Shown here piece by piece: positions 1-64,000 of a DNA stretch of 64,000 nucleotides. The stretch is from Eledone cirrhosa. Its lineage: Eukaryota. The position numbers and the translations under genes are program-made. Position 1 is the stretch's first letter; the number at the start of each line of letters is the position of its first letter. The notes under the pieces are model-generated. The model was not told the DNA's origin and made no database searches. It worked only from the letters and a program-made list of their open reading frames with translations. The stretch covers positions 5,642,001-5,706,000 of the forward strand of contig OZ024742.1 in NCBI GenBank assembly GCA_964016885.1, read 5' to 3'.

Positions 1-3000
1 GTAACAACAACAACAATAGCAACAGTAATAACAACAACAACAGCAACAGTAACAACAACAAGAGCAACAGTAATAACAACAACAACTGCAACAGTAACAA
101 CAACAACAACAACAGCAACAGTAATAACAACAACAACAGCAACAGTAATAACAACAACAGCAACAGTAATAACAACACAACAGCAACAGTAACAACAACA
201 ACAACAGCAACAGTAATAACAACAACAATAGCAACAGTAATAACAACTACAACAGCAACAGTAATAACAACAACAACAGCAACAGTAACAACAACAACAA
301 CAGCAACAGTAACAACAACAACAATAGCAACAGTAACAACAACAACAACAACAGGAAACAGTAATAACAACAACAGCAACAGTAACAACAACAACAACAG
401 CAACAATAATAACAACAACAACTGCAACAGTAACAACAACAACAACAGCAACAGTAATAACAACAACAACAGCAACAGTAATAACAACAACAACAGCCAC
501 AGTAACAACAACAACAACAGCAACAGTAATAACAACAACAACAGCAACAGTAACAACAACAAGAACAGCAACAGTAACAACAACAACAACAGCAACAGTA
601 ATAACAACAATAACAGCAACAGTAATAACAACAACAACAGCAACAGTAATAACAACAACAACAGCAACCGTAACAACAACAACAACAACAGCAACAGTAA
701 CAACAACAACAACAACAACAGCAACAGTAATAACAACAACAACAGCAACAGTAATAACAACAACAACAGCAACAGTAATAACAACAACCACAACAGTAAT
801 AACAACAACAACAGCAACAGTAACAACAACAACCACAACAGTAATAACAACAACAACAGCAACAGTAACAACAACAACAGCAACAGTAATAACAACAACA
901 ACAGCAACAGTAATAACAACAACAACAGCAACCGTAACAACAACAACAACAACAGCAACAGTAACAACAACAACAACAACAACAGCAACAGTAATAACAA
1001 CAACAACAGCAACAGTAATAACAACAACAACAGCAACAGTAATAACAACAACCACAACAGTAATAACAACAACAACAGCAACAGTAACAACAACAACCAC
1101 AACAGTAATAACAACAACAACAGCAACAGTAACAACAACAACAGCAACAGTAATAACAACAACAACAGCAACAGTAACAACAACAACAACAGCAACAGTA
1201 ACAACAACAACAACAGCAACAGTAGTAACAACAACAACAGCAACAGTAACAACAACAACAACAGCAACAGTAACAACAACAACAACAACAACAGTAATAA
1301 CAACAACAACAGCAACAGTAACAACAACAACAACAACAGCAACAGTAACAACAACAACAACAGCAACAGTAATAACAACAACAACAGTAACAGTAACAAC
1401 AAAAACAACAGCAACAGTAATAACAACAACAACAGCAACAGTAACAACAACAACAACAGCAACAGTAATAACAACAGCAACAGTAACAGTAACAACAAAA
1501 ACAACAGCAACAGTAACAACAACAACAACAGCAACAGTAACAACAACTACAACAGCAACAGTAATAACAACAACAACAACAGCAACAGTAACAACAACAA
1601 CAACAGCAACAGTAATAACAACTACAACAGCAACAGTAATAACAACAACAACAGCAACAGTAACAACAACTACAACAGCAACAGTAATAACAACAACAAC
1701 AGCAACAGTAATAACAACAACAACAGCAACAGTAACAACAACAACACAACAGCAACAGTAATAACAACAACAACAGCAATAGTAACAACAACAACAGCAA
1801 CAGTAATAACAACAACAACAGCAACAGTAACAACAACAACAACAGCAACAGTAATAACAACAACAACAGCAACAGTAATAACAACAACAACAGCAACAGT
1901 AACAACAACAACAACAGCAACAACAACAACAACAACAACAACAACAGCAACAACAACAACAGCAACAGTAATAACAACAACAACAGCAACAGTAATAACA
2001 ACTACAACAGCAACAGTAATAACAACAACAACTGCAACAGTAACAACAACAACAATAGCAACAGTAATAACAACAACAGCAACAGCAATAACAACAACAA
2101 CAGCAACAGTAATAACAACAACAACAGCAACAGTAACAACAACAACAGCAACAGTAATAACAACAACAACAGCAACAGTAATAACAACAACAACAGCAAC
2201 AGTAATAACAACAACAACAGAAACAGTAATTACAACAACAACAGCAACAGTAATAACAACAACAACAACAGCAACAGTAATAACAACAGCAACAGCAACA
2301 GTAATAACAACAACAACAGCAACAGTAATAACAACAACAACAGCAACAGTAATAACAACAACAACAGCAACAGTAATAACAACAACAACAGAAACAGTAA
2401 TTACAACAACAACAGAAACATTAATAACAACAACAACTGCAACAGTAATAACAACAACAACAGCAACAGCAACAGTAATAACAACAACAACAGCAACAGT
2501 AACAACAACAGCAACAGTAACAGTAATAACAACAACAACTGCAACAGTAATAACAACAACAACAGCAACAGCAACAGTAACAACAACAACAACAGCAACA
2601 GTAACAACAACAACAACAGTAACAGTAATAACAACAACAACAGCAACAGTAATAACAACAACAACAGTAACAGTAATAACAACAACAACAGCAACAGTAA
2701 CAACAACAACAATAGCAACAGTAACAACAACAACAACAGGAAACAGTAATAACAACAACAACAACAGCAACAATAATAACAACAACAACTGCAACAGTAA
2801 CAACAACAACAGCAACAGTAATAACAACAACAACAGCAACAGTAATAACAACAACAACAGCCACAGTAACAACAACAACAACAGCAACAGTAATAACAAC
2901 AACAACAGCAACAGTAATAACAACAACAACAGCAACAGTAACAACAACAACAACAGCAACAGTAATAACAACAACAACAGCAACAGTAATAACAACAACA

Positions 3001-4921
3001 ACAGCAACAGTAACAGCAACAACAACAACAGCAACAGTAACAACAACAACAACAGCAACAGTAATAACAACAACAACAGTAACAGTAAAAACAACAACAA
3101 CAGCAACAGTAATAACAACAACAACAGCAACAGTAATAACAACAACAACAGTAACAGTAAAAACAACAACAACAGCAACAGTAATAACAACAACAACAGC
3201 AACAGTAACAACAACAACAACAGCAACAGTAGTAACAACAACAACAGCAACAGTAATAACAACAACAACAGCAACAGTAACAACAACAACAACAGCAACA
3301 GTAGTAACAACAACAACAGCAACAGTAACAACAACAACAACAGCAACAGTAATAACAACAACAACAGCAACAGTAATAACAACAACAACAGCAACAGTAA
3401 CAACAACAACAACAGCAACAGTAATAACAACAACAACAGCAACAGTAACAACAACAAGAACAGCAACTGTAACAACAACAACAACAGCAACAGTAATAAC
3501 AACAATAACAGCAACAGTAATAACAACAACAACAGCAACAGTAATAACAACAACAACAGCAACCGTAACAACAACAACAACAACAGCAACAGTAACAACA
3601 ACAACAACAACAACAGCAACAGTAATAACAACAACAACAGCAACAGTAATAACAACAACAACAGCAACAGTAATAACAACAACCACAACAGTAATAACAA
3701 CAACAACAGCAACAGTAACAACAACAACCACAACAGTAATAACAACAACAACAGCAACAGTAACAACAACAACAGCAACAGTAATAACAACAACAACAGC
3801 AACAGTAATAACAACAACAACAGCAACCGTAACAACAACAACAACAACAGCAACAGTAACAACAACAACAACAACAACAGCAACAGTAATAACAACAACA
3901 ACAGCAACAGTAATAACAACAACCACAACAGTAATAACAACAACAACAGCAACAGTAACAACAACAACAGCAACAGTAATAACAACAACAACAGCAACAG
4001 TAACAACAACAACAACAGCAACAGTAACAACAACAACAACAGCAACAGTAGTAACAACAACAACAGCAACAGTAACAACAACAACAACAGCAACAGTAAT
4101 AACAACAACAACAACAACAGTAATAACAACAACAACAACAACAGCAACAGTAACAACAACAACAGCAACAGTAATAACAACAACAACAGCAACAGTAACA
4201 ACAACAACAACAGCAACAGTAACAACAACAACAACAGCAACAGTAGTAACAACAACAACAGCAACAGTAACAACAACAACAACAGCAACAGTAATAACAA
4301 CAACAACAACAACAGTAATAACAACAACAACAACAACAGCAACAGTAACAACAACAACAACAGCAACAGTAATAACAACAACAACAGTAACAGTAACAAC
4401 AAAAACAACAGCAACAGTAATAACAACAACAACAGCAACAGTAACAACAACAACAACAGCAACATTAATAACAACAGCAACAGTAACAGTAACAACAAAA
4501 ACAACAGCAACAGTAACAACAACAACAACAGCAACAGTAACAACAACTACAACAGCAACAGTAATAACAACAACAACAACAGCAACAGTAACAACAACAA
4601 CAACAGCAACAGTAATAACAACTACAACAGCAACAGTAATAACAACAACAACAGCAACAGTAACAACAACAACAACAGCAACAGTAATAACAACAACAAC
4701 AGCAACAGTAATAACAACAACAACAGCAACAGTAACAACAACAACACAACAGCAACAGTAATAACAACAACAACAGCAATAGTAACAACAACAACAGCAA
4801 CAGTAATAACAACAACAACAGCAACAGTAACAACAACAACAACAGCAACAGTAATAACAACAACAACAGCAACAGTAATAACAACAACAACAGCAACAGT
4901 AACAACAACAACAACAACAGC

Positions 4922-4952
<31 letters not shown>

Positions 4953-7900
4953 GCAACAACAACAACAGCAACAGTAATAACAACAACAACAGCAACAGTA
5001 ATAACAACTACAACAGCAACAGTAATAACAACAACAACAGCAACAGTAACAACAACAACAACAGCAACAGTAACAACAACAACAACAGCAACAGTAATAA
5101 CAACAACAACTGCAACAGTAACAACAACAACAATAGCAACAGTAATAACAACAACAGCAACAGCAATAACAACAACAACAGCAACAATAATAACAACAAC
5201 AACAGCAACAGTAACAACAACAACAGCAACAGTAATAACAACAACAACAGCAACAGTAATAACAACAACAACAGCAACAGTAATAACAACAACAACAGAA
5301 ACAGTAATTACAACAACAACAGCAACAGTAATAACAACAACAACAGCAACAGTAATAACAACAGCAACAGTAACATTAATAACAACAACAACTGCAACAG
5401 TAATAACAACAACAACAGCAACAGCAACAGTAATAACAACAACAACAGCAACAGTAACAACAACAGCAACAGTAACAGTAATAACAACAACAACTGCAAC
5501 AGTAATAACAACAACAACAGCAACAGCAACAGTAACAACAACAACAACAGCAACAGTAACAACAACAACAACAGTAACAGTAATAACAACAACAACAGCA
5601 ACAGTAATAACAACAACAACAGTAACAGTAATAACAACAACAACAGCAACAGTAATAACAACAACAACAGCAACAGCAACAGTAATAACAACAACAACAG
5701 CAACAGTAACAACAACAACAACAGTAACAGTAATAACAACAACAACAGCAACAGTAATAACAACAACAACAGTAACAGTAAAAACAACAACAACAGCAAC
5801 AGTTATAACAACAACAACAGCAACAGTAACAACAACAACAACAACAGCAACAGTAATAACAACAACAACAGCAACAGTAATAACAACAACAACAGCAACA
5901 GTAATAACAACAACAACAGCAACAGTAATAACAACAACAACAGCAACAGTAATAACAACAGCAACAGCAACAGTAACAACAACAACAACAGCAACAGTAA
6001 CAACAACAACAATAGCAACAGTAATAACAACAACAACAGCAACAGTAACAACAACAACAACAGCAGCAGTAACAACAACAACAACAGCAACACTAATAAC
6101 AACAACAACAGCAACAGTAACAACAACAACAACAGCAACAGTAACAACAACAACAATAGCAACAGTAATAACAACAACAACAGCAACAGTAACAACAACA
6201 ACAACAGCAACAGTAACAACAACAACAACAGCAACAGTAATAACAACAACAACAGCAACAGTAACAACAACAACAACAGCAACAGTAATAGCAACAACAA
6301 CAACAACAGTAATAACGACAACAACAGCAACAGTAACAACAACAACAACAACAGCAACAGTAACAACAACAACAACAGCAACAGTAATAACAACAACAAC
6401 AGTAACAGTAAAAACAACAACAACAGCAACAGTAATAACAACAACAACAGCAACAGTAATAACAACAACAACAGCAACCGTAACAACAACAACAACAGCA
6501 ACAGTAACAACAACAACAACAACAACAGCAACAGTAATAACAACAACAACAGCAACAGTAATAACAACAACAACAGCAACAGTAATAACAACAACAACAG
6601 CAACAGTAATAACAACAACCACAACAACAGTAACAACAACAACAACAGCAACAGTAATAACAACAACAACAGCAACAGTAATAACAACAACAACAGCAAC
6701 CGTAACAACAACAACAACAGCAACAGTAACAACAACAACAACAACAACAGCAACAGTAATAACAACAACAACAGCAACAGTAATAACAACAACAACAGCA
6801 ACAGTAATAACAACAACAACAGCAACAGTAATAACAACAACCACAACAACAGTAACAACAACAACAACAGCAACAGTAATAACAACAATAACAGCAACAG
6901 TAATAACAACAACAACAGCAACAGTAATAACAACAACCACAACAACAGTAACAACAACAACAACAGCAACAGTAATAACAACAACAACAGCAACAGTAAT
7001 AACAGCAACAACAGCAACAGTAATAACAACAACAACAGCAACAGTAATAACAACAACGACAGCAACCGTAACAACAACAACAACAACAACAACAGCAACA
7101 GTAATAACAACAACAACAGCAACAGTAATAACAACAACAACAGCAACAGTAATAACAACAACAACAGCAACAGTAACAACAACAACAACAACAACAGTAA
7201 CAACAACAACAACAGCCACAGTAATAACAACAACAACAGCAACAGTAACAACAACAACAACAGCAACTGTAATAACAACAACAACAACAACAACAGTAAT
7301 AACAACAACAACAGCAACAGTAACAACAACAACAACAACAGCAACAGTAACAACAACAACAACAGCAACAGTAATAACAACAACAACAGTAACAGTAACA
7401 ACAAAAACAACAGCAACAGTAATAACAACAACAACAGCAACAGTAACAACAACAACAACAGCAACAGTAACAACAACTACAACAGCAACAGTAATAACAA
7501 CAACAACAGCAACAGTAATAACAACAACAACAGCAACAGTAATAACAACAACAACAACAGCAACAGTAACAACAACAACAACAGCAACAGTAACAACAAC
7601 AACAACAGCAACAGTAACAACAACAACAACAGCAACAGTAATAACAACAACAACAGCAACAGTAATAACAACAACAACAGCAACAGCAACAACAAAAACA
7701 ACAGCAACAGTAATAACAACTACAACAGCAGCAGTAACAACAAAAACAACATCAACAGTAATAACAACTACAACAGCAACAGTAACAACAACAACAGCAA
7801 CAGTAATAACAAAAACAACAGCAACAGTAACAAAAACTACAAAAGCAACAGTTATAACAACAACAGCAACAGTAACAACAACTACAACACAACAGCAACA

Positions 7901-9490
7901 GTAATAACAACAACAACAGCAACAGTAATAACAACAGCAACAGTAACAACAACTACAACAGCAACAGTAATAACAACAACAACAGCAACAGTAATAACAA
8001 CAACAACAGCAACAGTAATAACAACAGCAACAGTAACAACAACAACTACAACAGCAACAACAACAACAACAACAACAACAGCAACCGTAACAACAACAAC
8101 AACAGCAACAGTAACAACAACAACAACAGCAACAGTAATAACAACTACAACAGCAACAGTAATAACAACAACAACAGCAACAGTAACAACAACAACAACA
8201 GCAACAGTAACAACAACAACAATAGCAACAGTAATAACAACAACAACAGCAACAGTAATAACAACAACAACAGCAACAGTAATAACAACAACAACAGCAA
8301 CAGTAATAACAACAACAACAGCAACAGTAATTACAACAACAACAGCAACAGTAATAACAACAACAATAGCAACAGTAATAACAACTACAACAGCAACAGT
8401 AATAACAACAACAACAGCAACAGTAATAACAACAACAACTGCAACAGTAACAACAACAGCAACAGTAATAACAACAACAACAGAAACAGTAATTACAACA
8501 ACAACAGCAACAGTAATAACAACAACAACAGCAACGGTAATAACAACAACAGCAACAGTAATAACAACAACAACAGCAACAGTAACAACAACAACAACAA
8601 CAACAACAATAACAACAACAACAGTAGCAACAATAACAGCAACAGTACCAACAACAGCAACAGTAACAACAACAGCAACAGTAACAACAACTACAACAGC
8701 AACAGTAATAACAACAACAGCAACCGTAACAACAACAACAACAGCAACAGTAACAACAACAGCAGCAACAGTAATAACAACAACAACAGCAACAGTAACA
8801 ACAACAACAACAGCAACAGTAATAACAACAACAACAACAGCAACAGTAACAACAACAACAACAACAACAGTAATAACAACAACAACAGCAACAGTAACAA
8901 CAACAACAGCAACAGTAATAACAACAACAACAGCAACAGTAACAACAACAACAGCAACAGTAACAACAACAACAACAGCAACAGTAACAACAACAACAAC
9001 AGCAACAGTAATAACAACAACAACAGCAACAGTAACAACAACAACAACAGCAACAGTAACAACAACAACAACAACAACAGCAACAGTAACAACAACAACA
9101 ACAGCAACAGTAACAACAACAACAACAGCAACAGTAATAACAACAACAGCAACAGTAATAACAACAACAACAGCAACAGTAACAACAACAACAACAGCAA
9201 CAATAACAACAACAACAACAGCAACAGTAATAACAACAACAATAGCAACAGTAACAACAACAACAACAGCAACAGTAATAACAACAACAACAGCAACAGT
9301 AATAACAACAACAACAGCAACAGTAACAACAACAACAGCAACAATAACAACAACAACAACAGCAACAGTAATAACAACAACAATAGCAACAGTAACAACA
9401 ACAGCAACAGTAATAACAACAACAACAGCAACAGTAACAACAACAACAACAACAGCAACAGTAACAACAACAACAACAGCAACAACAATA
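1..9490. repeat. Compound trinucleotide satellite, consensus unit ~ACAGCAACAGTAATAACAACAACAACA (24-30 bp, variable AAC number)
   Basis: Continuous run built almost only of AAC/AGC/AGT/AAT triplets. The poly-L, poly-V and poly-C minus-strand ORFs are its translations. It is truncated by the window start. Confidence 0.97.
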
Positions 9491-10041
9491 ACTTTATTTC
9501 ATGTCAACAATAACAACAATAACCACAAAAGTAATAAAATTATCAGCTACATTAACACCCACCTTTGCCAAAAAAAACAAACAAAAGAAAGGAAAGAAAG
9601 GAAAACAAAGGAAAACAAAAGAAATCAAACAAAAAACACCTTAATCAGCCAATGTAAAAGTTGACCCATTCAAGCTTGCGTGACAAAGGGTCTTTTCGTT
9701 GAAGGAGGGACTCCCGGCATTTGCCAAATAGCTGTCATTATAAAATTGGTAGGATTTTGTCGGGAAGAAGAGATTTTCTTCACTTTAGTGTGATTTTCTA
9801 GATGGAGCTTCATTTCCTTCGGCCTTTCAGTCGAGTTGACATATTACAAATACTAAATATGTCAGCAAACATAGCCACACTGACAGATATGCAGAAAACA
9901 CTATCGTGGCCATTTTGTCTCGTGTCGGCTGCTTATAATTCTAACAGACGTTTTCTATTTCGTTTTTTCTTTACATTTTCTTCAGATTTTTAAAAGATAT
10001 TTACTTAAACATTCTCATTTTTTTCGTCTGTGTCACACTTA

Positions 10042-10044
<3 letters not shown>

Positions 10045-10110
<66 letters not shown>
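10045..10110. repeat. (TA)n microsatellite flanking the Penelope-like element
   Basis: Pure AT dinucleotide run directly abutting the element terminus at 10111. Confidence 0.97.
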
Positions 10111-10112
<2 letters not shown>

Positions 10113-10981
10113 CGAAGGAAATGTGGTAAGGAACCAGGTGGACCATAACGCACCAAAGTACTCAATACTTAGGGTAGTAGAGTGGGTAATAGGAACTAGT
10201 AGGACCCCGACGGCTGAGCTCAAGCCGTTTCGACTGCTAATTCTGGACTAAATGAAAATTTTTATCCTGGTATATGAATAGCCGAGCTTCTCAGGGGGTA
10301 ATTCCATATATGGTAAAAGTGATTGTCACAAGGATTGGTCAAAAGTTTGTTGTTGAGACACATAATTCTATCATGGAAATTTGTGGAAGGAAGGGGTAGC
10401 TAAACCTGCCAGTAGAAGAAAGAGGGAGAGGGGGTAGAGGAAACCCAGTCGTGCGTTGATACTGCCAACTACAGCAGGGCAGGAGGTCAAGCAAGTATAC
10501 TAGGGAGGATGAGGGGGAGGAAGTCGAAACAATAAGTAAAACAATATGGAGTAAATATATAGAAGAATACCGAGAATGTTAAAGGAATAAAAAAAATAAT
10601 TTCTGGTTACTATTCCCTAACGACAGTCATCAAGTCTCTCACTGGTACTGCTAAACTATAGAAAAGTTTACTAGGTGGGACGAAATTATAATGAGACCAT
10701 TTTAAGAGTTAGTAGTAATCAACCGAGTATATCTTACGGTGACAGGTTTCTAGCCTAGGCACAAGGCCAGCAACCACCCAGTGCAAAAATTAAACTAATA
10801 CGAAATAATAATTCAGAATCCCGAAATACTATCTCTAAGGGTGCCGCTACGATACAAAAATTCTAGTGCAAACTACATAAATGCTCGTACGAAGTATATG
10901 AAAAATTTGATACGGAAAATTAATTCAGAATCACTTGTCTACCCCTCCCCCCTGTCATTATGGGGTTTGAGGGCGAGGTAA
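10111..10981 (-). repeat. Inverted copy of the family A 3' region including an ~80-bp tail
   Basis: Reverse complement matches 12732-12780 joined (GTG microhomology) to 13184-13991, then continues ~80 bp (10111-10190) beyond the point where the forward copy stops. Confidence 0.9.
10204..10299 (-). ncRNA. Type I hammerhead-like ribozyme, family A (variant core CUGAGAA, long stem II)
   Basis: Minus strand reads ACCCC-CTGAGAA-gctcGGCTA...TAGC(A/C)GTC-GAAA-CGGCT tgagctc AGCCG-TC^GGGGT: stem I ACCCC/GGGGT, GAAAC...GUC triplet, palindromic TGAGCTCA in stem III. Confidence 0.7.
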
Positions 10982-12808
10982 CCTCTACTTCGTCAACCCC
11001 GAAAGATACCACACACTGATCAGGAGCAGCCTAAACTCCACCTATAAAAAGGCTAACCACTCTTGCATCGAGGACATGAATCGAGATGGACAACAAATTA
11101 CCTCCAGCCTCGGGGTCGCCGACCGCACGGAACCCCTTGACCCACGGACACCCTACTTCACACTGAAGGACCACAAATCCGATTTCGACCGTAAACCTTC
11201 TATCAGGCTTATAAACCCAACGAAGTCCGACATAGGGAGAATCAGCAAAAAAATCGTAGACCACGTTATACCAAAAGTTAAGCAACACGCCAGACTTAGC
11301 CTATGGGTCAACACCCAGGAAGTAATCTCATGGTTCAGCAATATGGAGGACAAACGAGACACAAAATTCATCCAGTTTGACATAGAGAGTTACTATGCTT
11401 CAATTACCTTACCGCTACTTACGGCTGCCTTGGACTTTGCCGAAACATTTGCGCCCGTCACCGACCAGGAAAGAAACATCATCCTCCACGCCAGGAAGAC
11501 AGTCCTACTCTTCGACAACTCCAAATGGATAAAGAGAGCTCCCGATTCACCCTTCGACGTCAGTATGGGCGCGACGGATTCGGCTGAGGTCACAGATCTT
11601 ATAGGATTATTCCTACTAGTTAAACTCACCGATATGTTTCCTGCATTCGGCGGTGGATTGTACCGTGATGATGGGCTCCTTACCCTTAAAGGGTACAACC
11701 CCAGTAGTACAGACCGGGTCCGTAAACAATTAATCAGCTTCTTCCGCGACTGGGGATTTAAAATAACCCTACAAACGTCCCTGACCCGAGTAAACTTCCT
11801 GGACGTCACCCTTGACCTCGATAATGATCTGTACTACCCATACAGGAAACCCAACGACAACCTGCACTACATCCACCGCCGGTCAAACTATCCTAGGAAC
11901 ATCACCAATAACCTGGTTAAAAACATCTCCCTCCGCATATCTCGTTTGTCCGCTAATGAGCAGATATTCGAGGAACATGCGCCTTATTACAATCAGGCCC
12001 TCAAGCGGAGTGGTTTCCGGGAGGAAATATCCTACTGTCCAACTTCCATTAGCAGAACCAGCAGGCGACACCGCCGCTCACGCAATGTAACATGGTTCAA
12101 TCCTCCCCACAACGCCGAGGTGACAACTCCTATCGGGAAAATCATCTTTAGGCTCATCGAAAAAGACTTCCCACTACAACACCGCTACCACAACATAATT
12201 AACGAAAATACCATTAAACTCTCCTACAGCACCACACCAAACTTTGCACAAAACATCGTCTCCTCTAACAACAAAAAACTCAACCCCTATTGAAGAAATA
12301 ACCTAAATAGCAGTGGAGAGCCGACCAGGAGGTGCAACTGTCCTGGTGGATCATTTGCCCCCTCGACAACAGATGCAGAGATCGTAATGTGATCTACCAG
12401 TGCAACGTGAGGACGGACACCTCCAACAAAGCTTATATAGAATTAACCGCATGTGACTTCAAGACCCGGCTATACCAACACAGACATACCTTCCGAAACC
12501 CGACCCGGCGTCACGCCACCACACTTTCGGGCCACATCTGGGACCTCAAGGATAGCAATATTACCTATGATCTCACTTGGAGCTTACTGTCCAGAGCCAA
12601 CTCTTACACGGAAGGACACCGTCCGTGCAATTTATGCTCGGGGGAAACTTTACAAATGCTGTTTTCGACGGACCAACTCCTAAACAAGAAAGACGAACTG
12701 GTAACTGCATACAAACAGAGATTGCGTAGGACTTACCTCGCCCTCAAACCCCATAATGACCCGGGGGGTTTAGACAAGTGCTGTACACCCCACTTGCCGA
12801 CTTTGTAA
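10977..12808 (+). pseudogene. Disrupted Penelope (Naiad-type) reverse transcriptase - GIY-YIG endonuclease ORF
   Basis: Frame is open from ~10977 (NLYFVNPERYHTL...). RT motifs RLINPTKSDIGRISK, FIQFDIESYY, FDVSMGATDSAE, GLYRDDGL, FLDVTLDL, WFNPP. In-frame TGA at 12291, then CNC; a frameshift at ~12352 leads into CPLDNRC..VIYQC..YIELT..FKTRLYQH..CNLC..LLNKKDEL. The YIG motif reads YIE. Confidence 0.9.
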
Positions 12809-13893
12809 TGGGTAACCCCTGCTTGCAAAGGTAGACGTAAGATCTTTTATATCTTTTTATCGCTTCCTCTATATTTCCTTCTTCCCCCCATCCCTTCCTA
12901 GTCTTTCCACCCAGTCCTCTTTCTTTGTCGTCGTCCTTTTCACTTTCTCGCCCACCCGAGGCAGCCCCTCGGTCCTTTGTAGCCTCAGTACCCCCACCAC
13001 CTTCCCCTATTCTATGATAGCATTGGCCGACTCCGCTTTTTATAGCAGATGTGATAGACCCCGGATACTTGCTTTCTTATCCGATGGCTGCCCCCTTTCC
13101 GTGCTTTCTATATTTCTTAGTGGTATCTTTGCTTTAATTTCTCGTATATCAGTATTTATTTTTTGGGGTGGTGGGGTGGGTGGGTGATTCTGAATTAATT
13201 TTCCGTCTCAAATTTTTCATATACTTCGTACGAGCATTTATGTAGTTTGCACTAGAATTTTTGTATCGTAGCGGCACCATTAGAGATAGTATTAGTATTC
13301 ATTTTCGGGATTCTGAATTATTATTTCGTATTAGTTTATTTTTTGCACTGGGTGGTTGTTGGCCTTGTACCTAGGGTAGAAACAATTATTTCGTATTAAT
13401 CTCGGGACTCTGAATTATTATTTCGTGGTAGATTCTTTAGTATTTTGCCCACCCCCCCACTTGTTGACCTGTCACCGTAAGATATACTCGGTTGATTACT
13501 ACTAACTCTTTCGTCCCACCTAGTAAACTTTTCTATAGTTTAGCAGTACCAGTGAGAGACTTGATGACTGTCGTTAGGGAATAGTAACCAGAAATTATTT
13601 TTTTTATACCTTTAACATTCTCGGTATTCTTCTATATATTTACTCCATATTGGTTTACTTATTGTTTCGACTTCCTCCCTCTCATCCTCCCTAGTATACT
13701 TGCTTGACCTCCTGCCCTGCTGTAGTTGGCAGTATCAACGCACGACTGGGTTTCCTCCACCCCCTCTCCCTCTTTCTTCTACTGGCAGGTTCAGCTACCC
13801 CTTCCTTCCACAAATTGCCATGATAGAATAATGTGTCTCAACAACAAACTTTTGACCAATCCTTGTGACAATCACTTTACCATATATGGAATT

Positions 13894-13977
13894 ACTCCCT
13901 GAGAAGCTCGGCTATTCATATACCAGGATAAAAATTTTCATTTAGTCCAGAATTAGCTTGAGCTCAGCCGTCGGGGT
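13894..13977 (+). ncRNA. Family A hammerhead remnant, GAAA core deleted
   Basis: Same motif as 10204-10299 but lacking 12 nt (AGTCGAAACGGC) between GC microhomologies at ~13957. Confidence 0.6.
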
Positions 13978-14225
13978 CCTACTCGTTCCTATATATATAT
14001 ATACATACTGAGGTGTCGGTAAACAACCAACATATACTCAATATATATACACACACATATATATATGTATATATATATACATACATGCACACATATATAT
14101 ATGTACGTATGGATCTACCGAACATTTATTATAATGCTTGGTTTGTTTGTAAACAAACATCCCGAATTAAGCCGTACAGTATTTAGCAACCATCGTTGCC
14201 CTTTTTGTTCAACACTGACAAAGGA

Positions 14226-14268
14226 ACGATGTACTAGTTTCAAGCTTATTAGCTATCGTCAGCACCGT
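14226..14268 (-). ncRNA. Minimal type I hammerhead ribozyme (family E, left arm)
   Basis: Minus strand: ACGGTG-CTGACGA-tAGCTaataAGCTt-GAAA-CTAG-TA^CATCGT; canonical core, G-U pair in stem I. Confidence 0.88.
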
Positions 14269-14486
14269 ATACCTTCCTGCCAGATGATTGAACGTCTGAA
14301 AGTATATACTTTCCTTATGCATATTAACGGCTGAGCAGCATAATTTGCATATTATTTTTTCCATTTATCGTTTTCGGTGCGCCCGGCCGACTAACTCACT
14401 CGATAAGCAAATTAGGATGCTCAGCCGTTAATATGCCTAAGGAAAGTATATACTTTCAGACGTTAAATCATCTGACAGAAAGGTAT

Positions 14487-14529
14487 ACGATGCTGACGAT
14501 AGCTAATAAGCTTGAAACTAGTACATCGT
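14487..14529 (+). ncRNA. Minimal type I hammerhead ribozyme (family E, right arm)
   Basis: ACGATG-CTGACGA-tAGCTaataAGCTt-GAAA-CTAG-TA^CATCGT: perfect 6-bp stem I, CUGANGA/GAAA core, palindromic ACTAGT in place of stem III, GUA triplet. Confidence 0.9.
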
Positions 14530-14815
14530 TCCTTTGTCAGTGTTGAACAAAAGGGCAACGGTGGTTGCTAAACTCTGTACGGCTTAATTCGGGATGTTTG
14601 TTTACAAACAAACCAAGCATTATAATAAATGTTCGGTAAATCCATACGTACATATATATATATGTGTGCATGTATGTATATATATATACATACTACTGTA
14701 CGTCTGTATACATATATGTATGCACCTATACATATTTATATTTAAGTAACAGTCGTACTAAGAGTGAGAAATGAAATTTCGTTTCATTTTTTTCCATTTA
14801 TGCATATATATATAT

Positions 14816-14997
14816 AACAAAGGAATTGTGGTAAGGAACCAGATGGACCATAACGCACCAGAGTACTCAATACTTAGGGTAGTAGAGTGGGAAATAGGAA
14901 AATGTATGACCCCGACGGCTGAGCTCAAGCCGTTTCGACGGCTATTTTAGCCGTCGAAACGGCTTGAACTCGGCCGTCAGAGTCAAATTTTTTCCTA
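14816..14997 (-). mobile_element. Short family A insertion: tail plus fold-back hairpin
   Basis: 14816-14944 matches 10111-10239. It then folds back at GGCTA-TTT-TAGCC (~14946) and ends at TTCCTA before (TA)n. Confidence 0.88.
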
Positions 14998-15178
14998 TAT
15001 ATATATTGAGTATATATTGGTTGTCTACCGACACCTCAGTATGCATATATATATATATATTAATAAAAGGAATTCCAACTTTGTCTGATTTACTCGTTTT
15101 ATTTATTTACAATCCTTTAAATTTATATTGGTTTTAGAATGAAATAGCATGGTAGAGTATTAAATGTTAAGTGTTGAT

Positions 15179-15217
15179 TGAACAAGTACTTTCATGCTTT
15201 CGCAATCTTCAGGTTCA
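15179..15217 (-). ncRNA. Minimal type I hammerhead ribozyme (family B, intact core)
   Basis: Minus strand: TGAAC-CTGAAGA-tTGCgaaaGCAt-GAAA-GTAC-TT^GTTCA; palindromic AAGTACTT, GNRA-capped stem II. Confidence 0.88.
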
Positions 15218-15290
15218 TATTGTGTGGTGACAATCAAGTTTGCAATTTTCAACAGTTGAAAATTGCAAACTTGACTGTCACCACACAATA

Positions 15291-15329
15291 TGAACCTGAA
15301 GATTGCGAAAGCATAAAAGTACTTGTTCA
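15291..15329 (+). ncRNA. Family B hammerhead, G12A mutant copy
   Basis: TGAAC-CTGAAGA-TTGCGAAAGCAT-AAAA-GTACTT-GTTCA; GAAA has become AAAA. Confidence 0.7.
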
Positions 15330-15463
15330 ATTAACACTTAACATTTCATTCTAAAACCATTATAAATTTAAAGGATTGTAAATAAATAAAACGAGTAAAT
15401 CAGACAAAGTTGGAATTCCTTTTATTAATATAATCTTCTATACACAATCATACACACCCGTGT

Positions 15464-16190
<727 letters not shown>

Positions 16191-16191
16191 A

Positions 16192-16233
<42 letters not shown>

Positions 16234-16256
16234 ATATATTTTCAACCCGGAATAAC

Positions 16257-16320
<64 letters not shown>

Positions 16321-16982
16321 TGCTAGGATCCTGACGGCTGAGTTCCGGACATTTCGGCAGCTAGATTCGTTAGGATATACATACATACATACATACATAC
16401 ATACATACATACATACATAGATACATACATACAAAGATACATATATACATATATACATACACACATACATACAGACATGTATACATATATACATATATGG
16501 TGGCTGCCAACTCGTTTTCGAGTACGGCCACTACTTTATATCCATGTAGGAGAACCCCCACCGATGCGCTAAACGAGTGTGACTTTTTAGTCCAGCCAAC
16601 GACTTGAAACTCTGGTACAAACACTACACTTGTGACAATTATTGACACACAGTGCTGGGCCCATGGTACCATGTGACGACAAGTGCAGAGAGATCTCCAG
16701 ATATAAAGCAATGCCTGTGCCGTGAAGCTTTTATAGTGAGCAAAGGCACTGCACAAAGCCAGTCCCACTCTCTTAACCAAGATGATATTTACCAAAAAGA
16801 AGAACAAGTCAACATCATTGGATACCATCAGGGTTGCAGGTGTTATATCAGAGTTTTCCTTCTCCTAGACTGCCTTGACAAAGGCTAAGGGGTCATCTCT
16901 CCCGGAGGGGTCATCTCTCCCGGGCATATATACATACACACATACATACACACAAAGATACATATATACATATATACATACA

Positions 16983-17346
16983 CACTGGCGGACTGGCCAG
17001 GTTGCCAGGTTGCCCAATGGCAAGTGGGGCCCAGGGGGCTCACGGTAGCATTGCAGGGCCCACTGTAGTATTTTAGGGGCCAATGCTTTTCTTTAAAAAA
17101 AAATATATATATTGAGTGAGTGTGAAAGACCAAAGGTCATTATTGAAAGTCTCTGGATTTCGCAAAATACATATTTTTTATTGGCGAAGGTAAGATGTTT
17201 TCCGCAAAAATTTGATTGCACTGTTTTGTTTCCTCTAATGTATTGTTTGAAAATGTTATTTATTCATTATAAAAATTCAATGATACCATTCTATATGTAG
17301 GTGGGCCCCCTTCATCTGGCAACCAATATAGACCTAGTCCACATTG
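16983..17346. mobile_element. MITE with hAT-like terminal inverted repeats (family D, copy 1)
   Basis: Left end CACTGGCGGACTGG; degenerate right end CTAGTCCACATTG, which reads CCAGTCAGCCACTG in copy 2. 17134-17340 is homologous to 23528-24139. Confidence 0.6.
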
Positions 17347-17364
17347 TAAGTTTCATTGTTATAT

Positions 17365-17436
<72 letters not shown>

Positions 17437-18083
17437 GGTGGTGGGGAGAAATGAGGTACAACAGAAATGAAACATGGATTACAAATTAAATTACAGAAGA
17501 GAAACAAAACGAGGATGTAGTTTATGGAACACCCAAATCTCACCTTAAAGTCACCTTAAGTAGGAACAATAATATTAAGAAAGACATGAACGACACCGCA
17601 TGATTCTGTTTAGAAAATTTTGAAAGTAGGTTTATAAGTATGAATTTTCATAAGACTTTCGTAGTTGTCACTGTGGCCTAGCGGTAGGCGCTAGAGACGG
17701 TGGAGATCCTGACCTTAGGTTCAATCCTGGTCAAGAGGTACAAGAAACCTTTTTCAACCTTTATTTTTTCTATCGAAAAAAAAACTAAAATCTGGGGGAA
17801 CCCTACTCCTGACAGGGATCGAACATCAGACCAGACCCAACACCGTCTATGATTCGCCCAACTAGGCCACCGAGACATCTACAAAATATTATGAAAATTG
17901 ATAATTATAAACCTACTTTCAAAATAAAAGTTAAAAAGATGCGGTGTCGTTCCTGGCTTTCTTAGAGAGATTAGTAATATTTATTGTCGACTTGTCAATC
18001 TTCTGGCCCTTTGGAAAGAACCTTATTCCTATGTATGTTTAACTGTTGAATTAATTTAATATGATTATTTTAGAAAAAAATAA
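17342..18083. mobile_element. Family C element, copy 1: internal inverted arms each carrying a tRNA-like head
   Basis: Plus-strand A box TGGCCTAGCGG (17674) and B box GGTTCAATCC (17718). Minus-strand A and B boxes at ~17859-17869 and ~17815-17824. Flanking TTTTGAAAGTAGGTTTATAA / TTATAAACCTACTTTCAAAA. Homologous to 21281-22300 and 23177-23525. Includes a (GA)n tract at 17368-17432. Confidence 0.75.
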
Positions 18084-18262
18084 TATATATATATATATAT
18101 ATAATATATAACGGAGGAAATGTGGTAAGGAACCAGGTGGATCATAACGCACCAAAGTACTCAATACTTAGGGTAGTAGAGTGGGTAATAGGAACGAGTA
18201 GGACCCCGACGGCTGATCTCAAGCCGTTTCGACGGCTAATTCTGGACTGAATTAGCCGTCGA

Positions 18263-18510
18263 TACTTGTTCTAAGTATCCCATTACAGAGTTCGCGTAAA
18301 CGGGAGCAAACTTCGTTCCCATCGCTGTGCCTCTAATTTGGATGTAATTCTTTCCATTGAATAAGAGTGTGTTGTTTTCCAGAATAAGTTTAACTGCGTC
18401 TAATAGAAATGGCGCTGTGAATCTGATGGGAATCACTTCTCTTTGTTTTTCCACCCAGTATTTAACCGCCTTTATTCCTAAATCATGTGTAATGTTGGTG
18501 TAAAGGCTTA
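18263..18510 (-). pseudogene. Inverted fragment of the family B RT
   Basis: Minus strand encodes SLYTNITHDLGIKAVKYWVEK...LILENN..FNGKNYIQIRGTAMGTKFAPVYANSVMGYLEQ. The last ~60 bp duplicate 18512-18573 in opposite orientation. Confidence 0.9.
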
Positions 18511-18513
18511 CCA

Positions 18514-19651
18514 GCGATGGGAACGAAGTTTGCTCCCGTTTACGCGAACTCTGTAATGGGATACTTAGAACAACAACTCTACCAAAAAATAGAGGGAAAA
18601 TATAGTATTGACTTTAGAAAGTACATTGAAAAATCTTGGAAGAGATACCTTGGATGAGTTCAATATCCTCCTGAATAACCTACACCCATCTCTCCAATTC
18701 ACAAAAGAGATGAGTAGGACCAAATTACCATTCCTAGATATAATGATAATCAAAAACGACACCACCATTACCACGGATATATATTATAAACACACAGACA
18801 CCCATCAATATCTGAATTTTAAGTCGTGCCATCCACCTCATACAAAACGCAACGTCCCATACTGCCTAGCCAGAAGAATTTGTACCATTGTAGAAGATAC
18901 GAATACCAGGTACAAACGCCTAACAGAACTAAGAGAATTTTTGCTCAAACAAAAATACCCATCTCTACTTATAGAAAATGGCATACAGCAGGCTATAAAA
19001 ATACCTATACAACAACTTAGGACAACCCAAGGAAGAAGAAACCAAGAACTGGTCATACCATTTATAATGACACACAACCCATGTCACCAGAATATCTTCA
19101 ACACTGCCAAAGCAAACCTACCGATCATTGCTCAAAGTAATGAATTAAAAGGCTTAATCACAGATCGATCTTTGACTCTTAGTAAAAGACAGCCAAAAAA
19201 TTTGAAGCAATTACTAACAAAAGCAAAGTTTGACCTTAACAACAAAGCCCAATCATTCACTGTATCTAAATGCAATGATAGTCGATGCGGCACATGTCAA
19301 TCCATACACGCCGGTCAATATATGAAAACAAAAACTGGAAAAATATTCACAAATGCAAATATCAACTGCAAAAGCAGAAATCTAATTTACTGCATTAAAT
19401 GCCCGAATTGTGAAGAACTATATGTCGGTCAAACTGGAAATGCACTATCGGAACGTGCACGAGTACACCGTCAGCAAATCAGAGACCCAAATGTCCGTCA
19501 GATACCCCTAAGTAACCATCTAACAACATGTGGTCAGGGAATATTTATAATATTCTCATTCTACAAATTACACAGCCCAAGTGAAATCAAAAGAAAAATC
19601 AAAGAAAAGAATTTTATTGATAAATTCAAACCCAAGCTAAATGAACAATAA
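18514..19651 (+). pseudogene. Family B RT C-terminal half, Cys-rich linker and GIY-YIG endonuclease
   Basis: AMGTKFAPVYAN...WKRYL, then a frameshifting deletion at ~18650 removes the expected catalytic DD. Continues LPFLDI, YYKHTDTHQYLNFKSCHP, CNDSRCGTC, CKSRNLIYCIKCPNCEELYVGQT..LSER...H, KEKNFI..FKPKLN. Confidence 0.92.
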
Positions 19652-19698
19652 TAACGCTTAGGGGTATTACTCCTACTATGACTTTGACTACGACCACT

Positions 19699-19746
<48 letters not shown>

Positions 19747-19760
19747 AATAATAATAATAA
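19699..19760. repeat. (AAC)n(AAT)n microsatellite in the family B 3' UTR
   Basis: Direct reading of the sequence. Confidence 0.95.
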
Positions 19761-19890
19761 AAGTGATGTTGATGGTGATGATTACTAGAAAATGCTATTT
19801 TCATCATTTCTAAAAATAGCAAAACAATTGATGCTTTGGATAGGATTAATTATTCGTCGTTAGAGATGCTCAACCAGCCGTGACGCTTAA

Positions 19891-20018
19891 ACCAATCAGC
19901 TTTAGTAATTCAGTGAAACTACACACCGATTGGTCGAAAAACAGTTTGCAAGATTTAGCATTCTGGAGCCACTTTTCACTGTATATAAGGTACAAAATTT
20001 ACCCATCTCATTACAGTT
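19891..20018 (+). promoter_or_regulatory. Putative Pol II promoter in the family B pLTR (CCAAT boxes, TATA, Inr-like CAGTT)
   Basis: CCAATCA at 19892, ATTGG at ~19929, TATATAAG at 19982, CAGTT at 20014 (~32 bp after the TATA). Motif match only. Confidence 0.45.
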
Positions 20019-20051
20019 GAAAATTGCAAACTTGACTGTCACCACATATTA

Positions 20052-20090
20052 TAAATCTGAAGATTGCAAAAGCATGAAAGTACTTGTTCA
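20052..20090 (+). ncRNA. Family B hammerhead ribozyme in the element 3' end
   Basis: TAAAT-CTGAAGA-TTGCaaaaGCAT-GAAA-GTACTT-GTTCA; core intact, stem I weakened. Confidence 0.78.
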
Positions 20091-20206
20091 ATTAACACTT
20101 AGAATTTAATATTCTATCATACTATTTCATTATAATACCATTATAAATTTTAAAGGATTGTAAATAAAACGAGTAAATCGGACAAAGTTGGAATTCCTCT
20201 TATTAA

Positions 20207-20239
<33 letters not shown>

Positions 20240-20240
20240 G

Positions 20241-21270
20241 TATATATATAAAATTAAGTCTGTGTGTCTGTGTATTACCTGTAGGGGCCATCTTACGACC
20301 GATTTTCATGAATCTTTACAGGCTCATAGATTAGTCATCGGGGAGTGTTTTCTATATATCAGCGTATCGTTTTTTTTTTATTCCGGGGTCATTCTACAGA
20401 TAAAAATCGATGGGGGGGGGGCACCTTTTTTTAGGTATCGAAAAATAAGATTTTAGGCCCTAGCTCCCACATTTTGCCACCGATTTCGTTCAGATTTTAA
20501 AGCAAAATAGAATTTATCATTGCACATCCGGTAATTGCTTTATATTTTGCATTTGTTGTTCAGGGACGGCGTGGCAGCCGCTTAAATATTCAAAAATACC
20601 ACTTTTAGACTCAAATTTCCACTTTTTCGCTTCTAGCTCCCACATTAATCAACCTACTTTGTTCAAATTTTACACTACGCTAGATCTGATTATTTCACGT
20701 CTTGAAGTGGCTTTACATTTTGGATTTTTTGTTCAGGAACGGCGTGGCAGCCGCTTAAATATTCGAAAATACCACCTTTTCGCTCAAATCTTTGCCTTTT
20801 CGGCTCTAGCTCCCACATTTTTCAACCGATTTCGTTCAAATTCGAAACTTCGGCTCCACCTCACACATAAATCAATTTATTTGGTTCAATTTTTATACTA
20901 CGATAGAACCTATCATTAGCTCCCACATTTTTCAACCGATTTAATTCAAATTCGAAACTTCGGCTCCACCTCACTCATAAATCAATTTATTTGGTTCAAC
21001 TTTTATACTACGATAGAACCTATCATTGCACATCTTATAGTAGCTTTACACTTTGCATTTTTTGTTCAGGGACGACGTTGCAGCTGTTTAACTCTTCAAA
21101 ATACGATTTTTTCTACCTCCCACATATTCCATACGATTTCACTCAACATTTCGCCATTTTCTACACCTTAACACCGATTTTCAAGAAACTCGCAGTCGCT
21201 AAGATCAACACCTTTTCATCAAATCAGATATTATTTTACCTACCCAGGCAACGCTGGGTACTGCTGCTAG
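20241..21270 (+). mobile_element. Non-autonomous Helitron
   Basis: 3' hairpin TACCCAG-GCAACG-CTGGGTA (21241-21260), then CTAG|T at 21267-21271. 5' end TATATATAAAA...GTCTGTGTGTCTGTGT. Internal ~173-bp repeats (TAGCTCCCACATT at ~20461, 20634, 20807, 20917) and a 110-bp tandem duplication. Confidence 0.85.
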
Positions 21271-21784
21271 TATATATATATAATGACAATCATTGTAAGT
21301 TTGAATTCGACATGCAAAAACATATATGAGAGAGAGAGAGGACGGGAGAAAAAAGGAACAAAATGGAATACAGTTTAAAATATAGTCTAGATAGATGAGA
21401 AACAAAACGAGGATGTAGTTTATGGAGCACGCAAATGATTTAGAAGTCAACATTAAGTAGGAGCAATAACATTATGAACGACACCACAACACTTTGTTTT
21501 GAACATTTTGAAAGTAGGTTTATAAGTATGCATTTTTACAAGATGTCCGTAGTTGTCTCTGTGGCCTGGTGGTAGGTACTAGAGACGGTGGAGATCCTGG
21601 ATTTGGGTTCAATCCTGGTCAAGAGGTATATGTAAAATTTTTCAGCTTTTATTTTTTCTATTGAGAAAAAAACTGAAAATGTTTACTGGGAACCATATTC
21701 CCGACGAGGATCGAACTTCTGACCAGGATCACCACCGTCTACGATTCCACCGAGCTAGGCCACCGAGACAGCTACAAAGATATA

Positions 21785-21848
21785 ATTGTTTATACTTTTG
21801 GCACCAGGCCAGCAATTATCCCAGTGCATTATTGGTACTTTATTTTAT
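21785..21848 (-). mobile_element. 5'-truncated SINE (3' end only)
   Basis: Reverse complement matches 22176-22237 (ATAAAATAAAGTACCA...TTGCTGGCC..G..CAAAAGTA.AAACAAT). Confidence 0.75.
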
Positions 21849-22050
21849 AAAGATATACTGGTACTTTATTTTATAAAGATATAATTATTTTATAAAGACA
21901 AAACGAAAATTGATAATAATAAACCTACTTTCAAAATAAAAGTTAAAATGATGCGGTGTCGTTCATGGCTTTCCTAGAGCTATTAGTAATATTTATGGTC
22001 GACGTGTCAATTTTCTGGTCCTTTGGTAACAACATTATTATTCCTATGTG

Positions 22051-22235
22051 GCAGTGGATTGGCAGTATCGGTAGAGGGTCTGACGCCATGCTTTGCAGCA
22101 AAGAGGTACGGCCCTTTATGGTCTGAGTTCAAATCCCGCTGAGATTAACTTTGCCTTTCATCCTTACGGAGTCGATAAAATAAAGTACCAGTAATGCATT
22201 GAATAATTGCTGGCCTTGTGGCAAAAGTAGAAACA
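22051..22235 (+). mobile_element. Full-length tRNA-derived SINE with a 17-bp target-site duplication
   Basis: A box TGGCAGTATCGG, B box GAGTTCAAATCC, central TTTGCCTTTCATCCTT..GGAGTCGATAAAATAAAGTACCA. TSD ATTATTATTCCTATGTG at 22034-22050 and 22236-22252. The paralogous empty site is at ~18023. Confidence 0.9.
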
Positions 22236-22313
22236 ATTATTATTCCTATGTGTGTTTAACTGTTGAATTAATTTAATTTGATTATTTTAGAAAAAATAAT
22301 ATATATATATATA

Positions 22314-22377
<64 letters not shown>

Positions 22378-22379
<2 letters not shown>

Positions 22380-22592
22380 ATAATAATAAATTTGAAGATT
22401 AAAATCCAAAGACGGCTCGATAAGGATAAATATATATCAAATATATAAGAACCCTAGAGCAAATATTTATTCAAATAACAGATTAAAGTTTAAGCGAAGA
22501 ATCGCTGCTTTCACCCTTAACAGGATCTTCCGTTAACGGTGAAAGGAGCGATTCTTTGGTTAAACTTTAATCTGTTATTTTAATATATATAT
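22378..22592. mobile_element. Tail plus fold-back hairpin insertion (family G), likely a Penelope-type terminus
   Basis: Arms ~22462-22525 and ~22529-22592 are reverse complements with several mismatches. An unpaired ~85-bp extension on the left abuts (TA)n. Confidence 0.6.
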
Positions 22593-23142
22593 TGCAAATT
22601 TCTGTTTTATATGTTTATACACACGATATGGCTTTCTATAATAATAGTACTAAACACTGTTTTTTGGACCCCTTTAGAAATAACCTGCTACTATAATAGC
22701 CCCAACAACTTCTCTGTAATTCTGTACTACTTTGACCCCTTTAGCTAAATTTTGTCCAAACAACACCACTAGAAGAATTTACTTCCCCCGCCAAACCTAA
22801 CACGTCTCATTAAGCTAACTGCCGCCAAAACATTTTCTCCTGACAATCTCTACTACTCTGACAGTCTTAAATCCTAAGACTCCCTCCCCCTTACTCGCTT
22901 CCCTCTTCCTCTTCCCTTCCTACCTCCTTCTTTCTCTTATATCTAGTGTATAAAATATTTTCATATCATTCTACCACAAAGGTCTGACGACATGGTGTGT
23001 TTTCTTACAGTGTACCTACGATTTATGATAATATTTTTATATTATACAAATAGCGAGGTATAGGTAACCCATACACTATAGAAACAATTGTTACCTAATA
23101 AATTCTTTATACCCGCATTTCCGTTTCATAAACTTCTTCTTC

Positions 23143-23176
<34 letters not shown>

Positions 23177-23180
<4 letters not shown>

Positions 23181-23525
23181 GACAATCATTGTAAATTTGA
23201 ATCTGGCATGCAAAAACATATATATATGAGAGAGAGAGAGAGGGGTAGGTACTAGAGACGGTGGAGATCCTGGCCTTGAGTTCAATCCTGGTCCAGTTTT
23301 TACTTTTTTCTATCGAAAATAAAACTGAAAAGGTTTACCGGAAACCCTACTCCCGACCAGGATCGAACTTAGGACAAAGATCACCACCATCTATGATTCC
23401 TCCAACTAGGCCACCGAGACAGCTACATAAACATGATGAAAATTGATAATTATAAACCTACTTTCAAAATCCCAGTTGTGTCGTTCATGGATTTCTGAGA
23501 GCTATTAGTATTTAGGGTCAACTTC
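23177..23525. mobile_element. Family C element, copy 3 (internally deleted)
   Basis: Same left end TAATGACAATCATTGTAA as 21281. The (GA)n tract is joined directly to GGTAGGTACTAGAGACGGTGG. Confidence 0.75.
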
Positions 23526-23526
23526 T

Positions 23527-24139
23527 GGGTCGTTATTGAAAGTCTGGATTTCGCAAAATACATAATATTTTTTATTGGAGAAGGTAAGATATTTTCCCGC
23601 AAAAAAATTGATTGACTGCTTTGTTTCCACTTATGTATTTTTCGAAAATGTTATTTATTCATTATAAAAATTAAATGATAGCATTCTGTATGTAGGTGGG
23701 CCCCCTTGATTCTATATGTAGGTGGGCCCCCTTCATTCTGTATGTAGGTGGGCCCCCTTCATTCTGTATGTAGGTGGGCCCCCTTGATTCTATATGTAGG
23801 TGGGCCCCCTTCATTCTATATGTAGGTGGGCCCCCTTCATTCTATATGTAGGTGGGCCCCCTTGATTCTATATGTAGGTGGGCCCCCTTCATTCTGTATG
23901 TAGGTGGGCCCCCTTCATTCTATATGTAGGTGGGCCCCCTTCATTCTGTATGTAGGTGGGCCCCCTTCATTCTATATGTAGGTGGGCCCCCTTCATTCTG
24001 TATGTAGGTGGGCCCCCTTCATTCGATATGTAGGTGGGCCCCCTTCTTTCTGTATATAGGTGGGCCCCCTTCATTCTGTATGTAGGTGGACCCCCTTCAT
24101 CTCCTGGCTACCAATATTTTTAGACCCAGTCAGCCACTG
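23527..24139. mobile_element. Family D MITE, copy 2 (right part) containing a minisatellite
   Basis: Homologous to 17134-17346; ends CCAGTCAGCCACTG. Confidence 0.65.
23682..24097. repeat. 26-bp minisatellite, ~16 copies (CATTCTRTATGTAGGTGGGCCCCCTT)
   Basis: Head-to-tail copies with no spacers. Confidence 0.96.
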
Positions 24140-24270
24140 AATACACAATACATACATGAATGTGTGTGCATGTGTGCATATGTGTACATGTATGTATGAG
24201 CGTGTATGTATGTGTGTGTGTATGTGTGTGTGAACGTGTGTGTGAATGTGTGTGCCTTTATATATATATA

Positions 24271-24348
24271 TATTAGGTCTTCAAGTATGAAATTTGTAGA
24301 AATTTGTAGAAAAAAAACAAATTTCTACAAATTTCATACTTGACGACT

Positions 24349-24354
<6 letters not shown>
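24271..24354. repeat. Small fold-back palindrome within (TA)n
   Basis: GTCTTCAAGTATGAAATTTGTAGAAATTTGT ... ACAAATTTCTACAAATTTCATACTTGACGAC around a short A-rich loop. Confidence 0.8.
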
Positions 24355-24432
<78 letters not shown>

Positions 24433-24549
24433 ATATATATATATGTATTGAAGTTTCCGTTGAAAATTGAAAAAGTCATAGGAGTGAAGAGTGCTCTATG
24501 TAAGTACCAGAGCTAAATTTAATGTATAATAAACAATACAATATAATTA

Positions 24550-24617
24550 CCTCATTACCAGAGGTTTCCCGAATAAAACGAATACGAAAAACGTCCTCAT
24601 TCGTTCATCGGACAAGG
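24550..24617 (-). ncRNA. Type I hammerhead-like motif (family H; CCGAUGA core)
   Basis: Minus strand: CCTTGT-CCGATGA-aCGAAT...ATTCGg-GAAA-CCtctGG-TA^ATGAGG. It lies in a ~185-bp segment (24445-24630) bounded by TA repeats. Confidence 0.62.
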
Positions 24618-24625
24618 CAATTTAA

Positions 24626-24666
<41 letters not shown>

Positions 24667-24671
<5 letters not shown>

Positions 24672-24785
24672 AACCAGTAAGACCCCGGGGTCTTACTGGT
24701 TCCTATTACCCACTCTACTACCTCAAGTATTGAGTACTTTGGTGCGTTATGGTCCACCTGGTTCCTTACCACATTTCCTTCGTTA
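24667..24785 (+). mobile_element. Minimal family A insertion: perfect 20-bp-arm palindrome plus tail
   Basis: ATAGGAACCAGTAAGACCCC|GGGGTCTTACTGGTTCCTAT followed by the tail (reverse complement of 10111-10190); (TA)n on both sides. Confidence 0.92.
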
Positions 24786-24802
24786 TATATATATATATAT
24801 AT

Positions 24803-24840
<38 letters not shown>

Positions 24841-25345
24841 TGGGTCTCGATCAGTTCAGGAGACAAATGTTCTGGTTGATTCTATCAATGAAACAACTGG
24901 TTCAGGAGATTCAATATCAAATCTGATCCAGAGTTGACAATCCAAATATTTCCTATATTACATTGTTCTATTACAATGTCACCTTCAGTTTATGTTGTTT
25001 TTAAGGACAGTGGAGTGCGATTAAAGAGATATTTAGCTGCTATCTTTAGCAGATCGTGAAACCAAGTAAGAGGTTTCTTCGCTGACTCGTTGTTTTGTGG
25101 CAATAAGATTCAGTTATCCAATATAACAGCTCGAAACCACAGACATATCGATTTCAACAACCAATACACATGTCTGCAATTGAAACAAAATAACAAAACA
25201 AAACAAAAAAAAACAAAAAAAACAAAAGAAAGCCAACGAAAAGAACCCCCACCCACACCAATAGTTCTATTTCAAGAAGTTTATTTAATCTGTCTTAGAG
25301 TAGATTAATGAAAGGTTCCAACTCTGAGGCTGTTTATTAAATAGA

Positions 25346-25515
25346 GTTTCTACTTATGGTACAAGGCCAGCGATTACCCCAATGCATCACTGGTACTTTA
25401 GTTTATCGAACTCGTAAGGATGAAAGGCAAAGTTAACCTCAGCGGATTTGAACTCAGAACGCAAAGGACCATAACTATGTTGCAAACCATGGTGTCTGAC
25501 GCTCTACCGATTCTG
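25346..25515 (-). mobile_element. tRNA-derived SINE, same family as 22051-22235
   Basis: Reverse complement contains CAGAATCGGTAGAGCG, GAGTTCAAATCC, TTTGCCTTTCATCCTTACG, AAAGTACCAG and CTGGCCTTGT. Confidence 0.85.
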
Positions 25516-25649
25516 AGGTGAGGTCTTAACGGCGAAATTTCACGTTATATGTCTTATGGATCTGGGTTGTTTTGTCATAAACCTGCTCGATCAGGTTTGA
25601 TCGGGGGTTGGGGTCTAAACAACAAGTAATATTTACTCTATTATATATA

Positions 25650-25775
25650 TGGTTTATACGATCATAATGTCGTGGGTTCGATTCCCGGACGTTGCTCTAT
25701 TATAATTATTAAAAGATGAGTACCAATAGTAAGTGGAGATTTAACACTGTTATGGACTTGCGTCTTGTACTGGGG
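25650..25775 (+). mobile_element. Degenerate SINE fragment
   Basis: B box GGTTCGATTCC at ~25675 and a downstream ATGAGTACC motif. Confidence 0.4.
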
Positions 25776-25894
25776 GCTTTTTAAGAATGACTGAGTGAGT
25801 GTATGTGTGTGTAAGCCTGACTAAGTGTATGTGTGTACATGTAAGAATAACTCAAAGTGTGTGTATATATGTGTAAGAATGATTGACTGAGTGT

Positions 25895-28800
25895 GTGTCT
25901 CAGAAGCTGCAGTGTGTGTTGTATCTCAGAAGCTCCAGTGTGTGGCATGTCAGAAGCTGCAGTGTGTGGTATGTCAGAAGCTCCAGTGTGGTATGTCAGT
26001 AGCTCCAGTGTGGTGTGTCACTAGCTCCAGTGTGTGGTATGTCAGACGATCCAGTGTGTGGTATGTCAGAAGCTCCAGTATGGTATGTCACTAGCTCCAG
26101 TGTGGTATGTCAGAAGCTCCAGTGTGGTATGTCAGTAGCTCCAGTGTGGTATGTCAGAAGCTCCAGTCTGGTGTGTCAGTAACTCCAGTGTGGTATGTCA
26201 GTAACTCCAGTGTGGTATGTCAGTAACTCCAGTGTGGTGTGTCAGAAGCTCCAGTGTGTGGTGTGTCAGTAGCTCCAGTGTGGTATGTCAGTAACTCCAG
26301 TGTGGTGTGTCAGAAGCTCCAGTGTGTGGTCTGTCAGAAGCTCCAGTGTGTGGTGTGTCAGTAGCTCCAGTGTGGTATGTCAGTAACTCCAGTGTGGTGT
26401 GTCAGTAGCTCCAGTGTGTGGTGTGTCAGTAGCTCCAGTGTGGTATGTCAGTAACTCCAGTGTGGTATGTCAGTAGCTCCAGTGTGGTGTGTCAGTAGCT
26501 CCAGTGTGTGGTGTGTCAGTAGCTCCAGTGTGGTATGTCAGTAACTCCAGTGTGGTATGTCAGTAGCTCCAATGTGGTGTGTCAGTAGCTCCAGTGTGTG
26601 GTGTGTCAGTAGCTCCAGTGTGGTATGGCAGTAACTCCAGTGTGGTGTGTCAGTAGCTCCAGTGTGTGGTGTGTCAGTAGCTCCAGTGTGGTGTGTCAGA
26701 AGCTCCAGTGTGTGGTGTGTCAGTAGCTCCAGTGTGGTATGTCAGTAACTCCAGTGTGGTGTGTCAGTAGCTCCAGTGTGTGGTGTGTCAGTAGCTCCAG
26801 TGTGGTGTGTCAGAAGCTCCAGTGTGTGGTGTGTCAGTAACTCCAGTGTGGTGTGTCAGAAGCTCCAGTGTGTGGTGTGTCAGTAACTCCAGTGTGGTGT
26901 GTCACTAGCTCCAGTGTGTGGTATGTCAGACGATCCAGTGTGTGGTATGTCAGAAGCTCCAGTATGGTATGTCACTAGCTTCAGTGTGGTATGTCAGAAG
27001 CTCCAGTGTGGTATGTCAGTAGCTCCAGTGTGGTATGTCAGAAGCTCTATTGTGTGGTATGTCAGAAGCTCCAGTGTGTGGTATGTCGGAAGCTCCAGTG
27101 TGGTATGTCAGAAGCTCTAGTGTGTGGTATGTCGGAAGCCCCAGTGTGGTATGTCAGAAGCTCCAGAGTGTGGTATGTAGGAAGCTCCAGTGTGGTTTGT
27201 CAGAAGTTCCAGTGTGTGGTGTGTCAGTATCTCCAGTGTGGTATGTCAGTAGCTCCAGTGTGGTATGTCAGCAGCTCCAGTGTGTGGTATGTCAGTATCT
27301 CCAGTGTGGTATGTCAGTAGCTCCAGTGTGGTACGTCAGTATCTCCAGTGTGGTATGTCAGTAGCTCCATTGTGGTATGTCAGTAGTTCCAGTGTGGTAT
27401 GTCATTAGCTGCAGTGTGGTATGTCAGTAGTTCCAGTGTGGTATGTCAGTAGCTCCAGTGTGGTATGTCAGTAGCTCCAGTGTGGTATGTCAGTAACTCC
27501 AGTGTGGTGTGTCAGTAGCTCCAGTGTGTGGAATGTCAGAAGCTCCAGTGTGTGGTGTGTCAGTAACTCCAGTGTGGTGTGTCAGTAACTCCAGTGTGGT
27601 GTGTCAGAAGCTCCAGTGTGTGGTGTATCAGTAACTCCAGTGTGGTGTGTCAGTAGCTCCAGTGTGTGGAATGTCAGAAGCTCCAGCGTGTGGTGTGTCA
27701 GTAACTCCAGTGTGGTGTGTCAGTAACTCCAGTGTGGTGTGTCAGTAACTCCAGTGTGGTGTGTCAGAAGCTCCAGTGTGTGGTGTGTCAGTAACTCCAG
27801 TGTGGTATGTCAGTAGCTCCAGTGTGGTGTGTCAGTAACTCCAGTGTGGTGTGTCAGAAGCTCCAGTGTGTGGTGTATCAGTAACTCCAGTGTGGTATGT
27901 CAGAAGCTCCAGTGTCGTGTGTCAGTAACTCCAGTGTGGTATGTCAGTAGCTCCAGTGTGGTGTGTCAGTAACTCCAGTGTGGTGTGTCAGAAGCTCCAG
28001 TGTGTGATGTATCAGTAACTCCAGTGTGGTATGTCAGTAGCTCCAGTGTGGTGTGTCAGTAACTCCAGTGTGGTGTGTCAGAAGCTCCAGTGTGTGGTGT
28101 GTCAGTAACTCCAGTGTGGTATGTCAGAAGCTCCAGTGTGTGGTGTGTCAGTAACTCCAGTGTGGTATGTCAGTAGCTCCAGTGTGTGGTGTGACAGTAA
28201 CTCCAGTGTGGTGTGTCAGAAGCTCCAGTGTGTGGTGTGTCAGTAACTCCAGTGTGGTGTGTCAGAAGCTCCAGTGTGTGGTGTGTCAGTAACTCCAGTG
28301 TGGTATGTCAGTAGCTCCAGTGTGGTGTGTCAGAAGCTCCAGTGTGGTATGTCAGTAACTCCAGTGTGGTGTGTCAGTAACTCCAGTGTGGTATGTCAGT
28401 AACTCCAGTGTGGTGTGTCAGAAGCTCCAGTGTGTGGTGTGTCAGTAGCTCCAGTGTGGTATGTCAGTAACTCCAGTGTGGTGTGTCAGAAGCTCCAGTG
28501 TGTGGTCTGTCAGAAGCTCCAGTGTGTGGTATGTCAGTAACTCCAGTGTGTGGTGTGTCAGTAACTCCAGTGTGGTGTGTCAGTAGCTCCAGTGTGTGGA
28601 ATGTCAGAAGCTCCAGTGTGGTATGTCAGTAACTCCAGTGTGGTATGTCAGTAGCTCCAGTGTGTGGTATGTCAGAAGCTCCAGTGTGTGGTGTGTCAGT
28701 AGCTCCAGTGTGGTATGTCAGAAGCTCCAGTGTGTGGAATGTCAGAAGCTCCAGTGTGGTATGTCAGAAGCTCCAGTGTGGTGTGTCAGTAGCTCCAGTG

Positions 28801-31800
28801 TGTGGTATGTCAGTAACTCCAGTGTGGTGTGTCAGAAGCTCCAGTGTGTGGTATGTCAGTAACTCCAGTGTGGTGTGTCAGAAGCTCCAGTGTGTGGTGT
28901 GTCAGTAGCTCCAGTGTGGTATGTCAGAAGCTCCAGTGTGTGGAATGTCAGAAGCTCCAGTGTGGTATGTCAGAAGCTCCAGTGTGGTGTGTCAGTAGCT
29001 CCAGTGTGTGGTATGTCAGTAACTCCAGTGTGGTTTGTCAGAAGCTCCAGTGTGTGGTATGTCAGTAACTCCAGTGTGGTGTGTCAGAAGCTCCAGTGTG
29101 TGGTATGTCAGTAACTCCAGTGTGGTGTGTCAGAAGCTCCAGTGTGTGGTATGTCAGTAACTCCAGTGTGGTGTGTCAGAAGCTCCAGTGTGTGGTGTGT
29201 CAGTAGCTCCAGTGTGGTATGTCAGAAGCTCCAGTGTGTTGAATGTCAGTAGCTCCAGTGTGGTATGTCAGAAGCTCCAGTGTGGTGTGTCAGAAGCTCC
29301 AGTGTGTGGTATGTCAGAAGCTCCAGTGTGGTGTGTCAGTAGCTCCAGTGTGTGGTATGTCAGAAGCTCCAGTGTGGTGTGTCAGTAGCTCCAGTGTGGT
29401 ATGTCAGAAGCTCCAGTGTGTGGTGTGTCAGTAGCTCCAGTGTGGTATGTCAGAAGCTCCAGTGTGTGGAATGTCAGAAGCTCCAGTGTGGTGTGTCAGT
29501 AACTCCAGTGAGGTATGTCAGTAGCTCCAGTGTGTGGTATGTCAGTAACTCCAGTGTGGTGTGTCAGTAACTCCAGTGTGGTGTGTCAGTAGCTCCAGTG
29601 TATGGTGTGTCAGAAGCTCCAGTGTGTGGTGTGTCAGAAGCTCCAATGTGTGGTGTGTCAGTAACTCTAGTGTGGTGTGTCAGTAGCTCCAGTGTGTGGA
29701 ATGTCAGAAGCTCCAGTGTGGTATGTCATAAGCTCCAGTGTGTAGTGTGTCAGAAGCTCCAGTGTGTGGTATGTCAGAAGCTCCAGTGTGGTGTGTCAGT
29801 AACTCCAGTGTGGTGTGTCAGTAACTCCAGCGTGGTGTGTCAGAAGCTCCAGTGTGTGGTGTATCAGTAACTCCAGTGTGGTATGTCAGTAGCTCCAGTG
29901 TGGTGTGTCAGTAACTCCAGTGTGGTGTGTCAGTAACTCCAGTGAGTGGTGTATCAGTAACTCCAGTGTGGTATGTCAGTAACTCCAGTGTGTGGTATGT
30001 CAGTAGCTCCAGTGTGGTGTGTCAGTAACTCCAGTGTGGTGTGTCAGTAACGCCAGTGTGTGGTATGTCAGTAGCTCCAGTGTGGTGTGTCAGTAACTCC
30101 AGTGTGGTGTGTCAGTAACTCCAGTGTGTGGTATGTCAGTAACTCCAGTGTGGTATGTCAGTAACTCCAGTGTGGTGTGTCAGTAACTCCAGTGTGGTAT
30201 GTCAGTAACTCCAGTGTGGTATGTCAGTAGCTCCAGTGTGGTGTGTCAGAAGCTCCAGTGTGGTATGTCAGTAACTCCAGTGTGTGGTGTGTCAGTAACT
30301 CCAGTGTGGTGTGTCAGTAGCTGCAGTGTGTGGAATGTCAGAAGTTCCAGTGTGGTATGTCAGTAACTCCAGTGTGGTATGTCAGTAGCTCCAGTGTGTG
30401 GTATGTCAGAAGCTCCAGTGTGTGGTGTGTCAGTAGCTCCAGTGTGGTATGTCAGAAGCTCCAGTGTGTGGAATGTCAGAAGCTCCAGTGTGGTATGTCA
30501 GAAGCTCCAGTGTGGTATGTCAGAAGCTCCAGTGTGGTGTGTCAGTAGCTCCAGTGTGTGGTATGTCAGTAACTCCAGTGTGGTGTGTCAGAAGCTCCAG
30601 TGTGTGGTATGTCAGTAACTCCAGTGTGGTGTGTCAGAAGCTCCAGTGTGTGGTATGTCAGTAACTCCAGCGTGGTGTGTCAGAAGCTCCAGTGTGTGGT
30701 GTGTCAGTAGCTCCAGTGTGGTATGTCAGAAGCTCCAGTGTGTGGAATGTCAGAAGCTCCAGTGTGGTATGTCAGAAGCTCCAGTGTGGTGTGTCAGTAG
30801 CTCCAGTGTGTGGTATGTCAGTAACTCCAGTGTGGTTTGTCAGAAGCTCCAGTGTGTGGTATGTCAGTAACTCCAGTGTGGTGTGTCAGAAGCTCCAGTG
30901 TGTGGTATGTCAGTAACTCCAGTGTGGTGTGTCAGAAGCTCCAGTGTGTGGTATGTCAGTAACTCCAGTGTGGTGTGTCAGAAGCTCCAGTTTGTGGTGT
31001 GTCAGTAGCTCCAGTGTGGTATGTCAGAAGCTCCAGTGTGTGGAATGTCAGTAGCTCCAGTGTGGTATGTCAGAAGCTCCAGTGTGGTGTGTCAGAAGCT
31101 CCAGTGTGTGGTATGTCAGAAGCTCCAGTGTGGTGTGTCAGTAGCTCCAGTGTGTGGTATGTCAGAAGCTCCAGTGTGGTGTGTCAGTAGCTCCAGTGTG
31201 GTATGTCAGAAGCTCCAGTGTGTGGTGTGTTAGTAGCTCCAGTGTGGTATGTCAGAAGCTCCAGTGTGTGGAATGTCAGAAGCTCCAGTGTGGTGTGTCA
31301 GTAACTCCAGTGAGGTATGTCAGTAGCTCCAGTGTGTGGTATGTCAGTAACTCCAGTGTGGTGTATCAGTAACTCCAGTGTGGTGTGTCAGTAGCTCCAG
31401 TGTGTGGTGTGTCAGAAGCTCCAGTGTGTGGTGTGTCAGAAGCTCCAATGTGTGGTGTGTCAGTAACTCCAGTGTGGTGTGTCAGTAGATCCAGTGTGTG
31501 GAATGTCAGAAGCTCCAGTGTGGTATGTCAGAAGCTCCAGTGTGTAGTGTGTCAGAGGCTCCAGTGTGTGGTATGTCAGAAGCTCCAGTGTGGTGTGTCA
31601 GTAACTCCAGTGTGGTGTGTCAGTAACTCCAGCGTGGTGTGTCAGAAGCTCCAGTGTGTGGTGTATCAGTAACTCCAGTGTGGTATGTCAGTAGCTCCAG
31701 TGTGGTGTGTCAGTAACTCCAGTGTGGTGTGTCAGTAAATCCAGTGTGTGGTGTATCAGTAACTCCAGTGTGGTATGTCAGTAACTCCAGTGTGTGGTAT

Positions 31801-34800
31801 GTCAGTAGCTCCAGTGTGGTGTGTCAGTAACTCCAGTGTGGTGTGTCAGTAACTCCAGTGTGTGGTATGTCAGTAACTCCAGTGTGGTATGTCAGTAACT
31901 CCAGTGTGGTGTGTCAGTAACTCCAGTGTGGTATGTCAGTAACTCCAGTGTGGTATGTCAGTAGCTCTAGTGTGGTGTGTCAGAAGCTCCAGTGTGTGGT
32001 GTGTCAGAAGCTCCAGTGTGTGGTGTGTCAGTAACTCCAGTGTGGTGTGTCAGTAGCTCCAGTGTGTGGAATGTCAGAAGCTCCAGTGTGTGGTGTATCA
32101 GTAACTCCAGTGTGGTGTGTCAGAAGTTCCAGTGTGGTGTGTCAGTAACTCCAGTGTGTGGAATGTCAGAAGCTCCAGTGTGTGGTGTGTCAGTAACTCC
32201 AGCGTGTGGAATGTCAGAAGCTCCAGTGTGTGGTGTGTCAGTAACTCCAGTGTGTGGAATGTCAGAAGCTCCAGTGTGTGGTGTGTCAGTAACTCCAGTG
32301 TGTGGAATGTCAGAAGCTCCAGTGTGTGGTGTGTCAGTAACTCCAGTGTGTGGAATGCCAGAAGCTCCAGTGTGTGGTGTGTCAGTAGCTCCAGTGTGTG
32401 GAATGTCAGAAGCTCCAGTGTGTGGTATGTCAGTAACTCCAGTGTGGTGTGTCAGAAGCTCCAGTGTGTGGTATGTCAGTAACTCCAGTGTGGTGTGTCA
32501 GTAACTCCAGTGTGGTATGTCAGAAGCTCCAGTGTGTGGTGTGTCAGTAACTCCAGTGTGGAATGTCAGTAACTCCAGTGTGGTATGTCAGTAACTCCAG
32601 TGTGGTATGTCAGTAACTCCAGTGTGTGGTATGTCAGTAACTCCAGTGTGGTGTGTCAGTAACTCCAGTGTGGTATGTCAGTAGCTCCAGTGTGGTGTGT
32701 CAGTAACTCCAGTGTGGTGTGTCAGAAGCTCCAGTGTGTGGTGTGTCAGTAGCTCCAGTGTGGTATGTCAGTAACTCCAGTGTGGTGTGTCAGAAGCTCC
32801 AGTGTGGTATGTCAGTAGCTCCAGTGTGGTATGTCAGAAGCTCCACTCTGGTGTGTCAGTAACTCCAGTGTGGTATGTCAGTAACTCCAGTGTGGTATGT
32901 CAGTAACTCCAGTGTGGTGTGTCAGAAGCTCCAGTGTGTGGTGTGTCAGTAGCTCCAGTGTGGTATGTCAGTAACTCCAGTGTGGTATGTCAGTAGCTCC
33001 AGTGTGGTGTGTCAGTAGCTCCAGTGTGTGGTGTGTCAGTAGCTCCAGTGTGGTATGTCAGTAACTCCAGTGTGGTATGTCAGTAGCTCCAGTGTGGTGT
33101 GTCAGTAGCTCCAGTGTGTGGTGTGTCAGTAGCTCCAGTGTGGTATGTCAGTAACTCCAGTGTGGTGTGTCAGTAGCTCCAGTGTGTGGTGTGTCAGTAG
33201 CTCCAGTGTTGTGTGTCAGAAGCTCCAGTGTGTGGTGTGTCAGTAGCTCCAGTGTGGTATGTCAGTAACTCCAGTGTGGTGTGTCAGTAGCTCCAGTGTG
33301 TGGTGTGTCAGTAGCTCCAGTGTGGTATGTCAGTAACTCCAGTGTGGTGTGTCAGTAGCTCCAGTGTGGTGTGTCAGAAGCTCCAGTGTGTGGTGTGTCA
33401 GTAGCTCCAGTGTGGAGTGTCAGTAGCTCCAGTGTGTGGTGTGTCAGTAGCTCCAGTGTGGTGTGTCAGAAGGTCCAGTGTGTGTTGTGTCAGTAGCTCC
33501 AGTGTGGTATGTCAGTAACTCCAGTGTGGTGTGTCAGTAGCTCCAGTGTGTGGTGTGTCAGTAGCTCCAGTGTGGTGTGTCAGAAGCTCCAGTGTGTGGT
33601 GTGTCAGTAACTCCAGTGTGTGATGTGTCAGTAACTCCAGTGTGGAATGTCAGTAACTCCAGTGTGGTGTATCAGTAACTCCAGTGTGGTATGTCAGTAG
33701 CTCCAGTGTGGTGTGTCAGTAACTCCAGTGTGGTGTGTCAGAAGCTCCAGTGTGTGATGTGTCAGTAACTCCAGTGTGGAATGTCAGTAACTCCAGTGTG
33801 GTGTATCAGTAACTCCAGTGTGGTATGTCAGTAGCTCCAGTGTGGTGTGTCAGTAACTCCAGTGTGGTATGTCAGAAGCTCCAGTGTGTGGTGTGTCACT
33901 AACTCCAGTGTGGTATGTCAGTAGCTCCAGTGTGTGGTGTGACAGTAACTCCAGTGTGGTGTGTCAGAAGCTCCAGTGTGTGGTATGTCAGTAGCTCCAG
34001 TGTGGTGTGTCAGAAGCTCCAGTGTGGTATGTCAGTAACTCCAGTGTGTGGTGTGTCAGTAACTCCAGTGTGGTGTGTCAGTAGCTCCAGTGTGTGGAAT
34101 GTCAGAAGCTCCAGTGTGGTATGTCAGTAACTCCAGTGTGGTATGTCAGTAGCTCCAGTGTGTGGTATGTCAGAAGCTCCAGTGTGTGGTGTGTCAGTAG
34201 CTCCAGTGTGGTATGTCAGAAGCTCCAGTGTGTGGAATGTCAGAAGCTCCAGTGTGGTATGTCAGAAGCTCCAGTGTGGTGTGTCAGTAGCTCCAGTGTG
34301 TGGTATGTCAGTAACTCCAGTGTGGTGTGTCAGAAGCTCCAGTGTGTGGTATGTCAGTAACTCCAGTGTGGTGTGTCAGAAGCTCCAGTGTGTGGTGTGT
34401 CAGTAACTCCAGTGTGTGGAATGTCAGAAGCTCCAGTGTGTGGTGTGTCAGTAGCTCCAGTGTGTGGAATGTCAGAAGCTCCAGTGTGTGGTATGTCAGT
34501 AACTCCAGTGTGGTGTGTCAGAAGCTCCAGTGTGTGGTATGTCAGTAACTCCAGTGTGGTGTGTCAGTAACTCCAGTGTGGTATGTCAGAAGCTCCAGTG
34601 TGTGGTGTGTCAGTAACTCCAGTGTGGAATGTCAGTAACTCCAGTGTGGTATGTCAGTAACTCCAGTGTGGTATGTCAGTAACTCCAGTGTGTGGTATGT
34701 CAGTAACTCCAGTGTGGTGTGTCAGTAACTCCAGTGTGGTATGTCAGTAGCTCCAGTGTGGTGTGTCAGTAACTCCAGTGTGGTGTGTCAGAAGCTCCAA

Positions 34801-37800
34801 TGTGTGGTGTGTCAGTAGCTCCAGTGTGGTATGTCAGTAACTCCAGTGTGGTGTGTCAGAAGCTCCAGTGTGGTATGTCAGTAGCTCCAGTGTGGTATGT
34901 CAGAAGCTCCAGTCTGGTGTGTCAGTAACTCCAGTGTGGTATGTCAGTAACTCCAGTGTGGTATGTCAGTAACTCCAGTGTGGTGTGTCAGAAGCTCCAG
35001 TGTGTGGTGTGTCAGTAGCTCCAGTGTGGTATGTCAGTAACTCCAGTGTGGTATGTCAGTAGCTCCAGTGTGGTGTGTCAGTAGCTCCAGTGTGTGGTGT
35101 GTCAGTAGCTCCAGTGTGGTATGTCAGTAACTCCAGTGTGGTATGTCAGTAGCTCCAGTGTGGTGTGTCAGTAGCTCCAGTGTGTGGTGTGTCAGTAGCT
35201 CCAGTGTGTGGTGTGTCAGTAGCTCCAGTGTGGTGTGTCAGAAGCTCCAGTGTGTGGTGTGTCAGTAGCTCCAGTGTGGTATGTCAGTAACTCCAGTGTG
35301 GTGTGTCAGTAGCTCCAGTGTGTGGTGTGTCAGTAGCTCCAGTGTGGTGTGTCAGAAGCTCCAGTGTGTGGTGTGTCAGTAGCTCCAGTGTGGTATGTCA
35401 GTAACTCCAGTGTGGTGTGTCAGTAGCTCCAGTGTGGTGTGTCAGAAGCTCCAGTGTGTGGTGTGTCAGTAGCTCCAGTGTGGAGTGTCAGTAGCTCCAG
35501 TGTGTGGTGTGTCAGTAGCTCCAGTGTGGTGTGTCAGAAGGTCCAGTGTGTGTTGTGTCAGTAGCTCCAGTGTGGTATGTCAGTAACTCCAGTGTGGTGT
35601 GTCAGTAGCTCCAGTGTGTGGTATGTCAGTAGCTCCAGTGTGGTGTGTCAGAAGCTCCAGTGTGTGGTGTGTCAGTAACTCCAGTGTGTGATGTGTCAGT
35701 AACTCCAGTGTGGAATGTCAGTAACTCCAGTGTGGTGTATCAGTAACTCCAGTGTGGTATGTCAGTAGCTCCAGTGTGGTGTGTCAGTAACTCCAGTGTG
35801 GTGTGTCAGAAGCTCCAGTGTGTGATGTGTCAGTAACTCCAGTGTGGAATGTCAGTAACTCCAGTGTGGTGTATCAGTAACTCCAGTGTGGTATGTCAGT
35901 AGCTCCAGTGTGGTGTGTCAGTAACTCCAGTGTGGTATGTCAGAAGCTCCAGTGTGTGGTGTGTCACTAACTCCAGTGTGGTATGTCAGTAGCTCCAGTG
36001 TGTGGTGTGACAGTAACTCCAGTGTGGTGTGTCAGAAGCTCCAGTGTGTGGTATGTCAGTAGCTCCAGTGTGGTGTGTCAGAAGCTCCAGTGTGTGGTAT
36101 GTCAGTAACTCCAGTGTGTGGTGTGTCAGTAACTCCAGTGTGGTGTGTCAGTAGCTCCAGTGTGTGGAATGTCAGAAGCTCCAGTGTGGTATGTCAGTAA
36201 CTCCAGTGTGGTATGTCAGTAGCTCCAGTGTGTGGTATGTCAGAAGCTCCAGTTTGTGGTGTGTCAGTAGCTCCAGTGTGGTATGTCAGAAGCTCCAGTG
36301 TGTGGAATGTCAGAAGCTCCAGTGTGGTATGTCAGAAGCTCCAGTGTGGTGTGTCAGTAGCTCCAGTGTGTGGTATGTCAGTAACTCCAGTGTGGTGTGT
36401 CAGAAGCTCCAGTGTGTGGTATGTCAGTAACTCCAGTGTGGTGTGTCAGAAGCTCCAGTGTGTGGTATGTCAGTAACTCCAGTGTGGTGTGTCAGAAGCT
36501 CCAGTGTGTGGTGTGTCAGTAGCTCCAGTGTGGTATGTCAGAAGCTCCAGTGTGTGGAATGTCAGAAGCTCCAGTGTGGTATGTCAGAAGCTCCAGTGTG
36601 GTGTGTCAGTAGCTCCAGTGTGTGGTATGTCAGTAACTCCAGTGTGGTGTGTCAGAAGCTCCAGTGTGTGGTATGTCAGTAACTCCAGTGTGGTGTGTCA
36701 GAAGCTCCAGTGTGTGGTATGTCAGTAACTCCAGTGTGGTGTGTCAGAAGCTCCAGTGTGTGGTGTGTCAGTAGCTCCAGTGTGGTATGTCAGAAGCTCC
36801 AGTGTGTGGAATGTCAGAAGCTCCAGGGTGGTATGTCAGAAGCTCCAGTGTGGTGTGTCAATAGCTCCAGTGTGTCGTATGTAAGTAACTCCAGTGTGGT
36901 GTGTCAGAAGCTCCAGTGTGTGGTATGTCAGTAACTCCAGTGTGGTGTGTCAGAAGCTCCAGTGTGTGGTATGTCAGTAACTCCAGTGTGGCGTGTCAGA
37001 AGCTCCAGTGTGTCGTGTGTCAGTAGCTCCAGTGTGGTATGTCAGAAGCTCCAGTGTGTGGAATGTCAGAAGCTCCAGTGTGGTATGTCAGAAGCTCCAG
37101 TGTGGTGTGTCAGAAGCTCCAGTGTGTGGTATGTCAGAAGCTCCAGTGTCGTGTGTCAGTAGCTCCAGTGTGTGGTATGTCAGAGGCTCCAGTGTGGTGT
37201 GTCAGTAGCTCCAGTGTGGTATGTCAGAAGCTCCAGTGTGTGGTGTGTCAGTAGCTCCAGTGTGGTATGTCAGAAGCTCCAGTGTGTGGAATGTCAGAAG
37301 CTCCAGTGTGGTGTGTCAGTAACTCCAGTGAGGTATGTCAGTAGCTCCAGTGTGTGGTATGTCAGTAACTCCAGTGTGGTGTGTCAGTAACTCCAGTGTG
37401 GTGTGTCAGTAGCTCCGGTGTGTGGTGTGTCAGAAGCTCCAGTGTGTGGTGTGACAGAAGCTCCAATGTGTGGTGTGTCAGTAACTCAAGTGTGGTGTGT
37501 CAGTAGCTCCAGTGTGTGGAATGTCAGAAGCTCCAGTGTGGTATGTCAGAAGCTCCAGTGTGTAGTGTGTCAGAAGCTCCAGTGTGTGGTATGTCAGAAG
37601 CTCCAGTGTGGTGTGTCAGTAACTCCAGTGTGGTGTGTCAGTAACTCCAGTGTGGTGTGTCAGAAGCTCCAGTGTGTGGTGTATCAGTAACTCCAGTGTG
37701 GTATGTCAGTAGCTCCAGTGTGGTGTGTCAGTAACTCCAGTGTGGTGTGTCAGTAACTTCAGTGTGTGGTGTATCAGTAACTCCAGTGTGGTATGTCAGT

Positions 37801-40800
37801 AACTCCAGTGTGTGGTATGTCAGTAGCTCCAGTGTGGTGTGTCAGTAACTCCAGTGTGGTGTGTCAGTAACTCCAGTGTGTGGTATGTCAGTAACTCCAG
37901 TGTGGTATGTCAGTAACTCCAGTGTGGTGTGTCAGTAACTCCAGTGTGGTATGTCAGTAGCTCCAGTGTGGTTTGTCAGTAACTCCAGTGTGGTGTGTCA
38001 GTAACTTCAGTGTGTGGTGTATCAGTAACTCCAGTGTGGTATGTCAGTAACTCCAGTGTGTGGTATGTCAGTAACTCCAGTGTGGTATGTCAGTAGCTCC
38101 AGTGTGGTGTGTCAGAAGCTCCAGTGTGTGGTGTGTCAGTAACTCCAGTGTGGTGTGTCAGTAGCTCCAGTGTGTGGAATGTCAGAAGCTCCAGTGTGTG
38201 GTGTATCAGTAACTTCAGTGTGGTGTGTCAGAAGCTCCAATGTGGTGTGTCAGTAACTCCAGTGTGTGGAATGTCAGAAGCTCCAGTGTGTGGTGTGTCA
38301 GTAACTCCAGAGTGTGGAATGTCAGAAGCTCCAGTGTGTGGTGTGTCAGTAACTCCAGTGTGTGGAATGTCAGAAGCTCCAGTGTGTGGTGTGTCAGTAA
38401 CTCCAGTGTGTGGAATGTCAGAAGCTCCAGTGTGTGGTGTGTCAGTAACTCCAGTGTGTGGAATGTCAGAAGCTCCAGTGTGTGGTGTGTCAGTAGCTCC
38501 AGTGTGTGGAATGTCAGAAGCTCCAGTGTGTGGTATGTCAGTAACTCCAGTGTGGTGTGTAAGAAGCTCCAGTGTGTGGTATGTCAGTAACTCCAGTGTG
38601 GTGTGTCAGTAACTCCAGTGTGGTATGTCAGAATCTCCAGTTTGTGGTGTGTCAGTAACTCCAGTGTGGAATGTCAGTAACTCCAGTGTGGTATGTCAGT
38701 AACTCCAGTGTGGTATGTCAGTAACTCCAGTGTGTGGTATGTCAGTAACTCCAGTGTGGTGTGTCAGTAACTCCAGTGTGGTATGTCAGTAGCTCCAGTG
38801 TGGTGTGTCAGTAACTCCAGTGTGGTGTGTCAGAAGCTCCAGTGTGTGGTGTGTCAGTAGCTCCAGTGTGGTATGTCAGTAACTCCAGTGTGGTGTGTCA
38901 GAAGCTCCAGTGTGGTATGTCAGTAGCTCCAGTGTGGTATGTCAGTAGCTCCAGTGTGTGGAATGTCAGAAGCTCCATTGTGTGGTGTGACAGTAACTCC
39001 AGTGTGGTGTGTCAGAATCTCCAGTGTGTGGTGTGTCAGTAGCTCCAGTGTGGTATGTCAGTAACTCCAGTGTGGTATGTCAGTAGCTCCAGTGTGGTGT
39101 GTCAGAAGCTCCAGTGTGTGGTGTGTCAGTAGCTCCAGTGTGGTATGTCAGTAACTCCAGTGTGGTGTGTCATAGCTCCAGTGTGTGGTGTGTCAGTAGC
39201 TCCAGTGTGGTGTGTCAGAAGCTCCAGTGTGTGGTGTGTCAGTAGCTCCAGTGTGGTATGTCAGTAACTCCAGTGTGGTGTGTCAGTCGCTCCAGTGTGT
39301 GGTGTGTCAGTAGCTCCAGTGTGGTGTGTCAGAAGCTCCAGTGTGTGGTGTGTCAGTAGCTCCAGTGTGGAGTGTCAGTAGCTCCAGTGTGTGGTGTGTC
39401 AGTAGCTCCAGTGTGGTGTGTCAGAAGCTCCAGTGTGTGTTGTGTCAGTAGCTCCAGTGTGGTATGTCAGTAACTCCAGTGTGGTGTGTCAGTAGCTCCA
39501 GTGTGTGGTGTGTCAGTAGCTCCAGTGTGGTGTGTCAGAAGCTCCAGTGTGTGGTGTGTCAGTAACTCCAGTGTGTGATGTGTCAGTAACTCCAGTGTGG
39601 AATGTCAGTAACTCCATTGTGGTGTATCAGTAACTCCAGTGTGGTATGTCAGTAGCTCCAGTGTGGTGTGTCAGTAACTCCAGTGTGGTGTGTCAGAAGC
39701 TCCAGTGTGTGGTGTGTCAGTAACTCCAGTGTGGTATGTCAGAGGCTCCAGTGTGTGGTGTGTCAGTAACTCCAGTGTGGTATGTCAGTAGCTCCAGTGT
39801 GTGGTGTGACAGTAACTCCAGTGTGGTGTGTCAGAAGCTCCAGTGTGTGGTGTGTCAGTAACTCCAGTGTGGTGTGTCAGAAGCTCCAGTGTGTGGTGTG
39901 TCAGTAACTCCAGTGTGGTATGTCAGTAGCTCCAGTGTGGTGTGTCAGAAGCTCCAGTGTGGTATGTCAGTAACTCCAGTGTGTGGTGTGTCAGTAACTC
40001 CAGTGTGGTGTGTCAGTAACTCCAGTGTGTGGAATGTCAGAAGCTCCAGTGTGGTATGTCAGTAACTCCAGTGTGGTATGTCAGTAGCTCCAGTGTGTGG
40101 TATGTCAGAAGCTCCAGTGTGTGGTGTGTCAGTAGCTCCAGTGTGGTATCAGAAGCTCCAGTGTGTGGAATGTCAGAAGCTCCAGTGTGGTATGTCAGAA
40201 GCTCCAGTGTGGTGTGTCAGTAGCTCCAGTGTGTGGTATGTCAGTAACTCCAGTGTGGTGTGTCAGAAGCTCCAGTGTGTGGTATGTCAGTAACTCCAGT
40301 GTGGTGTGTCAGAAGCTCCAGTGTGTGGTATGTCAGTAACTCCAGTGTGGTGTGTCAGAAGCTCCAGTGTGTGGTGTGTCAGTAGCTCCAGTGTGGTATG
40401 TCAGAAGCTCCAGTGTGTGGAATGTCAGAAGCTCCAGTGTGGTATGTCAGAAGCTCCAGTGTGTGGTGTGTCAGTAGCTCCAGTGTGGTATGTCAGAAGC
40501 TCCAGTGTGTGGAATGTCAGAAGCTCCAGTGTGGTATGTCAGAAGCTCCAGTGTGGTGCGTCAGAAGCTCCAGTGTGTGGTATGTCAGAAGCTCCTGTGT
40601 CGTGTGTCAGTAGCTCCAGTGTGTGGTATGTCAGAAGCTCCAGTGTGGTGTGTCAGTAGCTCCAGTGTGGTATGTCAGAAGCTCCAGTGTGTGGTGTGTC
40701 AGTAGCTCCAGTGTGGTATGTCAGAAGCTCCAGTGTGTGGAATGTCAGAAGCTCCAGTGTGGTGTGTCAGTAACTCCAGTGAGTTATGTCAGTAGCTCCA

Positions 40801-43800
40801 GTGTGTTGTATGTCAGTAACTCCAGTGTGGTGTGTCAGTAACTCCAGTGTGGTGTGTCAGTAGCTCCGGTGTGTGGTGTGTCAGAAGCTCCAGTGTGTGG
40901 TGTGACAGAAGCTCCAATGTGTGGTGTGTCAGTAACTCAAGTGTGGTGTGTCAGTAGCTCCAGTGTGTGGAATGTCAGAAGCTCCAGTGTGGTATGTCAG
41001 AAGCTCCAGTGTGTAGTGTGTCAGAAGCTCCAGTGTGTGGTATGTCAGAAGCTCCAGTGTGGTGTGTCAGTAACTCCAGTGTGGTGTGTCAGTAACTCCA
41101 GTGTGGTGTGTCAGAAGCTCCAGTGTGTGGTGTATCAGTAACTCCAGTGTGGTATGTCAGTAGCTCCAGTGTGGTGTGTCAGTAACTCCAGTGTGGTGTG
41201 TCAGTAACTCCAGTGTGTGTTGTATCAGTAACTCCAGTGTGGTATGTCAGTAACTCCAGTGTGTGGTATGTCAGTAGCTCCAGTGTGGTGCGTCAGTAAC
41301 TCCAGTGTGGTGTGTCAGTAACTCCAGTGTGTGGTATGTCAGTAGCTCCAGTGTGGTGTGTCAGTAACTCCAGTGTGGTGTGTCAGTAACTCCAGTGTGT
41401 GGTATGTCAGTAACTCCAGTGTGGTATGTCAGTAACTCCAGTGTGGTGTGTCAGTAACTCCAGTGTAGTATGTCAGTAACTCCAGTGTGGTATGTCAGTA
41501 GCTCCAGTGTGGTGTGTCAGAAGCTCCAGTGTGTGGTGTGTCAGAAGCTCCAGTGTGTGGTGTGTCAGTAACTCCAGTGTGGTGTGTCAGTAGCTCCAGT
41601 GTGTGGAATGTCAGAAGCTCCAGTGTGTGGTGTATCAGTAACTTCAGTGTGGTGTGTCAGAAGCTCCAGTGTGGTGTGTCAGTAACTCCAGTGTGTGGAA
41701 TGTCAGAAGCTCCAGTGTGTGGTGTGTCAGTAACTCCAGAGTGTGGAATGTCAGAAGCTCCAGTGTGTGGTGTGTCAGTAACTCCAGTGTGTGGAATGTC
41801 AGAAGCTCCAGTGTGTGGTGTGTCAGTAACTCCAGTGTGTGGAATGTCAGAAGCTCCAGTGTGTGGTGTGTCAGTAACTCCAGTGTGTGGAATGTCAGAA
41901 GCTCCAGTGTGTGGTGTGTCAGTAGCTCCAGTGTGTGGAATGTCAGAAGCTCCAGTGTGTGGTATGTCAGTAACTCCAGTGTGGTGTGTCAGAAGCTCCA
42001 GTGTGTGGTATGTCAGTAACTCCAGTGTGGTGTGTCAGTAACTCCAGTGTGGTATGTCAGAAGCTCCAGTTTGTGGTGTGTCAGTAACTCCAGTGTGGAA
42101 TGTCAGTAACTCCAGTGTGGTATGTCAGTAACTCCAGTGTGGTATGTCAGTAACTCCAGTGTGTGGTATGTCAGTAACTCCAGTGTGGTGTGTCAGTAAC
42201 TCCAGTGTGGTATGTCAGTAGCTCCAGTGTGGTGTGTCAGTAACTCCAGTGTGGTGTGTCAGAAGCTCCAGTGTGTGGTGTGTCAGTAGCTCCAGTGTGG
42301 TATGTCAGTAACTCCAGTGTGGTGTGTCAGAAGCTCCAGTGTGGTATGTCAGTAGCTCCAGTGTGGTATGTCAGTAGCTCCAGTGTGTGGAATATCAGAA
42401 GCTCCATTGTGTGGTGTGACAGTAACTCCAGTGTGGTGTGTCAGAAGCTCCAGTGTGTGGTGTATCAGTAACTCCAGTGTGGTGTGTCAGTAGATCCAGT
42501 GTGTGGAATGTCAGAAGCTCCAGTGTGTGGTGTGTCAGTAGCTCCAGTGTGGTGTGTCAGAAGCTCCAGTGTGTGGTGTGTCAGTAGCTCCAGTGTGGTA
42601 TGTCAGTAACTCCAGTGTGGTGTGTCAGTATCTCCAGTGTGTGGTGTGTCAGTAGCTCCAGTGTGGTGTGTCAGAAGCTCCAGTGTGTGGTGTGTCAGTA
42701 GCTCCAGTGTGGTGTGTCAGTAGCTCCAGTGAGTGGTGTGTCGGTAGCTCCAGTGTGGTGTGTCAGAAGCTCCAGTGTGTGGTGTGTCAGTAGCTCCAGT
42801 GTGGAATGTCAGTAACTCCAGTGTGGTGTGTCAGTAACTCCAGTGTGGTATGTCAGAAGCTCCAGTGTGTGGTGTGTCAGTAACTCCAGTGTGGTGTGTC
42901 AGAAGCTCCAGTGTGTGGTGTGTCAGAATCTCCAGTGTGTGGTATGTCAGTAGCTCCAGTGTGGTGTGTCAGTAACTCCAGTGTGGTGTGTCAGTAGCTC
43001 CAGTGTGGTGTGTCAGAAGCTCCAGTGTGTGGTGTGTCAGTAACTCCAGTGTGGTGTGTCAGAAGCTCCAGTGTGTAGTGTGTCAGTAACTCCAGTGTGG
43101 TATGTCAGTAGCTCCAGTGTGGTGTGTCAGAAGCTCCAGTGTGTGGTGTGTCAGTAACTCCAGTGTGGTATGTCAGAAGCTCCAGTGTGTGGTGTGTCAG
43201 TAACTCCAGTGTGGTATGTCAGAAGCTCCAGTGTGTGGTGTGTCAGTAACTCCAGTGTGGTGTGTCAGTAGCTCCAGTGTGTGGTGTGTCAGTAACTCCA
43301 GTGTGGTGTGTCAGAAGCTCCAGTGTGTGGTGTGTCAGTAGCTCCAGTGTGGTGTGTCAGAAGTTCCAGTGTGTGGTGTGTCAGTAACTGCAGTGTGGTG
43401 TGTCAGTAGCTCCAGTGTGTGGAATGTCAGAAGCTCCATTGTGTGGTGTGTCAGTAACTCAAGTGTGGTGTGTCAGTAGCTCCAGTGTGTGGAATGTCAG
43501 AAGCTCCAGTGTGGTATGTCAGAAGCTCCAGTGTGTAGTGTGTCAGAAGCTCCAGTGTGTGGTATGTCAGAAGCTCCAGTGTGGTGTGTCAGTAACTCCA
43601 GTGTGGTGTGTCAGTAACTCCAGTGTGGTGTGTCAGAAGCTCCAGTGTGTGGTGTATCAGTAACTCCAGTGTGGTATGTCAGTAGCTCCAGTGTGGTGTG
43701 TCAGTAACTCCAGTGTGGTGTGTCAGTAACTCCAGTGTGTGGTGTATCAGTAACTCCAGTGTGGTATGTCAGTAACTCCAGTGTGTGGTATGTCAGTAGC

Positions 43801-46800
43801 TCCAGTGTGGTGCGTCAGTAACTCCAGTGTGGTGTGTCAGTAACTCCAGTGTGTGGTATGTCAGTAGCTCCAGTGTGGTGTGTCAGTAACTCCAGTGTGG
43901 TGTGTCAGTAACTCCAGTGTGTGGTATGTCAGTAACTCCAGTGTGGTATGTCAGTAACTCCAGTGTGGTGTGTCAGTAACTCCAGTGTAGTATGTCAGTA
44001 ACTCCAGTGTGGTATGTCAGTAGCTCCAGTGTGGTGTGTCAGAAGCTCCAGTGTGTGGTGTGTCAGAAGCTCCAGTGTGTGGTGTGTCAGTAACTCCAGT
44101 GTGGTGTGTCAGTAGCTCCAGTGTGTGGAATGTCAGAAGCTCCAGTGTGTGGTGTGTCAGTAGCTCCAGTGTGTGGAATGTCAGAAGCTCCAGTGTGTGG
44201 TATGTCAGTAACTCCAGTGTGGTGTGTCAGAAGCTCCAGTGTGTGGTATGTCAGTAACTCCAGTGTGGTGTGTCAGTAACTCCAGTGTGGTATGTCAGAA
44301 GCTCCAGTGTGTGGTGTGTCAGTAACTCCAGTGTGGAATGTCAGTAACTCCAGTGTGGTATGTCAGTAACTCCAGTGTGGTATGTCAGTAACTCCAGTGT
44401 GTGGTATGTCAGTAACTCCAGTGTGGTGTGTCAGTAACTCCAGTGTGGTATGTCAGTAGCTCCAGTGTGGTGTGTCAGTAACTCCAGTGTGGTGTGTCAG
44501 AAGCTCCAATGTGTGGTGTGTCAGTAGCTCCAGTGTGGTATGTCAGTAACTCCAGTGTGGTGTGTCAGAAGCTCCAGTGTGGTATGTCAGTAGCTCCAGT
44601 GTGGTATGTCAGAAGCTCCAGTCTGGTGTGTCAGTAACTCCAGTGTGGTATGTCAGTAACTCCAGTGTGGTATGTCAGTAACTCCAGTGTGGTGTGTCAG
44701 AAGCTCCAGTGTGTGGTGTGTCAGTAGCTCCAGTGTGGTATGTCAGTAACTCCAGTGTGGTATGTCAGTAGCTCCAGTGTGGTGTGTCAGTAGCTCCAGT
44801 GTGTGGTGTGTCAGTAGCTCCAGTGTGGTATGTCAGTAACTCCAGTGTGGTATGTCAGTAGCTCCAGTGTGGTGTGTCAGTAGCTCCAGTGTGTGGTGTG
44901 TCAGTAGCTCCAGTGTGTGGTGTGTCAGTAGCTCCAGTGTGGTGTGTCAGAAGCTCCAGTGTGTGGTGTGTCAGTAGCTCCAGTGTGGTATGTCAGTAAC
45001 TCCAGTGTGGTGTGTCAGTAGCTCCAGTGTGTGGTGTGTCAGTAGCTCCAGTGTGGTGTGTCAGAAGCTCCAGTGTGTGGTGTGTCAGTAGCTCCAGTGT
45101 GGTATGTCAGTAACTCCAGTGTGGTGTGTCAGTAGCTCCAGTGTGGTGTGTCAGAAGCTCCAGTGTGTGGTGTGTCAGTAGCTCCAGTGTGGAGTGTCAG
45201 TAGCTCCAGTGTGTGGTGTGTCAGTAGCTCCAGTGTGGTGTGTCAGAAGGTCCAGTGTGTGTTGTGTCAGTAGCTCCAGTGTGGTATGTCAGTAACTCCA
45301 GTGTGGTGTGTCAGTAGCTCCAGTGTGTGGTATGTCAGTAGCTCCAGTGTGGTGTGTCAGAAGCTCCAGTGTGTGGTGTGTCAGTAACTCCAGTGTGTGA
45401 TGTGTCAGTAACTCCAGTGTGGAATGTCAGTAACTCCAGTGTGGTGTATCAGTAACTCCAGTGTGGTATGTCAGTAGCTCCAGTGTGGTGTGTCAGTAAC
45501 TCCAGTGTGGTGTGTCAGAAGCTCCAGTGTGTGATGTGTCAGTAACTCCAGTGTGGAATGTCAGTAACTCCAGTGTGGTGTATCAGTAACTCCAGTGTGG
45601 TATGTCAGTAGCTCCAGTGTGGTGTGTCAGTAACTCCAGTGTGGTATGTCAGAAGCTCCAGTGTGTGGTGTGTCACTAACTCCAGTGTGGTATGTCAGTA
45701 GCTCCAGTGTGTGGTGTGACAGTAACTCCAGTGTGGTGTGTCAGAAGCTCCAGTGTGTGGTATGTCAGTAGCTCCAGTGTGGTGTGTCAGAAGCTCCAGT
45801 GTGTGGTATGTCAGTAACTCCAGTGTGTGGTGTGTCAGTAACTCCAGTGTGGTGTGTCAGTAGCTCCAGTGTGTGGAATGTCAGAAGCTCCAGTGTGGTA
45901 TGTCAGTAACTCCAGTGTGGTATGTCAGTAGCTCCAGTGTGTGGTATGTCAGAAGCTCCAGTTTGTGGTGTGTCAGTAGCTCCAGTGTGGTATGTCAGAA
46001 GCTCCAGTGTGTGGAATGTCAGAAGCTCCAGTGTGGTATGTCAGAAGCTCCAGTGTGGTGTGTCAGTAGCTCCAGTGTGTGGTATGTCAGTAACTCCAGT
46101 GTGGTGTGTCAGAAGCTCCAGTGTGTGGTATGTCAGTAACTCCAGTGTGGTGTGTCAGAAGCTCCAGTGTGTGGTATGTCAGTAACTCCAGTGTGGTGTG
46201 TCAGAAGCTCCAGTGTGTGGTGTGTCAGTAGCTCCAGTGTGGTATGTCAGAAGCTCCAGTGTGTGGAATGTCAGAAGCTCCAGTGTGGTATGTCAGAAGC
46301 TCCAGTGTGGTGTGTCAGTAGCTCCAGTGTGTGGTATGTCAGTAACTCCAGTGTGGTGTGTCAGAAGCTCCAGTGTGTGGTATGTCAGTAACTCCAGTGT
46401 GGTGTGTCAGAAGCTCCAGTGTGTGGTATGTCAGTAACTCCAGTGTGGTGTGTCAGAAGCTCCAGTGTGTGGTGTGTCAGTAGCTCCAGTGTGGTATGTC
46501 AGAAGCTCCAGTGTGTGGAATGTCAGAAGCTCCAGGGTGGTATGTCAGAAGCTCCAGTGTGGTGTGTCAGTAGCTCCAGTGTGTCGTATGTAAGTAACTC
46601 CAGTGTGGTGTGTCAGAAGCTCCAGTGTGTGGTATGTCAGTAACTCCAGTGTGGTGTGTCAGAAGCTCCAGTGTGTGGTATGTCAGTAACTCCAGTGTGG
46701 CGTGTCAGAAGCTCCAGTGTGTCGTGTGTCAGTAGCTCCAGTGTGGTATGTCAGAAGCTCCAGTGTGTGGAATGTCAGAAGCTCCAGTGTGGTATGTCAG

Positions 46801-49800
46801 AAGCTCCAGTGTGGTGTGTCAGAAGCTCCAGTGTGTGGTATGTCAGAAGCTCCAGTGTCGTGTGTCAGTAGCTCCAGTGTGTGGTATGTCAGAGGCTCCA
46901 GTGTGGTGTGTCAGTAGCTCCAGTGTGGTATGTCAGAAGCTCCAGTGTGTGGTGTGTCAGTAGCTCCAGTGTGGTATGTCAGAAGCTCCAGTGTGTGGAA
47001 TGTCAGAAGCTCCAGTGTGGTGTGTCAGTAACTCCAGTGAGGTATGTCAGTAGCTCCAGTGTGTGGTATGTCAGTAACTCCAGTGTGGTGTGTCAGTAAC
47101 TCCAGTGTGGTGTGTCAGTAGCTCCGGTGTGTGGTGTGTCAGAAGCTCCAGTGTGTGGTGTGACAGAAGCTCCAATGTGTGGTGTGTCAGTAACTCAAGT
47201 GTGGTGTGTCAGTAGCTCCAGTGTGTGGAATGTCAGAAGCTCCAGTGTGGTATGTCAGAAGCTCCAGTGTGTAGTGTGTCAGAAGCTCCAGTGTGTGGTA
47301 TGTCAGAAGCTCCAGTGTGGTGTGTCAGTAACTCCAGTGTGGTGTGTCAGTAACTCCAGTGTGGTGTGTCAGAAGCTCCAGTGTGTGGTGTATCAGTAAC
47401 TCCAGTGTGGTATGTCAGTAGCTCCAGTGTGGTGTGTCAGTAACTCCAGTGTGGTGTGTCAGTAACTTCAGTGTGTGGTGTATCAGTAACTCCAGTGTGG
47501 TATGTCAGTAACTCCAGTGTGTGGTATGTCAGTAGCTCCAGTGTGGTGTGTCAGTAACTCCAGTGTGGTGTGTCAGTAACTCCAGTGTGTGGTATGTCAG
47601 TAACTCCAGTGTGGTATGTCAGTAACTCCAGTGTGGTGTGTCAGTAACTCCAGTGTGGTATGTCAGTAGCTCCAGTGTGGTGTGTCAGTAACTCCAGTGT
47701 GGTGTGTCAGTAACTTCAGTGTGTGGTGTATCAGTAACTCCAGTGTGGTATGTCAGTAACTCCAGTGTGTGGTATGTCAGTAACTCCAGTGTGGTATGTC
47801 AGTAGCTCCAGTGTGGTGTGTCAGAAGCTCCAGTGTGTGGTGTGTCAGTAACTCCAGTGTGGTGTGTCAGTAGCTCCAGTGTGTGGAATGTCAGAAGCTC
47901 CAGTGTGTGGTGTATCAGTAACTTCAGTGTGGTGTGTCAGAAGCTCCAATGTGGTGTGTCAGTAACTCCAGTGTGTGGAATGTCAGAAGCTCCAGTGTGT
48001 GGTGTGTCAGTAACTCCAGAGTGTGGAATGTCAGAAGCTCCAGTGTGTGGTGTGTCAGTAACTCCAGTGTGTGGAATGTCAGAAGCTCCAGTGTGTGGTG
48101 TGTCAGTAACTCCAGTGTGTGGAATGTCAGAAGCTCCAGTGTGTGGTGTGTCAGTAACTCCAGTGTGTGGAATGTCAGAAGCTCCAGTGTGTGGTGTGTC
48201 AGTAGCTCCAGTGTGTGGAATGTCAGAAGCTCCAGTGTGTGGTATGTCAGTAACTCCAGTGTGGTGTGTAAGAAGCTCCAGTGTGTGGTATGTCAGTAAC
48301 TCCAGTGTGGTGTGTCAGTAACTCCAGTGTGGTATGTCAGAATCTCCAGTTTGTGGTGTGTCAGTAACTCCAGTGTGGAATGTCAGTAACTCCAGTGTGG
48401 TATGTCAGTAACTCCAGTGTGGTATGTCAGTAACTCCAGTGTGTGGTATGTCAGTAACTCCAGTGTGGTGTGTCAGTAACTCCAGTGTGGTATGTCAGTA
48501 GCTCCAGTGTGGTGTGTCAGTAACTCCAGTGTGGTGTGTCAGAAGCTCCAGTGTGTGGTGTGTCAGTAGCTCCAGTGTGGTATGTCAGTAACTCCAGTGT
48601 GGTGTGTCAGAAGCTCCAGTGTGGTATGTCAGTAGCTCCAGTGTGGTATGTCAGTAGCTCCAGTGTGTGGAATGTCAGAAGCTCCATTGTGTGGTGTGAC
48701 AGTAACTCCAGTGTGGTGTGTCAGAATCTCCAGTGTGTGGTGTGTCAGTAGCTCCAGTGTGGTATGTCAGTAACTCCAGTGTGGTATGTCAGTAGCTCCA
48801 GTGTGGTGTGTCAGAAGCTCCAGTGTGTGGTGTGTCAGTAGCTCCAGTGTGGTATGTCAGTAACTCCAGTGTGGTGTGTCATAGCTCCAGTGTGTGGTGT
48901 GTCAGTAGCTCCAGTGTGGTGTGTCAGAAGCTCCAGTGTGTGGTGTGTCAGTAGCTCCAGTGTGGTATGTCAGTAACTCCAGTGTGGTGTGTCAGTCGCT
49001 CCAGTGTGTGGTGTGTCAGTAGCTCCAGTGTGGTGTGTCAGAAGCTCCAGTGTGTGGTGTGTCAGTAGCTCCAGTGTGGAGTGTCAGTAGCTCCAGTGTG
49101 TGGTGTGTCAGTAGCTCCAGTGTGGTGTGTCAGAAGCTCCAGTGTGTGTTGTGTCAGTAGCTCCAGTGTGGTATGTCAGTAACTCCAGTGTGGTGTGTCA
49201 GTAGCTCCAGTGTGTGGTGTGTCAGTAGCTCCAGTGTGGTGTGTCAGAAGCTCCAGTGTGTGGTGTGTCAGTAACTCCAGTGTGTGATGTGTCAGTAACT
49301 CCAGTGTGGAATGTCAGTAACTCCATTGTGGTGTATCAGTAACTCCAGTGTGGTATGTCAGTAGCTCCAGTGTGGTGTGTCAGTAACTCCAGTGTGGTGT
49401 GTCAGAAGCTCCAGTGTGTGGTGTGTCAGTAACTCCAGTGTGGTATGTCAGAGGCTCCAGTGTGTGGTGTGTCAGTAACTCCAGTGTGGTATGTCAGTAG
49501 CTCCAGTGTGTGGTGTGACAGTAACTCCAGTGTGGTGTGTCAGAAGCTCCAGTGTGTGGTGTGTCAGTAACTCCAGTGTGGTGTGTCAGAAGCTCCAGTG
49601 TGTGGTGTGTCAGTAACTCCAGTGTGGTATGTCAGTAGCTCCAGTGTGGTGTGTCAGAAGCTCCAGTGTGGTATGTCAGTAACTCCAGTGTGTGGTGTGT
49701 CAGTAACTCCAGTGTGGTGTGTCAGTAACTCCAGTGTGTGGAATGTCAGAAGCTCCAGTGTGGTATGTCAGTAACTCCAGTGTGGTATGTCAGTAGCTCC

Positions 49801-52800
49801 AGTGTGTGGTATGTCAGAAGCTCCAGTGTGTGGTGTGTCAGTAGCTCCAGTGTGGTATCAGAAGCTCCAGTGTGTGGAATGTCAGAAGCTCCAGTGTGGT
49901 ATGTCAGAAGCTCCAGTGTGGTGTGTCAGTAGCTCCAGTGTGTGGTATGTCAGTAACTCCAGTGTGGTGTGTCAGAAGCTCCAGTGTGTGGTATGTCAGT
50001 AACTCCAGTGTGGTGTGTCAGAAGCTCCAGTGTGTGGTATGTCAGTAACTCCAGTGTGGTGTGTCAGAAGCTCCAGTGTGTGGTGTGTCAGTAGCTCCAG
50101 TGTGGTATGTCAGAAGCTCCAGTGTGTGGAATGTCAGAAGCTCCAGTGTGGTATGTCAGAAGCTCCAGTGTGTGGTGTGTCAGTAGCTCCAGTGTGGTAT
50201 GTCAGAAGCTCCAGTGTGTGGAATGTCAGAAGCTCCAGTGTGGTATGTCAGAAGCTCCAGTGTGGTGCGTCAGAAGCTCCAGTGTGTGGTATGTCAGAAG
50301 CTCCTGTGTCGTGTGTCAGTAGCTCCAGTGTGTGGTATGTCAGAAGCTCCAGTGTGGTGTGTCAGTAGCTCCAGTGTGGTATGTCAGAAGCTCCAGTGTG
50401 TGGTGTGTCAGTAGCTCCAGTGTGGTATGTCAGAAGCTCCAGTGTGTGGAATGTCAGAAGCTCCAGTGTGGTGTGTCAGTAACTCCAGTGAGTTATGTCA
50501 GTAGCTCCAGTGTGTTGTATGTCAGTAACTCCAGTGTGGTGTGTCAGTAACTCCAGTGTGGTGTGTCAGTAGCTCCGGTGTGTGGTGTGTCAGAAGCTCC
50601 AGTGTGTGGTGTGACAGAAGCTCCAATGTGTGGTGTGTCAGTAACTCAAGTGTGGTGTGTCAGTAGCTCCAGTGTGTGGAATGTCAGAAGCTCCAGTGTG
50701 GTATGTCAGAAGCTCCAGTGTGTAGTGTGTCAGAAGCTCCAGTGTGTGGTATGTCAGAAGCTCCAGTGTGGTGTGTCAGTAACTCCAGTGTGGTGTGTCA
50801 GTAACTCCAGTGTGGTGTGTCAGAAGCTCCAGTGTGTGGTGTATCAGTAACTCCAGTGTGGTATGTCAGTAGCTCCAGTGTGGTGTGTCAGTAACTCCAG
50901 TGTGGTGTGTCAGTAACTCCAGTGTGTGTTGTATCAGTAACTCCAGTGTGGTATGTCAGTAACTCCAGTGTGTGGTATGTCAGTAGCTCCAGTGTGGTGC
51001 GTCAGTAACTCCAGTGTGGTGTGTCAGTAACTCCAGTGTGTGGTATGTCAGTAGCTCCAGTGTGGTGTGTCAGTAACTCCAGTGTGGTGTGTCAGTAACT
51101 CCAGTGTGTGGTATGTCAGTAACTCCAGTGTGGTATGTCAGTAACTCCAGTGTGGTGTGTCAGTAACTCCAGTGTAGTATGTCAGTAACTCCAGTGTGGT
51201 ATGTCAGTAGCTCCAGTGTGGTGTGTCAGAAGCTCCAGTGTGTGGTGTGTCAGAAGCTCCAGTGTGTGGTGTGTCAGTAACTCCAGTGTGGTGTGTCAGT
51301 AGCTCCAGTGTGTGGAATGTCAGAAGCTCCAGTGTGTGGTGTATCAGTAACTTCAGTGTGGTGTGTCAGAAGCTCCAGTGTGGTGTGTCAGTAACTCCAG
51401 TGTGTGGAATGTCAGAAGCTCCAGTGTGTGGTGTGTCAGTAACTCCAGAGTGTGGAATGTCAGAAGCTCCAGTGTGTGGTGTGTCAGTAACTCCAGTGTG
51501 TGGAATGTCAGAAGCTCCAGTGTGTGGTGTGTCAGTAACTCCAGTGTGTGGAATGTCAGAAGCTCCAGTGTGTGGTGTGTCAGTAACTCCAGTGTGTGGA
51601 ATGTCAGAAGCTCCAGTGTGTGGTGTGTCAGTAGCTCCAGTGTGTGGAATGTCAGAAGCTCCAGTGTGTGGTATGTCAGTAACTCCAGTGTGGTGTGTCA
51701 GAAGCTCCAGTGTGTGGTATGTCAGTAACTCCAGTGTGGTGTGTCAGTAACTCCAGTGTGGTATGTCAGAAGCTCCAGTTTGTGGTGTGTCAGTAACTCC
51801 AGTGTGGAATGTCAGTAACTCCAGTGTGGTATGTCAGTAACTCCAGTGTGGTATGTCAGTAACTCCAGTGTGTGGTATGTCAGTAACTCCAGTGTGGTGT
51901 GTCAGTAACTCCAGTGTGGTATGTCAGTAGCTCCAGTGTGGTGTGTCAGTAACTCCAGTGTGGTGTGTCAGAAGCTCCAGTGTGTGGTGTGTCAGTAGCT
52001 CCAGTGTGGTATGTCAGTAACTCCAGTGTGGTGTGTCAGAAGCTCCAGTGTGGTATGTCAGTAGCTCCAGTGTGGTATGTCAGTAGCTCCAGTGTGTGGA
52101 ATATCAGAAGCTCCATTGTGTGGTGTGACAGTAACTCCAGTGTGGTGTGTCAGAAGCTCCAGTGTGTGGTGTATCAGTAACTCCAGTGTGGTGTGTCAGT
52201 AGCTCCAGTGTGTGGAATGTCAGAAGCTCCAGTGTGTGGTGTGTCAGTAGCTCCAGTGTGGTGTGTCAGAAGCTCCAGTGTGTGGTGTGTCAGTAGCTCC
52301 AGTGTGGTATGTCAGTAACTCCAGTGTGGTGTGTCAGTATCTCCAGTGTGTGGTGTGTCAGTAGCTCCAGTGTGGTGTGTCAGAAGCTCCAGTGTGTGGT
52401 GTGTCAGTAGCTCCAGTGTGGTGTGTCAGTAGCTCCAGTGAGTGGTGTGTCGGTAGCTCCAGTGTGGTGTGTCAGAAGCTCCAGTGTGTGGTGTGTCAGT
52501 AGCTCCAGTGTGGAATGTCAGTAACTCCAGTGTGGTGTGTCAGTAACTCCAGTGTGGTATGTCAGAAGCTCCAGTGTGTGGTGTGTCAGTAACTCCAGTG
52601 TGGTGTGTCAGAAGCTCCAGTGTGTGGTGTGTCAGAATCTCCAGTGTGTGGTATGTCAGTAGCTCCAGTGTGGTGTGTCAGTAACTCCAGTGTGGTGTGT
52701 CAGTAGCTCCAGTGTGGTGTGTCAGAAGCTCCAGTGTGTGGTGTGTCAGTAACTCCAGTGTGGTGTGTCAGAAGCTCCAGTGTGTAGTGTGTCAGTAACT

Positions 52801-55800
52801 CCAGTGTGGTATGTCAGTAGCTCCAGTGTGGTGTGTCAGAAGCTCCAGTGTGTGGTGTGTCAGTAACTCCAGTGTGGTATGTCAGAAGCTCCAGTGTGTG
52901 GTGTGTCAGTAACTCCAGTGTGGTATGTCAGAAGCTCCAGTGTGTGGTGTGTCAGTAACTCCAGTGTGGTGTGTCAGTAGCTCCAGTGTGTGGTGTGTCA
53001 GTAACTCCAGTGTGGTGTGTCAGAAGCTCCAGTGTGTGGTGTGTCAGTAGCTCCAGTGTGGTGTGTCAGAAGTTCCAGTGTGTGGTGTGTCAGTAACTGC
53101 AGTGTGGTGTGTCAGTAGCTCCAGTGTGTGGAATGTCAGAAGCTCCATTGTGTGGTGTGTCAGTAACTCAAGTGTGGTGTGTCAGTAGCTCCAGTGTGTG
53201 GAATGTCAGAAGCTCCAGTGTGGTATGTCAGAAGCTCCAGTGTGTAGTGTGTCAGAAGCTCCAGTGTGTGGTATGTCAGAAGCTCCAGTGTGGTGTGTCA
53301 GTAACTCCAGTGTGGTGTGTCAGTAACTCCAGTGTGGTGTGTCAGAAGCTCCAGTGTGTGGTGTATCAGTAACTCCAGTGTGGTATGTCAGTAGCTCCAG
53401 TGTGGTGTGTCAGTAACTCCAGTGTGGTGTGTCAGTAACTCCAGTGTGTGGTGTATCAGTAACTCCAGTGTGGTATGTCAGTAACTCCAGTGTGTGGTAT
53501 GTCAGTAGCTCCAGTGTGGTGCGTCAGTAACTCCAGTGTGGTGTGTCAGTAACTCCAGTGTGTGGTATGTCAGTAGCTCCAGTGTGGTGTGTCAGTAACT
53601 CCAGTGTGGTGTGTCAGTAACTCCAGTGTGTGGTATGTCAGTAACTCCAGTGTGGTATGTCAGTAACTCCAGTGTGGTGTGTCAGTAACTCCAGTGTAGT
53701 ATGTCAGTAACTCCAGTGTGGTATGTCAGTAGCTCCAGTGTGGTGTGTCAGAAGCTCCAGTGTGTGGTGTGTCAGAAGCTCCAGTGTGTGGTGTGTCAGT
53801 AACTCCAGTGTGGTGTGTCAGTAGCTCCAGTGTGTGGAATGTCAGAAGCTCCAGTGTGTGGTGTATCAGTAACTTCAGTGTGGTGTGTCAGAAGCTCCAG
53901 TGTGGTGTGTCAGTAACTCCAGTGTGTGGAATGTCAGAAGCTCCAGTGTGTGGTGTGTCAGTAACTCCAGAGTGTGGAATGTCAGAAGCTCCAGTGTGTG
54001 GTGTGTCAGTAACTCCAGTGTGTGGAATGTCAGAAGCTCCAGTGTGTGGTGTGTCAGTAACTCCAGTGTGTGGAATGTCAGAAGCTCCAGTGTGTGGTGT
54101 GTCAGTAACTCCAGTGTGTGGAATGTCAGAAGCTCCAGTGTGTGGTGTGTCAGTAGCTCCAGTGTGTGGAATGTCAGAAGCTCCAGTGTGTGGTATGTCA
54201 GTAACTCCAGTGTGGTGTGTCAGAAGCTCCAGTGTGTGGTATGTCAGTAACTCCAGTGTGGTGTGTCAGTAACTCCAGTGTGGTATGTCAGAAGCTCCAG
54301 TTTGTGGTGTGTCAGTAACTCCAGTGTGGAATGTCAGTAACTCCAGTGTGGTATGTCAGTAACTCCAGTGTGGTATGTCAGTAACTCCAGTGTGTGGTAT
54401 GTCAGTAACTCCAGTGTGGTGTGTCAGTAACTCCAGTGTGGTATGTCAGTAGCTCCAGTGTGGTGTGTCAGTAACTCCAGTGTGGTGTGTCAGAAGCTCC
54501 AGTGTGTGGTGTGTCAGTAGCTCCAGTGTGGTATGTCAGTAACTCCAGTGTGGTGTGTCAGAAGCTCCAGTGTGGTATGTCAGTAGCTCCAGTGTGGTAT
54601 GTCAGTAGCTCCAGTGTGTGGAATATCAGAAGCTCCATTGTGTGGTGTGACAGTAACTCCAGTGTGGTGTGTCAGAAGCTCCAGTGTGTGGTGTATCAGT
54701 AACTCCAGTGTGGTGTGTCAGTAGCTCCAGTGTGTGGAATGTCAGAAGCTCCAGTGTGTGGTGTGTCAGTAGCTCCAGTGTGGTGTGTCAGAAGCTCCAG
54801 TGTGTGGTGTGTCAGTAGCTCCAGTGTGGTATGTCAGTAACTCCAGTGTGGTGTGTCAGTATCTCCAGTGTGTGGTGTGTCAGTAGCTCCAGTGTGGTGT
54901 GTCAGAAGCTCCAGTGTGTGGTGTGTCAGTAGCTCCAGTGTGGTGTGTCAGTAGCTCCAGTGAGTGGTGTGTCGGTAGCTCCAGTGTGGTGTGTCAGAAG
55001 CTCCAGTGTGTGGTGTGTCAGTAGCTCCAGTGTGGAATGTCAGTAACTCCAGTGTGGTGTGTCAGTAACTCCAGTGTGGTATGTCAGAAGCTCCAGTGTG
55101 TGGTGTGTCAGTAACTCCAGTGTGGTGTGTCAGAAGCTCCAGTGTGTGGTGTGTCAGAATCTCCAGTGTGTGGTATGTCAGTAGCTCCAGTGTGGTGTGT
55201 CAGTAACTCCAGTGTGGTGTGTCAGTAGCTCCAGTGTGGTGTGTCAGAAGCTCCAGTGTGTGGTGTGTCAGTAACTCCAGTGTGGTGTGTCAGAAGCTCC
55301 AGTGTGTAGTGTGTCAGTAACTCCAGTGTGGTATGTCAGTAGCTCCAGTGTGGTGTGTCAGAAGCTCCAGTGTGTGGTGTGTCAGTAACTCCAGTGTGGT
55401 ATGTCAGAAGCTCCAGTGTGTGGTGTGTCAGTAACTCCAGTGTGGTATGTCAGAAGCTCCAGTGTGTGGTGTGTCAGTAACTCCAGTGTGGTGTGTCAGT
55501 AGCTCCAGTGTGTGGTGTGTCAGTAACTCCAGTGTGGTGTGTCAGAAGCTCCAGTGTGTGGTGTGTCAGTAGCTCCAGTGTGGTGTGTCAGAAGCTCCAG
55601 TGTGTGGTGTGTCAGTAACTGCAGTGTGGTGTGTCAGTAGCTCCAGTGTGTGGAATGTCAGAAGCTCCATTGTGTGGTGTGTCAGTAACTCAAGTGTGGT
55701 GTGTCAGTAGCTCCAGTGTGTGGAATGTCAGAAGCTCCAGTGTGGTATGTCAGAAGCTCCAGTGTGTAGTGTGTCAGAAGCTCCAGTGTGTGGTATGTCA

Positions 55801-58800
55801 GAAGCTCCAGTGTGGTGTGTCAGTAACTCCAGTGTGGTGTGTCAGTAACTCCAGTGTGGTGTGTCAGAAGCTCCAGTGTGTGGTGTATCAGTAACTCCAG
55901 TGTGGTATGTCAGTAGCTCCAGTGTGGTGTGTCAGTAACTCCAGTGTGGTGTGTCAGTAACTCCAGTGTGTGGTGTATCAGTAACTCCAGTGTGGTATGT
56001 CAGTAACTCCAGTGTGTGGTATGTCAGTAGCTCCAGTGTGGTGCGTCAGTAACTCCAGTGTGGTGTGTCAGTAACTCCAGTGTGTGGTATGTCAGTAGCT
56101 CCAGTGTGGTGTGTCAGTAACTCCAGTGTGGTGTGTCAGTAACTCCAGTGTGTGGTATGTCAGTAACTCCAGTGTGGTATGTCAGTAACTCCAGTGTGGT
56201 GTGTCAGTAACTCCAGTGTAGTATGTCAGTAACTCCAGTGTGGTATGTCAGTAGCTCCAGTGTGGTGTGTCAGAAGCTCCAGTGTGTGGTGTGTCAGAAG
56301 CTCCAGTGTGTGGTGTGTCAGTAACTCCAGTGTGGTGTGTCAGTAGCTCCAGTGTGTGGAATGTCAGAAGCTCCAGTGTGTGGTGTATCAGTAACTTCAG
56401 TGTGGTGTGTCAGAAGCTCCAGTGTGGTGTGTCAGTAACTCCAGTGTGTGGAATGTCAGAAGCTCCAGTGTGTGGTGTGTCAGTAACTCCAGAGTGTGGA
56501 ATGTCAGAAGCTCCAGTGTGTGGTGTGTCAGTAACTCCAGTGTGTGGAATGTCAGAAGCTCCAGTGTGTGGTGTGTCAGTAACTCCAGTGTGTGGAATGT
56601 CAGAAGCTCCAGTGTGTGGTGTGTCAGTAACTCCAGTGTGTGGAATGTCAGAAGCTCCAGTGTGTGGTGTATCAGTAGCTGCAGTGTGTGGAATGTCAGA
56701 AGCTCCAGTGTGTGGTATGTCAGTAACTCCAGTGTGGTGTGTCAGAAGCTCCAGTGTGTGGTATGTCAGTAACTCCAGTGTGGTGTGTCAGTAACTCCAG
56801 TGTGGTATGTCAGAAGCTCCAGTTTGTGGTGTGTCAGTAACTCCAGTGTGGAATGTCAGTAACTCCAGTGTGGTATGTCAGTAACTCCAGTGTGGTATGT
56901 CAGTAACTCCAGTGTGTGGTATGTCAGTAACTCCAGTGTGGTGTGTCAGTAACTCCAGTGTGGTATGTCAGTAGCTCCAGTGTGGTGTGTCAGTAACTCC
57001 AGTGTGGTGTGTCAGAAGCTCCAGTGTGTGGTGTGTCAGTAGCTCCAGTGTGGTATGTCAATAACTCCAGTGTGGTGTGTCAGAAGCTCCAGTGTGGTAT
57101 GTCAGTAGCTCCAGTGTGGTATGTCAGTAGCTCCAGTGTGTGGAATGTCAGAAGCTCCATTGTGTGGTGTGACAGTAACTCCAGTGTGGTGTGTCAGAAG
57201 CTCCAGTGTGTGGTGTATCAGTAACTCCAGTGTGGTGTGTCAGTAGCTCCAGTGTGTGGAATGTCAGAAGCTCCAGTGTGTGGTGTGTCAGTAGCTCCAG
57301 TGTGGTGTGTCAGAAGCTCCAGTGTGTGGTGTGTCAGTAGCTCCAGTGTGGTATGTCAGTAACTCCAGTGTGGTGTGTCAGTATCTCCAGTGTGTGGTGT
57401 GTCAGTAGCTCCAGTGTGGTGTGTCAGAAGCTCCAGTGTGTGGTGTGTCAGTAGCTCCAGTGTGGTGTGTCAGTAGCTCCAGTGTGTGGTGTGTCGGTAG
57501 CTCCAGTGTGGTGTGTCAGAAGCTCCAGTGTGTGGTGTGTCAGTAGCTCCAGTGTAGTATGTCAGTAACTCCAGTGTGGTGTGTCAGTAGCTCCAGTGTG
57601 TGGTGTCAGTAGCTCCAGTGTGGTGTGTCAGAAGCTCCAGTGTGTGGTGTGTCAGTAACTCCAGTGTGTGGTGTGTCAGTAACTCCAGTGTGGAATGTCA
57701 GTAACTCCAGTGTGGTGTGTCAGTAACTCCAGTGTGGTATGTCAGAAGCTCCAGTGTGTGGTGTGTCAGTAACTCCAGTGTGGTGTGTCAGAAGCTCCAG
57801 TGTGTGGTGTGTCAGAATCTCCAGTGTGTGGTATGTCAGTAGCTCCAGTGTGGTGTGTCAGTAACTCCAGTGTGGTGTGTCAGTAGCTCCAGTGTGGTGT
57901 GTCAGAAGCTCCAGTGTGTGGTGTGTCAGTAACTCCAGTGTGGTGTGTCAGAAGCTCCAGTGTGTAGTGTGTCAGTAACTCCAGTGTGGTATGTCAGTAG
58001 CTCCAGTGTGGTGTGTCAGAAGCTCCAGTGTGTGGTGTGTCAGTAACTCCAGTGTGGTATGTCAGAAGCTCCAGTGTGTGGTGTGTCAGTAACTCCAGTG
58101 TGGTATGTCAGAAGCTCCAGTGTGTGGTGTGTCAGTAACTCCAGTGTGGTGTGTCAGTAGCTCCAGTGTGTGGTGTGTCAGTAACTCCAGTGTAGTGTGT
58201 CAGAAGCTCCAGTGTGTGGTGTGTCAGTAGCTCCAGTGTGGTGTGTCAGAAGCTCCAGTGTGTGGTGTGTCAGTAACTGCAGTGTGGTGTGTCAGTAGCT
58301 CCAGTGTGTGGTGTGTCAGTAACTCCAGTGTGGTATGTCAGAAGCTCCAGTGTGTGGTGTGTCAGTAACTCCAGTGTGGTATGTCAGAAGCTCCAGTGTG
58401 GTGTGTCAGTAACTCCAGTGTGGTGTGTCAGAAGCTCCAGTGTGTGGTGTGTCAGTAACTCCAGTGTGGTGTGTCAGTAGCTCCAGTGTGTGGTGTGTTA
58501 GTAACTCCAGTGTAGTGTGTCAGTAGCTCCAGTGTGTGGTGTGTCAGTAACTCCAGTGTGGTGTGTTAGAAGCTCCAGTGTGTGGTGTGTCAGTAGCTCC
58601 AGTGTGGTGTGTCAGAAGCTCCAGTGTGTGGAATGTCAGTAACTCCAGTGTGGTGTGTAAGTAGCTCCAGTGTGTGGTGTCAGTAACTCCAGTGTGGTGT
58701 GTCAGAAGCTCCAGTGTGTGGTGTGTCAGTAACTCCAGTGTGGTATGTCAGAAGCTCCAGTGTGTGGAATGTCAGAAGCTCCAGTGTGTGGTGTGACAGT

Positions 58801-61800
58801 AACTCCAGTGTGGTGTGTCAGAAGCTCCAGTGTGTGGTGTGTCAGAATCTCCAGTGTGTGGTATGTCAGTAGCTCCAGTGTGGTGTGTCAGTAACTCCAG
58901 TGTGGTGTGTCAGTAGCTCCAGTGTGGTGTGTCAGAAGCTCCAGTGTGTGGTGTGTCAGTAACTCCAGTGTGGTGTGTCAGAAGCTCCAGTGTGTAGTGT
59001 GTCAGTAACTCCAGTGTGGTATGTCAGTAGCTCCAGTGTGGTGTGTCAGAAGCTCCAGTGTGTGGTGTGTCAGTAACTCCAGTGTGGTATGTCAGAAGCT
59101 CCAGTGTGTGGTGTGTCAGTAACTCCAGTGTGGTATGTCAGAAGCTCCAGTGTGTGGTGTGTCAGTAACTCCAGTGTGGTGTGTCAGTAGCTCCAGTGTG
59201 TGGTGTGTCAGTAACTCCAGTGTAGTGTGTCAGAAGCTCCAGTGTGTGGTGTGTCAGTAGCTCCAGTGTGGTGTGTCAGAAGCTCCAGTGTGTGGTGTGT
59301 CAGTAACTGCAGTGTGGTGTGTCAGTAGCTCCAGTGTGTGGTGTGTCAGTAACTCCAGTGTGGTATGTCAGAAGCTCCAGTGTGTGGTGTGTCAGTAACT
59401 CCAGTGTGGTATGTCAGAAGCTCCAGTGTGGTGTGTCAGTAACTCCAGTGTGGTGTGTCAGAAGCTCCAGTGTGTGGTGTGTCAGTAACTCCAGTGTGGT
59501 GTGTCAGTAGCTCCAGTGTGTGGTGTGTTAGTAACTCCAGTGTAGTGTGTCAGTAGCTCCAGTGTGTGGTGTGTCAGTAACTCCAGTGTGGTGTGTTAGA
59601 AGCTCCAGTGTGTGGTGTGTCAGTAGCTCCAGTGTGGTGTGTCAGAAGCTCCAGTGTGTGGAATGTCAGTAACTCCAGTGTGGTGTGTAAGTAGCTCCAG
59701 TGTGTGGTGTCAGTAACTCCAGTGTGGTGTGTCAGAAGCTCCAGTGTGTGGTGTGTCAGTAACTCCAGTGTGGTATGTCAGAAGCTCCAGTGTGTGGAAT
59801 GTCAGAAGCTCCAGTGTGTGGTGTGACAGTAACTCCAGTGTGGTGTGTCAGAAGCTCCAGTCTGTGGTGTGTCAGTAACTCCAGTGTGGTATGTCAGTAG
59901 CTCCAGTGTGGTGTGTCAGTAGCTCCAGTGTGGTCTGTCAGTAACTCCAGTGTTTGGTGTGTCAGTAGCTCCAGTGTGGTGTGTCAGAAGCTCCAGTATG
60001 TGGTGTGTCAGTAGCTCCAGTGTGGTGTGTCAGAAGCTCCAGTGTGTGTGGTGTGTCAGTAACTCCAGTGTGGTGTGTCAGAAGCTCCAGTGTGTGGTGT
60101 GTCAGTAACTCCAGTGTGGTATGTCAGAAGCTCCAGTGTGTGGTGTGTCAGTAACTCATGTGTGGTGTGTCAGAAGCTCCAGTGTGTGGTGTGTCAGTAA
60201 CTCCAGTGTGGTATGTCAGTAGCTCCAGTGTGGTATGTCAGAAGCTCCAGTGTGTGGTGTGTCAGAAGCTCCAGTGTGTGGTGTGTCAGAAGCTCCAGTG
60301 TGTGGTGTGTCAGTAACTCCAGTGTGTGGTGTGTCAGTAGCTCCAGTGTGGTGTGTCAGAAGCTCCAGTGTGTGGTGTGTCAGTAACTCCAGTGTGGTAT
60401 GTCAGAAGCTCCAGTGTGTGGTGTGTCATTAACTCCAGTGTGGTGTGTCAGTAACTCCAGTGTGTGGTGTGTCAGAAGCTCCAGTGTGTGGTGTGTCAGA
60501 AGCTCCAGTGTGGTGTGTCAGAAGCTCCAGTGTGTGGTGTGTCAGTAACTCCAGCGTGGTGTGTCAGAAGCTCCAGTGTGTGGAATGTCAGAAGCTCCAG
60601 TGTGGTATGTCAGAAGCTCCAGTGTGTGGAATGTCAGAAGCTACAGTGTGGTGTGTCAGAAGCTCCAGTGTGTGGTGTGTCAGTAACTCCAGTGTGGTAT
60701 GTCAGTAGCTACAGTGTGGTGTGTCAGAAGCTCCAGTGTGTGGTGTGTCAGAAAACTCCAGTGTGTGGAATGTCAGAAGCTCCAGTGTGGTATGTCAGAA
60801 GCTCCAGTGTGTGGTGTGTCAGTAAGTCCAGTGTGGTATGTCAGTAGCTCCAGTGTGGTATGTCAGTAACTCCAGTGTGGTGTGTCAGTAGCTCCAGTGT
60901 GTGGTATGTCAGAAGCTCCAGTGTGTGGTATGTCAGAAGCTCCAGTGTGTGGTGTGTCAGTAGCTCCAGTGTGGTATGTCAGAAGCTCCAGTGTGTGGTG
61001 TGTCAGTAACTCCAGTGTGGTATGTCAGAAGCTCCAGTGTGTGGTGTGTCAGTAACTCCAGTGTGGTATGTCAGAAGCTCCAGTGTGTGGTGTGTCAGTA
61101 ACTCCAGTGTGGTATGTCAGAAGCTCCAGTGTGTGGTATGACAGTAACTCCAGTGTGGTGTGTCAGAAGCTCCAGTGTGTGGTGTGTCAGTAACTCCAGT
61201 GTGGTTTGTCAGTAGCTCCAGTGTGTGGTGTGTCAGTAACTCCAGTGTGGTATGTCAGTAGCTCCAGTGTGGTGTGTCAGTAGCTCCAGTGTGTGGTGTG
61301 TCAGTAGCTCCAGTGTGGTATGTCAGAAGCTCCAGTGTGTGGTGTGTCAGTAACTCCAGTGTGGTGTGTCAGAAGCTGCAGTGTGTGGTGTGTCAGTAAC
61401 TCCAGTGTGGTGTGTCAGAAGCTCCAGTGTGTGGTGTGTCAGTAACTCCAGTGTGGTGTGTCAGTAGCTCCAGTGTGTGGTGTGTCAGTAACTCCAGTGT
61501 GGTGTGTCAGTAACTCCAGTGTGGTGTGTCAGAAGCTCCAGTGTGTGGTGTGTCAGTAACTCCAGTGTGGTATGTCAGTAGCTCCAGTGTGGTGTGTCAG
61601 AAGCTCCAGTGTGTTGTGTTAGTAACTCCAGTGTGGTGTGTCAGAAGATCCAGTGTGTGGTGTGTCAGTAGCTCCAGTGTGGTATGTCAGTAGCTCCAGT
61701 GTGGTGTGTCAGAAGCTCCAGTGTGTGGTGTGTCAGTAACTCCAGTGTGGTGTGTCAGAAGCTCCAGTGTGTGGAATGTCAGAAGCTCCAGTGTGGTATG

Positions 61801-64000
61801 TCAGAAGCTCCAGTGTGTGGTATGTCAGAAGCTCCAGTGTGTGGTGTGTCAGTAACTCCAGTGTGGTATGTCAGTAGCTCCAGTGTGTGGTGTGTCAGTA
61901 ACTCCAGTGTGGTGTGTCAGAAGCTCCAGTGTGTGGTGTGTCAGTAGCTCCAGTGTGGTATGTCAGTAACTCCAGTGTGGTGTGTCAGAAGCTCCAGTGT
62001 GTGGTGTGTCAGTAACTCTAGTCTGGTGTGTCAGTAGCTCCAGTGTGTGGAATGTCAGAAGCTCCAGTGTGGTATGTCAGAAGCTCCAGTGTGTGGAATG
62101 TCAGAAGCTCCAGTGTGGTGTGTCAGAAGCTCCAGTATGGTATGTCAGAAGCTCCAGTGTGTGGTATGTCAGAAGCTCCAGTGTGTGGTATGTCAGTCTC
62201 TCCAGAGTGTGGTATGTCAGTAGCTCCAGTGTGGTATGTCAGTAGCTCCAGTGTGTGGTATGTCAGTCTCTCCAGAGTGTGGTATGTCAGTAGCTCCAGT
62301 GTGGTATGTCAGAAGCTCCAGTGTGTGGTATGCCAGAAGCTCCATTGTGTGGTATGTCAGTCTCTCCAGAGTGTGGTATGTCAGTAGCTCCAGTGTGGTA
62401 TGTCAGTAGCTCCAGTGTGTAGTATGTCAGAAGCTCCAGTGTGTGGTATGTCAGTAGCTCCAGTGTGTGGTATGTCAGTCTCTCCAGAGCGTGGTATGTC
62501 AGTATCTCCAGTGTGGTATGTCAGTAGCTCCAGTGTGGTATGTCAGTATCTCCAGTGTTGTATGTCAGAAGCTCCAGTGTGTCGTATGTCAGAAGCTCCA
62601 GTGTGTGGTATGTCTGTCTCTCCAGAGTCTGGTATGTCAGTATCTCCAGTGTGGTATGTCAGTATCTCCAGTGTGGTATGTCAGTATCTCCAGTGTGGTA
62701 TGTCAGTAGCTCCAGTGTGGTATGTCAGTAACTCCAGTGTGGTATGTCAGTAGATCCAGTGTGGTATGTCAGTATCTCCAGTGTGGTATGTCAGTATCTC
62801 CAGTGTGGTATGTCAGTAGCTCCAGTGTGGTATGTCAGTATCTCCAGTGTGGTATGTCAGTAGCTCCAGTGCGTGGTATGTCAGTAGCTCCAGTGTGGCA
62901 TGTCAGACTCTCCAGAGTGTGGTATGTCAGTATCTCCAGTGTGGTATGTCAGTATCTCCAGTGTGGTATGTCAGACTCTCCAGAGTGTGGTATGTCAGTA
63001 TCTCCAGTGTGGTATGTCAGTATCTCCAGTGTGGTATGTCAGTATCTCCAGTGTGGTATGTCAGACTCTCCAGAGTGTGGTATGTCAGTATCTCCAGTGT
63101 GGTATGTCAGTAGCTCCAGTGTGGTATGTCAGTAGCTCCAGTGTGGTATGTCAGTATCTCCAGTGTGGTATGTCAGTAGCTCCAGTGTGGTATGTCAGAA
63201 GCTCCAGTGTGGTATGTCAGTAACTCCAGTGTGGTATGTCAGTATCTCCAGTGTGGTATGTCAGTAGCTCCAGTGTGTGGTATGTCAGAAGCTCCAGTGT
63301 GGTATGTCAGTATCTCCAGTGTGTGGTATGTCAGAAGCTCCAGTGTGGTATGTCAGTAGCTCCAGTGTGGTATGTCAGTAGCTCCAGTGTGTTATGTCAG
63401 TATCTCCAGTGTAGTATGTCAGTAGCTCCAGTGTGGTATGTCAGTAGCTCCAGTGTGGTATGTCAGTATCTCCAGTGTGGTATGTCAGTAGCTCCAGTGT
63501 GGTATGTCAGTAGCTCCAGTGTGTGGTATGTCAGAAGCTCCAGTGTGGTATGTCAGTATCAACAGTGTGTGGTATGTCAGTATCTCCAGTGTGGTATGTC
63601 AGTATCTCCAGTGTGGTATGTCAGAAGCTCCAGTGTGTGGTATGTCAGAAGCTCCAGTGTGTGGTATGTCAGTCTCTCCAGAGTGTGGTATGTCAGTATC
63701 TCCAGTGTGGTATGTCAGTATCTCCAGTGTGGTATGTCAGTATCTCCAGTGTGGTATGTCAGTAGCTCCAGTGTGTGGTATGTCAGAAGCTCCAGTGTGG
63801 TATGTCAGTATCAACAGTGTGTGGTATGTCAGTATCTCCAGTGTGGTATGTCAGTAGCTCCAGTGTGTTATGTAAGTAGCTCCAGTGTGGTATGTCAGTA
63901 GCTCCAGTGTGTTATGTAAGTAGCTCCAGTGTGTTATGTCAGTATCTCCAGTGTGGTATGTCAGTATCTCCAGTGTGGTATGTCAGTAGCTCCAGTGTGG
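25895..64000. repeat. 22/24-bp tandem satellite GTCAG(TAA/TAG/AAG)CTCCAGTGTG(TG)GTRT, >38 kb, with higher-order repeats
   Basis: Uninterrupted array to the window end. All MSEAPV/VCQKLQ ORFs are its translations. Identical variant strings recur at fixed offsets. Confidence 0.98.

Follow-up and report, generated by a model that had tools for sequence, protein, structure and literature searches.

Known Penelope-like insertions and the insert at 24667-24785

The closest described systems are the inverted, 5'-truncated insertions with a 'tail' that are formed by EN+ Penelope-like elements (PLEs). As far as the accessible parts of the published descriptions go, these insertions share with the family analyzed here (family A) a pseudo-LTR (pLTR) and a hammerhead, an inverted copy joined at the 5' end, a tail restricted to one side, a (TA)n target and a promoter in the pLTR (PMC8557442, PMC2377424). 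According to the same parts of these sources, the EN+ PLE tail has 30 to 40 nt and the truncations are random, whereas family A has a tail of about 80 nt and joints that appear to fall on two defined RNA 5' ends. Furthermore, unlike the hammerheads described there, that of family A has a stable stem III and a loop II of about 35 nt holding TATA- and initiator-like motifs. In the accessible text of one of these studies, the role of the hammerhead in endonuclease-bearing PLEs is called unclear (PMC8557442).

Three other systems are related in part, as judged from the accessible sections of the corresponding reports. In the Anolis element Poseidon PAc, like in family A, the tail is set by two fixed internal sites of initiation, extension takes place on both target strands and the target is AT-rich; however, ribozyme cleavage was dispensable in vitro and those sections record no reads ending at the cut, whereas about 1.4% of the genomic copies of family A end at the predicted cut (PMC11167929). 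R2 elements with HDV-like ribozymes also mirror a self-cleavage site in their genomic 5' junctions, but ribozyme and element class are different, R2 normally uses the cut RNA as template and its insertions are single-armed (PMC3774820). Finally, non-LTR retrozymes are short, non-coding, hammerhead-linked and PLE-related, like the insert described below, but they are tandem units that keep the ribozyme, whereas the insert is inverted and has lost ribozyme and promoter (PMC7229834; bioRxiv 10.64898/2026.07.22.740005). Within the coverage of a full-text literature search, which mostly excluded subscription journals, we found no paper in which genomic joints of PLEs were mapped to the cut of a hammerhead. 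The family A motifs were absent from one supplement file of PMC8557442, the hammerhead table of which is possibly located elsewhere. The element class is known; new within the literature searched would be the footprint of likely in vivo hammerhead cleavage combined with twin priming.

The window, the whole stretch of 64,000 nucleotides of Eledone cirrhosa DNA that was analyzed, contains an insert of 119 bases inside a (TA)n tract. Its positions were numbered relative to the predicted hammerhead cut, +1 being the first G after GUC^. The insert has the following parts:

24630..24666, no strand: left part of the (TA)n target tract; a shorter (TA)n follows after 24785, and a target duplication is indistinguishable within the tract
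24667..24686, minus strand: short arm, an inverted copy of +1..+20 past the predicted cut; its outer end is the fixed +20 site of family A
24687..24785, plus strand: long arm, +1..+99 (the ribozyme 3' product through the PLE 'tail'), carrying the subfamily marker CTTACT

A sequence check revealed a perfect palindrome axis at 24686/24687, which was the sole axis across 24680-24692. Positions 24686-24785 matched three family copies (10209-10110, 18208-18109 and 14914-14815) at 89-96%, and the match begins at the GTC^GGGG site with an ambiguity of 1 nt. The first-pass annotation had described a tail from GGGGTC onward plus a perfect inverted copy of it joined at 24686/24687. Axis and start site were confirmed, while the inverted part turned out to comprise only 20 nt (+1..+20) and not the whole tail. 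The 12-mer palindrome of the joint was found at 148 sites in the genome compared to 15 for a control, showing that it is not due to chance, and 14 of the 15 palindrome sites retrieved had the same architecture as the insert. Since the insert is inverted and lacks all hammerhead core boxes, it does not consist of the tandem units with a complete hammerhead that characterize non-LTR retrozymes. We conclude that the insert is a minimal two-armed copy (hereafter mini) of a Penelope-like retrotransposon, both arms of which stop at the predicted hammerhead cut. An assembly artefact was considered and appears untenable, given that the outer ends are fixed and that fillers and subfamily letters vary among loci.

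Family A and its hammerhead

Family A represents the pLTR of a PLE with Hydra-clade motifs, and its 23-nt tail word occurs in 34,216 exact copies in the 3.0-Gb genome. The copies in the window and their parts are as follows:

10110..10300, minus strand: long arm of the large copy of family A, holding a full type I hammerhead (CUGAGAA core with C3·A8 at 10294-10288, GAAA at 10231-10228)
10249 (initiator-like A) and 10280-10273 (TATA-like), minus strand: motifs inside hammerhead loop II of the large copy
10971..12808, plus strand: 5'-truncated, frameshifted ORF of the autonomous element, with RT (YRDD, DKT) plus a GIY-YIG-type part at the C-terminus
13509..13992, plus strand: short-arm pLTR belonging to the large copy; it stops at +20 in (TA)n and has lost the GAAA stretch
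14815..14998, no strand: older two-armed family A copy, with the joint about 33 nt upstream of the cut
18109..18262, minus strand: family A copy, the long arm of which reaches about -42 and is followed by an inverted remnant

In the large copy (10110-13992), inverted arms flank the broken RT/GIY-YIG ORF, and the cut in its long arm is predicted between 10209 and 10208. Pfam gave no match for either piece of the ORF at 10971..12808, and a PDB search with the RT piece returned nothing relevant. A natural copy (L379) has a 794-aa open frame with YRDD and a GIY-YIG-type C-terminus, as read by eye, and look-alikes in the atlas at 0.94-0.97 carry HTH_animal/RVT_1 on part of the members. RT and C-terminal GIY-YIG thus lie in one ORF, as in EN+ PLEs. 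The partial tandem arrangement with pLTRs was also found: at 11 of 29 loci selected for the ORF, the tail is continued by the 5' region and ORF of a next unit.

According to the accessible part of its definition, the Hydra clade has DKT instead of DKG, a CxCX5C linker, CxxC and CxH around E and N, a (TA)n target, an RWK motif and a length under 3 kb (PMC8557442). In family A, we detected DKT in 29 of 29 regex matches (the third residue was not printed apart, and every printed match reads DKT), CxCX5C in 10 of 22, the third C being replaced by F in the other 12, as well as CxxC, CxH and (TA)n targets. These motifs and targets fit the Hydra clade; RWR was also seen, and the unit is about 3.3 kb long in L379.

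Long arms end at about +99, and the short arms of nearly all two-armed copies end at +20, as does the arm at 13992. Such ends would be expected if initiation took place at two fixed internal sites, as described, in the part accessible, for the Anolis element (PMC11167929). In the tail at three loci (L360, L368 and L369), an upstream ORF of 13 codons (+64 to +105) overlaps the +99 end, and the first ATG of the long frame is located near +195. A short, GC-richer insert in (TA)n at 16320-16375 of the window resembles an old family A short arm.

The predicted hammerhead is of type I, with stem I (four G-C pairs plus an extension), a core box, a long stem II, GAAA, a 6-bp stem III and GUC. In the subfamily of the mini, the core boxes read UUGANAA / GAAA / GUC with U3-A8, and G10.1-C11.1, A15.1-U16.1 and the NUH site are present. 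In the 100 core matches listed first, out of 2,720, UUGANAA was the commonest core, position 7 was free (G/U/A/C) within a fixed core and C occupied position 3 in about a third. U3-A8 is a covariant previously described in PLE hammerheads, as far as the accessible text goes (PMC4209133), while the window's own full copy carries C3·A8, which breaks the 3-8 pair. The suggestion of the first-pass annotation that a non-canonical core does the cutting is therefore not supported: the subfamily of the mini has the known U3-A8, and the C3·A8 core seen in the window belongs to a subfamily giving fewer minis.

The three-stem fold lay 0.8-2.4 kcal/mol above the minimum free energy (MFE) in 6 of the 8 copies tested, among the U3 copies tested in 5 of 6, and 5.3 and 5.9 kcal/mol above it in the other two copies. 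In young subfamilies, the MFE structure was a competing fold, and the copies were too similar to one another for covariation. An Rfam scan gave no hammerhead match, only microsatellite-driven miRNA matches below their thresholds, and fragments without the 5' side of stem I were no more stable than shuffles.

Joints upstream of and at the predicted cut

About three quarters of the first 100 tail copies were two-armed, and most of their joints were located at -35 to -45 relative to the cut. Position -41 is the A of YAGTC, an initiator-like motif, and 29-31 nt upstream of it is a TATA-like word. At -42, 6,645 arms had a purine in contrast to the C or T of the template, with a G:A ratio of 87:13; about 10 of 25 inspected G cases could equally derive from the opposite arm. 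At loci not selected on the base at -42, 8 G and 4 A rows were left unexplained, some rows representing the same locus. The extra G at -42 is suggestive of a cap signal, and -41 is likely to be a capped transcription start inside loop II of the ribozyme.

At the cut itself, a genome search revealed 376 matches with 0-10 free bases between +4 anchors. Hand counts of the first 100 matches listed in genome order showed 47 in which the two arms stop exactly at +1, separated by no bases or by A/T alone, and about 10 more with other fillers. Thirteen were GAC/GTC joins, readable as microhomology or as both arms at -1 plus one base (16 of 100 loci listed in the class with 0-4 fillers). None of the 100 had both arms at +2, +3, +4 or -2. 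By comparison, in an upstream control of about 432 loci, 49 of the 52 loci listed were joined through stem III/GAGCTC self-homology and only 3 had spacers of 0-13, and downstream joints (506 matches) were widely spread. The sharp fold-back peak at GTC^GGGG foreseen by the first-pass annotation was thus found locally: it is one base wide, with hardly any joints at neighboring positions. The peak is minor, since both GGGG arms with 0-4 fillers occur at 277 loci, corresponding to about 1.4% of the insertions of two subfamilies, and the main hotspot lies 35-45 nt upstream.

Asymmetric joints were also counted by hand. With one arm near -40, about 18 of the 100 rows listed had the other arm at the cut, 12 of them ambiguous by one base, and 19, 15 and 13 rows had it at the microhomology positions -3, +4 and -9, respectively; these rows show no dominant peak at the cut, but at most a modest excess.

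A tandem, internally shortened family A copy (L378 242-1290; G000:C2, from 113334600) has a short arm ending at the predicted cut; its long arm extends from +3 across the following unit's 5' region to a second tail. In this single case, the cut may bound a longer template.

Could +1 (or +2) be a minor transcription start, or a pause of the RT at the base of stem III, with no ribozyme cut? The C|G at the joint is a pyrimidine-purine step, a feature shared by many start sites of Pol II, the first position of stem III is -2 and the TATA-like box differs between subfamilies. However, this box is 29-31 nt from -41 and not from +1, and there is little extra G at +1 (extra G or C beside the arms at 4 of 50 loci), unlike at -41. 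Moreover, a hairpin pause predicts ends at -1, whereas joins of two arms at -1 with 0 or 2 fillers were absent among the matches listed. A start or pause at this position is therefore unlikely, and we favor cleavage by the ribozyme.

The two subfamilies provide a natural mutant control. Among full copies, U3-A8 was present in 23 of 24 with the marker CTTACT, the type of the window mini, and C3·A8 in 15 of 21 with CCTACT (29 further copies had another marker or none). Cut-site minis were found at 215 CTTACT and 62 CCTACT loci, and whole-genome counts of background arms were 20,677 and 18,080. The frequency of the cut-site class was 2.1% for CTTACT versus 0.69% for CCTACT, an approximately 3-fold difference (binomial p 1e-16) between subfamilies that also differ in letters of the TATA-like box and promoter and in age, and whose source elements are unweighted by activity. 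The ratio of 0.33 is near the 6/21 expected if cutting were limited to U3-A8, although 62 CCTACT minis exist despite the mostly C3·A8 core. In the upstream control class of hairpin joins, the proportion was about 1:1 (24 CTT, 26 CCT and 2 mixed). An earlier comparison (41:17) against 100 sampled copies from the first 20 Mb of one contig had given no apparent effect; this background was replaced by the whole-genome counts. These data support the view that the peak tracks the integrity of the ribozyme 3-8 pair across subfamilies.

The subfamily data also bear on a DNA-level origin. Palindromes are unstable, and minis could be central deletions of the commoner palindromic copies of about 60 bp, halting at the G/C clamp; in line with this, microhomology joints are common in family A. 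Such deletions would leave unexplained the one-base precision and the 3-fold association with a base of the core that lies about 85 nt upstream and is absent from the short palindromic copies. The control class shows no subfamily bias, and the minis keep clean, fixed outer ends. Central deletion is very improbable.

Proposed twin priming on a cut RNA

We propose, with a probability of roughly 75%, that a ribozyme-cut RNA was reverse transcribed twice, primed from the two nicked strands of the (TA)n target, and that the cDNA ends were then joined. The sequence directly gives the outer ends (+20 and +99), the inner ends (+1), 0-4 filler bases, the (TA)n target and the subfamily bias. The hammerhead would cleave at GUC^G in the germline, and priming would occur at both fixed sites (+20 and +99) on one RNA. 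Each cDNA would then run off the 5' end of the cut RNA with untemplated addition of A/T, and the two cDNA ends would be united, either by end-joining or through mutual template jumping. From a capped transcript, with a start predicted at -41 in loop II, the same route would likely yield the more frequent two-armed copies. A precedent is the PLE protein reported, in the part of the study accessible, to nick and extend both strands from two internal sites (PMC11167929).

The alternative is that the ribozyme cut the RNA, but that a single cDNA snapped back and was copied to +20. The first-pass annotation had favored such a course. Its first half, reverse transcription of the cleavage product to its 5' end, agrees with the peak at GTC^GGGG and the subfamily link, but the subsequent snap-back is at odds with the zero-loop CCCC|GGGG join, with untemplated fillers between complete arms and with the relative reach of the arms. 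Indeed, a loop of 0-1 nt should be unable to self-prime, judging from hairpin geometry. Furthermore, in 49 of 100 copies that a script parsed as two-armed (the other 51 were not so parsed), the short arm extended at least 5 nt further 5' in 12 and the long arm in 9. A short arm overtaking the long arm is impossible if a long cDNA folds back, and +20 is a fixed end in kilobase copies too (13992).

Snap-back joints are a named class for R2, according to the accessible part of PMC11331408, and the hairpin class of the upstream control could be true snap-back. In addition, the subfamily letters are almost always common to both arms of a locus: 33 of 43 were identical, compared to 29% under random pairing, and 2 of the 100 matches listed in the cut-site search were discordant. 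Shared locus-specific letters point to one template for both arms, but they are equally expected from one RNA copied twice. At some loci (L119 and L162), a cap-like base is present on both arms. Two cDNAs primed from nicked strands and running off one RNA end would account for the overreaching short arms, the zero-loop palindromes and the cap-like bases on both arms. Overall, snap-back is very improbable, and we retain twin priming.

The minis show no sign of re-transposition, since they are without promoter and ribozyme and their fillers vary by locus. The earlier idea of a propagating non-autonomous element of about 100 nt is not supported; fillers and subfamily letters that differ by locus are as expected for independent by-products. 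The few hundred minis are likely DNA records of in vivo hammerhead cleavage in germ cells. If so, hundreds of germline insertions on the predicted scissile bond, together with the natural mutant control, would constitute in vivo evidence of ribozyme cutting, and the ribozyme-cut RNA would serve as a template. The joints of family A would provide a testable model for the inverted repeats and tails of PLEs, and ribozyme cuts and start sites in other genomes could be mapped from sequence only.

A broader model is put forward tentatively, and we consider it rather doubtful. Here, the joints would record both RNA 5' ends, the capped start in loop II and the cut 41 nt further on, and the inverted repeats of PLEs would result from priming of the two target strands at two fixed positions on a single RNA. 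Because the primary transcript would start within the ribozyme, pairing might occur between its 5' half and the 3' pLTR half, either of that RNA or of another one, and the transcript would thereby remove its own cap. The C3·A8 subfamily would represent a ribozyme knock-down that kept spreading.

The window contains further inserted and repeated sequences. A second (TA)n-inserted family (family B), with the minimal hammerhead CUGAAGA ... GAAAGUACUU^GUUCA, is present at 15056-15432 and 20013-20200. Symmetric joints at its cut were found in 4 of 36 cases, most others being joined by microhomology, with no clear peak. The copy at 15056-15432 is a two-armed inversion with an axis near 15254. A different PLE-like RT/GIY-YIG ORF (18236-19651; Pfam GIY-YIG, E 7.5e-07) adjoins a family A copy, and its region contains a local 62-nt inversion (18266-18327 / 18512-18573). 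Two more palindromic inserts lie between TA repeats at 14041-14713 (about 670 bp) and 24272-24353 (about 80 bp). Finally, 1-9500 and 25900-64000 consist of a long AAC/AGT-type repeat array and a satellite of approximately 38 kb, in which units of 22 and 24 nt are mixed and the strand skew is strong.
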